A stretch of DNA of 64,000 nucleotides from Desulfatiglandales bacterium (GTDB lineage Bacteria; Desulfobacterota; DSM-4660; Desulfatiglandales; Desulfatiglandaceae). Position numbers and translations under genes: made by a program. Location: assembly GCA_963662465.1 (NCBI GenBank), contig OY759599.1:224001-288000 (forward strand), given 5' to 3'. The notes beneath the pieces were generated by a model. The model worked only from the letters and a program-made list of their open reading frames with translations. It did not search any database and was not told the origin of the DNA. Positions 1 to 64,000 of the stretch are shown one piece after another. Numbering within the stretch: position 1 is the stretch's first letter; each line of letters begins with the position of its first letter.

Positions 1-184
1 GGTTTGGGGGTGTTTGAGTCAGAATGTTTCGGCGATTTTTCTCTGGGGATATCCGGCTGGTCCTGGCGTAAAAACGGGAATTTCTCTTGACAGCGCGGAC
101 AGACCGCCATTTTCGCCGTGGCGGGGATCTTTTTTTCGGAGAGTTTTTTTGAAAAGCCGCAAAAAGGGCAGATCAGTTGAACGC

Positions 185-466
185 TCACTTTCTCTCTCCT
201 TTATGCTGTTTATTGCGTTTGCTGAGTTCTTTTTTGTCGGACCAGCGTTTCAGGCGGCCCAGAAATCCGCCCGAAGACGATCGATCCAGGGCTTCACTTC
301 TCAGTTGAAAGCCTGATTCAGTTTGCAGGGCTGCCTGTAAACATTCTTTTCGATCATCGCATTGGAAACATTCGGGCACAATTTCCCTGAGGCCTTCATT
401 TCCCATGGGAAAGACGTTATCCAGAATTCCGAAGCAGTCTTTATGGGGATGATTCATGACGTTCAC
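185..466 (-). CDS. Small Cys-rich hypothetical protein (possible metal-binding)
   Basis: 93-aa ORF with C-x(20)-CxxC-x5-C pattern (KDCFG...PECFQCDDRKECL) and basic C-terminus; divergent from the next gene. Confidence 0.6.
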   Translation of the reverse strand: MNVMNHPHKDCFGILDNVFPMGNEGLREIVPECFQCDDRKECLQAALQTESGFQLRSEALDRSSSGGFLGRLKRWSDKKELSKRNKQHKGERK

Positions 467-481
467 GCCTTATTTACCTTT

Positions 482-533
482 AGTGAAAAGTGAATGGTGA
501 AAAGTCTCTTCACTCTTCACTCTTCACTCTTCA
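482..533. repeat. Inverted heptamer tandem repeats forming a hairpin
   Basis: RGTGAAW x3 (482-502) followed by CTCTTCA x4 (506-533), which are approximate reverse complements. Confidence 0.75.
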
Positions 534-650
534 ATGTCGGCAATATACACTATTTGTTTGGATGAATAAACCCTGATCTTAAAATAAAAGGCAACCGTGA
601 ACCATAAACCGTTGCTGGTAATTCCGTTGACATGGGGAACATGAAATCCT

Positions 651-1265
651 ATGATTCAAACCATGGAAAGAGAAACCAAAGTTTATCTGGTCCGGCACGG
701 TCAGGTTAAAAACTATGAAGAAATTCCCATATACGGTCACACGGATGTGGATTTGACCGAAATCGGGGTGCTTCAGTTGGAGAAGGTGGCTGAACGTCTT
801 CGTTCGGCGGAAATCGGGACTATTTTTGCCAGCGATCTTAAACGGGCTGAAACCGGCGCCCGTCAGATCGGTTCCCATCATCATGTGCCGATTCGTTCTA
901 TCCCCGAGCTTCGGGAGATGTATTTCGGCGACTGGGAAGGATCCAACCTGGGGAAAATCATCAAAAATTACCCGGAGGAACTGGAGAAAAGAAAAAGAGA
1001 TCCTGTCCATTACGCCTGTCCGGGGGGCGGCGAGTCCATTTCCCAATTGTCGGACAGGGTCATGCCGGTTTTCGAGAGAATACGGGGTGAAGAAGCCGGA
1101 AAAGAGATTGTTATCGTGGCCCATGGTGGTGTTACCCGGGTCATTTTGTGCCATGCATTAGGGCTTGATCTATCCCGCATGTTCAATATTCAACAAGATT
1201 ATGGGTGCTTGAACATCATCGATTTTTTTCCTGATTCGACCCTGGTTCGACTGATCAATGGATGA
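651..1265 (+). CDS. cobC: Histidine phosphatase family protein (alpha-ribazole phosphatase-like)
   Basis: LVRHG motif, SDLKRA, LREMYFGDWEG, GGES, VAHGG; the gene symbol is tentative. Confidence 0.75.
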   Translation: MIQTMERETKVYLVRHGQVKNYEEIPIYGHTDVDLTEIGVLQLEKVAERLRSAEIGTIFASDLKRAETGARQIGSHHHVPIRSIPELREMYFGDWEGSNLGKIIKNYPEELEKRKRDPVHYACPGGGESISQLSDRVMPVFERIRGEEAGKEIVIVAHGGVTRVILCHALGLDLSRMFNIQQDYGCLNIIDFFPDSTLVRLING

Positions 1266-3522
1266 GGATGATGATGTCGGTAGGGGGAGTTCGGAGAGGA
1301 TGCACGGCAATGTTGAACCAAGCCCTCGTGCTGCTGTAAACGACGTCAAGATGACGGATGGGCCGAAAACGGCGATTCCCGATCTTGTGGCTAAAAATGG
1401 TCTTTCAACGTCAAACGGGGTTGAAGAAATTCTGGAGCGGGCCGCTTCACTGCGGGAATTGGGTTTGTTGGGCAAAGCGGCAATTGAATATGAAAGCCTT
1501 CTGAAAACGGATTGTCCGCCCTCAAAAATCATTCCGGCAATTATGGCCTGCCTTTCAAAAACCCATTCTCCCTCGAAGATCATCAACAGAATCGATGATA
1601 TCGTTAATGGGTTGCGGTTAAGCGATTTGAGGATCGCCCAGATCAGGTTTATCCTCGGGCTGGAAAATGAAATCCGGGGGCATGAAGATCTTGCCCTGGA
1701 AATGTACAAGGCCGCTTCAGAAGCGGACCCCAAAAACGAAAAGATCAAACAGAAAATTAAGCAGGTCATTTCAAAATTATATTCCGGTTCCAGATATGAT
1801 TATCTGCTTCGGAAAAAAACCATCACCTCCGACCAGCTTCGAACAGCGTTGGCACTTTCCAAAAAGACAAATCAAAGCGTTGAACACCTGTTGATTGAAC
1901 ATTTCAATCTTCCGAAAAGCGAGGTGGGAAAGTCGCTCTCTCTTTTTTATGGATGTCCTTTCAGGTCTTTTGATCCCGATATTGCGGTTCCCGTGGAACT
2001 GATTGGAAATTTGAAAAAGACCTTTCTGCTGCACGATTTGTGGGTTCCCATGAGTTGGGGAAAGCAGGGTGTGGAGATTCTGATCGATGATCCGGGAGAC
2101 CTTAGGAAAACCGGTCAGATCCGGGGATTGACCAAAACCACCAAGATTATTTTTTCCGTGGGCATCAGGGAAGATATCGAAAAATACGTTCTCCATTTTT
2201 TTGACAAGAAGGCTGAAGCATCCGCAGAAGATATGATATCCGAACTGGATATGATTCCCGACATCTCTTTTGAAGAGGAGGAAGACGATGATCCGGAGGA
2301 AGACGATCTTTTAAACGAAGACTCCAGCCAGGTGGTTCGGCTGGTGGATCAAATTATTATCAACGCCTACAGAAGCAATGCCTCTGATATTCACATCGAA
2401 CCATCGCCCGAGACTCGGAAAACCAGAATTCGATTCAGAATGGATGGCGTTTGCCAGGAATACGCACAGGTTCCCGAGTATATGTCACGAGGAATCCTTT
2501 CGCGAATAAAAATCATGGCGGGTCTCGATATCGCCGAGAGGCGTTTGCCCCAGGATGGGAAACTAAAGTTCAGGCGAAAAGGGGTGCCTCCCTTCGAACT
2601 TCGACTGGCGACCATTCCCACTGCGGGCGACCGTGAAGATGCGGTTTTGAGGCTTCTGGCCCGTGCCGGGGCCATGGCTTTTTCCGATATGGGGTTAAAC
2701 GAGCGAAACATGCGAATTATGGAACGAATTCTCGAACAACCCTACGGGATGATTCTGGTGGTGGGACCTACGGGTTCGGGGAAAACGACCACGCTGCATT
2801 CCGCCCTCGGCCGCATCAACAAACCCGGCATTAAAATCTGGACGGCCGAAGATCCGGTGGAGATTACTCAGGAAGGACTCAGGCAGGTGGAGGCGAAACC
2901 TAAAATCGGTCTTGATTTCCCGAGGATCATGCGTTCTTTTTTAAGGGCCGACCCCGATGTGATTATGATCGGCGAGATGCGGGATTTTGAAACGGCATCC
3001 ATCGGGATTGAGGCATCCCTCACCGGACATCTGGTTTTTTCCACGCTTCATACCAACAGCGCTCCCGAAACCGTGACCCGACTCCTGGATATGGGGTTGA
3101 ACCCTCTCAACTTCTCGGATTCCCTGTTGGGGGTCCTGGCCCAGCGTCTGATTCGAAGGCTGTGCCCCAAGTGCAAGAAGCAATACCATCCCACCCGGGA
3201 GGAATTTGATGAGATCGCGGCTGAGTACGGTCTTGAAGTTTTCGCGAAAACCAATATCCAATACACCCCTGAACTGACCTTGTATCGTCCCTGGAAATGC
3301 GATGCCTGTTCCGGGACCGGCTATAAAGGGCGTTTGGGGATACATGAATTGCTGGAAGGAACCCCGGAGATCAAAAAACTCATCAAAAAAAGGGCGACTT
3401 CCGAGGATCTTTTGAAGGTCAGTGTAAATCAAGGGATGACGACGCTCAAACAGGATGGTATTATGAAGGCCTTTTTAGGGTCGACGGATATGAGTGAAGT
3501 GAGACGGGTCTGTATTAATTGA
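1258..3522 (+). CDS. GspE/PulE/PilB family secretion or pilus ATPase with N-terminal TPR-like region
   Basis: ASDIHIEP, RLPQDG, Walker A GPTGSGKTT, TAEDPVE, LRADPDVIMIGEMRD, GHLVFSTLHTN, two CxxC pairs. Confidence 0.92.
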   Translation: MDEDDDVGRGSSERMHGNVEPSPRAAVNDVKMTDGPKTAIPDLVAKNGLSTSNGVEEILERAASLRELGLLGKAAIEYESLLKTDCPPSKIIPAIMACLSKTHSPSKIINRIDDIVNGLRLSDLRIAQIRFILGLENEIRGHEDLALEMYKAASEADPKNEKIKQKIKQVISKLYSGSRYDYLLRKKTITSDQLRTALALSKKTNQSVEHLLIEHFNLPKSEVGKSLSLFYGCPFRSFDPDIAVPVELIGNLKKTFLLHDLWVPMSWGKQGVEILIDDPGDLRKTGQIRGLTKTTKIIFSVGIREDIEKYVLHFFDKKAEASAEDMISELDMIPDISFEEEEDDDPEEDDLLNEDSSQVVRLVDQIIINAYRSNASDIHIEPSPETRKTRIRFRMDGVCQEYAQVPEYMSRGILSRIKIMAGLDIAERRLPQDGKLKFRRKGVPPFELRLATIPTAGDREDAVLRLLARAGAMAFSDMGLNERNMRIMERILEQPYGMILVVGPTGSGKTTTLHSALGRINKPGIKIWTAEDPVEITQEGLRQVEAKPKIGLDFPRIMRSFLRADPDVIMIGEMRDFETASIGIEASLTGHLVFSTLHTNSAPETVTRLLDMGLNPLNFSDSLLGVLAQRLIRRLCPKCKKQYHPTREEFDEIAAEYGLEVFAKTNIQYTPELTLYRPWKCDACSGTGYKGRLGIHELLEGTPEIKKLIKKRATSEDLLKVSVNQGMTTLKQDGIMKAFLGSTDMSEVRRVCIN

Positions 3523-3550
3523 TGATCCAGCGTACCGGGAGGTATTGACC

Positions 3551-4339
3551 ATGGCAAAGAAGGCTCTGGTTGTGGATAATGATTTTTTCTTTGTGGAATT
3601 CCTTGCCGAACTTCTTGAAAATAGGGGATATGAGGTGGTTAAGGCCTATGATGGCAAAGAAGGCATTACAAAGCTGGATGAAGCGACGTTTAACGTCCTT
3701 TTTGCCGATCTTATCATGCCCAAAATCGATGGATTACAGTTGATCAAATTTGCACGCAGGAAGTTTTCCCATGGCAAGTTTGCCATTATTGCGGTTTCAG
3801 GTACCCTGATTGAGCAGATGGAAGATGTCAAAAATATCGGTGCGGATTATTGTGTGGTAAAGGGGCCGCTGGAAACAATGACGCGTACCCTCAATGATGT
3901 TTTGGATAATCTGGAGATTCGCGGCGATCTTGAATCACCCCATGGCTTTGTTGATTCCGGGAATCTGTATCCCCGCCAGGCTACCGTGGAGCTGGTTAAG
4001 GAAATGAAATTTCAGAGGGCGGTCCATGATAGTATCGGAATCGGCATTCTGGTCCTCGACAAAGATGCCAGGGTCATGAGCGCCAATGCCATGGCCCTGG
4101 AACTCCTTAATAAACCCCTTGAAGATGTGTTGAACCAGCGGATTACCGCCATTTTTCCTAAGGGAGAACAGGGTCGATTGGTTCATGCGCTTAAGGATGT
4201 GGCCAAGAATCTGAATTTAAGGAAGCGCAGTCTTTTCTTGACCCGCGGGTTCGAGGAAATAAGACTGGTGGTATCGGTTCTTAAAATGGGCAACGACCTG
4301 GAAGGATGGGTCCTGGCAATGGAGGATAAAAACCCATGA
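3551..4339 (+). CDS. Response regulator receiver plus PAS domain protein
   Basis: ALVVDND, DLIMPKIDG and KGP receiver motifs; C-terminal PAS-like GILVLDKDARVMSAN. Confidence 0.8.
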   Translation: MAKKALVVDNDFFFVEFLAELLENRGYEVVKAYDGKEGITKLDEATFNVLFADLIMPKIDGLQLIKFARRKFSHGKFAIIAVSGTLIEQMEDVKNIGADYCVVKGPLETMTRTLNDVLDNLEIRGDLESPHGFVDSGNLYPRQATVELVKEMKFQRAVHDSIGIGILVLDKDARVMSANAMALELLNKPLEDVLNQRITAIFPKGEQGRLVHALKDVAKNLNLRKRSLFLTRGFEEIRLVVSVLKMGNDLEGWVLAMEDKNP

Positions 4340-5595
4340 GTCGAACAAGTATCAGAAATAAACTTATTCTCAGCTTCCTCATTTTACTCCTGCTGCTGAT
4401 GATGGTGGTGGCTGTCATTAACCGGCTGACCCATGACTTTTATACGGCACAGGCCATTTCCGTTGCACTGGCCCTGGCCGCGGGCGTCGTTTTCGGGAGC
4501 TTTTTTTCCAGATCCATCGTGCGCCGTTTGAACAGCTTGAGCAGCGTGGCCCGAGAGGTCAGCAGAGGTGATCTTTCAAAGGACATCCCCTTGCTGAGCC
4601 AAGATGAAATTCGGGATCTGGAAGAGGTCTTCGCGTCAATGGTTATTGATCTTCGAGAGATGATTTCGGATATTAAAAACGTTTCTGGTAAAATGGAGGA
4701 AACCAATAAAACGCTCAGTGCCCTGGCGAAAAAGGTTTTGGTCAGCAGTGAGGGCATTGATCAATCGGCCATGGCCATTGCCAAGGGGTCGGAACAGCAG
4801 ACCATGATTGTTCAGAAGACATCTCTGATCATTAACAACAGCCTCGACCAGATGGATGCGGCGGGTCGGCAGTCAGCCAAGACGGTATCGAAAATCAACA
4901 ATGCACTGGTGAAGACGGAAAGCGGCGAAACCAAAGCCCGGGAAACCCTGGGGTACCTTGAAAACGTTCTCAAACAGATGGTGGAAAATGCAAAACCCAT
5001 CTACCGGTTGAGCAACAAGGTGGAAAAGATCAGGATGGTCATGCATGTTATGGACGAAGTCGCTCAGAAAACGGATCTCCTTTCTCTGAATGCTTCCATC
5101 GAGGCCACCCGGGCCGGTGAAATGGGAAAAGGATTTGCACTGGTGGCCAATGAGATCCGGAACATGGCGGAAAACTCCAAGCAGTCTTCCCGGGAGATCA
5201 AACGGATCGTGGATGATATATTTCAGGACAACAAGGCAGTGATTGAGGCTCTCCGGAAGAGCGAAGAAGATATAGGGAAGGGGCGCGGCATCATTACCGG
5301 CATGGTCGGCACTTTTAAGGAGATGCTTTCAGGCGTTGCGGAAATCTCTTCCGAGGTCAAGGGGGTAGAAGACGTGACTCGACACCAGGTCAAGGAAATA
5401 CGCGGGTTGCTCGATCACTTTGAGGAGCTTTCACGGTTGGCCCAGGAAAATTTTGTGTCCACCCAGAAGACCACCGTGGGGACCCGAAGCCAGAAGGAGG
5501 GGATGAAGGAGATTGTAGAATTAATGCAGTCTTTGAATGCGCTTTCAGATAGGATGATGGCATCTCAGCGGCGTTTCAGGCTTCGTGGGGACTAG
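4336..5595 (+). CDS. Methyl-accepting chemotaxis protein (two TM helices, HAMP, no large sensor domain)
   Basis: Two N-terminal hydrophobic helices, HAMP, TDLLSLNASIEATRAGEMGKGFALVANEIR signalling hairpin. Confidence 0.92.
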   Translation: MSRTSIRNKLILSFLILLLLLMMVVAVINRLTHDFYTAQAISVALALAAGVVFGSFFSRSIVRRLNSLSSVAREVSRGDLSKDIPLLSQDEIRDLEEVFASMVIDLREMISDIKNVSGKMEETNKTLSALAKKVLVSSEGIDQSAMAIAKGSEQQTMIVQKTSLIINNSLDQMDAAGRQSAKTVSKINNALVKTESGETKARETLGYLENVLKQMVENAKPIYRLSNKVEKIRMVMHVMDEVAQKTDLLSLNASIEATRAGEMGKGFALVANEIRNMAENSKQSSREIKRIVDDIFQDNKAVIEALRKSEEDIGKGRGIITGMVGTFKEMLSGVAEISSEVKGVEDVTRHQVKEIRGLLDHFEELSRLAQENFVSTQKTTVGTRSQKEGMKEIVELMQSLNALSDRMMASQRRFRLRGD

Positions 5596-5598
5596 GGG

Positions 5599-5994
5599 AT
5601 GGACATTTTTATTTTTGCGGCGGCGAAAAAATATATCGGTATCGAGGCCAAATACATCTACCGCATAGCGGATCACGTGAAAATTGTACCCGTGCCTTTG
5701 ACGCCTACCTGCTATGAGGGCTTGATCTACTACCGGGGAGATCTATTCGACGTGATCGATATGGGACGCCTGATGGAAAATAACCCGTCATCGCTTCACG
5801 GAGACCCTTATATTATCCTGCTGAAATGGGACAGCGGAAAGCTGGGCTTAATCCCGGACAGGATTGTGGGCATGAAGTGGATTGAAGAAGACAGCGGAAA
5901 ACGGGCTGTCTTTAATCGACAAGGGGATGTGGCAATCCTGATGACGCCCGATGAAATCTGGAAGATACTGGCAGGGTTGGCCTATGGAACTTGA
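5599..5994 (+). CDS. cheW: CheW-like protein
   Basis: VPVPLTP..YEGLIYYRGDLFDVIDM, LGLIPDRIVG; lies between the MCP and CheA. Confidence 0.8.
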   Translation: MDIFIFAAAKKYIGIEAKYIYRIADHVKIVPVPLTPTCYEGLIYYRGDLFDVIDMGRLMENNPSSLHGDPYIILLKWDSGKLGLIPDRIVGMKWIEEDSGKRAVFNRQGDVAILMTPDEIWKILAGLAYGT

Positions 5995-7558
5995 AAAATA
6001 TCAGAAAATTTTTATCCAGGAATCCAACAAGTATCTTGATGCGTTGGATGTCGTTTTGATTCAGGTGGAAAAAGACCTTCAAAACCGCCGGTTGTGGGGT
6101 GATATCCATGGCAAAATTCACTCTATGAAGGGAATGGCGAGAGCCCTCAGTATGGATGAATTGGCCACCTTCTGTCATGCCATGGAGGAGTGGTGCAAGC
6201 TGTTTCAGGAGGGCGTTAAAACCCCGGGCGAGCGGGTCGTTCAATTGTTTTTTGACGGTACGGACCTGTTAAAACGCTTTGTGGCGGGTAAGGGCGAACT
6301 TAGCGGGCCTGAGGATTTAAAACGATTAAAGGGGATCACCGCCGACCTGGCAAAAAACCCCGACGACCTGGTTGACCCACCGGAACCGGAGATCCGTCCC
6401 TCTTATGCGCCCGCGAAAATTGATCGTATCCGGGTGGATTACGCATTGATCGAATCGCTCCTGGCCCGTTCCCAGGAAATCATGATGTTGGAAAAGATGC
6501 TCCCACCCCTGACCCAGGATCAGATATCGTCCGGGTTGAGGGCCTGGGTCAATAATTTCATTGCCATGTTGAAAGGTCTCTATTTCCAGTTGGCCCAGCT
6601 CAGGTTGATGCCGGTCCAGGATTTCGGGGATTTGTTTGCAAAGACGATTCGCGATCTGGCAAAAACCTACAACCGGGAGGTAACGCTTGAAATTGTGGGA
6701 GGGGAAATTGAGGTGGATATCGGGTTGATGGATCGCCTGAGAGAACCCTTCATGCACCTGTTGCGCAATGCCGTTGCCCACGGTATCGAGCTGCCGGATG
6801 AACGGGAGCATGCGGGGAAGCGCCGGGAAGGGAAAATTACCCTGGAAGCCGAAAGGCGCGGGGACCAGCTGGTGCTCAAGATCAGCGACGATGGTCGGGG
6901 TATCGACCTGGATGCCATCAGGACTTACCTGAAAGACAAGATCGGCATGTCCAATGAGGAGATGGGCGAACTTTCCAGTGATGAACTTCTGAACATTATT
7001 TGTCGAACGGATTTTTCTTCCGCAAAGGAAACGACGCAACTGGCGGGAAGAGGCATCGGGATGAATGTCATTGTCCAGGCCATCGGGTATTTGGGTGGGG
7101 CCATGAAGGTCCATTCGGAACCTTTAAAAGGGACGCAATTCATTATAACGCTCCCCCTTTCGCTATCCATTATTTATGCGGTTCTGTTCAGGTTGGGGGA
7201 ATATACCCTGGCGATTCCCACGTCTCATGTGGAGGCCATTGAAAAAGAGGGTTCGGATTCACCCGATAAAGATGGGGGATTCTGTGATCTCAGAAGTCTT
7301 TTGCGAATGGATGCCGATGCCGATGGCAAGGGTCAAATTATCAGACTGCGACCGCCTGCAACATCTGATATGCTATTGCCCCAGAAGGGTGGCCTCGGCA
7401 TTGCCGCTGACGCGATTGTTGGAAATATGCCGCTGATGGCCATTCCGTTGGGAGAATTTCTGGCCAAAACTCGCCTTTTTGCCGGAGTGGGAATTATGGA
7501 AAACGGTGATATTTCCCTCATCCTTGACCTGGAAAAGATTCAAGCGGCCGCAGCGTAA
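5984..7558 (+). CDS. cheA: Chemotaxis histidine kinase CheA
   Basis: Hpt IHSMKGMA, HLLRNAVAHGIE, ISDDGRGID, GRGIGM, GTQFIITLPLSL, C-terminal CheW domain; start placed at ATG 5984. Confidence 0.92.
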   Translation: MELEKYQKIFIQESNKYLDALDVVLIQVEKDLQNRRLWGDIHGKIHSMKGMARALSMDELATFCHAMEEWCKLFQEGVKTPGERVVQLFFDGTDLLKRFVAGKGELSGPEDLKRLKGITADLAKNPDDLVDPPEPEIRPSYAPAKIDRIRVDYALIESLLARSQEIMMLEKMLPPLTQDQISSGLRAWVNNFIAMLKGLYFQLAQLRLMPVQDFGDLFAKTIRDLAKTYNREVTLEIVGGEIEVDIGLMDRLREPFMHLLRNAVAHGIELPDEREHAGKRREGKITLEAERRGDQLVLKISDDGRGIDLDAIRTYLKDKIGMSNEEMGELSSDELLNIICRTDFSSAKETTQLAGRGIGMNVIVQAIGYLGGAMKVHSEPLKGTQFIITLPLSLSIIYAVLFRLGEYTLAIPTSHVEAIEKEGSDSPDKDGGFCDLRSLLRMDADADGKGQIIRLRPPATSDMLLPQKGGLGIAADAIVGNMPLMAIPLGEFLAKTRLFAGVGIMENGDISLILDLEKIQAAAA

Positions 7559-7593
7559 GATTTAAACTCTATCCTTGATTCAGAGAGAACAAA

Positions 7594-8148
7594 ATGGCAG
7601 AGATCGGCAGGATCAACAAGCTTAAAATAAAACGAAAGCGGGACTATGGCGCTCACCTTGATGGGGGTGCGTCAGATAAACAAACCAATTGCATCACAGC
7701 CTCTTCGAAGCTGGATAAATTTCTAGGTTTGCAACCGCCGCGCTACGATGAGGGTCAAGAGGTCGATCTGCTTATTTGTGAAAAAACAGATTTGGGTTAT
7801 AAAGCGGTTATTAACAATTCTCATTGGGGCATGATCTATCAAAACGAAGTATTTCAGAAGCTTTACATCGGCCAGCCGCTGAAAGGCTACGTAAAATTAA
7901 TTCGCGAAGACCTTAAAATTGACATCACCCTGCAACCATCAGGCTATCAAAGGGTGGATGCTGTTTCCCGGGACATTCTGGAAAAGATAAAAGATTTTGG
8001 CGGCGGTATTGCTGTTACGGATAAAAGCCCGCCGGAAGAGATCTACTCCCTGTTCGGGGTCAGTAAAAAAATATTCAAAAAGGCAATCGGCACACTCTAC
8101 AAGAAAAGACGGATTACCATTGATGTCAATGGCATCAAACTTGCCTGA
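7594..8148 (+). CDS. CvfB-like S1 RNA-binding protein, apparently internally deleted
   Basis: MAEIGRINKL..GAHLDGG start, TDLGYKAVIN, DKSPPEEIYSLFGVSKKIFKKAIGTLYK; only 184 aa. Confidence 0.75.
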   Translation: MAEIGRINKLKIKRKRDYGAHLDGGASDKQTNCITASSKLDKFLGLQPPRYDEGQEVDLLICEKTDLGYKAVINNSHWGMIYQNEVFQKLYIGQPLKGYVKLIREDLKIDITLQPSGYQRVDAVSRDILEKIKDFGGGIAVTDKSPPEEIYSLFGVSKKIFKKAIGTLYKKRRITIDVNGIKLA

Positions 8149-8254
8149 AAATTCGGCTAAAAAAAGGACCGGATCTATTGGTTTTTGCTTTTAACTTATC
8201 CCTGCTTATTGACTTACCGCAGATTTCCCCGCAGCTGAATAGGAATATTATGAA

Positions 8255-8750
8255 ATGAGAATTTACCTTGATTGTTGTTGTTTACAACGACCCTTTGATG
8301 ATCGGTCTCAGCCAAGAATTTCAGTTGAGGCTGAAGCGGTGCTTGTTGTTCTTGCATTGTGTGAATCTGATTATTTGAAGCTCATCTCATCAGATGCTCT
8401 GTCATTCGAAATCAATCAAATTCCCGATCAGGTTCGTAAAGAAGATGCTTTTGCAATTCTTACCCTTTCGGAACAAAACATTTCAGGTTCGTAAAGAAGA
8501 TGCTTTTGCAATTCTTACCCTTTCGGAACAAAACATTGAGTTGACATCAGAAATTGAAGCATTGGCCATGGAATTTGGTGGATACGGTATAAAAACATTT
8601 GATGCTTTGCATCTTGCATTTGCATCTTTTTCAAAAGTTGATTATTTTTGTACATGCGATGATAAATTTTTAAAAAAGGCAAAGCGTTTAGGCGGATTAA
8701 ATACCAAGGTGGTATCCCCCACCGAATTGGTGATGGAGTTAGACATATGA
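8255..8750 (+). pseudogene. PIN-domain toxin-like gene frameshifted by a 55-bp tandem duplication
   Basis: MRIYLDCCCLQRPFDD in one frame; DALHLAFA..FCTCDDKFL in another; removing one repeat copy restores a 146-aa ORF. Confidence 0.85.
8428..8537 (+). repeat. Perfect 55-bp tandem duplication
   Basis: TCAGGTTCGTAAAGAAGATGCTTTTGCAATTCTTACCCTTTCGGAACAAAACATT at 8428-8482 and 8483-8537. Confidence 0.97.
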
Positions 8751-9037
8751 ATACAGTTATACGGCCAATATCTGAAATTAACCGCCAAGCTACTCACCTT
8801 CTATTCAAAGAAATGGGGGTGGTTGAAACCATCCGTTTTTTGAATCAGTTTTCGGTAGGCCAAGGCAACTATACCAAAGATCGTGAGAAATGGTTGGATA
8901 AGATATCCCTGGATGATGCCATCTCTCGAATGAAATCAGGGGAAAAAAACCTGCCCAACCAGAAGTTTTATCGGTCGGGGTCGAACCACGCTAACTACTT
9001 ATTACCCCGAGGAATAGACCGTGTAAACACAGCATAA
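8747..9037 (+). CDS. Small partner protein of the PIN gene (putative antitoxin)
   Basis: ATGA overlap with the PIN gene stop; GVVETIRFLNQF..GQGNYTKDR pattern typical of genes downstream of this PIN family. Confidence 0.6.
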   Translation: MNTVIRPISEINRQATHLLFKEMGVVETIRFLNQFSVGQGNYTKDREKWLDKISLDDAISRMKSGEKNLPNQKFYRSGSNHANYLLPRGIDRVNTA

Positions 9038-9071
9038 AGATAGTTTAAATAAGTGTTCTTTTTTGCCGTGG

Positions 9072-9638
9072 CTAATAAAAATGCCGATCCTTTTTGTCGG
9101 TCCATGCCTGGTAGGCGTTGAGTCCCAGGTCTCGGCGATATTGCTTAATCTTGATACGGCGTCGCTCCAGGGGCAAAAGAAAATCCTCGTATTGAAAGGC
9201 GTCGTCAAAACCGATTTTCCGGGTATCTTCAAGGTCGCAGGCAAAGTACACCGCGTCTATTCTGGCCCAGTAGATGGCGCTCATGCACATGGGACAGGGT
9301 GCGCCGCTGATAAAGATTTCATGTCCCATGAGCATCCTAGCACGTTCGGGAACGGGATCGGGGGAGCCGTCGGGACGCGCCACAAACGCGAGGGTCGACT
9401 TGTTTTGGTTTCCTGGGCTGATGGTGGGCGAATAGGGGTTGATTACCCTGACTGCTTTGCGAATGGCTTCAAGCTCGGCATGGGCTGTGATGTCTCCTGT
9501 GAGCAGCACCCGGTTCTGGCCTCGGGCGATAATCTCTCTATTCCTGGCAATGACCGCGCCAAAGGGGCCGCCCCAATTGTTGTCAACGGATTCCTTGGCC
9601 AGCCGGCAGGCTTCTGCAATTAATTCATCGTGGGTCAT
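9072..9638 (-). CDS. Nucleoside/guanine deaminase (CDA superfamily)
   Basis: GGPFGAVI, TAHAE, PCPMCMSAIYWARI, IGFDD. Confidence 0.88.
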   Translation of the reverse strand: MTHDELIAEACRLAKESVDNNWGGPFGAVIARNREIIARGQNRVLLTGDITAHAELEAIRKAVRVINPYSPTISPGNQNKSTLAFVARPDGSPDPVPERARMLMGHEIFISGAPCPMCMSAIYWARIDAVYFACDLEDTRKIGFDDAFQYEDFLLPLERRRIKIKQYRRDLGLNAYQAWTDKKDRHFY

Positions 9639-9813
9639 GATTTTGCTCCTTATGGGGTATTTTTGAGTTTCTAGTATAAAAAATTGATTGAGGAGATCAT
9701 TTCCCTTGAGAGGGTCGCGGATCTGATGCCGGATATCTTTAGGGAGAAAACCCTTAAATATGTCATTGATTTCAAGCGAGGGCTATGAAGTAAACAACAA
9801 TTGGCGGAACGTA

Positions 9814-11367
9814 TTACGCCCCAAAGAAATCCGTGATGGCCAAAGTTAGGGCTTCAATCGTATAGTCTGTGGGCATGATGTCCACGGAAAACCCCTTTTC
9901 CCTGGCGGTGTCCGCCGTGATGGGGCCGATGCAGGCCACTTTTACCCCTTTCATCCATTCACTGACGGACCTCTGTTCCCGGGAATCGAACATGTTCACA
10001 AAATTGGCGACCGTGGAGGAACTGGTGAAGGTGACCATGTCGATAATTCCCTTTTCCAGCATGTCCCGAATTTCGGCGGTATTTCCGTGTGGGCTGACGG
10101 TTTTATAGGCATCTACCACGTCCACCCGGGCGCCCATGTTTCGCAATTGGTCGGGTAGGATCTCCCTGGCTTTTTCGGCCCTGGGGATCAGGATGCGGAC
10201 CCCTTTGGTATCCCATTTTTTGAGGGCTTCCACCACCGCTTCGGCCCGGTACTCGTCGGGGACCAGATCCGGCTTGATTCCCAGGTTGTGCCACTGCTCG
10301 GCGGTCTTGGGGCCGATGGCGCCGATTTTTACGCCTTTAAGATCCCGAACGTCTTTTCCTTTAAGATGGAGTCTCTGAAGGAAATATTTGACGCCGTTGA
10401 CCGAGGTGAACAACAACCAATGGTAGAATCCCAGATTTGAGATGGCCGTGTCCAGGGGGTCCCAGCTGTCGGGGGGGATGATTTCGATGGTGGGAAACTG
10501 AATGCACTCCGCGCCGAGGGAGGAGAGTTCCTGAAGGAATCCGCTGGCCTGTTCCCGTGCCCGGGTCACCACGATTCGTTTGCCGAAGAGCGGTTTCGTC
10601 TCAAACCAGTTCAGCTCATCCCGCAACCGCACCACATCTCCCACCACAATGATGGCTGGTGGGCGCAACCCGGTTGTTTCCACCCGTTCGGCAATGTTTT
10701 GGAGGTTCCCCGAAACGGTTTTCTGCTCCGCCACAGTGCCCCTGCGAATGACCGCCGCAGGCGTATCCGGATTTCGACCGTGGTGAATCAGGTTTTCAGC
10801 GATTTTTGAAAGATTCCCCACGCCCATGAGAAATACCAGGGTTCCTACCCCCGTGGCCAGTTTGTCCCATTGAATGTTTGATTCTTCTTTGAGGGGATCT
10901 TCATGGCCGGTGACAAAGGCCACTGTGGCGGTGTAATCCCTGTGTGTCAGGGGAATGCCGGCGTATGCCGGGACGGAAATGGCCGACGTGATGCCCGGCA
11001 CCACCTCGAAGGGTACCCCTTCCGCCACCAGCTCCTGGGCTTCTTCTCCCCCGCGGCCGAAAATGAAAGGGTCCCCGCCCTTGAGCCGGGCAATGGTTTT
11101 CCCCGTTTGGGATTTTTCGACGATCAAGTGGTTGATCTGTTCTTGGGCCATGGTGTGATCACCGCCCTTTTTTCCCACATAGATCAGTTCAGCCTGGGGT
11201 TTCGCGTATTCAAGGAAAGCCTTGTTGGCCAGGTAGTCATAAATAATAACATCCGCTCGGGAGAGAATATCTTTTCCCTTGAGGGTCATTAACCCCGGAT
11301 CCCCGGGTCCGGCTCCGATCAGATATACTTTTCCCTGTTTGGTCCCTTGTACAGCCATGTTTTCCAA
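9814..11367 (-). CDS. cobA: Uroporphyrinogen-III C-methyltransferase / uroporphyrinogen-III synthase fusion
   Basis: [27 protein letters not shown], then HemD part [28 protein letters not shown]. Confidence 0.95.
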
Positions 11368-11654
11368 TTCCTCATTGTATGTCGTCAGCTTTTAGCGGAT
11401 CAAAAGCAGCTTCTTAGTCTCAGCTGGAATAATATTTAATAGCTTGCTCACAACGTACCTCGTATTGTATCGCTACATGTAACATCAAATGTGGCATATT
11501 GCAAGAGGCTGCACGAAAGCCGTAGATACGCCAACGTTCTGCTCAGATGCTTTGAAGCCGAGCGATAGCCAAGTTTTTTGCAATAGATTTTTTGCGACCT
11601 CCAGCCATTTTGCCGGCCTGCCGGGAGGCGGCATTAAAGTGCATCAATTATTGC

Positions 11655-11683
11655 TTGATTGAATCGAACAACGGGTGTAGCAT
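11655..11683 (+). promoter_or_regulatory. Candidate sigma70 promoter for the phosphoglycerate dehydrogenase gene
   Basis: TTGATT-17 bp-TAGCAT. Confidence 0.35.
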
Positions 11684-11816
11684 GCGACCCTTCCAGGCGT
11701 AGAATGGGTTTTGAGAAGCCCCGGGATGGTTTATTTATTTTAACATGTTTGGATGAAGTAACCTTAATGCTTTGTCCGGAACTAATTGTTCAATTTTAGA
11801 GATAGGGAGTTTTGAA

Positions 11817-12752
11817 ATGTCAAAAGTAATACTGGTTGCCACCGAAAAACCGTTTGCCAAAGCCGCCGTGGATCGTATCAAGGAGGTTGTTGCGAAAAAT
11901 CCGGATTTCGAACTGCGGTTGCTGGAAAACTATACGGATAAGCAGGCATTGCTGGATGCGGTGAAAGATGTGGATGGCCTCATTATTCGCAGCGACAAAG
12001 TCACCCGGGAAGTTCTGGATGCCGCCAAGAACCTGAAAGTGGTGGCGCGCGGTGGGGCCGGATACGATAATATCGACTGTGAAGCGGCCACCGAAAAGGG
12101 CATTTGCGTCATGAATACGCCGGGGCAGAACAGCAATGCGGTTTCAGAGCTGGTCTTCGGCATGATGCTCAACCTGGTTCGGCATCAGTATGCCGGCAAG
12201 CCCGGTACGGAGTTGAGAGGAAAATCAATCGGCATTCATGCGTATGGCAATGCCGGAAAATGCGTGGCACGGTTGGGCAAGGGATTTGGCATGGATGTTT
12301 ACGCCTATGACCCCTATGTGGACAAGAGCATCATGGATGCGGATGGGGTGAAGCCGGTGGGCTCAAGGGAAGAACTCTATTCCACCTGTGATTTCGTCAG
12401 CCTCCATATCCCGGGGAATGCTGAAACCGTCAACTCCATTAACTTTGAACTGCTTTCCAAAATGAAAGAAGGGGCGGCCCTCATCAACACGGCTCGCAAG
12501 GAAGTCATCGATGAGGAAGGGTTGAAGAAGATGTTTTCCGAAAGGCCGGACTTTTGCTACGGTTCGGATTTGACCCCGGACTGCAAGGATGAAATTTGCG
12601 CCACCTGCGGGGACCGGAGCTTTTTCACCGCCAAGAAGATGGGCGCCCAGACCGCCGAGGCCAATATCAATGCAGGCGAAGCCGCCGTTACCCAGATTAT
12701 CAACTTCCTTGAAAAAGGGGATGAGACTTTCAGGGTGAATAAGAAGGCGTAG
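11817..12752 (+). CDS. serA: D-3-phosphoglycerate dehydrogenase (short type, no ACT domain)
   Basis: IIRSDKV, RGGAGYDNID, MNTPGQNSNAVSEL, INTARKEVID, KKMGAQTAEAN; start at ATG 11817 after GGGAG. Confidence 0.85.
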   Translation: MSKVILVATEKPFAKAAVDRIKEVVAKNPDFELRLLENYTDKQALLDAVKDVDGLIIRSDKVTREVLDAAKNLKVVARGGAGYDNIDCEAATEKGICVMNTPGQNSNAVSELVFGMMLNLVRHQYAGKPGTELRGKSIGIHAYGNAGKCVARLGKGFGMDVYAYDPYVDKSIMDADGVKPVGSREELYSTCDFVSLHIPGNAETVNSINFELLSKMKEGAALINTARKEVIDEEGLKKMFSERPDFCYGSDLTPDCKDEICATCGDRSFFTAKKMGAQTAEANINAGEAAVTQIINFLEKGDETFRVNKKA

Positions 12753-12761
12753 TATAAAAGA

Positions 12762-12853
12762 AGCTGTTAGCCATTAGCTGTTAGGTATTCGTTTTCCACC
12801 GGGGTTGATCCAGAATGCGCAGCTAACCGCTAATAGCTAACAGCTAACAGCTA
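12762..12853. repeat. Inverted heptamer repeat arms between convergent genes
   Basis: GCTGTTA-like x3 (12763-12784) and GCTAACA-like x4 (12822-12853) are reverse complements. Confidence 0.75.
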
Positions 12854-14591
12854 CTCTCAAAGATTTGCAGGCTTCGAATCGAAAGGCTTTTCCCTTTCGG
12901 GTTATCTCGGCCCTTCTGTAATGAATCCGTTTGCCGTTTTTTTCAAAGGCATCTTCCCGAAGGGTGATCAGTAATGCGCCGGCGAGGGCCTTGAGCAGGT
13001 TTTCAAATTCCGTTCGGGAAATGGCGGCATTCGGGCATGACGCTTCAAAAAGTCTCCCTGTGCTGAGAGAGCCCAGCTGTTTCAGTTTGGTCATGGTGCG
13101 CATGATGATTTTTTCTTCCGGCTTATGGGGTTTGCGATAGGAAACCGTGATGGCGTTTAGCGGGGCGCAGAAATCACAGATGCCGCAGGGGCGGCCATCG
13201 TCTTCACGATCTCCGAAATGCCGAACCAGGTGAAGCATGCGGCACGAAGAAGAGCCCGCAAAACGGGAGATTTCCTCAATCTGGCTGAGCTGGTGGTCTC
13301 TCTGAGCCCGGTAGGAACGCCTCCATTGGTCATGGCCGCGATGCACGGTCTTGTCCGGGTCTACCCGTGCGCCCCCGTGAATTCTCAGTTTTTCCATGGC
13401 AGTAGCAAATTCTTCCTTCTCCATATCCAATGTTTCGGCCAGACTTTCCAGGGGGATTTTTTCCTTTTTCAATTTCTTGAAAATCTCTTTCAAGAGGCTT
13501 TCAGGGGGGTAGCCTTTTTCGTGAAAAAACTGGTGCATACGGCGGTCGCCGTAGGAGTGGAGAAGAATGGCGCGGGAAGGCTTGCCATCCCGTCCCGCAC
13601 GACCGATTTCCTGGTAATATCCTTCCAGGCTGCCGGGGAGCGCCGTGTGGATTACGGTGCGAATATCGGGTTTGTCGATGCCCATGCCAAAGGCGATGGT
13701 GGCCACGATGATGTCTATCTTTCCCGAAAAAAAGGCGGCCTGGACGCCGTCGCGAGTGTCCGTCGACAGGCCCGCGTGGTAGGGCGCCGCTTTAAGATCA
13801 CGGGCCAGTTCCGTTGCCAGGGTTTCGGTTTTCTGTCGGGTCGGTGCGTAGATGATGGCGGGACGGCATTCAGGTGCTTTTAGAATATCCATCACTTTTC
13901 GGGTTCGATCCGCCGGGGGAATTTCCACCAGTTCAATGGCGATGTTGGTGCGCCTGAAACCATGGATGCGCAGCTCCGGCTTGTTCATACGCAATTGCCG
14001 GACAATGTCCGTTTGAACTCTGGGGGTTGCCGTGGCCGTCATGGCGATAAAGGGGGCGGGACGCAGAAGCGGAAGTCTTTCTCCCAGCAGTCGATAGTCA
14101 GGTCGGAAATCATGTCCCCAATGGCTGATGCAATGGGCTTCATCGATGGCCACCAGTACGGGTTTCCCTTTGGCCAGCATCTCGGGAAAGCCGGGGACCG
14201 CCAGCCGCTCGGGGGCCATGAAGAAAAAATCAAGCTTTCCGTCCAGGTATTCTCTGCAAATTTGTCGGGATTTCAGGCGAGTGAGTCCGGAATGAATGCG
14301 GTCCGCTCTAAAGCCCTTTTGCCTGAGGCCCGCGGTCTGATCTTCCATCAGGGCGATGAGGGGACTGATCACCAGGGTGGCGCCTTTTCGTGCGATGCCG
14401 GGGAGTTGGTAGCACAGGGATTTCCCGGCCCCCGTGGGCATGACCAACAGGAGGTCCTTCCCTTCTATGACGGATTCACAGACGTTCCTCTGGTGGGGCC
14501 TGAACCCATGGAAATGAAAAATATCCGTCAGGATGCTTTTTAAATTGCCGGAAATGGGACCGGGGTCGTTGATTTTTTGATCATGGTTCAT
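12837..14591 (-). CDS. recQ: RecQ family ATP-dependent DNA helicase
   Basis: MPTGAGKSLCYQLP, DEAHCISHWGHDFRPDY, ATIAFGMGIDK, YYQEIGRAGRDG, Zn-binding CGICDFC. Confidence 0.95.
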   Translation of the reverse strand: MNHDQKINDPGPISGNLKSILTDIFHFHGFRPHQRNVCESVIEGKDLLLVMPTGAGKSLCYQLPGIARKGATLVISPLIALMEDQTAGLRQKGFRADRIHSGLTRLKSRQICREYLDGKLDFFFMAPERLAVPGFPEMLAKGKPVLVAIDEAHCISHWGHDFRPDYRLLGERLPLLRPAPFIAMTATATPRVQTDIVRQLRMNKPELRIHGFRRTNIAIELVEIPPADRTRKVMDILKAPECRPAIIYAPTRQKTETLATELARDLKAAPYHAGLSTDTRDGVQAAFFSGKIDIIVATIAFGMGIDKPDIRTVIHTALPGSLEGYYQEIGRAGRDGKPSRAILLHSYGDRRMHQFFHEKGYPPESLLKEIFKKLKKEKIPLESLAETLDMEKEEFATAMEKLRIHGGARVDPDKTVHRGHDQWRRSYRAQRDHQLSQIEEISRFAGSSSCRMLHLVRHFGDREDDGRPCGICDFCAPLNAITVSYRKPHKPEEKIIMRTMTKLKQLGSLSTGRLFEASCPNAAISRTEFENLLKALAGALLITLREDAFEKNGKRIHYRRAEITRKGKAFRFEACKSLRVAVSC

Positions 14592-14761
14592 TTTTTACTC
14601 ATGGTTTATAAAACCTCTGGTTTAGAGGCTTTCTCTTTGTTGACATGCAACCCTACTTATCATAAATATATTTATCTAGGAAATGGTATTCAAAAGAGAT
14701 GTTCAGAAAAGGACCTCCAACCCGCCGGATAGAAACTCTAAATTAGAAAAAAGGAGACCCC

Positions 14762-16432
14762 ATGACCACAGCAAGTGCGTATCAAAACAAACCATGGCTG
14801 GCCTATTATGATGAAGGCGTTCCGGAATCCGTGAATTATGAGGCCATATGCATACCGGAATTTCTGGACCGCTCGGCTGAGAAATTCCCCCGGAATATGG
14901 CGCTTCTTTTTCAGGGATACGCTGTGACATATGGAGAACTCAAGGAAATGGTGGATCGGTTTGCGGTCTGTCTGGCCAGCTTCGGCATCCGGAAAGGAGA
15001 CAGCGTGGCCATTCTGCTTCCCAATGTTATTCCATGCGTTGCGGCATACTATGGTATTTTGAAAACCGGCGCTACGGCGGTTATGAACAACCCCCTTTAT
15101 ACGGATCGGGAACTGGAACATCAGTTCAACGATTCAGGTTCAAAGGTGCTGATTACCCTGGATCTTCTGGGAAACCGCATGATTGATCTGCGGCCCAAAA
15201 CCGGTATCAAACAAATCATCTATACCTCCATCGGCGATTACCTGCCTTTTCCCAAAAATCTCCTGTTTCCCCTGGTGGGCAAGAAGAAGGGGCTGAAAGC
15301 GGATGTCAAAGCCGCGCCGGATGTGTATCGTTGGAAAGATGTGTTGGCAAGGTCCACGGGCCAGGCGCCCATGGTGAAGCTGTCTTTCGATGATACGGCC
15401 ATGTTTCAGTACACCGGGGGCACAACAGGGGTCAGCAAGGGCGTCATGCTGACCCACGCCAATCTCAGCAAGCAGGTGCAGCATCTCAGAGTATGGTTTC
15501 CCGGATTTAACGATGGTGAAGAAATTATGCTGGGGGCCTTGCCGTTTTTCCATGTGTTCGGTCTGTCAACGGCCATGAATTTAGCCCTCTATGCGGGCTG
15601 GGGAAATATCCTGATTCCCAAGCCGCAGCCGGCGCAGCTCCTGGAGGCCATCATCAAATTCAAACCGACCTTTGCCCCGCTGGTGCCCACCATGTTTATT
15701 GGATTGTTGAACCATCCCAAAATCGACCAGGCCGACCTCACCTCCATCAAGGGGTGCTTTTCCGGAAGCGCACCCCTGCCGGTGGAAGTGATTCGGGATT
15801 TCGAGGCCAAGACCGGGGCCACCATTGTCGAAGGCTTCGGTATGACCGAATCATCTCCGGTGACCCATATCAATCCGTTTACGGGGCAGCGTAAGGTGGG
15901 AAGCATCGGCGTGCCTATCCCCGATACCGAGTGTCGTATTGTGGAACTCAATGATGGGGAAACCGATATGTCGGTGGGGGAATCGGGTGAATTGCTGGTC
16001 AGGGGGCCTCAGGTCATGAAAGGGTACTGGAACAAGCCGGAGGACACGGCGGAGACCCTGACGGACGGGTGGCTTCATACCGGCGATATCGGCAAGATGG
16101 ATGAGGAAGGGTATTTCTATATCGTTGATCGTAAGAAGGATATGATCATCAGCGGCGGATACAATGTTTATCCGCGTGATATCGAGGAGGTGTTTTTCGA
16201 ACATCCCAAAGTTGTAGAGGCTGCGGCCCTGGGTGTGCCGCACCCGAAAAGGGGAGAACAGGTGAAGGTATTTGTGGTGTTGAAGGATGGTGAAACGGGA
16301 ACCGAAGAAGAATTCCTCACTTATTGCAAAGACAAACTGGCGGCCTACAAGCTTCCCACCATGATTGAATTCAGGGATGAGTTGCCCAAGACCAATGTGG
16401 GTAAAGTGCTGAAAAAGGATTTGAGGAAATAA
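14762..16432 (+). CDS. Long-chain fatty acid--CoA ligase
   Basis: [53 protein letters not shown]. Confidence 0.95.
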
Positions 16433-16460
16433 CCGCTTAAATTTGTGGAGGAAAAACCTC

Positions 16461-19190
16461 GTGCATAATCATGAGCAGTTTAAACATCTGGCGGAATGTT
16501 CTCCGTTCGGCATGTCCATTTCCAATGAGGAACTGGTGATTGAATATGTGAACCCCATGTTTACCGAGATTTTCGGGTATGAACTCCAAGATGTTCCCAC
16601 CAAGGAAGTCTGGTTTCAAAAGGCGTACCCGGATGAGGCTTATCGAGAGATGGTGTTCCGGGCATGGAAGGCCGATTCGGAAATTGCACGAGAGACCGGC
16701 AATTTGGAATTCCGAGTTTTCAGGGTGCGGTGTAAAGACGGCAGCGATAAGATGATTCGATTCAGGGCCGTTGATCTTGGAAATGCCAGGCAGCTTCTAA
16801 CCTATGAGGATAAAACCTCCGAGATGGTGGTTGAAGAAGCGCTCAAGGTATCGGAAGAGGCCTCAAAACATGAAGCCGCCAAACTCTCTTCCATGATCTC
16901 CGGTATGGAAGAGGGGGTTGTTTTTGCAGACAGCGATAACCGGATTGTGGAAGTCAACGCCTATTTCTGCAATTTTGTGGGGAGTTCCAGAAAAGATATT
17001 CTGAGCAAAAGGCTTGAGGATATTCATTCGGGAAAAATTCTGAAAACAGTGATGGGGCATGTGAAAGAATTTCGGAAAAACCCCGAATCAAAGGCTGTCG
17101 TCATTCAAAGGGCCATTGGGGATGCGGAAACCATCCTTCGGGTTCAGCCCATATACCGGGAAAAAAACTATGACGGCGTACTCTTAAATGTCATCAATGT
17201 GACCGAACTGGTGCGGGCCCGACGTGAGGCCGAAGCCGCCAGTATGGCCAAAGGTCAGTTCCTGGCCAATATGAGCCATGAAATTAGAACCCCCATGAAT
17301 GCCGTCATCGGTATGACCGGTCTATTGCTGGACACGGAACTTGACCCTGAGCAACGGGAATATGCCGAGACCGTGAGAATGGCTGGAAATGGACTGCTCA
17401 CCCTGATTAACGATATCCTTGATTTTTCAAAGATAGAGTCGGGCAAACTGGAATTCGAGGAAATCGGCTTTGATCTCCGTTGTGTGGTAGAGGGGGTCGG
17501 CGAAATGATGGCGCCCGTTGCTCAGGCCAAAGGCGTTGAATTCACGTGTTTTGTGGACCCGTTCAGCGAAGTCAGACTGCTGGGGGATCCGGAACGGTTG
17601 CGGCAGATTCTGGTGAACCTGTCCGGGAACGCGGTTAAATTCACGGAAAAGGGGAATGTGGATATCCATTCGAAAATGTTGCGTGAAGAGGGTAGCCTGG
17701 CCGTGATTCGGTTCGCCGTAAGCGATACCGGCATCGGCATTCCCATGGACCGGTTGGATGCCGTATTCAGCAGTTTTACCCAGGTGGACGGTAGTACGAC
17801 ACGCCGGTTTGGCGGCACGGGCCTGGGACTCAGTATTTCAAAACGGCTGGTGGAATTGATGGGGGGGCAGATCGGTGTAGAGAGTGAAAAGGGCAAAGGG
17901 AGTACCTTCTGGTTCAGCATTCCCTTTGAAAAACAGGATAAAAGCAAAACACTCCCCATGAAAACCCGCCAAAGCGTCAGGGGAACCCATATCCTGATTG
18001 TGGACGACAATGCCACCAATCGCACTATTTTGAATAAAACCCTGGTTTCCTTTGGGTGTTTCCCTGAAGAGGTCGAAGGCGGACGGGATGCATTGGACCT
18101 GGTGAATCTGAGGATGTTGGAGGATCGTCCTTTTGATGCCATTTTGCTGGACCACCAGATGCCGGAAATGGATGGTGAAGATGTGGCCCGTGCCTTCCGT
18201 TCCCAACCCCGTTTGGATCATACCCGTATTTTGATCCTCACTTCCGTAGGAGAGCGGGGCGATGCGCGTCGGTTTAAAGAACTGGGTTGCGACGCTTACC
18301 TCACCAAGCCGGTTCGTCAATCCCAGCTTTTGGACGCCCTGGCCGAGACCCTGGTGGACCCCGATGGCGAGGATGATGCTGAGCAGAAGGTGCAGGGGAC
18401 GGGCATCATTACCCGACACAGCATGGTGGAGGATTCCGTGCGAGGGGCACGGGTGCTTCTGGCGGAAGATAATCTGGTCAATCAGAAGGTGGCGCTTCGC
18501 ATTATTGAAAAGGCCGGTCACAAGGTGGATGTGGCGGGTAACGGCAAAGAGGCTTTGGAAGCGCTCAAAAATGCATCCTATGATATGGTCTTTATGGATG
18601 TTCAGATGCCGGAAATGGATGGATATGCGGCAACCCGTGAAATACGGAAGATGGCACAGGAATACAGGGAGTTGCCCGTAATTGCCATGACGGCCCATGC
18701 CATGAAGGGCGATCGGGAAAAGTGTATTGCATCCGGCATGGACGACTATCTTTCCAAACCGGTGAGCCCCAAAGGGTTGCTGGATATGGTTCAGCGTTGG
18801 GCAGGGAAAAAAGTACTCAGGCCATCGGTGGGGATCGATCGGTTTCAATCCGATGCCGGCCTCCCAGTGGACATGAGGCGGTTGTGGGGATTAACCGGCG
18901 GGGATAAAGAGTTTGAAAACGAAATCATAGATCTTTTCCTTAAAGATACGCCGCTTCAGTTGATGCGGCTGGAAGCGGCCATTAGCGAGGGGAATTCAAC
19001 GCATGTGGAAGAGGCAGCCCATTCCATCAAAGGCGCCGCGGCCAATATGGGCGCTGAAGCGTTCCGTAAACTGGCCCATGCTCTTGAGCTAAAAGGGAAG
19101 GCAGTCTCCCTTCAGGGGGCGGCCCGGGATTTCGCTGATCTAAAATCAGCTTTTAAGGAAGTCGAACGGTTTTTTGAGGAATCGGCATGA
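16461..19190 (+). CDS. Hybrid sensor histidine kinase (2 PAS, HisKA, HATPase, 2 REC, Hpt)
   Basis: [21 protein letters not shown], two receivers (IVDDN, LAEDN), Hpt [11 protein letters not shown] start after GGAGG. Confidence 0.93.
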
Positions 19191-19612
19191 TCATTTTTAA
19201 TGGAAAATATTCCTGGGATGGTAAAAAAGATGGTAACTATAAGCCGGTAAGTTGGTGGCCCGGTTCTCACTATCTGACCATTGTTGATTTTTCTCTCGAA
19301 AAACCGGATGTGGTGATGCTCAAGCCTGTCATTGTCCTGGCGGCGGAAACGAAAGAGGGATATTCCATTGAAAAACGTTATCAGGATCTCATCATTTGCG
19401 TATGCAGGGAATTTAATCTTGATATTCCAAAGGTACTTTGGGTGAAATATAATCGTGACGCTGAAAATGAGATGAAGGTTGCGGTTCTTAAGTTGTTGTC
19501 CCGAATCGGCCCCAACGTTTTGTATGATCTCAAGTGGCGATTGTTAATGCCCAATGAGAGGAAACTGATTGATGCGATTCGGCTGATGTCGTTCAAGCCG
19601 GTTGAAGTCTAA
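19187..19612 (+). CDS. Hypothetical protein
   Basis: 141-aa ORF with ATGA overlap to the kinase stop and SD GAGGA. Confidence 0.65.
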
Positions 19613-19631
19613 CGGTACGGAGATAAATAAA

Positions 19632-20540
19632 ATGCAATTAGCCATGATCGGTCTGGGTCGCATGGGAATGAATATGGCCGGACGTCTTCTGCTGGAAGGC
19701 CACCGGGTGGTGGCCTACAATCGAACGGTGGAGAAGACGGATCAGCTGGTGAAAGACGGCGCCATCGGCGCCTATTCACTTTCCGAGGTGGTGAAGGCGC
19801 TATCTCCGCCCCGTATCGTGTGGATCATGTTGCCCGCAGGGTCTTTGGTGGATGCGCATCTGGAACAGTTCCGCGAAAGCCTGTCTTCGGGGGATATCAT
19901 CATCGATGGCGGGAATACCCGTTACAAAGACGATATCCGACGTGCCCGATTCCTGGGTGAAAAAGGGATTCAATTCGTTGATGTGGGGGTGAGCGGCGGT
20001 ATCTGGGGATTGAAGAACGGATATTGTTTGATGCTGGGGGGAGATCCGGAAACCTGCCGATTTCTCGACCCCATTTTCAAGTCCCTTGCCCCGAAAGAGG
20101 GGTATCTTCACTGTGGCGACACGGGAGCAGGACATTTTGTGAAAATGGTCCACAACGGTATCGAGTACGGTTTAATGCAGGCTTACGGCGAAGGGTTTGA
20201 AATGCTGAAAGCCTCTCCCTATTCGGACTCCCTGAACTTTGAGGACGTTGCGCACTTATGGAATCAGGGGAGCGTGGTTCGGTCGTGGCTGCTGGAACTG
20301 ATGGTATCCGCCTTTAGCAAAGATCCGCGCCTGGCCAATATCAGAGGCGTTGTGGCGGATTCCGGTGAGGGACGTTGGACCATTGAGCAAGCCGTTGAAT
20401 CCGGCGTGTCCGTTCCGGTGATTGCTTTGTCGCTCATGGCCCGCTTTCGCTCTCAGACTGATGATGCTTTTTCAGACCGGGTGGTTGCGGCCCTCAGGCA
20501 AGAGTTCGGGGGGCATGCCATCCTGAAAAAGACGCCATGA
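19632..20540 (+). CDS. gnd: 6-phosphogluconate dehydrogenase, decarboxylating (short YqeC type)
   Basis: IGLGRMG, DGGN, GVSGG, GHFVKMVHNGIEYG, DSGEGRW, LRQEFGGH. Confidence 0.93.
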   Translation: MQLAMIGLGRMGMNMAGRLLLEGHRVVAYNRTVEKTDQLVKDGAIGAYSLSEVVKALSPPRIVWIMLPAGSLVDAHLEQFRESLSSGDIIIDGGNTRYKDDIRRARFLGEKGIQFVDVGVSGGIWGLKNGYCLMLGGDPETCRFLDPIFKSLAPKEGYLHCGDTGAGHFVKMVHNGIEYGLMQAYGEGFEMLKASPYSDSLNFEDVAHLWNQGSVVRSWLLELMVSAFSKDPRLANIRGVVADSGEGRWTIEQAVESGVSVPVIALSLMARFRSQTDDAFSDRVVAALRQEFGGHAILKKTP

Positions 20541-22042
20541 CGGAAAGGCTTGAATCATGCCTTTGGGAGGGGATTCCTGACCCCTGCATGGTTGTTGTCG
20601 TGGGCGCATCGGGAGACTTGACCGCTAGAAAAATAGTTCCCGCCCTGTTCAATCTTTACCTTAATGGTGGATTGCCGCACCCTTTTTTCGTGGTGGGATG
20701 CGCCCGCACTCAATTGACTACCGAATCTTTCCGGAACAAAATGAAAGAGGCCTTGCGGGAAGCCAATATTTTGGATGAAGCGCAGTGGCGGGGTTTTGCT
20801 TCCCTTTTGTTCTATCATGCCATCGAATATGAGGATCAAGCCTCTTTCGAGGCCCTGGCGGGATATCTTGATCTACAGGATCGGGAATTCGGGACCGGCG
20901 GAAATAAAGTCTTTTACTTGGCCATCCCCCCCTCCCTGTATCCAATTACAGCTGGAATGCTGGGGCGGGCAGGCCTTTCCGCCAAGGGAAAAGGGAAGCG
21001 GGGCTGGGCAAGAATCGTGGTGGAAAAACCCTTTGGCCGTGATCTGAAAACCGCCATCGATCTGGACCGCACCCTTCACAAACATTTTGAGGAGCGCCGG
21101 ATTTTCAGGATTGATCATTACCTGGCCAAGGAAACGGTTCAGAACATCTTGATGTTCCGGTTTGCCAATGCCGTTTTTGAACCCATCTGGAACCGGCGTT
21201 ACATCGATTCCGTGAGCATTATGGCCGCGGAAACCCTTGGGGTGGAACATCGGGCGGGTTATTATGAACAGGCCGGTGTGTTGCGGGATATGTTCCAGAA
21301 CCACATGATGCAGCTTTTGGCCCTTATGGCCATGGATCCGCCCTCCCTGTTTGAAGCGGACCGGGTACGCGACGAGAAATCACGGGTTTATCGAACCCTG
21401 AGGCCTTTTCCAACGGATAACCTGTGGGACTACCTGGTGTTGGGGCAATATGGCGCCGGAACGGTGGATGGAATTCAGGTTCCCGGTTATCGTCAGGAAA
21501 TGGGGGTGAATTTTAATTCCCTGATTCCCACCTTTGCCGGCATGAAAGTCTTTCTGGATAGCTGGCGCTGGCAGGGGGTGCCTTTTTATCTCACCTCGGG
21601 AAAAAGACTGGCCCGAAAATTGACGGAAATCACCATTCGATTCAAGGAGGTTCCCTATTCTCTCTTTCGCAGCACCCTCGGGGAAAATATTACGGCCAAC
21701 CGGTTAATCATGGGGATTTATCCCGAAGAGAAGATTACCCTGACCTTTCAGACCAAGAACCCCGGCGCCCGGGTGTGTTTGAGATCCGCTACCATGGATT
21801 TTCAATACGATCAGAATTATACGGGTCCCGTGCTGGATGCCTATGAAAAAGTACTCCTGGACTGCATGCTGGGGGACCAGATGCTTTTCTGGCGGCAGGA
21901 CGGCCTGGAGTTGTGCTGGTCTTTCCTGACGCCGATTCTGGAGGAGTGCGAGACCTGCAAAGGGAGATCCGGTATGTTGCTGCCGTACGAATCGGGTTCC
22001 TGGGGACCCGAGGCTTCTCAAAGGCTTGGGAGGAGAAAATAA
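20537..22042 (+). CDS. zwf: Glucose-6-phosphate 1-dehydrogenase
   Basis: GASGDL, EKPFG, RIDHYLAKE, RDMFQNH, WRWQGVPFYL. Confidence 0.96.
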   Translation: MTERLESCLWEGIPDPCMVVVVGASGDLTARKIVPALFNLYLNGGLPHPFFVVGCARTQLTTESFRNKMKEALREANILDEAQWRGFASLLFYHAIEYEDQASFEALAGYLDLQDREFGTGGNKVFYLAIPPSLYPITAGMLGRAGLSAKGKGKRGWARIVVEKPFGRDLKTAIDLDRTLHKHFEERRIFRIDHYLAKETVQNILMFRFANAVFEPIWNRRYIDSVSIMAAETLGVEHRAGYYEQAGVLRDMFQNHMMQLLALMAMDPPSLFEADRVRDEKSRVYRTLRPFPTDNLWDYLVLGQYGAGTVDGIQVPGYRQEMGVNFNSLIPTFAGMKVFLDSWRWQGVPFYLTSGKRLARKLTEITIRFKEVPYSLFRSTLGENITANRLIMGIYPEEKITLTFQTKNPGARVCLRSATMDFQYDQNYTGPVLDAYEKVLLDCMLGDQMLFWRQDGLELCWSFLTPILEECETCKGRSGMLLPYESGSWGPEASQRLGRRK

Positions 22043-22201
22043 CCCGATTACGCCTGTTATTCGTCCTTCAGTCGTCACGCTAAACCGATTCCTTACGGGA
22101 GATGAAGGGGAGAGGGCGGTTCGGGGGGATTTTCCTTGATGATGGTCTCTGTAATCGCTATCATTAAAGAAGCCGATCATGAAAATCACGGGAGGAACGC
22201 C

Positions 22202-22765
22202 ATGGACAAGGAATTGACTGCTTTTATTGAAAAAACCATACAAGAGAAGGTTGATAGCCTTGTTGACAGGAAGGTAAGGGAAGCCCTTAAAGCGCAGGGG
22301 GAACAGAATCGTGCGGCCTTCATTGCTTCCAAAGGGACCCTGGATATGGCGTATCCCCCGCTGATTCTGGCGGCGAGTTGCGCGGCCATGGATATGGAAG
22401 CATCCATCTTTTTCACCTTTTATGGACTCGACATTATCAACAAGAAGAAAAATACAAACCTTAAGGTCCCTCCTCTGGCCAATCCCGCCATGCCCATGCC
22501 TGTCCCCAATATTGTGGGTGTATTGCCGGGGATGACCGCCATGGCCACCATGATGATGAACAAATGGATGAAAGCGCAGAATGTGTCAAGTATCCCTGAG
22601 TTTTTGAAGATTTGTATCGAGTCGGGCGTCAAAATGATCGCATGTCAGATGACCATGGATGTCATGGGTATCAAGAGATCGGATCTCATCGACGAAATAG
22701 AGGTTGGGGGTGCCGCCACATTTTTGGAATTCGCCTCTCGTTCCAACATTACCCTGTTTGTCTGA
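22202..22765 (+). CDS. DsrE/DsrF/DrsH-like (DsrE2-type) sulfur-carrier protein
   Basis: ASKGTLDMAYPPLILA, FFTFYGL, ACQMTMDVMG, GGAATFL; SD GGAGG before ATG 22202. Confidence 0.85.
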   Translation: MDKELTAFIEKTIQEKVDSLVDRKVREALKAQGEQNRAAFIASKGTLDMAYPPLILAASCAAMDMEASIFFTFYGLDIINKKKNTNLKVPPLANPAMPMPVPNIVGVLPGMTAMATMMMNKWMKAQNVSSIPEFLKICIESGVKMIACQMTMDVMGIKRSDLIDEIEVGGAATFLEFASRSNITLFV

Positions 22766-22935
22766 AAAAGGATCGTTACAGGTCAAGGGGGACAAGTTCA
22801 AAAGCCCGTTTCACAGCCTGACGCATATTTTCGTAGGTTGCAGGGTAAATCATTACCTTGGACATGTTTCGGATCTCCCTTTTCGCTTCTCGCCCCATTA
22901 TGCCGCTCTTTTCGGAAAGCCATCAAGTTCAAGGC

Positions 22936-23727
22936 TCAAATGAAAGCCGCCAGTCGTTCGTTGAATGCCTGTGCATTGGTCAAGAAGGGTGCATGCCCCT
23001 TGCCGGAGAAAGTGTGGATTTGGGTGTTGGGGATCATATGAGCCAGACATTGCCCCGCTTTCGGCGAACAAACTGCATCATTCTCCCCGTGTAGGATCAG
23101 GGTGGGAATTTTAACTTGATCAAGCATGGGCCGTAAATCGGCGGATCCGGCGTTGCCCACGCTTTCCAGAGCAATCGGCGCTGTTGTTTGCTGCGTGATG
23201 GCGTGAATTTCATCCTTCAGCGCCTCAATGTTCGGTTCGGGGAACATCATTTCCACAAAACCGCGGGCGCCCGCGCTGAAATCGCTCTGGAGAGCGCCCG
23301 CAAGCTGATCGGCGGTTTCCGGCGGTATCGAATGTTCAAAAATATCAGGCGGCGCTATTAGAAGCGGTGTACTGTCCACAAGCACCAATTTTGACAGTGC
23401 TTCCGGTCGGGACGCTGCGTAAGCAATTCCGATAGCGCCGCCCATGGACCAGCCGATTAATATGGGTTTATCCAGATTAAGATGTTCAATCAGCGCATCC
23501 AGGTCGTCAAGCCAAAGATCCGGGGTGTATGCCAGGCCGTCCGGTTTGGCGGATTGTCCATACCCTGTCAGATCAAAAGTGACCACCCTATTATTTCTTG
23601 AAAAGTAGGGAGCCTGTTTTCGCCATACATCGCTGCTCGCCATCCAGCCGTGAACAAACAGCAGGGTCGGTTCCCCCTCGCCTTGCACTTCATAGTATAA
23701 GTTTTTTCCCGCTTTCTCCAAAAACAT
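22936..23727 (-). CDS. Alpha/beta hydrolase
   Basis: FVHGW, nucleophile GWSMGG, HGEND, GHAPF; SD AAGGAG before ATG 23727. Confidence 0.9.
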   Translation of the reverse strand: MFLEKAGKNLYYEVQGEGEPTLLFVHGWMASSDVWRKQAPYFSRNNRVVTFDLTGYGQSAKPDGLAYTPDLWLDDLDALIEHLNLDKPILIGWSMGGAIGIAYAASRPEALSKLVLVDSTPLLIAPPDIFEHSIPPETADQLAGALQSDFSAGARGFVEMMFPEPNIEALKDEIHAITQQTTAPIALESVGNAGSADLRPMLDQVKIPTLILHGENDAVCSPKAGQCLAHMIPNTQIHTFSGKGHAPFLTNAQAFNERLAAFI

Positions 23728-23747
23728 GATCCGCTCCTTTCTCACAA

Positions 23748-23831
23748 ATGAGTTATCAACGTTTCAAGATGCTAGCACATTCTTTGTATGAATGTAAGTA
23801 TCACGTGGTATCCTGCCCGAAATATCGTTAC
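23748..23831 (+). pseudogene. IS200/IS605 family TnpA 5' remnant
   Basis: Translates as MSYQRFKMLAHSLYECKYHVVSCPKYRY, matching the Y1 transposase N-terminal YH...PKYR motif, then loses similarity. Confidence 0.7.
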
Positions 23832-23909
23832 AATCCTTCTCCATTGGGTTTGATCTGCTCAGCTAAACAAAACAGGGCGATACAAATCGCTGTTTTCTGG
23901 GATACATGC

Positions 23910-23938
23910 TTGACCAACTTGATCTAAATAGCTATATT
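23910..23938 (+). promoter_or_regulatory. Candidate sigma70 promoter for the NtrC-type regulator
   Basis: TTGACC-17 bp-TATATT. Confidence 0.5.
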
Positions 23939-24015
23939 CGGCCATTGCTTTTATGGAATCAGGAGTGGGCAACGATTATCAATCCTTTGGACCCAATCGC
24001 CTCAACCTATTGGAT

Positions 24016-25371
24016 ATGAAAAATTCTTCGCAAGGTCCATGCCAACAGGCCGGTCGCATCTTTGTGGTGGACGACGATCCGGTTTCCCTGCGAAACCTGC
24101 GTCGCATCCTGGAAAAAGCCGGACACAAGGTATATACTTACAGCAATCCACTCAGGGCCCTGACCCGGCTGGAACAAGAGTCTTGCGACCTTCTCATCAC
24201 CGACCTGAAAATGCCTTACATGAACGGTCTGGATCTGTTTAACCGGATGCAACGTGCCCACCCTTCTCTGGAAGGTATCATTATTACGGGATACGCGAGT
24301 CTGGAAGGCGCGGTAGAAGCGACCAAGGAAGGGGTTTTTCATTATCTGGCCAAACCGTTTGACCCGGATCAGTTGAGAGACCTCGTAGGCCAGGCCCTGG
24401 AACACATCCTTCGGGAACCTCTGTCCGAGTCCCTGCCTGGTCCCGTTATGATTGGAAACAGTCCCGGAATGGCCCGCCTCAAAGAGATGGTGGCTCAAAT
24501 TGCCCCCGCTGAGTGCAGTGTCCTCATTACGGGGGAATCGGGTACGGGAAAGGAGTTGGTGGCGCGCTCCATTCACGCGCTGAGCCCCCGCGCCGCCGGT
24601 CCGTTCGTGGCCTTCAACTGCGGAGCCTTCAGTGAAGATCTCATCGCAAACGAACTTTTCGGTCACGAAAAAGAGGCCTTTACCGGCGCTCACAGCAGAA
24701 AAGCCGGACTCATAGAAAATGCGGAAGGCGGCACCCTCTTCCTGGATGAAATCGGAGATATGCCCTTTTCCATGCAAGTGAAATTGCTCCGCGTCATTCA
24801 GGAGCGTGAGATCCTTCGGGTCGGTTCATCTCACCCCATTGCGGTAAATGTCAGGTTCCTGGCCGCCACCGCCAAAGACCTCAAGAGTGCCGTGAGGGAA
24901 GGGGCTTTTCGGCAGGATCTTTATTTTCGTCTCAATGTGTTTGAAATTCACATCCCTCGACTCTCGGAACGGCAGCAGGATATTCCCTTGCTGGCCTATC
25001 ACATCTTGCGCAAATTTCTCCACCAGACTGAAAAGCGGATTCAGGGGATTTCAGCCGAGACCCTGGAACTCCTGAAGTCCTATCCATATCCCGGAAATGT
25101 CAGAGAGCTGGAAAATATCCTTGAAAGGGCCGTCGCTGTGTGCAACGGAAAAACCATCCGGGTCAAAGACCTGCCTTCCGACCTGGCGAACCTGAATCTC
25201 TATACCTATGAACGCGCAGATGGTTCACTTTTAAATCTGGAAGAATTGGAACGGGACTATATCCGCCATATCCTCAACCTTACCGGGGGCATCCGTGTTC
25301 GTGCCGCTGAAATCTTAGGCATTGACAGGGCCAGTTTGTGGCGAAAGATAAAAAAATACGACCTGGAATAG
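24016..25371 (+). CDS. Sigma54-dependent response regulator (NtrC family)
   Basis: Receiver VVDDD, GESGTGKE, EAFTGA, FLDEIG, FRQDLYFRL, YPGNVRELEN, C-terminal HTH; start uncertain (23953 or 24016). Confidence 0.93.
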   Translation: MKNSSQGPCQQAGRIFVVDDDPVSLRNLRRILEKAGHKVYTYSNPLRALTRLEQESCDLLITDLKMPYMNGLDLFNRMQRAHPSLEGIIITGYASLEGAVEATKEGVFHYLAKPFDPDQLRDLVGQALEHILREPLSESLPGPVMIGNSPGMARLKEMVAQIAPAECSVLITGESGTGKELVARSIHALSPRAAGPFVAFNCGAFSEDLIANELFGHEKEAFTGAHSRKAGLIENAEGGTLFLDEIGDMPFSMQVKLLRVIQEREILRVGSSHPIAVNVRFLAATAKDLKSAVREGAFRQDLYFRLNVFEIHIPRLSERQQDIPLLAYHILRKFLHQTEKRIQGISAETLELLKSYPYPGNVRELENILERAVAVCNGKTIRVKDLPSDLANLNLYTYERADGSLLNLEELERDYIRHILNLTGGIRVRAAEILGIDRASLWRKIKKYDLE

Positions 25372-25395
25372 ACCATTCGTTTTTGAAACGGAACC

Positions 25396-25479
25396 GTTCG
25401 ATTCTGCAACATTTCATTCTTATCCTCTTTTCTACGGGGAAAACGGCCTCCATGCGGGGCTACAGTTTCATTTCGCAAC
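25396..25479. promoter_or_regulatory. Candidate enhancer (UAS) pair for the sigma54 activator
   Basis: Two GTT-N9-AAC sites ending GCAAC at 25396-25410 and 25465-25479, about 80-160 bp upstream of the -24/-12 promoter. Confidence 0.45.
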
Positions 25480-25555
25480 GTTTTAATCCCCAACCCCGTT
25501 GGCGAAAGCCCCTATTACATTAATATTTTCAATAAATTATCCGCAAATCTTCCGA

Positions 25556-25571
25556 TGGCACAATCTTTGCT
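25556..25571 (+). promoter_or_regulatory. Sigma54 (-24/-12) promoter
   Basis: TGGCAC-AATCT-TTGCT, an exact fit to the TGGCAC-N5-TTGC consensus, 36 bp before the USP start. Confidence 0.85.
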
Positions 25572-25606
25572 GTACTGTTTTCACAATCAGTATCAAGGGT
25601 GGACCC

Positions 25607-26065
25607 ATGTTTAAAAAAAACCTACTTGTCTTTGAAAATGAGAAGGTGTGCCAGGCGGCATTGACCTATGCGCGTGAGCTTGCGCTGAGGATGGATTCAG
25701 AAGTCACTTTTCTGATGTTGGTGGAAATTTCTTTCCCCGATCGATCTTTCCTCGGTTCGAAGCGAAACGCGCTGAATGTTCTGGAGGAGAGGGTGGGCAA
25801 AATGCTTTCAAGCTTTTCCTCCCGGTTCCTCAAGGATGGCATAGAGACCAGCATGGCACTCCGGGTGGGAGATCCAGCTCGGGAATTTTTGAAATTTCTG
25901 GCTGAGAAAGATCCCTTTCAAGCCGTCATCTGGGGGAGCGGAGAAAAACTGCCTGACCACCGCCAACTTCCCCGGGGCCACTGGCTTACCAAGGTGATTA
26001 CAACCCTTGAGTGTCCTCTGCTCACGGTAAGCAGTAAGGGAGTGAAAAAAATGGGGCCCCCATAG
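25607..26065 (+). CDS. Universal stress protein-like protein
   Basis: ALTYARELA, RVGDP, C-terminal LECPLLTV typical of the USP fold. Confidence 0.72.
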   Translation: MFKKNLLVFENEKVCQAALTYARELALRMDSEVTFLMLVEISFPDRSFLGSKRNALNVLEERVGKMLSSFSSRFLKDGIETSMALRVGDPAREFLKFLAEKDPFQAVIWGSGEKLPDHRQLPRGHWLTKVITTLECPLLTVSSKGVKKMGPP

Positions 26066-26158
26066 AGTGCAAACAACGAGATTTTTTGCGGCAAACAAGA
26101 AAACACCGGCGCAAAGCGCCATAAACCCATAACGCCAATACAATTCGGGGACTTCTTT

Positions 26159-27967
26159 ATGGAGACACTGACGCCTCAGATGATTCTGGTCATGATTATG
26201 ATCGGCATTGCTGTTTTTCTTTTTATCGTGGAATGGATTCGCGTGGATGTGGTGGCGATTCTCATGATGGTTTCTTTGCCCCTTCTCCACCTGGTTACAC
26301 CAAAAGAGGCTTTTCTCGGCTTGGGCAGCAACGCCGTAATCTCCATCATTGCGGTTATCATTATTGGGGCCGGATTGGACAAAACAGGCCTGATCAATCG
26401 ATTGGTGAGCCCCATCCTGCGGATCGCCGGAAACAGTAAATCCCGCGTTATCATCGCCATCTCCGTGACCGTGGCCGGCATTTCAAGCTTCATGCAGAAC
26501 ATCGGCGCTGCAGCCCTTTTTCTGCCTGCCATCCAGCGCATCAGCAAGAACATGAAGATCCCCTTGAGCCAGCTCCTCATGCCCATAGGGTTTTCGGCGA
26601 TCCTGGGCGGGACCATCACCCTGGTGGGCTGCAGCCCCCTGATCCTGTTGAATGATCTCCTGGAACCCTTTGGGTTGAAACCCTTCGGTCTCTTTGATGT
26701 GACCCCCATCGGTCTGGCCCTGGTGGCCAGCGGCATCGGCTGTTTCATTGTGCTGGGCCGGTTTATTCTTCCCAAAGGAAGCGCGGACGATGCCGAAGAA
26801 AAGCCCCAGAGTTCTCTTGAAAATACCTTGAAGGAAATAGGAGAGACCTACGAGATCCAGACCCAGGCTGATTTCACGGATTACAGGGAACCGGTGTTGG
26901 TGGACGACCTGAGAAGGCGTTATCTGGTCAATGTCCTGGCCATGACCGAGCCGCCCGATTTCAAGACCCTCTCTCCCACTGGAGATCAGGCGATACGCTC
27001 AGACGTTCATTTGCTGGTGTATGGCCGCAAAAAGGACGTCCTGCGCATGGTGGAAGAAGAAGAAATGCAGCTTAAGGGAGCTCCCGAAATCTTCAAGGGC
27101 GAAGCTGAAGAAGGCGCTTCCGGCACCGTCGAAGCTGTGGTGGCGCCCCGCTCTCCATTGGCGGGAAAAACCCTTCGCGAGATCAATCTGCGGGATCGAT
27201 TCCAGGTTGTTCCTTTGGCCGTATATCGGGGCGAGGAGACTTATCGGGCGGAAATCGGAGACATCGTCCTTTCCGTGGGGGACGCTGTCCTGATTCATGG
27301 TGAGTGGCAACGACTCCGGGTGTTGCAGCAGGAAAAGAGTCTCCTGTTTACGACCCCCATTGACGTGGAGTTGTTACGTCCCGAAAAGGCCATTTTCGCC
27401 GGCTTCTGGTTGGCCGTTGCCCTGTCCATGGTACTTATTTTCAAGATCCAGCTCTCCGTCAGTCTTATGACGGGCGCTCTGGGCATGGTGATCACCCGCG
27501 TCCTCTCCATTGATGAGGCCTACCAGTCCGTGGATTGGCGCACCATTTTCCTCCTGGCCGGGCTGATTCCCCTGGGAATTGCCACGGAAAAAACCGGCAC
27601 GGCGGCATGGATCGCCCATGCCATCTTACACACTATCGGGGATGTTCAACCCATTGTCCTTTTAACGGTTATCGGGTTGCTTTCCACCATCTTTACCCTG
27701 GTCATCTCCAACGTGGGCGCCACGGTTCTTCTGGTCCCCCTGGTGGTCAACATGGCCATTGCGGCCCACACAGACCCCAGAATGGCCGCTCTCGTCGTGG
27801 GGCTCGCCACCAGCAACTCGTTCATGCTGCCCACCCACCAGGTGAACGCCCTGTACATGGGTCCCGGGCGATATCGCAGTGTGGATTTTATGAAGGCCGG
27901 GGCGGTCATCAGTGTTGTCTTTATCGTGGTCATGATCGGCATGATCAAGCTTGTTTACGGTGTCTAA
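26159..27967 (+). CDS. SLC13 family permease with TrkA-C domains
   Basis: Many TM helices, SSFMQNIGAAA, ILGGTITLVG, central TrkA-C (SPLAGKTLREINLR), VISNVGA, PTHQVNAL. Confidence 0.92.
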   Translation: METLTPQMILVMIMIGIAVFLFIVEWIRVDVVAILMMVSLPLLHLVTPKEAFLGLGSNAVISIIAVIIIGAGLDKTGLINRLVSPILRIAGNSKSRVIIAISVTVAGISSFMQNIGAAALFLPAIQRISKNMKIPLSQLLMPIGFSAILGGTITLVGCSPLILLNDLLEPFGLKPFGLFDVTPIGLALVASGIGCFIVLGRFILPKGSADDAEEKPQSSLENTLKEIGETYEIQTQADFTDYREPVLVDDLRRRYLVNVLAMTEPPDFKTLSPTGDQAIRSDVHLLVYGRKKDVLRMVEEEEMQLKGAPEIFKGEAEEGASGTVEAVVAPRSPLAGKTLREINLRDRFQVVPLAVYRGEETYRAEIGDIVLSVGDAVLIHGEWQRLRVLQQEKSLLFTTPIDVELLRPEKAIFAGFWLAVALSMVLIFKIQLSVSLMTGALGMVITRVLSIDEAYQSVDWRTIFLLAGLIPLGIATEKTGTAAWIAHAILHTIGDVQPIVLLTVIGLLSTIFTLVISNVGATVLLVPLVVNMAIAAHTDPRMAALVVGLATSNSFMLPTHQVNALYMGPGRYRSVDFMKAGAVISVVFIVVMIGMIKLVYGV

Positions 27968-27991
27968 AAAAAAAGAGAAAGGAGGGAACTT

Positions 27992-28804
27992 ATGGCCATT
28001 ATCACTATTTCTCGCGGGTCTTACAGCAAGGGAAAAGAGGTTGCCGAGAGGGTCGCATCCCGTCTGGGATACAAGTGCATCAGCAGGGAGGTCCTCTTGG
28101 ATGCCAGCGAACACTTTCATATTCCTGAAATTAGATTGGTGCGGGCGATCCACGATGCGCCATCCATTCTGGAACGGTTTTCCCGCAGCCGACAGGCCTT
28201 TATCGCCTATATTCGGTCTGCGCTGGTCCAATATGTGAAAGAGGACAACGTGGTCTACCATGGGTTGGCCGGGCACCTCCTGCTCAAAGGTATTCCGCAT
28301 GTATTGAAAGTGCGGGTGATTGCCGATTTGGCCGACCGTGTCCAGGCCGAGATGGAACGGGAAAAAATTTCAAAAACGGAGGCACGAGCCCTCTTGTTAA
28401 AGGACGATGAGGAACGCCGCAAATGGACCCAAACTCTTTACGGGGCGGATCCCCGTGACAGTTCGCTGTACGACCTGGTGGTTCATATTCACAAACTCAC
28501 CATAGCGGATGCCGTGGACATCATTTGTGATACGGTCGTTAGAGAGCCTTTCAAGACCACTAAACAGGCTCAACAAAAGATAGAAGATTACGCAATGGCC
28601 TCGGAAATGAAAGCCGCCCTGTCCGATTCTTTTGACAATATTGGCGTCAAAAGCGAATATGGCAACATCCTGGTGTATGCCAAGGGAAACGATCACCATA
28701 TTCAAAGAATCAGAAAAAAGGCGAAAGAAGTCGCAAACAAGATGGAAGGGGTCAACGATCTGGAGGTTCACGCCGCCCAGAAATTGCCCCCGAAATCCGT
28801 GTAA
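27992..28804 (+). CDS. Cytidylate kinase-like family protein with C-terminal BON-like domain
   Basis: IITISRGSYSKGKEVA, VYHGLAGH, LKVRVIA, DSSLYDLVV. Confidence 0.85.
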   Translation: MAIITISRGSYSKGKEVAERVASRLGYKCISREVLLDASEHFHIPEIRLVRAIHDAPSILERFSRSRQAFIAYIRSALVQYVKEDNVVYHGLAGHLLLKGIPHVLKVRVIADLADRVQAEMEREKISKTEARALLLKDDEERRKWTQTLYGADPRDSSLYDLVVHIHKLTIADAVDIICDTVVREPFKTTKQAQQKIEDYAMASEMKAALSDSFDNIGVKSEYGNILVYAKGNDHHIQRIRKKAKEVANKMEGVNDLEVHAAQKLPPKSV

Positions 28805-28858
28805 TCATCCAAACGCCATGAAACCAGAGGACCATCTTTTTACAATGAGGATTCGATT

Positions 28859-29680
28859 ATGTCTATTATCCTGATTTCTTCAGATCGTTATGAGACCGGC
28901 CGTGCAATCGCACAGAAGGTGGCAAAAGCCACGGAGTATGCTTTCCTGGACCGAGAAATACTGGGTGATGCGGCCCGGGCATCCGACATCCCGGAGCCCA
29001 AAATCCTTAAGTCCCTGGAACCGTCCTCCTCCACCATAGGCTTTTCCGACAAGGTGAAAAACCGTGCTTTGGCAACCATCCAGGCAGCGGTTATGGCGCG
29101 TCTCTTGGACGACAATGTGGTTTGTCACGGCCTGGCGGCTCACCTCTACGTCCTGGGCGTTTCTCATGTACTCAAGATCCGGGTCCTTTCCAATGGAGAC
29201 GAATGGGCTTCCCAGATCGCCTCGGAAAGAAAGGTGGGGATAGAAAAGGCCAGGAAAATCCTTAAAAAGCAGGAGGCTGCCGGCAGACGCTGGTCCCTGG
29301 ACGTTTTCAGGCGGGACGAAACGGACCCCTCTGAATATGACATGGTCATCAGTCTGAGTCAGATCGAGCCTGATGAAGCGGTGAGGACAATTGCGGAGAC
29401 GGTTTCGTACCGAAAGTTCCAGCCCATGACCTATTCCATCAAATGTTTGAAGGACAAAGAGCTTTCCATTCGGGTAAGGTTGGCACTCATGGAAAAATAT
29501 TCGGATGTAAACGTAACGGCGGAAGGCGCCACGGTGGTGGTGCGTACCAAAGCGCTCAAAAGGGAAAAGCGAAAAAAGACGGAAAATATTCGGGCCTTGG
29601 CAGGTGAAATTCCAGGTGTGGGTTATGTAGAGGTCCATGTGGTCAGCAATGTTTTTCGGCAGGCCGCGGAAAGCGCCTGA
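28859..29680 (+). CDS. Cytidylate kinase-like family protein (divergent paralog) with C-terminal BON-like domain
   Basis: IILISSDRYETGRAIA, VCHGLAAH, LKIRV, DPSEYDMVI, IPGVGYVEVHV. Confidence 0.8.
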   Translation: MSIILISSDRYETGRAIAQKVAKATEYAFLDREILGDAARASDIPEPKILKSLEPSSSTIGFSDKVKNRALATIQAAVMARLLDDNVVCHGLAAHLYVLGVSHVLKIRVLSNGDEWASQIASERKVGIEKARKILKKQEAAGRRWSLDVFRRDETDPSEYDMVISLSQIEPDEAVRTIAETVSYRKFQPMTYSIKCLKDKELSIRVRLALMEKYSDVNVTAEGATVVVRTKALKREKRKKTENIRALAGEIPGVGYVEVHVVSNVFRQAAESA

Positions 29681-29779
29681 CGTCATCACGCGCCTATCCA
29701 AAACGAAACGGCTGTTTCGTCTCATACATCTTTGGTGAGGCGCCTGGGTGTTGGAACCCAACATATGAGGAGGTAAAAA

Positions 29780-30193
29780 ATGCCAGAGGGATTGGAAGTG
29801 CTGTTGTTGGATGATGAGCCCATTGTGGGGAAGAGGCTGAAACCAGCCCTGGCCAAAATCGGGTGTAACGTGGAGGTTTTTGAAGATCCGAGAAAGGCCT
29901 TGGAGCGAATCGATCAAAAAGAATTTGACATCGTGGTAACGGACATTCGAATGGACGAGGTCGATGGCTTGCAGGTGTTGCAACATGTGCGTAAGACATC
30001 CGAACGGACCAAAGTCATTATGATCACCGGCTATGCCATGATGGCCGTGGCCAGAGAGGCCATGGAAAAAGGCGCCTTTGATTTCATCGCCAAACCCTTC
30101 AAACCGGACGATTTACGGAAGGTCATCGCAAAGGCCGCCAAAGCATTGGGTTCTGATATTGAATTTGAAGTTTCAGGGGCCGACGTATCCTGA
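29780..30193 (+). CDS. Single-domain response regulator
   Basis: LLLDDE, TDIRMDEVDG, MITGY, FIAKPF; SD GAGGAGG. Confidence 0.9.
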   Translation: MPEGLEVLLLDDEPIVGKRLKPALAKIGCNVEVFEDPRKALERIDQKEFDIVVTDIRMDEVDGLQVLQHVRKTSERTKVIMITGYAMMAVAREAMEKGAFDFIAKPFKPDDLRKVIAKAAKALGSDIEFEVSGADVS

Positions 30194-30232
30194 GTCAGGG
30201 GGTTACGGGGGTCGTCCATCACGGAGAGTCAC

Positions 30233-31804
30233 ATGCATCCCAAAAATGAAGCTGCTCAAGGCCACGCGGAGGGGACGGAGAAAGGGAAAAGCCTTGACGG
30301 TCGATATGATCGGATCAAGGCGGTAGAGCTTGCCAGAGAGGCCCTCATCTCTCGAAAACGGATCAGCCTTCGCTTGCAGATCTGCGCCAGTTTTTTCCTC
30401 GTTTTTCTTTTCGCGGTTGTAGCTGCCTTTGTACTCAGCAACGCCAACTCCAAAGTAGAAAAGAAGCTCCATTTCCTGGAAATCAGCAACGATTTTATTG
30501 TGGAAATCATTCAGGCAAGGCGGTTTGAGAAAAACTTCTTTCTTTATACCACCAACCTGAATGACGCCCTCGAAAATGTCTACCAGGCCAAGGCCATCTT
30601 TGATAAAAATACCGGGGAGCTGAAGCAGGTCCTTGGCCCGGACAGTTACGAGAAAATGGTATCCGGTCTCAATCATTACGGAGAGATTCTGGAGCATCTT
30701 CTGACGTCGGAAAAGAGCGGCCCCTCCGACAACAAGGGAAAAGCCATCAAAGAACAAATGGAGATGGAGGCCAGAAAGTCGGGACGAAAATTGGTTTCCC
30801 TGGCGCAGGACCTCATGGAACGGGAAAGGACCAGCCTGGGAAAGATGCTCGCCCGTTCCAGACAACTCCATTTTTATTCCCTTATTTTTCTCATGGTGTT
30901 TCTGGCTGCCAACGCTTATTTCCTGGGGAGCCGCATCCTGCGCGACGTCAGCCGCTTTTCCGCTTATGCTCGGCGCATTGCGTCGGGCAACTTTACCCCC
31001 ATTACCCCGGCCAGGCGTTATAAGGACGAGTTTACGGAACTGGCCCTGGCTATCAATCAGATGATTCAGGAACTCGAAAACCGGGCAGCGGTCCTGGTTC
31101 AATCCCATAAAATGAGGGCTGTGGGGACCCTGACCGCGGGAGTGGCCCATGAACTCAATAATCCCCTAAACAACATCACCCTCACGGCTCACATGCTTTT
31201 GGAGGACTATGAAGAATTGGACGAAAGCGAAAAAAAGGATATGATCAAGGATGTGGTCCAGGAGGCCGGCCGATCCAAAAAAATCATCAGCAACCTTCTG
31301 GACTTTGCCAGGGAGAGCAGTTCGGAATTGGAGCCGCTCGCGTTGGACGAACTCATTCAGGGCACCATCGCCCTGGCTTCCAACCAGGTCAAGCTTTCCG
31401 GGATCAAGATTCTGTTTCAATCGACCGGGAACCTGCCCCGAGTGCACGGCGACAGCCAGCAATTGCAGCAGGTCTTTCTGAACCTCATCTTAAACGCCAT
31501 CGACGCTTCTCCCAAGGGGAGCAAGATAGAAGTTCTGGTACTCCCCGCGGATGACCCCAAGTATGTGGCGGTGAAAGTCATTGATTTCGGAAGCGGTATT
31601 CCAGAGCATATCCTCCATTCCATTTTCGATCCCTTTTTCACCACCAAACCGAAGGGAAGCGGCACCGGTTTGGGACTGAGTGTATCTCAGGGGATCGTGG
31701 CCAAACACGGGGGTCAAATTCGTGCCGCCAGTCAGGAGGGAAAAGGCGCCACTTTCACGGTGACCCTGCCCATTACCACCATTCCCGCGCTGATCGATAA
31801 GTGA
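30233..31804 (+). CDS. Membrane sensor histidine kinase (periplasmic domain, HAMP)
   Basis: Two TM helices, HAMP, AGVAHELNNPL, QVFLNLILNA, FFTTK, GTGLGL. Confidence 0.93.
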   Translation: MHPKNEAAQGHAEGTEKGKSLDGRYDRIKAVELAREALISRKRISLRLQICASFFLVFLFAVVAAFVLSNANSKVEKKLHFLEISNDFIVEIIQARRFEKNFFLYTTNLNDALENVYQAKAIFDKNTGELKQVLGPDSYEKMVSGLNHYGEILEHLLTSEKSGPSDNKGKAIKEQMEMEARKSGRKLVSLAQDLMERERTSLGKMLARSRQLHFYSLIFLMVFLAANAYFLGSRILRDVSRFSAYARRIASGNFTPITPARRYKDEFTELALAINQMIQELENRAAVLVQSHKMRAVGTLTAGVAHELNNPLNNITLTAHMLLEDYEELDESEKKDMIKDVVQEAGRSKKIISNLLDFARESSSELEPLALDELIQGTIALASNQVKLSGIKILFQSTGNLPRVHGDSQQLQQVFLNLILNAIDASPKGSKIEVLVLPADDPKYVAVKVIDFGSGIPEHILHSIFDPFFTTKPKGSGTGLGLSVSQGIVAKHGGQIRAASQEGKGATFTVTLPITTIPALIDK

Positions 31805-31852
31805 ACATCGCGTTCAGATCCCTGCTCTTTCCGTGGAACCATCAGGAAGGCT

Positions 31853-33475
31853 CTAAAAGTGGTCTTCAAACAATTTCCCGAATTGTTTTCGGAGCCAGTG
31901 TGCAGTTCCTGAAGGAATCTCATGCTTCTTTGTCGTTTCCATTGTAATTCGCTTGCTGAAAGAGAGGTCATTCTGTTCAAAAAAATCGGTTAATTGTTTC
32001 GCCAGGGGCTTGCTTTCACAAATAATAGCTGTCTCGCTGTTGAGACGTTCGCTTCTGGGATCCAGATTGTGAGATCCAACCAGTGATACGGTGCGATCAA
32101 AGACCGCGTATTTTGAATGCATGGTTCCCTGACTTCGCTCAATGGTTCCTGCCTTGCGCCCCTGCCATTCCCAAATCTGAACCCCCGCAGTGCCGCTGGG
32201 GCATTCCTTGACGGCCGCCTCCTGGTTGACTTCCAGTAATTGTGTGTAATGACTTCGCCCTATAATCGTGATCTCAGGGAGATCATTGGTTTCAAGGCTG
32301 TTGGTGATGATAACAATCTTGACGCAGCGCCTTGCGGCATCTTTGATGGCATCGATCAGTGGCTCTGTTGCAACAAAATAGGCATTTGCAATTAGGATTT
32401 CTTTTTTTGCATCTTGAATCAGCTTCAAGTAGGCCTGAGTGATGTAAGATTCTTCAAGTCGGGGTCTGTTCTGAAAAAAACGGCAGCGGGCAGGTTTGTA
32501 TATGGGTCGAAATGGGAGTTCCGCTATGTATGCAACCCGCTGTTTAAGACGCGCATCGGTTTCATAGCTCATTTTGAGTTTTCCGAATGCATCAAATAAC
32601 CCTTTGGTCATGTCCCAGTTTCCGAGTTCATCAAGGACGTCTTTGGTCGAGTTCCAGTAACGGTCGGCATCAGCAATGCCTCTTTTTTTCTTAAGAGTTT
32701 GCAGGTATTTATAGTTTCTGTCAAATGCCGCTACAATGTCCTGCACAACTGCTCCCCTGATGATAACATCCTGGTCGCGCCAGTAACGGCTTGGATTTGA
32801 AAAATCAATTCTGAAATATTCGTTCCCGATGTTGAGTCCACCCACAATGGCAATACCGTGATCGGTTTCACCGTCAACGATCCACATCTTCTCATGAAAC
32901 CGCTTGTTTGGATCGACGGACCGGACAAAGGGGTCCGAACTGCCGAAGGAAGTTTCGTTCAACCATTCAAGTCCTAGAATTTCGTAACCTTCCACCATAA
33001 TGCCGTGCTGTTGCAGATCGAAATACATCTTCTTGGTTTGATAATTCTGATTGCTTAGGGCGTCCACGAAGACCCTTACGTCCAGGCCCTGTGCTCTTTT
33101 GTATTTCAGGATTTGGGCAATATAGAGCCCGGATTCATCGCCTTGGAAGGTCAAGGCCTGAATGCGAATTGATGTGTCGGCTGCCATGATTGTTTTGATC
33201 CGCATGGAGAATGAAATTTCACCGTTTGGCAGAAGCGCAACCCAGTTTTTTTTGGGTGACCGGCCTTCAAAGAGACCGCTTCGGCCGATGCCCGGCATCG
33301 GGCTCCCCTTGAAATTTTTCGTGGGACCGAAAACCGACCAGGAACATACGTTTTCGTTGATCATTTGATTTTTGATTGAAACGGTATCGGAAATGTTCGG
33401 AAACTCTGCAGCCGAGATTCCAGTGTTTTCCAAAGAAAAGAGGAGAAGCAATAATAGGTAGCATAAGGTCTTCAT
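31853..33475 (-). CDS. Exported phospholipase D / cardiolipin-synthase-like protein
   Basis: Two HxKxxxxD motifs (HEKMWIVD, HSKYAVFD), GGLNIG, GSHNLDPRS, N-terminal signal-peptide-like segment. Confidence 0.88.
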   Translation of the reverse strand: MKTLCYLLLLLLFSLENTGISAAEFPNISDTVSIKNQMINENVCSWSVFGPTKNFKGSPMPGIGRSGLFEGRSPKKNWVALLPNGEISFSMRIKTIMAADTSIRIQALTFQGDESGLYIAQILKYKRAQGLDVRVFVDALSNQNYQTKKMYFDLQQHGIMVEGYEILGLEWLNETSFGSSDPFVRSVDPNKRFHEKMWIVDGETDHGIAIVGGLNIGNEYFRIDFSNPSRYWRDQDVIIRGAVVQDIVAAFDRNYKYLQTLKKKRGIADADRYWNSTKDVLDELGNWDMTKGLFDAFGKLKMSYETDARLKQRVAYIAELPFRPIYKPARCRFFQNRPRLEESYITQAYLKLIQDAKKEILIANAYFVATEPLIDAIKDAARRCVKIVIITNSLETNDLPEITIIGRSHYTQLLEVNQEAAVKECPSGTAGVQIWEWQGRKAGTIERSQGTMHSKYAVFDRTVSLVGSHNLDPRSERLNSETAIICESKPLAKQLTDFFEQNDLSFSKRITMETTKKHEIPSGTAHWLRKQFGKLFEDHF

Positions 33476-33579
33476 TTAACGTGCTCCAAATAAAACCTAT
33501 GGTCCATTTTCCGAAAACTTTACCACAAATTGCCAAGATCTGCCATAAGATTAACCCGAATTCACGGGCGTCAAAAAAA

Positions 33580-34068
33580 CATTATGCTTTCACAATGGGG
33601 AGAGTCTGAAAACTTTTTCAAAGAGATGATGTCCCTGTACAACTTCAATTATTATCCCGGCTATAATCTTAAAGAACTTGAAGAACAGCCCCTCGTAGAT
33701 AATTCTGAGGTAAAAACAATAAAAAAGACGATCAAGGGAATTAAACAAAAGATGGGGCAATTGGCGCTTGCAAAACAACAAACAGAGTTCAAAATAGAAG
33801 CACGAAAAGATCTTCGTCTTAAAAAAAAGCTAAACACGCTCCAGGAAGAGATAGAGAAATACGACAAAGAGCTTGACGGCTTTCAGGCAGCCTTAAAAGA
33901 AATGCCTGACAAAGTATGGATAATTGAAGTGCTGCAAAACAGACCAATGAACAAGGCAGATCTGGAGAAAAAGAAGCTCTACGACCTGATACAAATGATT
34001 GCCTTTCACTCACGCGAGCATCTGGTTGGCCTGTTCCGTTCATGTTATGATGATCCGCGGGATGTGAA
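33580..34068 (+). pseudogene. Internal/C-terminal fragment of a putative DDE transposase
   Basis: QWGESENFFK (RW.xEN.FK-like) followed by a coiled coil and KKKLYDLIQM; AT-rich, no credible start, abrupt end. Confidence 0.55.
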
Positions 34069-34207
34069 ATGTTGGTAATCGCACTGAGCCATAGCTATTC
34101 TTGGAGGTATTTACAAAGTCTACGAACCGATGATATAGGAGTGGGTGGAATAAAGAGGAAAGGAATTGACCTCGATAAATCAACCAAGCCCTGCAAGGAG
34201 ACAGAAC

Positions 34208-34959
34208 AAAATGCTCGCGGCAGCCCGCGCTTCATGAAGGTCTGCTTTAAGCCGTGTATCAGACATTCGGCGGTTTCAGCCAGGTATAACTGCAAATGGC
34301 AACAGAGCCTTGAGTGATCATCGAGGATAGCCAGGGCCATGGGGCGATGCCCTTTTCCCGCAGCATCCAGAATGCCGATTTTAGCCTGGTGGAAGTCCAG
34401 GTGCCACAGACCATGGACATGAGGGACTTCAAAGCTGCGCACTTCGCGGTGTTGGAGCCGGTCAGCCGCCTGTTGTTGGCCTGGGCTGGGTTGTGCCGGT
34501 TCATGGGTTCGCAACCATCCGTTATCCCGCATGCAACGCAGCACAGTTTTGTAGCTGGGCACAGGTTTGAATTGGGGCTTCTCCTGGGCCATGGCTACCA
34601 GGTTGTTATAGTGCCGTTGGACATTCCAACGGCGATGAGCCTGGTACTGGGTTTTTAGCTTGGTTAATAGTACCTCTGACATGGACCAGCGGATACCGGC
34701 GTCGGAACGGATCTTTCGGTCTAACGCGGCAATCGGATCATCAGTTCCCCCTGGCCTTGTAATACCAACGTTCGATGGTGGACGACCCGATCCTAATCCG
34801 CCGACTGGGGTCAATGGGGTGTTGATAGTTTTTTTGGGCCAGTTGATTGATACCACTTTGCAGTTGTCCTCTTTGTGGTGGAGAAGACAAAAGTGTACCG
34901 ATCACCGAGTATCGGAAGTTGGCCCAACGCTGCCACATGGGCATTTGAGGTTCGCTCAT
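34208..34959 (-). pseudogene. DDE-type integrase/transposase (rve, Mu/IS481-like), frameshifted and 3'-truncated
   Basis: N-terminus WANFRYSVIG..STIERW, frameshift near the C run at 34747-34751, then LWHLDFH, ILDDHSR, KRGLPRA; breaks before the expected DNG motif. Confidence 0.85.
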
Positions 34960-35119
34960 GAAATCTCTCCTTTCGGTTCGCTTCCACTGACCTCCACAAT
35001 GGAGATAAACAGGGTCGAACCGGGGTTCAGAGCCATGTTATGTATTTATTTGGGTTTGACAGCCGTCCATCTTCTGCGTGAACCACCGACGGATGGCGAC
35101 GACCTCAGCATTCATGGCC

Positions 35120-35692
35120 TTATGGGCCTAAGGCAAGGGCTCGTAAGCAGTTCGCCAACGCCGCCTCGGGTCCACAGCAGGCTGAGTCAAAACGGGACAG
35201 TAGGGTACTGGGTAGGTCAGGATCGATAGGAGGCAAGAGACGTCCGGACAATCGCCTATAGCGGATGCTCTGAGTAAGCATTTCTTGAAAATACTGCTCC
35301 CAGCGCTTGACGGTTAAGCGACATACCTTGAAAAGCGCCTTAAGACGCTTCAACGTAATCACAGGTTTTTGTCCCTGACGAAGGGCGCTGACCAACAGCA
35401 TCACCGGCGCCCAGTAAACTCGTCGACCCCAAAAACGAACCGAGGGTGGCAGCACACGGTGACGGCAACCCGGACGGCCACAGTACAGACCAAATTGAAC
35501 CTCAAAAGCCTCTTCAAGTTCACGGGGCCCATCCCGAGGCTTTCGTGGGTAATAGGCGTTATGCAGCGGACCCCCGCAAAAAGGGCATCGCTTTGTTTTT
35601 GTATCTTCGGCAAAATCCTGGTCCAGCTTGTAAAGAAGGGAAAATAACGATTTGCTGTTAAGAACTTCAGGTGGTATTATAGCTCCCGCCAT
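35120..35692 (-). CDS. Zn-finger hypothetical protein of the type found upstream of DDE integrases
   Basis: CPFCGGPLH, YPRKPR, CGRPGCRHR..PPSVRFWGRRVY; directly upstream of the integrase remnant. Confidence 0.7.
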   Translation of the reverse strand: MAGAIIPPEVLNSKSLFSLLYKLDQDFAEDTKTKRCPFCGGPLHNAYYPRKPRDGPRELEEAFEVQFGLYCGRPGCRHRVLPPSVRFWGRRVYWAPVMLLVSALRQGQKPVITLKRLKALFKVCRLTVKRWEQYFQEMLTQSIRYRRLSGRLLPPIDPDLPSTLLSRFDSACCGPEAALANCLRALALGP

Positions 35693-35980
35693 TTATGGTA
35701 TTTTTGGCAGGAGCCCCCTACTACGAACTGGTCAAAGAACGCGAGGGGGCTCCATCATTTCTCCCCTGCTGTTCTCGTCTATTTTCTTCCATTTTTCCAT
35801 CATTTTCCGTGGCCGTGTTCAAGGGTTCAAAAATTTCATACTGAGCCTGAGCGAGTCCTTCGAATCTTTTCTGCATGGTTAAGTTCCTCCTTTGAATCAA
35901 TATAATTCATTGATTTTGAAAAGGAAGTTAACCGAAAATTATTTTTCGGATAGATTCGTGGGTTTCAACCTTTAAAATCT

Positions 35981-36135
35981 GGTTCATCGCGGATTAACGT
36001 GAAATCGCGCTTTGAGATTGTTTCGGTTCGGGCTGTAGGTGCGACTTCAGTCGCACAGGGTCGGCTTAATGTGCGACTGAAGTCGCACCTACAATCGGCT
36101 CAGAAGCCAAATCTCACGCGAATCCACGATGAGCC
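35981..36135. mobile_element. MITE/REPIN-like 155-bp element
   Basis: Imperfect ~36-bp terminal inverted repeats (GGTTCATCGCGGATT.. / ..AATCCACGATGAGCC), flanking TAAAATCT and TAAAATTT, internal REP pair. Confidence 0.7.
36034..36093. repeat. Inverted pair of GTAG-type REP palindromes
   Basis: TGTAGGTGCGACTTCAGTCGCACA (36034-36057) and its exact reverse complement (36070-36093). Confidence 0.9.
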
Positions 36136-36242
36136 TAAAATTTCAAATATCTTTGGCTAGGATTAACAGTCTGAAAGTTGTTCGACCATAAGATGTAGTA
36201 GTCCTTTGATTCTGATTTAGTGAACTTAAACCAGAGCGGCCA

Positions 36243-37538
36243 TCATAAATGAGCTATGTTTGGTAGCACTAGCATTGACGCCTGTTCGACAACTCTCGTT
36301 TTCGCTGAAAGGATTTCATAAATCAAACACAGATGATACCATTCCGCAATTGCTGTCAATAGCCACCCCGCTAACCAAAAGGAAATAAAAAACTTCCCCA
36401 ATTTTTTCACCACGATCACATATGCAAGCAACCCCAGCATATTCAATTCACTGAAAACGCGAAGGAAACTTGTGCTGTTGCCCCACACGGCCGTCCCTGT
36501 GCAGGCGGCCAGAAGTATGTAGAATATCCAGGAAATTAGCAAGAGGGGAGGAAAAAGCCTAATCCTACGGGAGAGGAAAATCTGGTAGGCAATAACCGTT
36601 GATGCCATCATGAGATAAAAGCCGGTTTTCGGATTTAGGTTTATGATGTTCTCGCCCATTGCGTGAATAAATCCCACCAACGGTGGCCCCAGTTTGGAAC
36701 TGGTCGCGCTGTCCAATAACACTGAAGACCAGTTGTTGTAAAGCCAGAGTTGCCACAGGAAAAAAGTGAGTGTCGGATACAACCAAAACGAAAAATGTGG
36801 GAAAAGATTGTCTTTGTTGCCCTTTTGGAGAATTTTCCCAATCAACCAGGTAAAGAAGCCCGCTGCAACAACCAAGGTCGTGGTTTCTCGGGACAACACC
36901 GCAAGAGACAACAATATGGCTGCCACAAGGCTTTTCCTGTGTGCTAGCATAAGCAGGCTTGAAATAACCATGAAAAGAGCCAGTGGTTCCGTCAAAAATC
37001 GTCCAACAGAGATAACAAATCCCGGGTAAAGAGCAAATAGAAGTCCATACCAAGCAGATATTCCAAAATAGCTCAATAACAGGCTGCTAACAAAGGTGCA
37101 TCCTGCAACTGCGGCGAGATTGATGGCCATCATAACAATTGGAGTAATTCCCGGATCTCCTCGCGCAACCAACCATGTTAAAAAGGGCAACAAGATTCGT
37201 TGTTGACGTAATAAAGGCGTATCCAAATTGACCCCAAAGGCTTCTTTTTGGTTGGTAAACGGATCAAGGGCCAGTCTGTAATAGAACTGACCATCATAGC
37301 CAGGTTTCGGGTGGGCATACTTCTTCCAGGGTATCTTATCAGATTCGGCATGGGTAAGTTCCTGTGAAAACCCATAGAGCCCATACAAGTGATTTTTTAT
37401 CAAAGGCATCAGTACAGAAATGAATGATACATAGATCACAATGGCAATGAATGTGACACCTAATGAAAGGAAAATATTTGAAACTCTGAATGGTTTGATG
37501 GATGAATCGGCCTTTTGATGGATTTGTTTCTCTGACAT
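36243..37538 (-). CDS. Polytopic membrane protein, putative GT-C-type glycopolymer formation protein
   Basis: About 10 TM helices, GYDGQFYYRLALDPF, RQQRILLPFL, LTEPLA, LSRET. Confidence 0.7.
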   Translation of the reverse strand: MSEKQIHQKADSSIKPFRVSNIFLSLGVTFIAIVIYVSFISVLMPLIKNHLYGLYGFSQELTHAESDKIPWKKYAHPKPGYDGQFYYRLALDPFTNQKEAFGVNLDTPLLRQQRILLPFLTWLVARGDPGITPIVMMAINLAAVAGCTFVSSLLLSYFGISAWYGLLFALYPGFVISVGRFLTEPLALFMVISSLLMLAHRKSLVAAILLSLAVLSRETTTLVVAAGFFTWLIGKILQKGNKDNLFPHFSFWLYPTLTFFLWQLWLYNNWSSVLLDSATSSKLGPPLVGFIHAMGENIINLNPKTGFYLMMASTVIAYQIFLSRRIRLFPPLLLISWIFYILLAACTGTAVWGNSTSFLRVFSELNMLGLLAYVIVVKKLGKFFISFWLAGWLLTAIAEWYHLCLIYEILSAKTRVVEQASMLVLPNIAHL

Positions 37539-37878
37539 CGGGTAGTTTCCTCACTAGAGCTCATCAAGACGTGAGATATTCGTAAGTTCGAGGTAGATGA
37601 CGGTTTTTTACATGGATTAATTTAAGTCAACTACAACCGCTTGAAGGTGAGGTTTTTTCTCCCATTACCTAAAGGAGACATTAACCTCTAAACCTTCAGC
37701 TATGCTCATGATGCCTGGCAAGCCTGACAACAACCGGACGCAACAGCGCACACGAAATCCTCAAGAATTTGAATAACATTAAGCAGAACAATTAACGATA
37801 CTTTCGTAGCATAGCACAACTTTCGGAATCGGATAAAGAGATTTTTCGACACAGTCACAGTCATCTATGACATTTATG

Positions 37879-37963
37879 GTGCGACCGGAATGGTCGATAA
37901 CTAACTGGTGAGAGTCCAGTCACGGACCTGAAAGGAGGTAACGTGTAGGTGAAGGTAAGGGTG
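37879..37963 (+). ncRNA. Group II intron 5' end fragment (start of domain I only)
   Basis: Begins GTGCG; GTGCGACCGGAATGGTCG...ACTGGTGAGAGTCCAGT hairpins...GGAGGTAAC...GAAGGTAAGGGTG; no RT ORF or domain V seen. Confidence 0.7.
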
Positions 37964-38123
37964 CCTGAAGAAACTCCCATGTGTTGATTACCTCTTTGTT
38001 CTGCCAAGATGTTAAGGTGTTATTTTGACCGGTAGATATTTTGTGTAGAGCAGAAATTTGGAAACTCAAAGTGGTAAAAAAAATAGTTGGCTATTCAACA
38101 CAGTATGTTAGCTGTGATGCAAG

Positions 38124-38445
38124 TCAGGTAGGTGCTGGGATGAGGTTCGCCGTCAACAAAGCTGTATATTCATGGATATCGAATATGCCGAAAAACTGTT
38201 CCCAATAAGCAATGACGTATGACGGTTGAAATCCGGGGGCTCTTTTGGCAGCAATGGATTTTTCTCTAAAGCGCCTGCCGTATTTGGATATAAACAGGAT
38301 GTGAAGGTTGAACATGATTATCGAAAAGAAAATATGAGCGCGAATGGCGTTGAATTTCGAACAGTGGAATTCTTCCAGAGACCAGTATTGGCAGAGTTCC
38401 TTGATGGCATTATTCTCAATGAACCATCGCTCTCTATAAGCCTGA
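38124..38445 (-). pseudogene. C-terminal fragment of an IS4-superfamily DDE transposase
   Basis: YRERWFIENNAIKEL (Y-R-E-K signature); cut at 38446 by the end of another IS. Confidence 0.75.
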
Positions 38446-40100
38446 GAGCCTCTTGCAAAATACATTTGCGTTGATCTTTTCTCAGCAATTCTCATTTTGA
38501 GATCAGCAGTTCCTCATTCCGCTTCCCCACGTTTTGCGTAGGAAACTACATCTGGACGCTCTGCGCCCTATTGCGTGAATTTTGTTTCCTTCAACCCTAT
38601 GAGGGTTTGATACAGGACCCAGAGCGTCCCAAAAACCGTTCCCACGAAGAACGGGGGAACCCGATTGAAAATCCACAGCCATGATGAGAATTACTGATAT
38701 TTTATTGACTTAGCGTAATAATTGTGTGTAGTTACATCTGTTTCGGAAGTTAAGGTGTTTTGGATCGGAGGTCGCTCGAATATGGGTTTTTTGGAGAATA
38801 TTTCGCAATATTGGTATCGAGTGCAGATGGACCTTTTTCCGTGGATCGAAGACATAGTTGGGGAGTTAAGTGCAAAACAGCGTTTACTTGTCGGCATATT
38901 GGAACTTATAAGGATAGAAGAATTTGTCCCGTGTATGAGCGGATTGCCTGGGCGGAATCGTAAAGAACGGGCAGCTATAGCTCGGGCTTTTGTAGCAAAG
39001 GCCGTATACAATATGCCGACAACCCGATATTTGCTGGATAGATTGTCAAGCGACCAGAAGCTTTTGAGAATCTGCGGCTGGGAAAAGGGTCGGGATATCC
39101 CCGGTGAATCGACCTTTTCAAGGGCATTTGCCGAGTTTTCTATGACCCAATTGCCCACACGAGTGCATGAAGCGATGATAAATGGGACGGTGTCCAATGT
39201 GATAGTTGGGCACATTTCACGAGATTCGACAGAGATAGAGGGCCGTGAAAAGCCGGCGAAAAAAGAAATTGTGGCTGAGAATAAGCCGAAGAAGAAGCGC
39301 GGTCGAACAAAGAAAGGAGAAGAGAAAATTAGTGAGCCTACGCGCCTTGAGCGACAGAAAGAGATGTGTTTGGAAGAGATGTTGGACGACCTTCCCAATG
39401 CCTGCGATGTCGGAACCAAGAAGAATAGCAAAGGATACATGGAGAGTTGGATTGGTTATAAGTTGCACATTGACGCAGCCGACGGTCATATTCCTGTCAG
39501 TTGCATTCTGACATCAGCCTCACTGCATGACAGTCAAGTAGCCTTACCCCCTGGCAGAGATATCTCGGACAAGGGTCACGAACTTGTATGACCTAATGGA
39601 CTCGGCTTATGACGCCCCCATCATTAGGGAACACAGTCAGTCCATCGGCCACGTGCCGATTATAGACATCAATCCCCGCAGAAACACAAAACTGAAGGAG
39701 GAGCTGAAGTGGGAAGCCAAACGGCTCAAAGTTATTAACTTTGAGATGCCCGAGGACCGTCGTTACAACGAACGTTCCAATGTTGAAAGGGTGAACGGTC
39801 GACTGAAAGATGAATTCGAGGGCAAAAATGTTCGTGTGCGAGGGCATGTCAAAGTGATGGCCCACTTGATGTTCGGAATCCTGGCCCTCACAGCAGATCA
39901 ACTGCTACGCCTCGTCACATAGCTTCCTTATAACCCTACGTTTTAGTGTATATCACCGAAGACGAGGGTGGAGTATGTCCAAAAATCGTCATCAAACCCG
40001 GAAAGTTGACCAAAACTGCTCCAACAGCCACGCTCTTTGGCTCTCCCGAAAAACTTCCAGTAAAACTTACAGCCTCAGTTAGCATTTTGCAAGAGGCTCG
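38446..40100 (+). mobile_element. Insertion sequence (IS5/IS1182-like) with 16-bp terminal inverted repeats
   Basis: GAGCCTCTTGCAAAAT (38446-38461) and ATTTTGCAAGAGGCTC (40085-40100) enclose a transposase gene. Confidence 0.88.
38782..39922 (+). pseudogene. DDE transposase with a single frameshift
   Basis: PGESTFSRAF, ISRDST, WIGYKLH, HDSQ, then DLMDSAYD, RSNVERVNGRLK in a second frame; deleting one C at 39547-39551 fuses the frames. Confidence 0.88.
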
Positions 40101-40204
40101 ATTGCATAATGTTCGCTCCACCAAACAGCCGGATGAAATCGCGTTACGCATTGTGGCGGCTTTCTGCATCTCGATGATTCTGAAGTGAAAAGCCGAATAG
40201 GGTG

Positions 40205-41680
40205 CTAAATTGTCTTTTCCATCAATTTCAGGTGAGCGCGGGCTGCCGCAAGGATGGCATCCCCGGTGAAGCCGTTGCTCAGCATCTCTTTTTCCAGGTT
40301 TTGCCGGTTTTCCAGTAAAGAAATAACGTTGGCGTATTCCCGGGCCGCATCCGTTTTTTGGGAGGTTTCCTTGAATATATCCGCCAGGTGAAGGCGGGCC
40401 AAAGGGTTGCCGGGTTCGAGGTAGGTCACTTTTTTCAGGTATTGGGCTGCCTGGTCCAGGTTGGCGGCGTTGCGGTAGATCATGGCCAGCATGAAATAGG
40501 CCTGTGTATGGAGCGGGTTTTGCCTGATGATGTCGTCCAGGATCTCCACCGCCGCCATGGTTTCGCCCCGGTCCGCGAGCCTGGCGGCACGGGATAATGG
40601 CGAATCGATGGTTTTTGTTTGTTCTGCCAGGGGTTCCTTCGATTTGGGAAAAATGGCTTTTTCAGCGCTTGCTGGAATATGGGGCGCCTTTAGTTTTTGG
40701 AATACGGGTCTTCCGATTTGGGTCCGGGGCGTCGGCATGGATAAGGCGGCAGGCTTTTTTGGGGAGCGGGGGAGGGCGCTCTTTGGCAGAAGTGAAGGGG
40801 GGGCGGCTGCTTCTTGTCCCGGGGACGGTTTCTGGTAAATGAAAGCATCCTCCACCTGAATGGGCACGAAGTCTTCATTCAGATAACGCATGGTTTCCGA
40901 AAACCCGGCAAAGAGAAAGCCGCCATCTGCCAGGGTGTCGTAGAAGTTTTTCATCAGTTTTCGGCTGTGATCGGCGGTGAAATAGATGATCACGTTACGG
41001 CAGAATATGATGTCCCACAGGGGCATGGATGCTGTTGGAAAGGGATCTTCGGAGAGATTGAGATGCGCAAAATCCACCATGCCTTTGATTTCAGGACTCA
41101 ATACATACCCATTTTCCTGTTTTGAGAAATAGCGGTTCAGATAGCGGGCATCAAGGCCGCGAATCGCCCGCTCCGTATAAATGCCTTCTTTTGCCTTTGA
41201 AATCGCCTGCAGGCTGATGTCCGTACCGTGGATACGAACCTTGGTTTCGGGGTTTTCAGGGATGAGATCCCGGATGAGCATGGCGATGGAATAGGCCTCC
41301 TCTCCGTTGGCGCAGCCCGCGCTCCAGATGTTGATTCGGCTGTTTTTCGGATTCTTTTTTTTCATTATTCGTGGCAAACAGAAATGCCGCAACGCGTTGA
41401 ATTGGGCGTTATGACGGAAGAAAAAACTCTCCTGAATGGTCAGGATATCCATCAGCGTGTTGAATTCCGGGTGGTTTTGGGCAGGTTCATGGAACAGTGC
41501 CCAATAGTCCCTGATATGATTCAGGCCCAGTAGATCGCAACGGGTTTTGATGATTTCCGAAAGCTGCAGCCGTTTACGGTCATCGAAGCCGATGCCCGAT
41601 TTTTCGGTGATGTGGTTGCAGATGAAATTAAGGTTAGGGTCTTTTTCGTCGCGCATGGTCATGTGAATGAAAAGCCTCAA
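40205..41680 (-). CDS. cheR: CheR methyltransferase with C-terminal TPR repeats
   Basis: TIQESFFFRH, IWSAGCANGEEAYS, DIIFCRNVIIYF, Pro-rich linker, TPR motifs. Confidence 0.93.
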   Translation of the reverse strand: MRLFIHMTMRDEKDPNLNFICNHITEKSGIGFDDRKRLQLSEIIKTRCDLLGLNHIRDYWALFHEPAQNHPEFNTLMDILTIQESFFFRHNAQFNALRHFCLPRIMKKKNPKNSRINIWSAGCANGEEAYSIAMLIRDLIPENPETKVRIHGTDISLQAISKAKEGIYTERAIRGLDARYLNRYFSKQENGYVLSPEIKGMVDFAHLNLSEDPFPTASMPLWDIIFCRNVIIYFTADHSRKLMKNFYDTLADGGFLFAGFSETMRYLNEDFVPIQVEDAFIYQKPSPGQEAAAPPSLLPKSALPRSPKKPAALSMPTPRTQIGRPVFQKLKAPHIPASAEKAIFPKSKEPLAEQTKTIDSPLSRAARLADRGETMAAVEILDDIIRQNPLHTQAYFMLAMIYRNAANLDQAAQYLKKVTYLEPGNPLARLHLADIFKETSQKTDAAREYANVISLLENRQNLEKEMLSNGFTGDAILAAARAHLKLMEKTI

Positions 41681-42738
41681 TTACCTGTTTTTACGTATCG
41701 TTCAATTGCCGAAGCGATTTCTGAAAGGGGCAGTACCTGGTCTATGGCGCCCAGAGCGATGGCTGTTTTGGGCATGCCGAAAATGACGCTGGTGGCCTCG
41801 TCCTGGGCGATGGTTTTTCCACCCTCCGCCTTGAGCATCGCCATGCCCTGGGCCCCGTCGTTTCCCATTCCCGTGAGGATAACGCCCAATGCCTGGGGCC
41901 CATAATGATTCCCGATGGATTCCAGCAGCGTGCTTCCGGAAGGCCTGTGTCCACCCAAAGGGGGGGATTGAACCAGTTTGATGCGGTGATTTTCGTTCAC
42001 CGTGAGGTGCGCATTGTCGGGGGCCAGCAAGGCTTCCCCGGGTAGCAGTACCGCATTATCCTGGGCCACGCGAACCCGTATGTGATCCTCGTGATTGAGC
42101 CATTCGGCCAGACCATGGATAAATCCCGGACTCATATGCTGAACAATCAGTATGGGCGCCGGAAAATCAGCCGGCAGAGCGCGAAGAATTTGAAACAGGG
42201 CATTGGGGCCGCCGGTTGAGGATACCATGGCGACGACCTTAATGCCATTGGTTGCATTGGGGGTCACAAAAACCCGTTTGACGGGATCAGCCGTTCTCTG
42301 CCTGGCTTCGGTTGCCTCACAATGTTTCTTGATGGAAAGCCGGCTCACTTTCGACAATAATTTTATTTTTCGAATAAATCCCGCCACCACATCCGGTCGT
42401 GTTCGCCATCGATAAAGATCTTCCTTTTTAATGACCTCCAGAACACCACAGCCAAAAGCGCGGGCGGGTGTGTCAGCGAGGAAATCGGATGAGGCCGTGA
42501 GCATGATAATGGGTGTGGGCTTGACCTTCATGATTGCTTCAGCCACTTCATATCCGCTGGTTTGTCTCAAGTGGGAATCCAGAATAATCAGATGGGGATG
42601 ATGGCTTTTGACCATGTCGATGGCCTTTTCTCCATTGTCGGCCATGGCGCAGACATGAATGCCGGGATCAGTGGCCAGCATATCCCTGATCATCTCGCGA
42701 GCGGATTTCAGGTCATCTACAATAAGGACTTTAATCAT
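41677..42738 (-). CDS. cheB: CheB methylesterase with receiver domain
   Basis: LIVDD, SSTGGP, VQHM, HRPS, LTGMGNDGA, AQDEATSVIFGMP. Confidence 0.94.
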   Translation of the reverse strand: MIKVLIVDDLKSAREMIRDMLATDPGIHVCAMADNGEKAIDMVKSHHPHLIILDSHLRQTSGYEVAEAIMKVKPTPIIMLTASSDFLADTPARAFGCGVLEVIKKEDLYRWRTRPDVVAGFIRKIKLLSKVSRLSIKKHCEATEARQRTADPVKRVFVTPNATNGIKVVAMVSSTGGPNALFQILRALPADFPAPILIVQHMSPGFIHGLAEWLNHEDHIRVRVAQDNAVLLPGEALLAPDNAHLTVNENHRIKLVQSPPLGGHRPSGSTLLESIGNHYGPQALGVILTGMGNDGAQGMAMLKAEGGKTIAQDEATSVIFGMPKTAIALGAIDQVLPLSEIASAIERYVKTGN

Positions 42739-42751
42739 GGCTCTTTTAATC

Positions 42752-44872
42752 TTACCCGATGAGTGTTTGAATAGTTTGAATCAGCGACTCCTGGTTAAAG
42801 CTTTTTTTCAGCAGAAATGCATCGGCGCCGGCCCGAAGGCCCTCTGCCCGTTCTTCTTCCCTTTCAAGGGACGTTACGATGATGATGGGAATGCGGGAGA
42901 ACCGCTTGTCTCTTTTGAGTGTTGCGGTCAGGGTGAAGCCATCCATCCGCGGCATTTGAACATCGGTGATGACCAGGTCAAAAGACATCTTCTCCAGTTT
43001 TTCGAGGGCCATGGCGCCGTCCTCGGCGGTTTCCACAAAAAAACCGGCTGCCTCCAGAATGCTTTTTTCCAGCAACCGTGTGGTCATCTGGTCTTCAACG
43101 AGCAATATCCGCTGCCGGGTATCAGAAGGGGCTTTTTGGACTCCCCGTTCAAGAAAAATGTTGCCTGCCTTGATTTGGGCCGCTGTAAACAGACGCGCTA
43201 CGTCGATGATCAGGGCGATGTCTCCCGTGCCCAGGATGCTGCTTCCGGAAAAAATGGGAAGCCTTCCCAGATGACTGCCCAGGTTCCGCATGACGATTTC
43301 TTCCACGCCCATGACCTCATCCACCTGAAAGGCGATTTTTTTTCCCCCATGTTTGAGGAGCAGAAACGATAATTTTTCGTCATATTTTTTCGCCGGCGGT
43401 TCAGGAAAGGACAGGGTGGCGTCCAGGCGTGTCCCGGGGATAATTTCCCCCTGCCAGTAGAGGGCTTCACGCCCCTTGATGGTTTGAATGGTTTCAGGCA
43501 TGACTCTCAAAATCTGAATGGCGGAGAAAACAGGCACGGCCAGAATATGGGTTGAACAACGGACCAGAAAAGCGCGCGTGGTGGCCAGGGTCAATGGGAG
43601 GGCGATGCGTACCCGGGTTCCCTGCCCCGGAACACTGGCGATTTCAACTGAGCCGTTGAGCTTTTCCACATTGGTTTTGACCACATCCATGCCGATGCCG
43701 CGACCCGACAGTTCAGTGACCATTTCAGCCGTACTGAAACCCGGCAGAAACAGCAGATCGAACACTTCGGCGTCCAGCATGTGTTTCGCTTCCTCATGGG
43801 TCAGGAATCCTTTTTCCAGCGCTTTTTTCTGAACGCGGTCTTTATCGATGCCCGGACCATCGTCAATGACCTCGATAATCACCTTGTCAATATCCTGAAA
43901 AGCGCGAAGGATGATTTTGCCTGTTTTATGCTTGTGGGCAGTTTCCCGCGCCTCCCTGGTTTCCATGCCGTGATCGATGGCGTTTCTCAGCAGGTGCAGC
44001 AGGGGATCACTCAATTTTTCAATGGCCCGTTTGTCGATTCGGGTTTCTTCTCCTTCAATGATGAGGTCAACGGCCTTGTTCCGTTGTCGGGCCAGGTCTC
44101 GGACGGATCGGGAGAAGGGGTGGAACAGCAGGGAAATGGGCAGCATTCGAATATCCATGACCAGTGCCTGGGTTTCATTCACAAGCCGGCTCAGGAATTG
44201 AAGGGATTCGTGAAACGCTTCGGAAAATTGTTCGATCGTTTCCCGGCCCTCTGTCTTCAGTTTTTCCAGGGAGCTTTGCATGCGGTTTCGGGTAATCACC
44301 AGTTCCACGGCGATGTTGAGAAGTTTGTCCACTTTTTCCGTGGGAACCCGCACCGAGTCGTAGGCGATTTTATTGGCGGTTGAGGCGCCGGCCTGCTTCT
44401 TGCCGACAGGGGATACCGGTGGGGCAAAACCGCTTTTGTCAGCGGGCATCAATGCGGCCATGGCATGGACAATGGGGGTTATGTCCACCGAACCGCCCGA
44501 TGAAGCGGTCAGTGTTTCCAGGATAGCGTTATTGGTGTCGTTGGCCTGGAAAAGGACATCAAAAACCTTTGGTTCGGCGCCCACGCGTCCCTCATGGATT
44601 TCCCGGATAAGGTCTTCCATGGTGTGGCAGAGGGATGCCATTTCGTCGATCCCAATGGTCATGGCGGCGCCTTTAAGGCTGTGCGCATTGCGCAAAATGC
44701 TTTTCATGGGTTCCGGATCGGATGTGCCCTTTTTTTCAAGCTGGAGCAGGCCCTGGTCAATGGCCCCAATATGGTCCCTGGCTGATCCAATGAAGCTGGG
44801 TAAAAATTCCCTGAGTTCGGGGGGTATGGGGGATTGGTTTTTCGGATCGGATTTTTCTTCCATGGGTTCCAT
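42752..44872 (-). CDS. cheA: Hybrid CheA-receiver kinase (FrzE/WspE-like)
   Basis: AHSLKGAA, HLLRNAIDHG, DDGPGID, SGRGIGMDVV, CheW domain, C-terminal receiver LLVED..TDVQMPRMDG. Confidence 0.94.
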   Translation of the reverse strand: MEPMEEKSDPKNQSPIPPELREFLPSFIGSARDHIGAIDQGLLQLEKKGTSDPEPMKSILRNAHSLKGAAMTIGIDEMASLCHTMEDLIREIHEGRVGAEPKVFDVLFQANDTNNAILETLTASSGGSVDITPIVHAMAALMPADKSGFAPPVSPVGKKQAGASTANKIAYDSVRVPTEKVDKLLNIAVELVITRNRMQSSLEKLKTEGRETIEQFSEAFHESLQFLSRLVNETQALVMDIRMLPISLLFHPFSRSVRDLARQRNKAVDLIIEGEETRIDKRAIEKLSDPLLHLLRNAIDHGMETREARETAHKHKTGKIILRAFQDIDKVIIEVIDDGPGIDKDRVQKKALEKGFLTHEEAKHMLDAEVFDLLFLPGFSTAEMVTELSGRGIGMDVVKTNVEKLNGSVEIASVPGQGTRVRIALPLTLATTRAFLVRCSTHILAVPVFSAIQILRVMPETIQTIKGREALYWQGEIIPGTRLDATLSFPEPPAKKYDEKLSFLLLKHGGKKIAFQVDEVMGVEEIVMRNLGSHLGRLPIFSGSSILGTGDIALIIDVARLFTAAQIKAGNIFLERGVQKAPSDTRQRILLVEDQMTTRLLEKSILEAAGFFVETAEDGAMALEKLEKMSFDLVITDVQMPRMDGFTLTATLKRDKRFSRIPIIIVTSLEREEERAEGLRAGADAFLLKKSFNQESLIQTIQTLIG

Positions 44873-44873
44873 A

Positions 44874-47063
44874 TCATGATTCCAGTTTGAATCCGGAGAT
44901 AATCTCTTTTAAATTTTCACTCATTTGCGTCAAGCTGTTGGCGGATTGAGTGCTTTCCCCGGCAGCAGCGGCCATCTGTCGGGCCACGTCCGACAACTCA
45001 TGCATGGTCAGCACGATCTGTTCACTGGCGCTTTTCTGCTGGCCGGTGGCCATGGAGACCTGTTTGGCCGAGTCCGTGGTTTGTTCAGCCATTGAGACAA
45101 TTTCCTTCATGGCTTTTTCGACCCGGGACAGTTTCAGGGCGCCTTCCTTGACCACCTTGACGTTCTCTTCGGAGGCCATCACCGATGCATTGGCCGCCGA
45201 CTGGATTTCCCTGGCCATGTCTTCAATGGCGCCCGTGGACTTTACCACATTTTCAGCCAGTTTGCGGATTTCAGAGGCCACAACGGTAAACCCCTTGCCC
45301 GCTTCACCCGCCTTACTCGCCTCGATGGCGGCGTTTAGCGACAACATTTTGGTTTCCGCGGCCACGTCATTGATGATGCGCAACACCTTTCCGATTTGTT
45401 GGGATTTTTCCCCCAGGCTCATGATCTTTTCAGCCCCATTTTCCGTATGGCGTTGGATGATCGCCATCAATTTAGCGGCTTCATCCATGGCTTCAGCGCT
45501 TTCCTCGGCATTTTGCTGGGTGGATTCGGCCATGCCGGCCTGGATATCGCTGTTTTCGGCGATTTGACCCGCCGTGGTCGACAGCTCTTCAATGCTGGCG
45601 GTGGTTTCTCCCACGCTCGCTGCCTGTTCGGAAGCCCCGGATGCCTGTTCCTCGGAGCCGGCAAGGATCTGGTTGCAGGCCGTGATGATTTTGAGAATGG
45701 CTTCTCTCACCTGAACAATGACTTTTGTGAGATTTTCCTGCATCCGGTTGAATGCCTGGCCCAGGTCCCCTTTAAATTCCACCTGTCCCGTCAGGTCTCC
45801 CTTGGCAATCTTATTGGCCTGTTGGGAGAGCTTGTTGAGTTCCTGCTGCATGCGAAAAAAGCTGTGGGACAAGGCGCCGATTTCATCTCCCGTAATGACA
45901 TCCACGGGGCAGGAGAGATTTCCGTCCGCAATTTTATCGGCAACCGCTTCCAGCTTTTTAAGAGGGGTCGAGGCGTTTTCCGCCAGGCGGTAACTCAGGT
46001 AAAAGGCGATGAGCAGGATGGCGAGACTGGAGATAAGGATGCTTCCCAAAAGGGATGTCATTTCATTTTTGAGGGCATGGAAGGGAATGACTTTGACCAG
46101 CAGCAGTTTTTTGTTTTCCAGCGGCAGAGCGTAATAGATCCTTTGTTCCGCATAGCTCTTATGGGTGGCGTATTGGCCTTGGGGATCGATTTTCTCCAGC
46201 AGGGTCAGAAAAATAGATTTTAGATTTTCCGCGTTTTGATGGTTCTGCAGTATTTCATTTTTTCCGGTGGGCGCATTGCCGTTTTTGTTTAGCAGAAAGA
46301 AATTCGAATCTGCTTTTTGGGAGGCGTTTTGAAGTATTCCGTCAAGCTCTTTTTCTCGTCCTTCGGCCCTTAAATTTTCGAGGATCGGTTTTAGCTGTAA
46401 AAGTTCATCGCGACTGCTTTCTCCCCGTAAGCCTTCCACCAGTCGATGAGAATGACTGAAGGTGACGCTGCCCTGAAATAGCACCGTGACCACCATGATG
46501 GACAAACACACCATTAGAATTTTATTAAACAGGCTCAGTACCCTGGGGGGCGCCGACATGCCGAATTTTTCAACCCAGCGCCCTAGATAAGGGGATAGAA
46601 TCCGCTCATTGTTAAAAAAACAACAAACGGCATAGATCATTGCGACCATGATGCCGATCGCCAGGGTTTCGATGGATTGTTCCCGGTCAAAATCGGCAAA
46701 AATGATCATCTGCACAATGCCGATGGCAAATCCCAGAAAAATGACCATCAACGTGGTCCAGGCAATTTTCAGGGGCAGGCGAAGCCCGCGGGTTACCACT
46801 TCGTTTAACGCGCTCTGCGTTTTGCGTATCTTTTCTTCAGCATCATCCCGAGTCAATTGCAGGGCGCCCACCCATCGCATGGGCAAGCCGATACAAATGA
46901 TCGCGAAAACCGGCGCTTCCCAGGCATAAACAATCAACAGGGTTTTCAACTGCGTCCACGTCATGACCAACGTCAGAAGGAGATAGGGTATGAACAGGAG
47001 TCCCACAACCGCGAGAAAAAATACGCCCTGGTGAAGACCGACTTTCTTCTGTAGATTATCCAT
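44874..47063 (-). CDS. Methyl-accepting chemotaxis protein with multi-TM N-terminus
   Basis: About 6 TM helices, [29 protein letters not shown] 47063 after GGAG. Confidence 0.92.
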
Positions 47064-49167
47064 GATCGTCTCTCCTGGATTCGGATGTTTCTTGAAATGA
47101 GGCAATGAGATCCCCCAATTCCTGAGCCAATTGGTGAAGCCCCTGGACCGAAGTGGTGGTTTGGGTGGAAGCGGCTGCCATCTGCCGGGTCACTTCGGAT
47201 ATCTCCCGCATGGCCACTGCCGTCTGTTCGCTGGCTGTTTTTTGTTGTCCCGTTGTCATGGAGACCTCCTTTGCCGCATCTGTTGACTGTTCGGCAAGGT
47301 GAACGATTTCTCCCAGGGCGGTTTTTACCCGTTCCAGCTCTCGGACGCCGGTGGCCACGATTTTGACATTCTCCTCCGAAGCCATGACGGACATGTTTGC
47401 CGCCCCTTGAATTTCCTTTAGCATGTCTTCTATGGCGCCGGTTGACTTCACCACGTTTTCAGCCAGTTTGCGAATTTCCGCGGCCACCGCGGAAAACCCT
47501 TTGCCGGCCTCTCCGGCCCGGCTTGCTTCAATTGCGGCGTTTAAGGACAACATTTTGGTTTCCGCCGCGATGTCATTGATGATTCCCAATACTTTGCCTA
47601 TTTTCTGGGATTTTTCTCCCAGATCCATGATTTTCGCGGCGCTGATTTCAGTTCTTTGTCGAATATTCGACATGACGACTTCGGCTTCGGCCATGGCTTG
47701 CAGGCTGTTCTCGGCGTTCTCCATGGTGGATTCGGCCATGCCGGCCTGGGCTTCGCTGTTCTCAGCGATCTGTCGGGCCGTTGCGGACAATTCTTCCAGG
47801 GTGGCGGTTGTTTCACCGACGCTGGATGCCTGCTCGGCGGCGCCCGACGCCTGTTGTTCCGCGGCTGCCACAATTTCGTTGCTGGCTGAGTTGATTTGAC
47901 CGGCGGCCTGCTTCACCTGCAGGATAATCTTTTTAAGAGCGGTCTCCATTTGGAAAAAGCTGTATGCCAGCGCACCCACTTCATCGCCGCTGCCGGTAAC
48001 GGGGTAAAGGCCGAACTCACCCCTTCCAATACGTTTTGCGGCTTCGTTGAGATGCTTTAAGGGGTTTGAAACGCTGAATGCCAAACCGTAGCTCAGAAAA
48101 ATCGCCACAATGAGGATCAAGCCGGATACCAGAAGCGCCCGTTTAAGGAAAACCGCTTCCAGTTTTTCCAGTTTGCCCACGTCAATAACCCGGATCAGCA
48201 TTTGTTGGCCGTCTTCAAGGAGAACGGCACAAAAAGTCAGATTGTTGATGATGTCCTTGTGTATCGGCTTTTTTTTGAGCTTTTCAAAGAGTTCCCCCAA
48301 GGCTCTAGGGTTATTGGTCCCCGGAGGGAGCGCCGGTTTTCCGGAGATAATGGCGCCTTGACTGTTTAACAGAAAAAGAGAATCGTTTTTTTCTCCGTCT
48401 ATGTCGATACCATTGAGAAGGATTAATCCCTTGTGAATTTCCTCTTTTGAGAGGGAATTCTCATAAAGCAATGCTTTGATCCGGTCCAGTTCCTGGATGG
48501 CCCCTTTGCTCAATTCCGATTCAAGAAGTGCTACGGAGTGCATATAGCTGACGCTGACCTCAAAGAGTACCGCAACAAACATGATGCCGACACAAACACA
48601 CATGACTTTGCTGAAAATGGAAAACACGCCGGGTGGGGAGTTGATGCCGGACTGGTGAACCATTTTGCCCAGGTACGGTGCAATGGACCGTTCAATATTC
48701 AAAAACGTGACAATGGCATAAATCACGCCGATGATGACCCCGGCGATGAATGTCTGAATTGACTGAATCAAATCGAAGTGGGCAAAGAGGACCATTTGAA
48801 GAATGCCGCCGGCAAATGCGAAAATGATGATGGCCAGCGAGACAAGGGCAATTTTACGTGGAAATTGAAACGCCGTTGTAATGATCTGTTCCGGATGTAT
48901 GGATTTTGCTGATTGATTGAGAAAAGACGTTTTTTCGTCGATGGAGATGATACGCGCCCAGTGCATGGGTAGCCAGATGCATATGCCGCAAAATAAAATC
49001 CCTTCCCATGCATAAATGACCAGGATTCGGTTAAGTTGATCGGGCGTCATTTCAAGGGAAAAAAGGACATAGGGAACGCCCAGAACGCCCACCACCAAAA
49101 CAAAGTAAAGGAGCTGATTGAGACCGATTTTTTTTTGCAACGCATTCATTTGGAGTTTTCCTCCCAT
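47056..49167 (-). CDS. Methyl-accepting chemotaxis protein, paralog of the adjacent MCP
   Basis: Same architecture, shared YAWE motif, [22 protein letters not shown]; start may be at 49149. Confidence 0.92.
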
Positions 49168-49186
49168 TCTATTTTAACAACCAATG

Positions 49187-49606
49187 TCATTTATCCCCTG
49201 TTTGTAACCGATCCGGATCCAGAAGGAACGCGATTTTTTCATCCAGCAGGGCCAGTCCCCACAAAAAAGAATGCGCTTTATGAAAATCAACCAAAGGCGG
49301 CAGTCTTTTGATTTGGGCTAGATTCAGGCTGACGATGCCTTCCACCGTATCCACTGAGATAACCGCCGGGCCGGATTCCCCGTTCACTTCCAGAAAGGCG
49401 GGTGAAAAATCCCCGTCATTGGGCGGCAGGTGAAAAATATCCCTGAGGCTAACCGGTTCCATGTCCGAATCCATTTGAAACATCTTTCCGATGCCGACGC
49501 GAACAACCTGTGTCGCCGGCGCCCCCAAAAGAAACGGCCCCACGCAAAAAAGGACGAAATCAAAAGTTTTGGGTCCCGGGCTTTGAATTTCAGTTGCAGG
49601 CGTCAT
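49187..49606 (-). CDS. cheW: Divergent CheW-like protein
   Basis: FVLFCVG, VDTVEGIVSL..IKRLPP, IAFLLDPDRL; position in the operon. Confidence 0.7.
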   Translation of the reverse strand: MTPATEIQSPGPKTFDFVLFCVGPFLLGAPATQVVRVGIGKMFQMDSDMEPVSLRDIFHLPPNDGDFSPAFLEVNGESGPAVISVDTVEGIVSLNLAQIKRLPPLVDFHKAHSFLWGLALLDEKIAFLLDPDRLQTGDK

Positions 49607-49612
49607 GACGCG

Positions 49613-50563
49613 CTATTTTCCGTGAATATTCATTTTTTCAGAGGCCATGATTTTCCGGTAGTTGAGAATGACCACCAGGCTTTCATCCAGGCGTGCTTCG
49701 CCGTCAATAAAATCCACATATTCTTTTTCAAAGGTGATCATGGGGGGATCAATGGATTTCAGGGGGAGATCGATAATCTCGTCCACACTGTCAACGATAA
49801 AGCCCACATCAACCTCTTTCATGCTGGTGATCATGATGGATGCCTGGGATGGGGTTTCAGCCTGAATTCCCAACAGGGCCTTTAAATCCACCACTGAAAT
49901 GATTTCGCCGCGTGTGTTGATAATTCCCAGGATGTGCGGAGGAAGGGTCGGAACGGGGGTAACGGCCTTTGCCCGGCATATTTTTTTGATATAATCCATA
50001 TCAAAGGCATATTTTTCCTTTCCCAGTGTAAAGGTCATCAGATGACGAATGGCGGCTTCGGGATTATCCACGGGAACTGATTCAGCGGTTTTTGTCAAAG
50101 CGTCAAGTATGCGTGAGGATGTTTTTTCGTGGGTTTTAGGGTTGAGGCGGATATGCTTCAGGGCAATCTCAATTTTTTCAGAACGAATGGGCTTTTCCAT
50201 GACGTCGTCCATGCCGGCATCCAGGCATGCCTGCCGGGTTTCTTTTTCATCGTGGGCGGTCAGGGCGATAATGGGGATGGGCCGGGGATGATCAGCATGG
50301 GAGGAAGACGGAGAAAGGCTTTTCTCCCATTGTCGGATTTTTTTTGTGGCCTCAAGCCCGTTGATTCCGGGAAGTTCTATGTCCATCAACACCATTTGGT
50401 AGGGTTTCTTTTTGACGGCTTCCACCGCGGATTCGCCATCCAAAACGCTGTCAACCTGAACATTCTGTTTTTTAAGCAACATCTGCGCTACTTTGAGGTT
50501 GACGGGATTGTCGTCTACCAGAAGAATTGTCGGCGTATCCCTCAAGGTCGAGACTCCTTTCAA
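49613..50563 (-). CDS. Receiver domain-CheW fusion protein
   Basis: N-terminal LLVDDNPVN..MDIELPGING..ALTAH..EKP; C-terminal VTPVP..ILGIINTRGEIISVVDL..VDSVDEI. Confidence 0.88.
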   Translation of the reverse strand: MKGVSTLRDTPTILLVDDNPVNLKVAQMLLKKQNVQVDSVLDGESAVEAVKKKPYQMVLMDIELPGINGLEATKKIRQWEKSLSPSSSHADHPRPIPIIALTAHDEKETRQACLDAGMDDVMEKPIRSEKIEIALKHIRLNPKTHEKTSSRILDALTKTAESVPVDNPEAAIRHLMTFTLGKEKYAFDMDYIKKICRAKAVTPVPTLPPHILGIINTRGEIISVVDLKALLGIQAETPSQASIMITSMKEVDVGFIVDSVDEIIDLPLKSIDPPMITFEKEYVDFIDGEARLDESLVVILNYRKIMASEKMNIHGK

Positions 50564-50638
50564 TGGAACGTTATTTTTGGTTTATTCGTGACCTTTATGA
50601 AACAAGTACGTTGATAGATAGAGAAGAAAAATAGATAG

Positions 50639-50667
50639 ATGTTAGACTATATTTTGGTTTAAGTCAA
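50639..50667 (-). promoter_or_regulatory. Candidate sigma70 promoter of the chemosensory operon
   Basis: Minus-strand TTGACT-17 bp-TAACAT. Confidence 0.5.
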
Positions 50668-50818
50668 AGGGGATTGCGAACACCCAGCAATTCTAATTAT
50701 GGTTTTTGAGATAGGCTGCGGTTTGTTTTTTTCGTTGCCATTCACGGACGTCGCATTCCCCTTATTCCCATATTCTGCCCGGGGATAAGGGGAAAAACAT
50801 TAGGCGCTGGATGTTATT

Positions 50819-50909
50819 GTAGGGGCAGGTCCCTGTGCCTGCCCTGCTGATGCTGTCCAAGCACCGAAAGAAAGGACAAGCAGGGCAACCACGGGGGGAT
50901 TGCCCCTAC
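50819..50909. repeat. Inverted pair of GTAG-type REP palindromes
   Basis: GTAGGGGCAGGTCCCTGTGCCTGCCCTG (50819-50846) and CAGGGCAACCACGGGGGGATTGCCCCTAC (50881-50909). Confidence 0.8.
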
Positions 50910-51129
50910 GACGCGACATAAAACTGGATGTGTAACGAGATGTGTTTGTGGGCGCCGCTTTCAGCGCCACTAGAAATCGTGGTGGAATGCCGTATACCAG
51001 GTGTTCTGACTGTTTCATATCTGAATCATATAATACATTGATATTATTTATAATTATTTTTTTTATGGACATTTTTTTCATATAATGATAATAGATCCTG
51101 AACAAGAATACCTCATATTATTGGAAACA

Positions 51130-52213
51130 AACTGATAACCACATTCGAAATTTGATGGATGAAGTTCCACCCTCCGAAGCATATCCGATGTTCCATTATG
51201 TATTTGATGGAATAAAGGGATCAAAACAACTAAATACATTTCGTTCCTACGGCAACAATTTGTTGTGCGCACTGGATGGAACTTATTCCTTTTCTTCCGA
51301 AAAGATCCATTGCGAAAATTGTAGCAGCAAAGAACATAAAAACGGAACCATAACCTATTTTTACTCGGCAATCACACCCGTACTTGTCGCTCCAGGTCAG
51401 AAAAAGGTTATTTCATTGCCCCCCGAGTTTGTAACGCCTCAGGATGGATACCAAAAACAGGACTGTGAAAATGTTGCCGCGAAACGTTGGATAAAGCAGT
51501 ATGCACCATTATACAAAGACCTTGGTATTATCATTTTGGGCGACGATCTGTATTGTCGGCAACCCATATGCACGTTGATATTGGATAAGGGCCTCCACTT
51601 CATCCTCGTTTGCAAACCTAACTCGCACAAAATACTCTATGAATGGGTCGAAGAGCTCCAAGCAATGAATGCCGTCGAAACGGTCGTGGAAAAGATACGG
51701 AGAGGTAATACTCATCATATACATACATACCGTTTCGTAAATAAGGTCCCTTTGCGTGATGGCGAAAAGGCTTTGGAAGTTAACTGGTGTGAACTGACCA
51801 TTACTTCCGCTGCGGGTAAGCGCTTATATAAAAACGCGTTTACAACCGATTTCACCATATCAAAAGACAATGTGAAACAAATCGTCGCCGATGGTCGGGC
51901 GCGCTGGAAAATTGAAAATGAAAACAATAACGTATTAAAAACAAAATGTTATCATCTTGAACACAATTTTGGCCATGGCAAAAAACATCTATCAAATTTC
52001 TTATTGACGTTAAATCTTCTGGCTTTTCTCTTCCATACTGCGTTGGAAATGTTTGACGACGTTTATAGGCGGATTCGAGAAGATTTGCCAACTCGAAAAA
52101 CCTTCTTCCAAGACATTCGAGCTTTAACTCGGTATGTCTGCTTCAATAGCTGGGAGGCAATGCTGACGTTCATGGCCCGGGGCCTCGATCTAGATCTCCC
52201 AGATACAAGCTAA
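51130..52213 (+). pseudogene. ISNCY-like DDE transposase lacking its N-terminus
   Basis: TDNHIRNLMDEV, ALDGT, KQDCE, LGDDLY, GRARWKIENE, HLEHNFGHG; no proper start upstream. Confidence 0.85.
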
Positions 52214-52446
52214 AAATAACCTTCCCAGTGCAATACGTCGAAAAATTAGTACACCACCCAGGGAGTACTATGCCTTTTTCTGTGCCTAATTCCAATGCCA
52301 ATATTCTTTTTCTTTCGCCGGACCATAATGCTTCATTTCCCCGGATCGATACCAATGCCCGCATTCAAAAAATGAGGATATCCCAATCTAAAACCGGCGG
52401 ATAAGCTAGAAAACGGTTTAGGCTCCATTCAAATTTAGAATTGCTG

Positions 52447-53571
52447 TCAGCGCCTGTACGGATAACCGCCCCTTATGCCTTTTTTTGAAAACACAATTTG
52501 CCACAACTGATTCCTCCTTGACCTGAAACTGCCGGCGCATGAAAGAAGATAATAGGTCCACATACGATAAAACCGCTCATCATATGCATTTTTGAGTTTG
52601 ACCCAATTTTTTGTGAAATTGTGGTACCAGGCCATCAACGTTCTGTCATAGCATTGCCCGAAGCTATGCCAATCCTCGAGTACAAACAACCCTTCCGTTG
52701 CCGAGGTGATCTGTTTTGTGGACGGCAACATTGAATTCGGGAAAATATATTTATTAATCCAAGGGTCTGTTGAATTCGTGGAAGTGTTCCCCGCTATCGT
52801 GTGCAACAAAAAGAGGCCATTCTCTTTTAGACATCGATGGACAACTTCCATGAACGTCCTGTAGTTTTTTAATCCCACATGTTCAAACATGCCGATGGAA
52901 ACAATGCGATCGAATTTTTCCGTTAACGCCCTATAATCTTTCAGTTCGATTTTTATCTCAAGCCCTTGGCAGAAATTATTTACAAATTTCACCTGCTCCC
53001 GGGACACTGTTATGCCATGTACCCTAGCGCCATATTTTGCGGCTGCATATTTTGCAAAACCACCCCAGCCACACCCGATATCCAAAACCTTCATGCCCGA
53101 CTTTAATCCGATTTTTTGACAAATTAAGTCCAATTTAGCTTCCTGCGCTGTATCGAGCGTTTCGGCGTTTTTCCAGTAAGCACAAGAATAATTTAGCCCT
53201 TTATCCAGCATAATAGAAAAAAGATGATTACCGATGTCGTAATGCCGTTTGCCGACGATGTAGGCACTTGATCTGTTCTGAGTATTTATTACCTTTGCCT
53301 TCAGCATTATCCACAGCGATATTGCGGCATTTGTCTTTGATTTCTTGTCTAAGCGATTCTCCATGATTTTTTCAAAGAATTGATCAATGGCTTCACAATC
53401 CCACCAGCCATCCATGTAGCTTTCCCCCAGAGCAAGGGAACCTCCTGATAAAACCCTTCCGTAAAAATCGGGGTTGTGTATCCGGATATCCCAGGGTCTA
53501 TCCCCATTAATCTGAACATCAGAAGGGTTAAGCAATTTTTGAACAATCTTTTTCATTTTTGCCGCCTCCAT
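52447..53571 (-). CDS. cfa: Cyclopropane fatty acyl phospholipid synthase
   Basis: LGESYMDGWW, HYDIGN, YSCAYW, VLDIGCGWGG, SIGMFEHVG, KYIFPNSMLP, RMWTYYLLSC. Confidence 0.95.
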   Translation of the reverse strand: MEAAKMKKIVQKLLNPSDVQINGDRPWDIRIHNPDFYGRVLSGGSLALGESYMDGWWDCEAIDQFFEKIMENRLDKKSKTNAAISLWIMLKAKVINTQNRSSAYIVGKRHYDIGNHLFSIMLDKGLNYSCAYWKNAETLDTAQEAKLDLICQKIGLKSGMKVLDIGCGWGGFAKYAAAKYGARVHGITVSREQVKFVNNFCQGLEIKIELKDYRALTEKFDRIVSIGMFEHVGLKNYRTFMEVVHRCLKENGLFLLHTIAGNTSTNSTDPWINKYIFPNSMLPSTKQITSATEGLFVLEDWHSFGQCYDRTLMAWYHNFTKNWVKLKNAYDERFYRMWTYYLLSCAGSFRSRRNQLWQIVFSKKGIRGGYPYRR

Positions 53572-54145
53572 GTAATTATCTTTTGTTCGATTATTGACTC
53601 TACGACATTATTTTACAGTCTAAGTAGAAAATACTTAAGAATCAAAGCTTTATTCCGTATTCATCAAGGGCCTTGAAAATTTTTGGTTTTAGATGGGTGT
53701 CAAAACGACAAGCGCACCAGCGCCTCCTCCGGGCCCCCGCCAAGACCGCAGAACTTTCAGGCGTCTGGTGCAGCCTTGGTTCGCCAACTCCGTCTTCATT
53801 TTTTGCAAGGATCTTTTCCATATCAATGAACATAACGGCTTTTTTGGAACTGAAAATTATTGGTTTCCGGTTTTGATATGTGGTTCGTATCTCAACATCT
53901 TCTTTGGTTGTGGTACGTAGCAGTTATACCCAACTTATGTAATCCAGAAAACTGTCACTTTCATGCATCTCTCAGTTCTCAGTTGCCCCCCCTTCCCGAT
54001 GATGGTATCACAACCATTCGGTTGCGAGAAATCGGTGATGATATCCATCGGCTGAAATTGTGGAATTGGCCTGGTGAGATGTGAAAAACAGTTTGAGCCA
54101 TAATTTCAGACCTCGTTATGCTAAAAAAAAATCAGTTCCAAAATT

Positions 54146-56045
54146 GATGCACTCGTAAAAAGTCAGGAAGCATTTAGGCCAAAATTATGATCATATACTC
54201 ATAATTATGAAGAAATATACCTGAACTTTTTTCAGCCGAGTTCGAAATAAGAAAAAATGCTCTTTGAAAACAAGAATAGCGTGAATTTGAGCAGAAGACC
54301 CTCCTCCCTGAGGTGTTTTAGCACTGTTCATAACCGTTTTGAGCGGCAGTTGCCCTGAAGAGGTTGATTGCTGTGGCTTTTAAGGTGGCACAAAACCGTA
54401 CTGCTTTAAGGCCCCTCACTCTAAGATGCTTAACTCCGGTTTTTCTGTCAAATTCAGACATGGCCGCTTCGACACCTGCACGCCACCGATAACGATCTTT
54501 GAATTCATCTGTTTGTTCATAAGATCTTCGTTTTGCCAATCGCATCTCTTTGGCCTTATAACGAAGGTAGTGGTTCTTTTTCCCTGTCTTTACCGGGCAC
54601 GTTTCCTGAAAAGGACACGCCATGCAGTGTTGAGAATCAAATATGGCGGTGTGCCTGGTTCCAGCTTTGTTTGTTTTGGTTTGGACCGGCGCATGACCTT
54701 CAGGACAGGCAAGAACAACGCCGTTTTCAGATGATTCAAAATCCGAAAGGTTCAGGTGATCTTCTTTCTTTATGGAACCCATAGTGGGGGCTAAAACCTG
54801 TACTCCCAGTGCCTCAGCTTTTTGACAATTCTCATCGCTGCCATAAAGGCTGTCCGCCAGGATTTCTTCGGGAGAGACATTGCGTTGTTTAGCAGATTCG
54901 ATAGCTGGTATCAGAGCATTTGCATCGCTTTCGTGAGAAGGCTCCACTTCGATGTGGGTAATCAAATTCAAACTGGTATCACTTTCACTATCTTTACTGT
55001 AGGTCTCCATGACCTGAACTTGATACCCTTGGCCTTTGTGACCACTATAGGTTGCATCGGGATCTGAAGGGTTTTGAAGAGAATTTGAGGGGATTTCCTT
55101 GGGTTTTTTCACTTCAACTTGTTTGCCGTCATCGGACACATTGCATTGTTCGTTCAAAACACGCTCAAGCAATTTGAAGCTATGCATGCTTTTGATTGCC
55201 GGGTGAAATTTGAATTGTCCAACCAAATCAAATAGATCTGAGCTTACAGAAGCAAGTGTTTTGGATGATTCTGAAGGTTTTACCATGGAAAAACATTGCA
55301 GAGATTTTTCAGAAAGATATTTGTCCCGGATGCTTGCATCTATTGCATCAAACAGCTCTTTGTGATTCCGCTTTAAATTGACCAGGAACTTATGGACAGT
55401 GGCGACAAAAATGCCAATTCTACCCAAACGCCGCATATTCGATTTGATATGAACAGAGTCAATCCTCTGGTTTTCGATATTGGAATTGAAAAGCAGTGCC
55501 GGTTTATTTGTAAAACGATCAAACACCATTGTATCCAGAGACTTTTCAGTAACGATCTGACGCATATTCCAGAAGGTTTTTGCACACATATACTTAGAGG
55601 CATCTGATTCATCAGTAATATTAAGAGCATAGTGCCACTGAATATTAAAAGCCAGCTGGTTTACGGTTTCATCGTCGGTGACGTCATGCGCTTGCTGGAG
55701 GAGTAGAACTCCAAGTACAGTGTAGAGTTCTTTTGTGGGGCGGCCAAAATCTTCTTTAAAAGAAGACGCTATTTCGTCAACGGGCAGTTCGCGGAGGAGT
55801 TCTTTTTGAAATAGCCCGGCCCACGATTGATCCAGCAAATCTCGACGTCTCGGGCTCAAAAAATGCCATGGGTCGAAAAGAACACCCTGATTTTGGTCTT
55901 TGATTCGAATCATACCGTGCACCTGAAGTTTGGTTGATGATATGACTCCTTACGTATCAAAATGTAAGGCAAAATGGAAGCGAAAAAGAGCTATATGCTA
56001 AAATATTTCAACAACTTAAATGAATTTGCTTTTTACGAGACCATC
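54146..56045 (-). mobile_element. Insertion sequence (IS1182/IS5-like)
   Basis: Inverted ends GATGCACTCGTAAAAAG (54146) and CTTTTTACGAGACCATC (ending 56045) enclose one transposase. Confidence 0.85.
54318..55913 (-). CDS. DDE transposase, apparently intact
   Basis: GRPT, QRIDSVH, SLQNPSDPDATY, LADSLYG, CxxC cluster, YRWRAGVEA. Confidence 0.9.
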   Translation of the reverse strand: MIRIKDQNQGVLFDPWHFLSPRRRDLLDQSWAGLFQKELLRELPVDEIASSFKEDFGRPTKELYTVLGVLLLQQAHDVTDDETVNQLAFNIQWHYALNITDESDASKYMCAKTFWNMRQIVTEKSLDTMVFDRFTNKPALLFNSNIENQRIDSVHIKSNMRRLGRIGIFVATVHKFLVNLKRNHKELFDAIDASIRDKYLSEKSLQCFSMVKPSESSKTLASVSSDLFDLVGQFKFHPAIKSMHSFKLLERVLNEQCNVSDDGKQVEVKKPKEIPSNSLQNPSDPDATYSGHKGQGYQVQVMETYSKDSESDTSLNLITHIEVEPSHESDANALIPAIESAKQRNVSPEEILADSLYGSDENCQKAEALGVQVLAPTMGSIKKEDHLNLSDFESSENGVVLACPEGHAPVQTKTNKAGTRHTAIFDSQHCMACPFQETCPVKTGKKNHYLRYKAKEMRLAKRRSYEQTDEFKDRYRWRAGVEAAMSEFDRKTGVKHLRVRGLKAVRFCATLKATAINLFRATAAQNGYEQC

Positions 56046-56722
56046 AATAATTGATCCATGATAACCTCCATTCCTCCTCATTTGCGTTTTTCCGTGGCTG
56101 CCATTGATTCGAAAAGCGATCCTTGTAATGGGCCTCCTAAAACGCGGATGTCTTTTAACCTCTTATACAAAAGTCAAGACACTTTCGTCACAAAAAAAAT
56201 GATACTTTGGGTTTGCAATAAAAAACCAAAGTATAAGAACCCTCAGAACATTCTGAGAGCTCATCTCTCAGAATGTTGGGATCTATTTGATAATAATAAA
56301 CTTTTCAGCTGCGATGAAAATTGCAAATATCTTTGGCTAGACTTACATCCTTGCGGAAAGAGTATTTCCTCGGATTTGAAAATACTCAGACTCCCCCCTG
56401 CTGCCTCACTTTCTATGCCAAAATCCAAGATATCGTAAGCTCAAAAAACCTGTGATATCAAAAAATCAGATGGCTTGAACGAACGTTGTTATCATGCTAT
56501 CTCTCAGGGCCGGTCGTTCTGGGTATATATTGAGTTATGTTGCGGCCTGCCATAACCCCCTGAAAAACCCTTAATTTTCGCCCTCGCCACGAGATATCGA
56601 GATTAAGCAATAAAAGCAATAGTTTATTTCATATTTTGAGCAACCCGTCTCTCCAAGAGACAACATAATATTTTTACCTTATTCGCAGCTCTCCGTAAAG
56701 GGCTATTGTTTGCATGCCCCCG

Positions 56723-57742
56723 CTATAGACTGTCCAACCAGGCCATCAAATCCCCCTCATTTTCATAATGGAGTAATTCATCTATCTTGGAATCGTCCGT
56801 CAGGGCCGATTGCATGTGCCTCATGAACTGCCTTTGAATGTGGCGCCGTCGATCCAGGTCCAAATGCAGATAGATCGAAGTGGACTGGATGTTGTCATGC
56901 CCCAGATGATTCTTGATATCCGTGATGGGGTCACCGTTGTGGAGCATATCAACTGCTCGCGAGTGCCGGAATGAATGAACGGGATTGATATGTTTCAGAC
57001 GTTTTGGAGGGAGGGCCTTTTGGAGATATTTCCTGCAAATCCGGTAGATTCCATGGCGAGTGAATGACTCTCCCTTTTGATTGATAAAGAGCCGGTTTTC
57101 AAACATGGGCTTTGGGGATATCCGGTATTGTCGAATGTACAACTGAAGCAGGTCACAGGTTTTTGACTCAAGCTTTATGAGTCGAAACCGATTGCCCTTT
57201 CCCAGAATACTGAGGGTTTTCCGGTTGGGGTTAAAATAGTCGATATTCAACTCTGCAATTTCACTGGCCCTGGCTCCGGAATCGTAGAGCAGATGGAGCA
57301 CGGTGTAATCCCTGAACCCCTCTTTTCGTTTAAAATCAACCGCCTGAAACACCCGAAGTATTTCATCCTGGTAAAGAAATCCGATAAGACTCTTCTGCTC
57401 CCGTTTCTGGGGAATATTGAGGATAGCGGTTGCGGCATCCTGTTGATCCGGATGCATAAAGCGAATCATTTTGGCAAAGGATTTGAGTGCCGCAAGACGA
57501 TGATTCCGGGTTTTGGCCCCATTTTTCCTGTCACTTTGAAGATTTTCAAGGAACGAGACGAGAAGTTCCGTTTTAATATGTTCCACACGAAGCGATTTGA
57601 CCTTGATGTTGTAAAACGATGCCGCAAAGGGAAGAAAAATCCTGAAAGCATCCCGATAGGCCTTTATGGTCTGGTAACTGAGCCCCCTGATGGAAGTCAG
57701 GTATTGATCAAAGAACTGATGCACCAGGGGTGAAAGTTTCAT
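56723..57742 (-). CDS. Tyrosine recombinase, third gene of the outer RIT-like trio
   Basis: YDSGARASE, GKG, HSFRH, LGHDNIQSTSIY; ATGA overlap with the upstream gene stop. Confidence 0.93.
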   Translation of the reverse strand: MKLSPLVHQFFDQYLTSIRGLSYQTIKAYRDAFRIFLPFAASFYNIKVKSLRVEHIKTELLVSFLENLQSDRKNGAKTRNHRLAALKSFAKMIRFMHPDQQDAATAILNIPQKREQKSLIGFLYQDEILRVFQAVDFKRKEGFRDYTVLHLLYDSGARASEIAELNIDYFNPNRKTLSILGKGNRFRLIKLESKTCDLLQLYIRQYRISPKPMFENRLFINQKGESFTRHGIYRICRKYLQKALPPKRLKHINPVHSFRHSRAVDMLHNGDPITDIKNHLGHDNIQSTSIYLHLDLDRRRHIQRQFMRHMQSALTDDSKIDELLHYENEGDLMAWLDSL

Positions 57743-57931
57743 TTGTTTACTCTCTGCCAAAGACAAAAATCAACGAGATCTTTGCGATTCATGGCATCTG
57801 AAACCCGGAGATAAACACTGGTGCAAATGTAATCCGTGTGACCCAGATAGGCCGCCAGTATGGGTAAAGCGTTTTGGGCGGATTCACCTGATTTCCGGAT
57901 TCTGTTGAGGGTGTTCACGGCAAAAGAATGG
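57739..57931 (-). pseudogene. 3' part of the interrupted middle recombinase of the outer trio
   Basis: RHSFAVNTL..LPILAAYLGH..TSVYL continues exactly from ..TPHSLR at 61421. Confidence 0.93.
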
Positions 57932-57963
57932 CGCAGCAAATCCAAACGTTTGGATTTGCTGCG
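57932..57963. repeat. Perfect 32-bp palindrome at the left junction of the inner RIT
   Basis: CGCAGCAAATCCAAAC|GTTTGGATTTGCTGCG. Confidence 0.97.
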
Positions 57964-58097
57964 TTATCCAAACCTAAATAAAATCCAAACCTTTTCTTAA
58001 ATAACCTGATATTTAAGTATTTTTATCGGAAAAGGTTTGGATTTTATTGCATAACGTATGACCTTTTTATCAAACAAATGAACAGGAGGTCATACGA

Positions 58098-59336
58098 ATG
58101 AATGTACAAAATCTGCGGGATAATTATCCCAAACTCATTTCCTACATGGAAACCAACGGTTACTCAAAAACTTACGTTGACAGTTTTAAAAGGGAGATTA
58201 AAAAAACTCTGGCGTCTGAGGATTCAGAGGAATGGTCATGTTATAAAGATGTATATTTGGGATACACCAAAAAATCATATTCTCCTAACACTCTTCGCGA
58301 TAAACGGACTGTCATTGGAGCCATTGAGCAGTTTGATGTTCATGACAGATACCCGAATGGAAGGTGCAGGCATCAACTCTTCGAAAGGGGTTCTTATCCC
58401 TTGTTGTCACCGGAATTCAAATCCGTCATCGATCTTTACCATGAAGTTGAAAAGAAACGTGGCAAGAAAAAATCTGCTACCGTTTATACCGAATCCCATA
58501 ATGCATCCACATTTTTCTTATCCCTTCAGCAAAAAGGAATTAACGGCCTGGGAAAGACTACAGAAGAAGCCGTGCTTTCAATATTTATGTCCCCGGATGA
58601 AACCCTGCTCAAGAGCTGTTCTTACAAAAAAAACATTGCTGCGGTATTGAAGGCGTGTATCCCTTATCATCCAGAAACATGTCCTCAAATTTTAGCCTTC
58701 CTTCCCGCTTTAAGGGAAACTCGAAAAAATATTCAGTACCTTACATCGAAGGAAATCCAGAAAGTTAAGGGCGTACTGGCTGATGGTGAAAATCTTCTTA
58801 CGCTCCGTGACAAAGCAATTGGAATGCTTGCACTTTACACAGGCGTGCGTGGCTGTGATATTGCAGGATTGAAACTTGACGATATTGACTGGAACAGGGA
58901 TTTTATTGATATCAAACAGCAGAAAACAGCAATCCCTCTTGAACTTCCTTTAACAGCAGTTGTCGGAAATGCCATTTATGACTATCTGACGTCAGAGCGC
59001 CCACGCACAGAAAGCAGATATATTTTTGTTTCCCAGCTTAAACCATATGAACAACTGAAAAACAAAAGCATTGGCAACGTGGCAGCTCTGATCATGAAAG
59101 CAGCAGGTATCCGGCAGTTAAAAGGCGATCGGAAAGGATTTCATATCTTCCGCCATCACTTTGCCACAGAACTTTTGGGGAACGGAGTTCCTCAGCCTGT
59201 TATCAGCAGGACACTTGGTCACACTTCACCAGATTCTCTTGAATCATACCTAAGAGCAGATTTCCCGCATTTGAAGGAATGTGCCATCAGCATAGAAGGT
59301 GTTCCTGTACCAAAGGAGGTGTTTTACCATGAATAA
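58098..59336 (+). CDS. Tyrosine recombinase A of the inner RIT
   Basis: YTGVRGCD, QQKT, HIFRH, LGH..SLESY; SD AGGAGG. Confidence 0.93.
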   Translation: MNVQNLRDNYPKLISYMETNGYSKTYVDSFKREIKKTLASEDSEEWSCYKDVYLGYTKKSYSPNTLRDKRTVIGAIEQFDVHDRYPNGRCRHQLFERGSYPLLSPEFKSVIDLYHEVEKKRGKKKSATVYTESHNASTFFLSLQQKGINGLGKTTEEAVLSIFMSPDETLLKSCSYKKNIAAVLKACIPYHPETCPQILAFLPALRETRKNIQYLTSKEIQKVKGVLADGENLLTLRDKAIGMLALYTGVRGCDIAGLKLDDIDWNRDFIDIKQQKTAIPLELPLTAVVGNAIYDYLTSERPRTESRYIFVSQLKPYEQLKNKSIGNVAALIMKAAGIRQLKGDRKGFHIFRHHFATELLGNGVPQPVISRTLGHTSPDSLESYLRADFPHLKECAISIEGVPVPKEVFYHE

Positions 59337-60303
59337 ATTCACTTCTTTTCTTGCGCCGCTCATGCAGGCATATGTTTTCTATCAAAAAGCATCCGGACGT
59401 TGGAGTGAAGCTTCTTCTTATGGACCAAACCTCATCCTGTTTGACCGATACTGCAAGAAGCAACATCCGGAAGCTGCACTTCTATCTCAGGAAATGGTGA
59501 ATGGATGGTGCCATCAGCGCGACACAGAATCCAACAATTCGTGCAGATCAAGAATCAATGTTGTTGTAAGTTTTATACGATACTTGAGAAAGCGCGGAAA
59601 AACAGATGTCATGGAGCCTGAAATTCCAAGGAAAGAGCGATGCACATATATTCCCCATTCTTTTACAGGTGTTGAGCTGGAAAATTTTTTCCATGCTTGT
59701 GATAGCCTGCCTTCAGTATCCCACACTCCCGAACAGCGATCACGGAAAATAACTATTCCTGTGTTCTTCCGTTTTCTTTACAGTAGTGGAATACGAACTT
59801 ATGAGGCAAGAATGCTGAGGGTTAAGGACGTCGACTTGTGCAATGGGATTATGAATATCCGTTATTCCAAGGGGAGTGCTCAGCACTACGTAGTGCTACA
59901 TGACTCCATGAATAAACTTTTAAAAATATATGACGAAGCTATACGGAAGCAGTACCCTCACAGAACTTATTTTTTCCCTGCAAAAGGTAACACTTTCCAT
60001 AAAAGGAAATGGGTACAGACAAATTTTCGGGAATTGTGGGATAAATATAATAGCTCTCATGCTACTGCATATGAGCTCAGGCACCATTATGCCATAAAAA
60101 ACATCAACCGCTGGACAGATGAAGGCTTTGGGTTTGATGCGAAACTGCTCTATCTCAGCAAAAGCATGGGACACAGCACACTGGAAAGCACAAAATATTA
60201 TTATTCCCTTGTTCCCGGAATGGCTGACATCTTGGAAGAAAAAACAGGAATGGATTTCGAAAGCATTGTGCCGGAGGTGGATTATGAAGAAAGCGACGAA
60301 TGA
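59329..60303 (+). CDS. Tyrosine recombinase B of the inner RIT
   Basis: YSSGIRTYE, SKG, YELRH, MGHSTLESTKYY; SD AGGAGG, overlaps gene A. Confidence 0.93.
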   Translation: MNKFTSFLAPLMQAYVFYQKASGRWSEASSYGPNLILFDRYCKKQHPEAALLSQEMVNGWCHQRDTESNNSCRSRINVVVSFIRYLRKRGKTDVMEPEIPRKERCTYIPHSFTGVELENFFHACDSLPSVSHTPEQRSRKITIPVFFRFLYSSGIRTYEARMLRVKDVDLCNGIMNIRYSKGSAQHYVVLHDSMNKLLKIYDEAIRKQYPHRTYFFPAKGNTFHKRKWVQTNFRELWDKYNSSHATAYELRHHYAIKNINRWTDEGFGFDAKLLYLSKSMGHSTLESTKYYYSLVPGMADILEEKTGMDFESIVPEVDYEESDE

Positions 60304-61333
60304 GTCTGTTGTAATCGCACGCCATATCAATGCTTTTTTGAATGAATATGTTCCTTCCCAGAAAAGTCACAGCAGCCACACATTGAAATCCTATCAGTAT
60401 GCTCTGGCTTTATATATCGGTTTTTTGGAGGCCAAAAAAGGAATAAGTACAGAAAGCTTGTGTGGTGGATGTTTCAGAAGAATAATAATCGAGGAATGGC
60501 TGCAATGGCTGATAGAAGTGCGTTGTTGCAGGCCGGAAACCTGTAACAACCGGTTAGCATCCTTAAGAGCATTCCTAAAATACATGGCCAGTAGGGAAGT
60601 CCGCCTGCTGTACCTTTCCGAGGAGGCAACAAGAATTCCACGGAAAAAGGAAATACGCAAAAGAGTAAAAGGGATGAGCAAAAAAGCAGTACGGGTATTG
60701 TTATCGGTTCCGGATTTATCCAGAAAAACAGGGCGAAGGGATCTATCACTTATGATTGTCATATACAGCACTGCCGCCAGAATAGATGAAATACTGTCTT
60801 TAAAAACAGAACAACTTCATTTGGACGTGGAAAAGCCGAATATCACCATCATTGGAAAGGGAAGCAAAATAAGAACCCTGTATCTTCTACCTAAGGCTGT
60901 TGCACATTTAAAAAAATATCTGGGAGAATTTCATGGTGATACTCCAGATCCAGAAGCTTATGTTTTTTATTCAAGGAACACCGGATCACATGGGAAAATG
61001 AGTCAGACTGCAGTAAACAAGCAACTGAAAAAACATGCCAGAGCCGCCCATGAAATATGTGATGAGGTACCACGAGATCTTCATGCGCATCAACTGAGAC
61101 ATGCAAAGGCCTCCCACTGGCTGGAAGATGGCATGAATATCGTACAAATTTCATTTCTTTTAGGGCATGAGCAGTTACAGACAACGATGATATATATGGA
61201 CATTACCCTAGAGCAGGAATTGAAAGCCCTTGCAACACTTGAAGATGAAAACGACAAGAAGGTATCAAAGAAATGGAAAAATCAAAAAGATGGTCTGGCG
61301 GATTTCTGTGGCGTTAAGTCAATGAAGAAGTAA
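60284..61333 (+). CDS. Tyrosine recombinase C of the inner RIT
   Basis: YSTAARIDE, GKG, HQLRH, LGHEQLQTTMIY; SD GGAGG, overlaps gene B. Confidence 0.93.
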   Translation: MKKATNESVVIARHINAFLNEYVPSQKSHSSHTLKSYQYALALYIGFLEAKKGISTESLCGGCFRRIIIEEWLQWLIEVRCCRPETCNNRLASLRAFLKYMASREVRLLYLSEEATRIPRKKEIRKRVKGMSKKAVRVLLSVPDLSRKTGRRDLSLMIVIYSTAARIDEILSLKTEQLHLDVEKPNITIIGKGSKIRTLYLLPKAVAHLKKYLGEFHGDTPDPEAYVFYSRNTGSHGKMSQTAVNKQLKKHARAAHEICDEVPRDLHAHQLRHAKASHWLEDGMNIVQISFLLGHEQLQTTMIYMDITLEQELKALATLEDENDKKVSKKWKNQKDGLADFCGVKSMKK

Positions 61334-61420
61334 AAAATAAAATCCAAACTTTTTTGTATCGAATTCCTTAAATATCAGACATCTTTAAAAAAGGTTTGGA
61401 TTTTATTTAGGTTTGGATAA

Positions 61421-62205
61421 CGCAGCGAATGAGGTGTGGGTCCGTTGAAGTTCACATTGCCCAAAACTTTTCTGGGTTGCTTTAAGCCAGTGTCACTTAC
61501 CGCCTTATGAAACGCGGCCCTGACAGTAGTGTCACTCAAACTCCGCTCTTTTCTGCCGGCAAACAGAAAGGGATTCTTATCGTTTGGGCGAAGACTTTGG
61601 CGGACAGAGAGATAGTTTTCGATCTCTGCCACAACTTTTTTGGGAATCGGAATGATTCTGTCTTTGCCGAACTTGGTCCTTTCAATATAGAGGGTGGCAT
61701 CATCCCGGCGGTAGTTGCACCGCAAAAGTTTGATGGGTTCAGAGATCCTTGTTCCGCACCGGGCCATGACCAGCACCACCATATAAATAGCCAGGTCAGT
61801 CAAAAAACATCCGTTGGTCGTTCGAATGTTTTTGGAGACCGACTTCAACAGCAGGTCGATTTGATCGGGAGAGAAAACAAAGGGTACAACGACGTTTTTT
61901 TTAAGCCTCGGAACATCCTGTAAGGGATTATGGTCCACATAACCACGACCGGCAAGAAAATGGAAGAAGCCCCGAATCGAGGAAAAAATAGCGTTGATAC
62001 TCCGCGTTTCCTGGGTGAGTGCTGCTCTCATTTCAAGGAAAAAATCAGGCGTAAAAGAATGCCGGTCAGCTTCTGTTTTCCGAAGATAATCATCAAAAGT
62101 CAGAAGATGTGAGAGAACAGACCCCTTTTTATAGCCGAGACTTTTACGACGATACCGAAGGTAATCCTCCATCTCAGAGGCAAGAAAGCTTTTAAAGGGT
62201 CTCAT
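61421..62205 (-). pseudogene. 5' part of the interrupted middle recombinase of the outer trio
   Basis: FKSFLA..Y, CGTRISE, TKFGKDR, ends at TPHSLR; rejoined gene would be 325 aa. Confidence 0.93.
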
Positions 62206-63139
62206 TGAGCAAAACCTTTCTCATCAGTTCGATGTGGATGTGGAGATACCGCTGAGTGCACCGAATGTTCCGATGCCCCAGCATTTCCTTGATTTCATAA
62301 ATGGAACGACCCACAATCAGTAAACCCTGTGCATAGCTGTGTCTGAGCCAATAGGCACTCGAAGACAGTCCGGCTTCTCTCATGGCGTTTGAGATATGAA
62401 AACCAACCAAATTGGGCCTCATTGGCCTATAGGGCTTGTCGCAGGTCAAAAATAGTTCTCTGCAATCGCTTTCAGACCGGGCCTTGTGGACATAAGCCGC
62501 AATGGCTTTGAGGGTCTTATGGGGAATGGGCAGCACAACGGGATTGCCATTTTTCCTGCTGTTTATGGTGATCTCTCCTTCTTGAAACGATATGTCATCC
62601 AGGGTGATGCGGCTGATCTCATCGGGTCTCAAGCCCAACGAGTAGGCCAGAACCGTCATGGCATAGGTTCGAATCTGTGTTGGCGTCTCCAGGCTGAGGC
62701 TTTCGAAGAGTGTCTTGATTTCATTCGGCCGGAGAAATTTTGGCGGTCTTAACTGGTTGAACACCCGGGGACTCACCACCCCATAAGACAGGTCTTTTCT
62801 GGTAATCTTTTCGTCAAACAGATAGCTTAAAAATCTTCTCAGCTTACCTCGATAGATATTTCGGGTCTGGGTGGAAAAGGATTTGAGAAAATCGGCCTGA
62901 AAAGCATCAATATGTTCGAGCTTCAAACCGGAAAGTGTAATTTGGTGCTGTTCAAGATAGAGGTGAAATGAAGCCAGGACCCGTCTTGTGGCTTTGGCAT
63001 TCTTACTGGAAATGACCTGACGTTCACGGATACAAAAGAGATGCTTCTCGTAAATATCGGGGAGGCGAATCTGGTGGTTTTGAACCGGGTGGGGCGCCAT
63101 CCGGTCTTTTCCATACCGTCTGATATCATCTGTTCCCAT
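62192..63139 (-). CDS. Tyrosine recombinase, first gene of the outer trio
   Basis: LGLRPDE, RKNG, YWLRHS, LGHRNIRCTQRY; overlaps the next gene. Confidence 0.9.
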   Translation of the reverse strand: MGTDDIRRYGKDRMAPHPVQNHQIRLPDIYEKHLFCIRERQVISSKNAKATRRVLASFHLYLEQHQITLSGLKLEHIDAFQADFLKSFSTQTRNIYRGKLRRFLSYLFDEKITRKDLSYGVVSPRVFNQLRPPKFLRPNEIKTLFESLSLETPTQIRTYAMTVLAYSLGLRPDEISRITLDDISFQEGEITINSRKNGNPVVLPIPHKTLKAIAAYVHKARSESDCRELFLTCDKPYRPMRPNLVGFHISNAMREAGLSSSAYWLRHSYAQGLLIVGRSIYEIKEMLGHRNIRCTQRYLHIHIELMRKVLLNETL

Positions 63140-63140
63140 T

Positions 63141-63527
63141 TCAGATCTCCCTAATAGATTGCTGGATAAGGTTCTCTATTTTCAACCTTCCATGGTTTTG
63201 CCGGTGCTTTTTGGGGGCCGATTCTTTGGGTAAATCGAGTACCTGGAAAAGGCTTCCGTCAAATGCAATCAAATCCGTTTTTATCAGAGAGTCCCGGGCT
63301 TCAATGTATTCATCCACGGTGATTTTCAGAAACTTACAGATCCTGTCATAGGAGTAATAGGAAAGGCCGTTTCGATCGGAAGCCAAAACAAGAAAGAAGT
63401 ATAAAAGGATTTCCTGAGGCCTTAAAGCGTCCAGAAAACCATCCCGAAGGAACTTGTGAGGAATAAAACTGAAGCCGCCATTAATGCGTCTGACCCGATC
63501 CGGGTCCAGTATCTTTTTCTTGATCAT
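63141..63527 (-). CDS. Mobile-element-associated small helix-turn-helix-like protein
   Basis: GGFSFIPHKFL, LLYFFLVL, DRNGLSYYS, ARDSLIKTDLIAF; SD AAAGGAG; stop is 1 bp before the recombinase start. Confidence 0.7.
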   Translation of the reverse strand: MIKKKILDPDRVRRINGGFSFIPHKFLRDGFLDALRPQEILLYFFLVLASDRNGLSYYSYDRICKFLKITVDEYIEARDSLIKTDLIAFDGSLFQVLDLPKESAPKKHRQNHGRLKIENLIQQSIREI

Positions 63528-63661
63528 GATTGACTCCTTTCCGGGTCTGATTTGGGGAAATCAAGATGCATGAGTTCATCAAGCTGGCTGAACAACCATC
63601 GACAAACCGCTTTTTGGTATCTTTCATGCTGATTCCTCCCCGTGGAGCCAATCTACGACCT

Positions 63662-64000
63662 TTAAAGGGGTGGGTCAGTCCCCGTATGGTGTTGGAAGCG
63701 GTTATTCCTGATTTTTTCTGATCCAGGGTGGGTACAAAAGCCCAAAGGAGGCGGCAGAATCTGTAGAAATGGGGCTGCATATTGCCGGAGTTCTGGAAGA
63801 ACATATGACACGCAAAGCGTCTGGCGAAAGGACGACAAGGTCGGCTCACAGGCTGAAAACATAGAAGGCATAAGTTCGATCAACATCTTTAATGCTGATC
63901 GGATGGGAAGGATTCTCCGTCTAACCCAGCGAAGGGCACCCGGGAGAAAAATATCAACGCGAATCCTTTCAACTGCCTTCTCTTGAGATGGGGCTTTTTC
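63662..64000 (-). CDS. 3' part of a mobile-element hypothetical protein (runs off the window)
   Basis: Open frame from the window edge: ..RIRVDIFLPGALRWVRRR..LPPPLGF..GTDPPL. Confidence 0.6.
   Translation of the reverse strand, partial: EKAPSQEKAVERIRVDIFLPGALRWVRRRILPIRSALKMLIELMPSMFSACEPTLSSFRQTLCVSYVLPELRQYAAPFLQILPPPLGFCTHPGSEKIRNNRFQHHTGTDPPL

Follow-up and report, generated by a model that had tools for sequence, protein, structure and literature searches.

A RIT element inserted in the active-site codons of a RIT-like gene trio, and evidence for a lineage that targets tyrosine recombinases

The window, by which we mean the whole 64-kb stretch of DNA that was analysed, contains a plus-strand trio of tyrosine recombinase genes nested within a minus-strand outer trio, with the inner RIT element interrupting the middle gene of the outer trio at H-S-L-R|H. 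Comparison with other genomes strongly supports the view that this RIT lineage targets the catalytic codons of other tyrosine recombinases. We regard it as probable that the full set of observations reflects a RIT lineage entering a degenerate site encoded by the HxxRH box, by way of a circle with two entry sites, and bringing its downstream hexamer with it.

The inner trio has the size and ends of a RIT (3,483 bp, a 32-bp perfect inverted repeat and a 20-bp end palindrome), and is assigned to a RIT lineage whose cores are ATCCAAAC. Its features are as follows.

57938-61420, inner RIT ritABC, 3,483 bp
58098..59336, plus strand, inner ritA, 412 aa, box HIFRH
59329..60303, plus strand, inner ritB, 324 aa, box YELRH
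60284..61333, plus strand, inner ritC, 349 aa, box HQLRH
57964..57995, terminal inverted repeat on the ritA side, 32 bp, perfect
61389..61420, terminal inverted repeat on the ritC side, 32 bp, two ATCCAAAC cores
57977..58048, core repeats forming an inverted sub-terminal pair on the ritA side
61335..61408, core repeats forming an inverted sub-terminal pair on the ritC side
57938..57957, 20-bp palindrome AAATCCAAACGTTTGGATTT made of two back-to-back cores, on the target's 3' side
57958..57963, plus strand, internal hexamer GCTGCG, third and inverted, spacer of a putative spare entry site
61421..61426, minus strand, upstream crossover hexamer GCTGCG, attL-like junction
57932..57937, minus strand, downstream crossover hexamer GCTGCG, attR-like junction

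PF00589 was found in all three inner genes, the catalytic domain of the inner RitA corresponding to residues 214-389 of its 412 aa; a typical RitA has about 410 aa and two core-binding domains (PMC8138268). A RitA/B/C-specific profile was absent from the Pfam and NCBIfam matches of the inner genes, the NCBIfam search yielding only Xer-type matches, all below threshold. The reading frames overlap by 8 bp (ritA/ritB) and, taking the first ATG as the start, by about 20 bp (ritB/ritC), the overlaps given for RITs in the accessible text of PMC3414803 being 4-8 bp. In the box of ritB, Tyr replaces the first His, as in 39/39 family RitB proteins scored.

The outer trio is RIT-like rather than a textbook RIT.

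62192..63139, minus strand, outer gene 1, tyrosine recombinase in the RitA position, 315 aa, PF00589 E 1.7e-25
61421..62205, minus strand, outer gene 2, RitB-like, 5' part, ending at H-S-L plus two bases of the R codon
57739..57931, minus strand, outer gene 2, 3' part, beginning with the last R base and the His codon, with the LGH..Y motif
56723..57742, minus strand, outer gene 3, RitC-like, 339 aa
56529..56668, probable right-hand end of the outer element, with TTATGTTG repeats in inverted orientation at 56535 and 56661, and the hexamer CTCAAT
63141..63527, minus strand, gene for a 128-aa helix-turn-helix protein (PF13730), within the outer element

Like a RIT, it consists of three adjacent overlapping tyrosine recombinase genes (315/325/339 aa), the overlaps being 14 bp between genes 1 and 2 and ATGA between genes 2 and 3, and PF00589 matches the five whole genes of both trios as well as the 5' half of the split gene. 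Unlike a RIT, it has no RitA of about 410 aa (gene 1 has 315 aa here and 296 aa in the paralogue), and is not a 3.5-kb element of three genes between long perfect inverted repeats: it measures about 4.8 kb minus the insert, includes three additional genes (HTH, an unknown gene of 203 aa, and SEC-C/TPR), and has ends marked by short TTATGTTG repeats. CTCAAT also precedes its far end, outside the window (G000:C1:288794-288824). Inner and outer genes differ in GC content (41% for the inner element vs 46-47%), and their proteins are only 22-28% alike. When rejoined at any point in the common hexamer, the halves of the split gene give a single 325-aa frame through HSLRHS, and over their whole length they align with an intact paralogue of 324 aa located elsewhere in the genome (54% for residues 1-261, 65% for 262-316). 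This paralogue's trio, at G000:C1:3.49 Mb, is intact; a helix-turn-helix gene (PF13730) likewise adjoins it.

The original prediction from the window had recognised this nesting and the 325-aa rejoined frame, both of which hold. Its 38-bp ends correspond to the 32-bp perfect inverted repeat plus a hexamer, but it missed the extra 20-bp palindrome on the ritA side and the third, inverted hexamer, and it had made the outer element too small, the true extent being 56535 to about 64818, beyond the window end.

Within this genome, placement at the motif is not chance, because all three palindrome-bearing copies (3/3) occupy the HxxRH motif of a RitB-like gene, two different trios being represented, despite 2,512 GCTGCG sites and 518 H-x-hydrophobic-R-H coding patterns. 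The second copy occupies identical codons (HSLR|H) in a different trio (40-58% amino acid identity), is 99.9-100% identical to the window's inner element, IS excepted, and has the hexamers TCTACG / GCTGCG / CTTACG. Its CTTACG recurs in the intact 3.49 Mb paralogue and in one other integrase box, a lead only, few hexamers being possible. The third copy is partial, and found at the same site in a sister copy of the outer element; the divergence there is 12/313 for the inner vs 7/1397 for the outer sequence (Fisher p 1.7e-5), which suggests that this copy was inserted separately. The inner element thus shows the several near-identical copies at different sites expected of a RIT, with two full and one partial in this genome (G000), five in G101 and three in G102.

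The same position recurs in other genomes. A scan by element end alone, which finds only palindrome-bearing ends, gave 98 ends in 94 loci, many of them short-read MAG contigs, and 96 ends had a flank; duplicates (L092, L120) and rows without flank (L049, L073) were removed before counting. Of these ends, 75/96 adjoin a tyrosine recombinase's HxxR|H box, which corresponds to 66/87 distinct targets, and 27 of those with the box are RitB-like. PF00589 matched 53/87 submitted flanks from profile position 132-134, and 22 further flanks matched a profile built from those 53. The remaining 21/96 ends fall outside the recombinase-box class, about seven of them beginning xRH or xSH and then losing frame. 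These counts bear out the prediction that the inner element targets a conserved coding motif of other integrases; the contrary outcome, copies at background GCTGCG sites, was looked for in the survey and not seen.

The hosts elsewhere include IS-linked, phage/ICE-type and integron-type integrases, and side branches occupy ArdC (HELT|H, HELE|H), IstB, Toprim and PD-(D/E)XK genes. Every identified target, recombinase or other, is a mobile-element gene. The element would land in other mobile DNA, whether phage, ICE or IS-linked integrases or other RITs, and break its recombinase gene. Ricker 2013 reportedly has integrase and DUF1738 (ArdC) genes among RIT targets. In a quick 35-row tree (the 34 loci having both RitB and RitC, plus the window), the element analysed here falls in a 15-row clade (SH-aLRT 99) whose targets are recombinases exclusively, and one clade covers at least eight phylum labels. 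None of the 96 ends represents self-insertion; more speculatively, the element's own RitB might escape self-attack through its Tyr for His. The inner RitA at E 1e-40 was not found in 100 related genomes, the palindrome was present in 0/400 other phylum genomes, and a loose 16-bp palindrome gave 33 matches in viral contigs, two of them element ends and the rest apparently chance.

The position given by the original prediction therefore stands, but the recognised feature is probably a DNA dyad encoded by the His-x-x-x-His codons rather than integrases as such, because the side branches use ArdC, IstB, Toprim and PD-(D/E)XK genes. Integration would proceed by site-specific tyrosine recombination at a degenerate DNA site, C-A-Y-N-N-[6 bp]-N-C-A-Y with flanking preferences, which tyrosine recombinase genes would encode in their HxxRH active-site box. 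The two His codons would supply an A-Y on either side of the hexamer, at -4/-3 and +3/+4, matching the AT positions of the element's own GGATWW-[6]-TTATCC junction, such that the target would mimic the element core. The left flanks have A at -4 in 21/22 and a pyrimidine at -3 in 22/22, and 70/87 internal hexamers are compatible with codons for a hydrophobic residue and Arg. A 28-bp matrix from other genomes puts recombinase boxes at the top of the 8.2-Mb genome (14/14 sites scoring >=20, judged by eye), in a test made partly circular by training mostly on recombinase sites; several top-scoring sites are unoccupied. Bare CAY-N9-CAY dyads number 21,275 in the genome. The dyad rule is not universal, because the IstB and PD-(D/E)XK sites are without the +3/+4 A-Y pair.

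The hexamers indicate how the element might move. In Priestia, intact alleles (99.6-99.9% flanks) have the upstream hexamer and not the downstream one. Because the downstream hexamer is imported in this comparison, the 6 bp is best read as a crossover region, apparently often imported from an earlier site, and neither a duplication nor a fixed GCTGCG target, the native-hexamer rule being based on one intact allele. The element's genes run opposite to the target in 31 cases and in the same direction in 19, with the palindrome at the target's 3' side in either orientation. Since the palindrome and spare hexamer always lie on this side, a circle with two back-to-back entry sites is predicted: recombination of the outer junctions would generate a joint IR-[6]-palindrome-[6]-IR, comprising two equivalent sites, the choice between which would set gene orientation while leaving the palindrome at the target's 3' side. 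The target's own hexamer would remain upstream, the downstream hexamer would arrive with the element, and the unused site would retain an older hexamer, recording past targets. In one genome, G101, three copies in one orientation have upstream/internal/downstream hexamers TCTTAG/TACCTG/TCTTAG, and one copy at the same target in the other orientation has TCTTAG/TCTTAG/TACCTG. Entry through the second site would predict this swap, and in-place inversion would not. Upstream and downstream hexamers are equal, with the internal one different, in 7/23 complete elements, a pattern for which simple carry-over is not enough and either repair or a new entry into a similar site is required.

Rather less favoured than this two-site circle, yet a serious contender, is strand-biased copy-out/copy-in with the same target rule, as in SE elements and Tn554, in which the donor would stay, no empty site would form, the split gene would never be restored, and the palindrome would be a replication or hairpin by-product. 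Firstly, a native upstream and imported downstream hexamer is exactly the SE 'fingerprint/footprint' rule, as set out in the accessible text of PMC10214605. Secondly, the multi-copy genomes have filled targets only (4/4 whole outer copies in G101; three copies in G102). Thirdly, hairpin intermediates have been proposed for RITs (PMC5737581, in the part available). However, SE and Tn554 have one orientation rule and a single joint, and so do not explain why, in G101, the internal and downstream hexamers change places with orientation. The two processes are compatible, differing mainly in whether the donor is emptied. No empty-site or inversion joint was present over 56300-63700 in Logan contigs of four runs, which is uninformative either way as contigs drop rare forms. 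Neither a circle nor an excised or restored target was observed in the material covered.

A role for the insert as a domesticated on/off or inversion switch that controls the outer recombinase by flipping or excising in place (regulated gene integrity) is unlikely. All three hexamers are identical here, and therefore excision would be exact; the geometry would also allow the segment from the upstream junction to the internal site to invert in place; and an 8,371-bp composite with the split gene, present in three identical copies at different places in G101, could mean that the pair moves together. Against this, the same element occupies unrelated hosts, namely different trios here and the varied integrases elsewhere, its GC content is not that of the outer genes, and the flip in G101 altered the downstream hexamer, which in-place inversion would leave. 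Precise excision restoring the split gene, the reversible disabling that had been envisaged, is possible only in principle, and the host element need not be immobilised, given the three identical composites in one genome.

Near-random insertion with survival only in dispensable mobile genes is very improbable: purifying selection would also confine identified targets to mobile-element genes, and XerC and XerD of G101 are intact, but selection cannot set the same two codons in 66 of the distinct targets, nor a constant palindrome side. Least credible is an assembly artefact from repeated recombinase genes, as the inner and outer genes are too dissimilar, the genome is one 8.16-Mb contig, and the same architecture occurs in complete chromosomes and plasmids, even if element repeats do give suspect contigs, such as double-palindrome forms in draft assemblies. 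The one metagenome contig matching the predicted circle joint was itself rejected as an assembly artefact, since all 7,242 of its bases form one perfect palindrome and it has the ritA end at either side.

In the accessible text of PMC3414803 and PMC2864759, RIT elements resemble the inner element in having three adjacent overlapping tyrosine recombinase genes (324-412 aa here) in about 3.5 kb, terminal inverted repeats of ~30 bp, an end palindrome, multiple identical copies, and insertion into the genes of other mobile DNA (radC, IS66 and Tn6049 transposases, and 'complex combinations' on pHG1). Unlike these, the target here is fixed to the HxxR|H box, the codon-level rule and the role of the palindrome not being found in the portions of the literature searched; the end with a spare hexamer suggesting two entry sites, the core repeat ATCCAAAC and the RitB Tyr for the first His are further differences. 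The element is hence of a known kind, with the codon-level target rule and end design new as far as that literature extends, and Ricker 2013, Mageeney 2020 or their supplements may already describe parts. The available sections of PMC10214605 give RIT target specificity and movement as not tested (Table 1), and mobility as experimentally reproduced for no RIT. According to the same sections, SE and Tn554 share tyrosine recombinase movement, a 6-bp spacer, the target hexamer upstream and donor hexamer downstream, and nesting in mobile DNA, but have IntA, Tfp, IntB and Srap (SE) or TnpA/B/C (Tn554), and neither has a recombinase trio or palindromic double joint. Only three recombinase genes fill the inner element, without the Tfp/GinC and Srap/GinD of the four-gene SE/GInt set, and the 6-bp downstream donor footprint is present in the single case with an intact allele, patterns being mixed in 23 complete elements. 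The non-identical 6-bp crossover regions carried between sites are reminiscent of the coupling sequences of Tn916, which PMC10214605 mentions. Tn916 is conjugative, uses Int plus Xis, and targets AT-rich DNA, not codons for a catalytic motif. Conserved catalytic motifs are also where inteins, group I introns and homing elements reside. As with these and 'regulated gene integrity' elements, the landing site is a gene family's most conserved codons, present in many hosts; unlike inteins and introns, the inner RIT lacks RNA or protein splicing, breaks the gene, and targets the mobility enzymes of other elements, its own kind included.

RIT elements were described in 2009-2013, and one lineage now has a defined target site, an end structure and sharp predictions regarding the circle joint, hexamer destinations and orientation determinant. 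It represents conflict among mobile elements, spread over at least eight phylum labels via the active-site codons of others' recombinases; it accounts for recurring 'split integrase' pseudogenes in annotation; and, with its tolerance of mismatched 6-bp crossovers and its short, degenerate recognition site, such a recombinase system could serve as a tool. More speculatively, and rather improbably on balance, the lineage could be a specialist parasite of recombinase genes, whose two-site circle with past-target hexamers would disarm rival mobile elements and shuffle recombinases in frame. Every copy lies at the same catalytic codon, and therefore the N-terminal part of one integrase would be fused in frame to the C-terminal part of another whenever two copies recombined or the spare site was used. 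For one candidate product, L142, the reciprocal was sought in G101 as a second RitC type or as a palindrome standing alone between two 3' halves, and neither was found. L142 itself, a copy that lacks the palindrome and lies in a closed chromosome with 5' halves from two different ritB genes on its two sides, hints at such shuffling, as do five double-palindrome forms (L074, L086, L091, L103, L136/L137) and L080, one element whose 5' half is of RitB type and whose 3' half is of phage/ICE type.

The middle gene of a minus-strand tyrosine recombinase trio (the outer element) is broken after CAT TCG CTG CG and continues as C CAT, with a plus-strand recombinase trio (the inner element) occupying the gap. 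When rejoined, the two halves give a 325-aa frame, the product of which aligns along its full length with an intact 324-aa paralogue; hence the original prediction correctly placed the split at H-S-L-R-H. The 38-bp ends it described correspond to the 32-bp inverted repeat plus one hexamer at the junction, with the palindrome module going unmentioned. The inner element has a GC content of 41%, lower than the 46-47% of the outer genes and the 49.5% of the genome (G000), a single 8.16-Mb contig on which the window spans C1:224001-288000.

Elements in the window and its genome
Window 57938-61420, plus strand, 3,483 bp: inner element; along the target gene, hexamer GCTGCG, 32-bp inverted repeat, ritC-ritB-ritA (antisense), 32-bp inverted repeat, inverted hexamer, 20-bp palindrome, hexamer GCTGCG
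Window ~56535 to G000:C1:288818, past the window end, minus-strand trio: outer element, delimited by TTATGTTG repeats, with CTCAAT at each end; extra genes are an HTH gene, a 203-aa gene without Pfam match and a SEC-C/TPR gene
G000:C1:7045550-7051367: second copy of the inner element, 99.9-100% identical to the first

The second copy also lies at H-S-L-R|H, in the middle gene of a different trio (40-58% identical to the window's), with hexamers TCTACG upstream (target's 5' side), GCTGCG internally (between inverted repeat and palindrome) and CTTACG downstream (3' side). A third, truncated copy (C1:2.87 Mb) occupies the same site in a sister of the outer element, and differs from the window at 12 of 313 bases in the inner element and 7 of 1,397 in the outer, a gap in sequence divergence suggesting that it was inserted separately or underwent conversion. 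The motif is unoccupied in the intact paralogous trio, and in four copies of another trio. Two sequencing runs of the same sample (X1 and X2) yield contigs of lower depth that share ~91% identity with the inner element over window 59553-60083, meaning further variants exist within that sample. In the second copy, ritB is split by 2,325 bp of inserted DNA (G000:C1:7047256-7049580) that contains a 682-aa ORF and is present three times in the genome, and the third copy's 5' region is interrupted by a 1,910-bp reverse-transcriptase element (G000:C1:2868022-2869931; 13 copies), which we take to be group II intron-like from its YADD motif.

To survey targets, one genome per species was scanned with a pattern covering just the element end (the palindrome, six unspecified bases and the first part of the repeat), making the search blind to the target. 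This returned 98 stretches (loci L043-L138); after removal of two duplicates there were 98 ends at 94 loci, with a flank present for 96. Flanks were translated starting at base 2 of the downstream hexamer, and 53 of the 87 long enough to submit matched PF00589 from profile position 132-134, the HxxR box, many of them under the whole-protein cut-off because the flanks are fragments. A further 22 matched a profile built from those 53 (E < 1e-4). Hence the box is the target at 75 of 96 ends (66 of 87 distinct flanks), and the proposed targeting of a conserved integrase motif holds with high confidence. The longer RitB-type spacing in 27 of the 66 distinct recombinase targets makes nesting of one RIT inside another a common outcome. 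Among the remaining 21 ends, about seven start with xRH or xSH before the frame is lost, and the rest include IstB (2), Toprim (2) and PD-(D/E)XK (2) genes, and a gene entered at HELE|H; on two Priestia plasmids, a relative (RitA 45%) lies inside an ArdC-family gene at HELT|H. In a quick RitB+RitC tree, the window's element groups in a clade of 15 rows, all with recombinase targets, spanning eight phylum labels, and non-recombinase target types are on separate branches. There are also five internally deleted miniatures (450-619 bp), of which three sit in the HxxR box. Toprim-domain (primase-like) genes are entered at LR|N or LR|S by the elements of L018, L035, L047 and L124, two of which are on viral contigs. 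A variant with palindrome ends TT..AA (L063, L064, L075, L081, L094 and L114) occupies an integrase family with an LRRH box, placing the downstream His one codon further out.

Upstream flanks carry C-A-Y at -5 to -3 (A in 21/22, Y in 22/22), and downstream flanks of recombinase targets carry N-C-A-Y at +1 to +4 (C in 66/66, A in 62/66). In the joint of the element itself, GGATWW-[6]-TTATCC, AT occupies the positions of the target A-Y, suggesting that two His codons four residues apart would act as a DNA mimic of its core dyad. The HExxH motifs of metalloproteases would give the same mimic, consistent with the ArdC and HELEH targets; the match to the dyad is poor for the IstB and PD-(D/E)XK targets. 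With 21,275 bare dyads in G000, the dyad is far too common to suffice, and therefore the flanks must contribute specificity. A 28-bp matrix from other genomes ranks recombinase boxes top in G000, at all 14 sites scoring at least 20 and 17 of the top 20 (both judged by eye; window's site 18.8), a ranking partly expected because the training set was mainly such boxes. Taken alone, this target rule is very probably correct.

The hexamers of the 23 elements with both ends were all different in eight, all equal in three, and otherwise matched between upstream and downstream (7), internal and downstream (4) or upstream and internal (1). At L009, where intact alleles exist (flanks 99.6-99.9% identical) that bear the upstream hexamer, the downstream and internal hexamers match the site occupied by a sister copy on a different plasmid. 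Hence the hexamer is where crossover takes place, and the downstream hexamer can come from elsewhere, as described for SE elements and Tn554 (PMC10214605). The genes are opposed to the target in 31 ends and share its orientation in 19, with the palindrome on the target's 3' side always. Recombination between the outer junctions would produce a circle with the joint repeat-[6]-palindrome-[6]-repeat, comprising two complete, back-to-back sites, and entry via the second would invert the genes and exchange internal with downstream hexamer. In G101, another genome with a closed chromosome, four copies share one target, and one of them shows exactly this flip and swap. Had the genes simply inverted in place, the downstream hexamer would have stayed as it was, yet it changed. 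The two-site circle is the best mechanism, and we moderately favour it. In three of five double-palindrome forms, one end's internal hexamer equals the other's downstream hexamer, the pattern that a parent and an oppositely oriented daughter copy would give, whether their junction arose in the cell or during assembly. In 70 of 87 cases, the internal hexamer is compatible with codons for a hydrophobic residue and Arg, as it would be if it recorded earlier targets. G101 also holds a palindrome-less copy (L142, G101:C1:1373500-1385000) between the 5' halves of two different, facing ritB genes, the reciprocal product of which was not found in the chromosome. At L080, a RitB-like 5' flank is paired with the tail of a phage/ICE-type integrase on the 3' side; this chimera is either real or assembly-made.

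Excision would restore the frame, exactly in the window and elsewhere usually with the same residue classes; movement may or may not empty the donor, and the reversibility proposed in the original prediction is putative. The sole match to the circle joint in the contigs was a perfectly palindromic contig, and comparison of contigs, rather than reads, with the window revealed neither a circle nor an empty site nor an inversion. In G101, a composite of 8,371 bp that includes the split gene occurs in three copies, 100% identical, and no intact copy of the outer trio is found in the assembly, such that stoppage of the host element by insertion is only putative.

Integrase and DUF1738 genes were reportedly among the RIT targets of Ricker 2013. 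Known RITs are 3.5 kb, have inverted repeats with a palindrome, and have inserted in radC and transposase genes and as tangled nests on pHG1, according to PMC3414803 and PMC2864759; in Table 1 of PMC10214605, RIT target specificity and movement are entered as not tested. The literature searched, incomplete for key RIT papers, held no codon-level account of targets and no two-site model for RITs. The element itself is of a known kind, with a target rule and a proposed two-site end that lack a counterpart in that literature.

The outer element, the first recombinase of which is short (315 aa), is RIT-like rather than a textbook RIT. Its HTH gene is 60% identical to the 139-aa HTH gene of a 4.3-kb IS21-like element (~26 copies in G000, such as C1:174501-178850; five genes of 460, 239, 294, 139 and 138 aa), making this small gene common to two element types. 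A ~130-bp repeat (window 56407-56534; more than 10 diverged genome copies) adjoins the outer element's end, and a fuller copy at C1:2.868 Mb begins with TTATGTTG and could mark where a further RIT-like element ends. The third recombinase trio, in four copies (G000:C1:1.58, 2.49, 4.39 and 7.14 Mb), has an unoccupied RitB box, QDFRH, with a high target-matrix score, and in one copy 5 kb of inserted DNA separates genes 1 and 2. Elsewhere in the window, a cyclopropane fatty-acid synthase-like gene (52447-53571) lies between two DDE transposase genes, at 51152-52213 (DDE_Tnp_1) and 54318-55922 (DUF772 + DDE_Tnp_1_6).

Follow-up and report, generated by a model that had tools for sequence, protein, structure and literature searches.

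The window, a stretch of 64,000 nucleotides from a Desulfatiglandales bacterium (assembly GCA_963662465.1, contig OY759599.1), contains a RIT (three-recombinase) transposon inserted in the ritB gene of another RIT. The inner element and the interrupted outer trio are composed of the following features.

56723–57766, minus strand: third recombinase gene of the outer trio, 347 aa from TTG
57739–57931, minus strand: 3' part of the host ritB of the outer trio, which begins at the second His of H-S-L-R-H and runs to the stop
57932–57937, plus strand: He, outer hexamer at the P junction, predicted overlap of the crossover that joins P to the 3' half of the host gene
57938–57957, no strand: P, a 20-bp perfect palindrome of two back-to-back 10-bp arms, core ATCCAAAC
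57958–57963, plus strand: Hi, internal hexamer (inverted), which with its two flanking arms (57948–57973) forms a putative second crossover site that is intact
57964–58048, plus strand: core inverted repeat, ritA end, with arms at 57966 and 57983 and an inverted arm at 58035
58098–59336, plus strand: ritA, 412-aa tyrosine recombinase with catalytic R, HxxR, H and Y motifs
59329–60303, plus strand: ritB, 324-aa tyrosine recombinase with a YxLRH variant and the Tyr
60284–61333, plus strand: ritC, 349-aa tyrosine recombinase, third gene of the trio
61336–61420, minus strand: core inverted repeat, ritC end, its outermost 32 bp equal to the ritA end
61421–61426, plus strand: Hn, hexamer at the non-P junction, where decidable homologues keep the native target hexamer
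61427–62205, minus strand: 5' part of the host ritB, up to the H-S codons
62192–63139, minus strand: first recombinase gene of the outer trio, 315 aa

The ritA, ritB and ritC genes are adjacent and overlapping, all three products belong to PF00589, and each of them contains the R, [HY]xxRH and GH...Y motifs. Only these three recombinase reading frames lie between the core inverted repeats. The core (57964–61420), whose two ends are identical over their first 32 bp, has the size of about 3.5 kb and the terminal inverted repeats of about 28–34 bp that define RIT elements. Known RIT elements likewise carry three overlapping tyrosine recombinase genes in about 3.5 kb, are bounded by terminal inverted repeats and have conserved genes of other mobile elements as their targets (Van Houdt 2012, PMC3414803; Janssen 2010, PMC2864759). 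The best match of each window protein is the gene at the same position in the RIT trios of pHG1 and pMSHV, at only 22–34% identity, and the arm sequence differs from theirs. No Rit-specific model in Pfam or NCBIfam matched the window trio.

The insertion point lies within the H-S-L-R-H codons of the outer ritB, and in silico removal of the element restores a 325-aa reading frame through this motif. The outer trio showed neither an inverted repeat nor P at its ends. The junction layout that the earlier note had described around 57932–57973 and 61420–61426 was confirmed at every coordinate; Hn and He are the same hexamer here, and the 32-bp palindrome is exact. The lineage mostly targets the H-x-L-R-H codons of integrases, disabling the catalytic motif of these rivals. 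Its other targets, labelled from motifs, are presumably IstB, DUF4338-like, IS1595, IS66, HExxH protease and group II RT genes.

P is conserved across phyla, and its arms are predicted to bind the recombinases. P followed by a hexamer and an arm occurs at three loci of the source genome (G000), one of which has a changed outer hexamer so that only the 20-bp palindrome is left, and other genomes and metagenomes contributed 162 de-duplicated ends with P. These loci rule out an assembly fold-back or a chance origin of the palindrome. Among 400 relatives of the same phylum, the P-plus-arm pattern was absent outside G000. In plasmid RIT regions, a site made of P, 6 bp and an arm lies at one end in 5 of 9, and it occurs once in 30 kb of pHG1. 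Many of the loci come from short-read assemblies, in which chimeric ends are possible, and relatives are not independent of each other. A copy elsewhere in the source genome (copy 3) has the same core as the window element apart from an IS and interrupts a different host gene. Such near-identical copies at different sites indicate that the element moves as a unit.

The two ends of the element are not equivalent. Of 159 P ends, 116 match the 3' half of an integrase motif and one matches the 5' half. Of 69 non-P ends, 50 match the 5' half and none the 3' half. Comparison of the ends shows that P faces a fixed half of the target. This fixes P as a part of the element that lies outside the inverted repeats and forms its true boundary, and the palindrome appears to give the RIT a second, complete crossover site. 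A 20-bp palindrome is already in print for the MIC elements of Bifidobacterium longum, which have three integrases and a 96-bp inverted repeat (Lee 2008, PMC2430713); the palindrome of the window also adjoins an inverted repeat of roughly 96 bp. However, the sequence of the MIC palindrome differs from P, and the available part of that paper gives no mechanism. Crossover points, the polarity rule and hexamer inheritance are absent from the RIT accounts (PMC3414803; PMC2864759), and the latter two were not found in the literature searched, a search that lay apart from Ricker 2013.

The core lies either way round relative to P. Cores flipped relative to P occur in L023 and L024 (0 differences in 3455 bp), in L048 and L118 (100% over 3439 bp), in L244 and L245 (100% over 3444 bp) and in a second RIT family of the source genome (100% over 3413 bp). 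The suggestion that the element could insert in either orientation is supported by these pairs. L118 differs from L048 by a flipped core and an exchange of Hi and He, as expected for the product of a circle opened at its second site; it is also reachable by longer routes without a second circle site. Flipping in place, as also proposed in the earlier note, is supported because a P with an asymmetric centre keeps its direction to the host while the core is reversed, both in L045 and L047, whose cores are 94% identical, and in the G000 copy at 7140 kb. In the G000 copy at 5170 kb, the face of the P centre is reversed. Lone P modules between two 3' halves of a target were seen at 2 of 19 P loci inspected. 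Together with the in-place flips, they support an active internal site, and the activity of the window site at 57948–57973 is thereby suggested by its homologous loci.

The three hexamers often differ while looking target-like across the compared loci. Among the 37 coherent insertions, in which the two flanks together make up one gene, He, Hi and Hn are equal in only 7, and the two host-junction hexamers differ in 22, by up to 4 of 6 bases. L052, L081, L137, L170, L176, L162 and L063 were left out of these counts, either because their halves do not form one gene or because they are unreadable. L170 and L176 have a better frame with the P-side hexamer, but the other flank is not an integrase half. 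In all seven decidable cases (L033, L118, L035, L245 and three G000 copies), which were chosen after the fact while most mismatched pairs, including copy 3, are undecidable, the native target hexamer lies at the non-P end and the foreign one beside P. The P-side hexamer ends in AG in 8 of 68 cases or in 27 of 68, depending on the next base; because it usually agrees with the local frame in this way, it is not a random donor footprint. The 6-base spacers have the look of traces left by previous landing sites, not of a guide that selects the target.

We propose, with a probability of about 0.68, that the element is a RIT with three crossover points, a target read from its flanks, overlaps that need not match, a circle with two sites and an active internal site. 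Point X would join the host 3' half, He and P; Y would consist of P, Hi and the core and be a complete site with both arms; Z would join the core, Hn and the host 5' half. The recombinases would choose the target by its flanks and not by the spacer; the flank consensus, CAYGA-N6-NCAY, would be supplied by the H-x-L-R-H codons in integrase genes. The target hexamer would stay at Z and the hexamer brought by the donor would come to lie beside P, by analogy with SE elements and Tn554. Recombination of X with Z would join P to the far end of the core and yield a circle in which two sites stand head to head and each could serve for integration. Y would remain active in the integrated element: Y and Z would flip the core in place, and Y and a new target would separate P from the core, with deletions, inversions or DNA capture as the outcome. 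Repeated events at one hexamer may have homogenised this junction into the perfect 32-bp palindrome of the window.

SE elements and Tn554 keep the 6 bp of the target at one junction and those of the donor at the other (Idola 2023, PMC10214605). However, SE elements need four genes (IntA, Tfp, IntB and Srap), whereas the window element has three, and Tn554 has two recombinases (TnpA and TnpB) and a small TnpC, whereas the third gene of the window encodes a full 349-aa recombinase; the window element thus has the gene content of neither family. SE elements form a strand-biased copy-out circle and leave no empty site, and the available part of PMC10214605 describes neither a second intact site nor a reversible core.

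The earlier note had proposed a circle with head-to-head identical sites; comparative data favour the head-to-head pair, identical spacers are not the rule, and the circle itself would follow from the layout. The exact circle-junction pattern had no match in metagenome contigs, which is weak evidence because assemblers handle long palindromes badly, and no circular joint was present in contigs from 4 of 24 listed runs compared with the region. In one X3 contig, the ritC end is joined to the P side on opposite strands, as in a flipped copy or a circle alike. A skip from 57930 to 61420 in X15 proved to be a related intact allele with 47 mismatches in 436 letters and not the empty site of this element.

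An undescribed integrate-first pathway, in which the spare site attacks a target and then resolves, the core reverses with each hop and the last three hexamers form a shift register, is doubtful. Its strict form without a free circle, in which the resident Y recombines with a new target to form a cointegrate that X and Z resolve, so that the hexamers shift as current, previous and one before, is rather unlikely. Its predicted intermediates, lone P modules and cores with non-P junctions at both ends, exist, it yields the same product as L118, and it agrees with the missing circle. Such cores, which also speak for the main proposal, were seen at 9 of the 35 loci where both ends could be read, including one in a single-contig chromosome, versus 4 loci with P at both ends. 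However, this excess is small and could reflect assembly chimerism, same-orientation copies are common while every hop should flip the core, and exonuclease-resistant free RIT DNA has been reported (PMC5737581). The single-chromosome genome G402 has no lone P, all four of its P sites carrying cores, and exact P is absent from 7 of 9 genomes with both-ends-non-P cores, which are incomplete. If integration came first, the spare site would let RITs drive targeted deletion and the capture of DNA at catalytic codons in the integrases of other elements.

Tn916-type elements use coupling sequences, one attachment site per circle and one integrase with Xis. In a Tn916-like model, the element would be cut out on both strands and pasted in, heteroduplex overlaps would be resolved with no bias between the strands, and the two-site junction would otherwise be the same. 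This model would account for all five hexamer patterns, and the empty allele L087 could be its excision footprint. It predicts foreign hexamers at either junction, whereas those of the decidable cases all lie beside P, and we consider it improbable. GInts behave in this way, with 6-nt staggered cuts, mismatch-tolerant overlaps and junction drift towards the target, but have one attachment site per circle and four genes plus cargo (PMC5385486). The present element would share these cuts, overlaps and drift with GInts and with Tn916-type coupling sequences.

The strong reading of the earlier note, that the spacer programs the target through Cre/lox-like homology, is very improbable. Matching is far above chance: Hi equals He at 38 of 162 ends (2.5 expected), Hn equals He in 15 of 37 (1.2 expected), and a matching Hi is present in the lineages that sit in non-integrase targets. 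Added homology gave tenfold more integration in GInts (PMC5385486). Given the excess of matches, there may be a weak homology bias towards matching hexamers. However, spacers that must match are contradicted by the mismatched junctions, and a spacer that sets the target by copy 3, which has three different hexamers and a core identical apart from the IS; these are the spacer-target mismatches that the note itself held to be fatal. He varies among homologues: 82 different values occur next to conserved flanks, He differs in 4 of 9 pairs with identical 3' flanks, and in 11 of 136 cases it removes the catalytic Arg codon. A comparison of Hn with He position by position revealed no clear requirement for homology (position 5: 6 observed, 10.3 expected, p ~0.05 uncorrected). 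For copy 3, the relatives in 80 family genomes reach no more than 81% identity and leave its native hexamer undecided, and its outer hexamer occurs in no intact G000 integrase gene among those matching the motif used. The element is not a programmable DNA-guided system.

That P is a hairpin or telomere-resolution site producing covalently closed linear intermediates is scarcely credible: P is a perfect palindrome without a spacer and hairpin intermediates have been proposed for RITs (PMC5737581), but sequence exchange is in every case located at the outer edges of P, whose centre is not symmetric in several lineages.

RITs are widespread. A 2023 paper reports that no laboratory had yet reproduced their transposition and counts target specificity and the mode of movement among the untested points (PMC10214605). 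The three proposed crossover points, the target consensus and the putative inheritance rule of the 6-bp overlap are now fixed, which makes the mechanism of RIT movement testable. Because P is located beyond the inverted repeats, a mini-RIT made only of the repeats may be missing something that it needs. The failure to map RIT circles would be understandable if their junction is a long palindrome. Deletions next to MICs, such as the one of 10–50 kb that arose in culture beside MIC III (PMC2430713), would be accounted for by a spare site that is active.

The window's RIT transposon (57932..61426) is a real RIT element. Re-reading of its junctions at 57932-57973 and 61411-61426 confirmed the sequences described in the earlier note, including an exact 32-bp palindrome. 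A 20-bp palindrome (P) is separated from the host gene by one hexamer (He) and from the core (57964-61420) by another (Hi), and a third hexamer (Hn) lies at the other junction. The inverted repeats of the core are about 95 bp long and 83% identical, with the outer 32 bp identical between the two ends. They enclose three overlapping PF00589 genes (ritA, ritB and ritC), and catalytic motifs were found in each. The element interrupts the second gene of a surrounding (outer) recombinase trio within its H-S-L-R-H codons, and in silico removal of the element gives a frame of 325 aa. Because neither an inverted repeat nor P was found at the ends of this outer trio, the trio may be of another kind.

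Three copies of the element are present in its own genome (G000). Copy 2 is truncated and 96.5% identical; its host flank is also 97% identical, so it may not have arisen by a separate insertion. Its ritA gene is broken by an RT-like ORF region, followed by the truncation (contig C1, 2868-2870 kb). The core of copy 3 equals that of the window except for an IS (a 2.3-kb insertion breaking ritB, C1 7047.3-7049.5 kb), and its host gene is a diverged one, interrupted at the same codons. Copy 3 retains Hi, but its He and Hn are changed and differ from each other. Therefore the palindrome is not an assembly fold-back, and spacer and target can differ. A genome-wide scan of G000 also revealed an unrelated family of 20-28 bp palindromes with the centre GGCATGCC in about 30 copies.

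Homologues were collected with an alignment of 30 ritB sequences, 29 drawn from the 120 matches listed. Of 171 genome loci confirmed with it, the best 80 were taken irrespective of P. A P-plus-arm pattern search added at least 124 metagenome stretches, 80 of them with full flanks, and 2 viral stretches, a set that is by construction P-selected. De-duplication of these loci and the pattern matches listed left 162 ends with P, 69 without it and 44 pairs with both ends. Both ends could be read in 35 genome loci (from the best 80 of 171); of these, 22 carry one P, 9 none and 4 two; the single P is at the ritA end in 8 and at the ritC end in 14. Among the matches listed, P ends (n = 159) abut the 3' half of the integrase H-x-L-R-H motif in 116 cases and the 5' half in 1, and non-P ends (n = 69) abut the 5' half in 50 and the 3' half in none, where relatives are non-independent and short-read assemblies may fuse ends of different copies. 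The remaining ends mostly lie in other genes. Thus, the polarity of P relative to the target halves is nearly absolute. The flank consensus is CAYGA-N6-NCAY. Because a Priestia target fits this consensus while encoding another motif, the target appears to be read out through its DNA flanks. In three loci with P at both ends (L014, L056, L160), the hexamer outside P at one end recurs inside P at the opposite end, as expected for one circle opened at each of two sites; these may also be chimeric assemblies. Five viral contigs (L284, L285, L287, L288, L290) carry P-like palindromes with neither a core arm nor clear integrase halves, which may have arisen by chance or represent lone P modules at targets of another kind.

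The anatomy of P and its hexamers is general to the family. It recurs with other arm sequences in two more G000 families:
C1 about 1582-1586, 2491-2495, 4393-4402 and 7140-7144 kb, partial at 5170 kb: second, unrelated RIT family (L295, L296)
C1 292.5, 3215.9, 3338.5, 3346.6, 3350.3, 4989.4 and 6842.5 kb: seven gene-less mini-RITs
C1 2365.6 kb: truncated mini-RIT end
The second family, whose host gene is presumably an IS66-like transposase, keeps the anatomy in both core orientations. The mini-RITs are about 320 bp long, have their own P and lie at P-Q-G-G codons of RT-like genes. In both families P is on the 5' side of the host gene, and therefore polarity is a property of the site, not of transcription. 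Among nine plasmid RIT regions, P anatomy is seen in five, two lack P at both ends and two are uncalled; the RIT plasmid pHG1 shows it once, against a shuffled background of 0.04 sites per locus.

The native hexamer is found at the non-P end in 7/7 decidable cases, which were chosen after the fact with a one-base case (3346.6 kb) left uncounted. In L033, Hn is present in the empty allele L089, and sister copies share their hexamer with both He and Hi; the common hexamer also stands in L087, another empty allele, which is possibly an excision footprint. He creates a stop codon in L118 and changes Arg to Ser in L035. In L245, He and Hi match the hexamer of the copy on a sister plasmid, as inferred via a paralogous target. 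The direction was decided against an empty site at 7133.6 kb for the second-family copy at 1585.6 kb, with near-identical empty alleles for the mini-RIT at 3338.5 kb, and with a related allele only for that at 3215.9 kb. The same inheritance rule for 6 bp is described for SE and Tn554 elements in PMC10214605. The bias may stem from exchange of single strands followed by replication, or from biased repair.

Hi equals He at 38/162 P ends among the matches listed (shuffled mean 2.5). Hexamer patterns were scored on the 37 pairs in which both flanks belong to a single gene, 7/44 being excluded because their halves are not one gene or are unreadable (L052, L081, L137, L170, L176, L162, L063). All three hexamers are equal in 7, Hn equals He in 8, Hi equals He in 5, Hn equals Hi in 5, and all differ in 12. 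In 22/37 pairs Hn and He are mismatched at 1 to 4 bases, He differs despite identical 3' flanks in 4/9 pairs, and He abolishes the catalytic Arg in 11/136 integrase-type ends. Hexamer equality is therefore enriched but not required, and programming of the target by the spacer is not supported by these comparative data. He tends to suit the local frame (8/68 versus 27/68, p = 0.0003). This speaks against a purely random donor footprint and means that one allele is often re-used or that homology is preferred to some degree.

The proposal that the circle carries two sites, allowing insertion in either orientation or a flip of the core, gains comparative support. Several observations indicate that the internal site is in use. 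In four genomes, identical cores are found facing either way with respect to P. In G402, (Hn, Hi, He) is (T, X, T) in three copies, all with P next to the ritC end; in another copy, whose core is reversed, it is (T, T, X). The latter order is what a two-site circle opened at its second site yields; longer routes can also produce it, a single in-place inversion cannot. With an asymmetric P centre as orientation marker, P presents the same face to the host and the core is reversed in L045/L047 and in G000 at 7140 kb; this requires in-place inversion. In the 5170 kb copy the P face is reversed (1 mismatch versus 3), which requires use of the second site. A lone P between two 3' target halves is found in 2/19 P loci inspected; such modules with two integrase 3' halves are L291 (G484:C16:29000-48500) and L292. 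In L291, 5.7 kb of other genes separates the lone P from a core without P at either end. In L049, on a single-contig chromosome, the core is flanked by two 5' halves, as would be expected from deletion through the internal site (P, Hi and core arm).

Palindromes and both orientations are reportedly mentioned in Ricker 2013 and its author's thesis, and so the polarity rule may partly be in print. The RIT palindrome itself is in Lee 2008 (PMC2430713), which also describes a deletion beside the Bifidobacterium longum integrase cassette MIC III that arose in culture, and a palindromic sequence is mentioned in Van Houdt 2012 (PMC3414803). Neither the hexamer inheritance rule nor internal-site activity for RITs was found in the literature searched, namely the accessible portions of PMC3414803, PMC10214605, PMC5737581, PMC2430713, PMC5412050, PMC8138268, PMC5385486, PMC2864759 and PMC10322971. 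No circle junction was found in metagenome contigs by exact pattern, nor a circular joint over the region in contigs of 4 runs. If its hexamers were equal, such a junction would form a long, perfect palindrome in which no 31-mer is unique. This may be why RIT circles could not be closed by paired reads in PMC5737581. These rules make the unsolved mechanism of RIT transposition precisely testable.

Directly upstream of the outer trio lies a 128-aa HTH_36 gene (63141-63527, minus strand). At C1:3490.7 kb a 64% homologue lies ahead of the intact trio, and a 60% homologue is present elsewhere in about 27 copies; a second unrelated palindrome family of G000 (20 bp, about 27 copies) lies near multi-copy HTH_36 genes. 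Two DDE transposase genes (51152-52213 and 54318-55922) stand beside the nested trios, and between them is an ORF (52447-53571) that we take to be methyltransferase-like.
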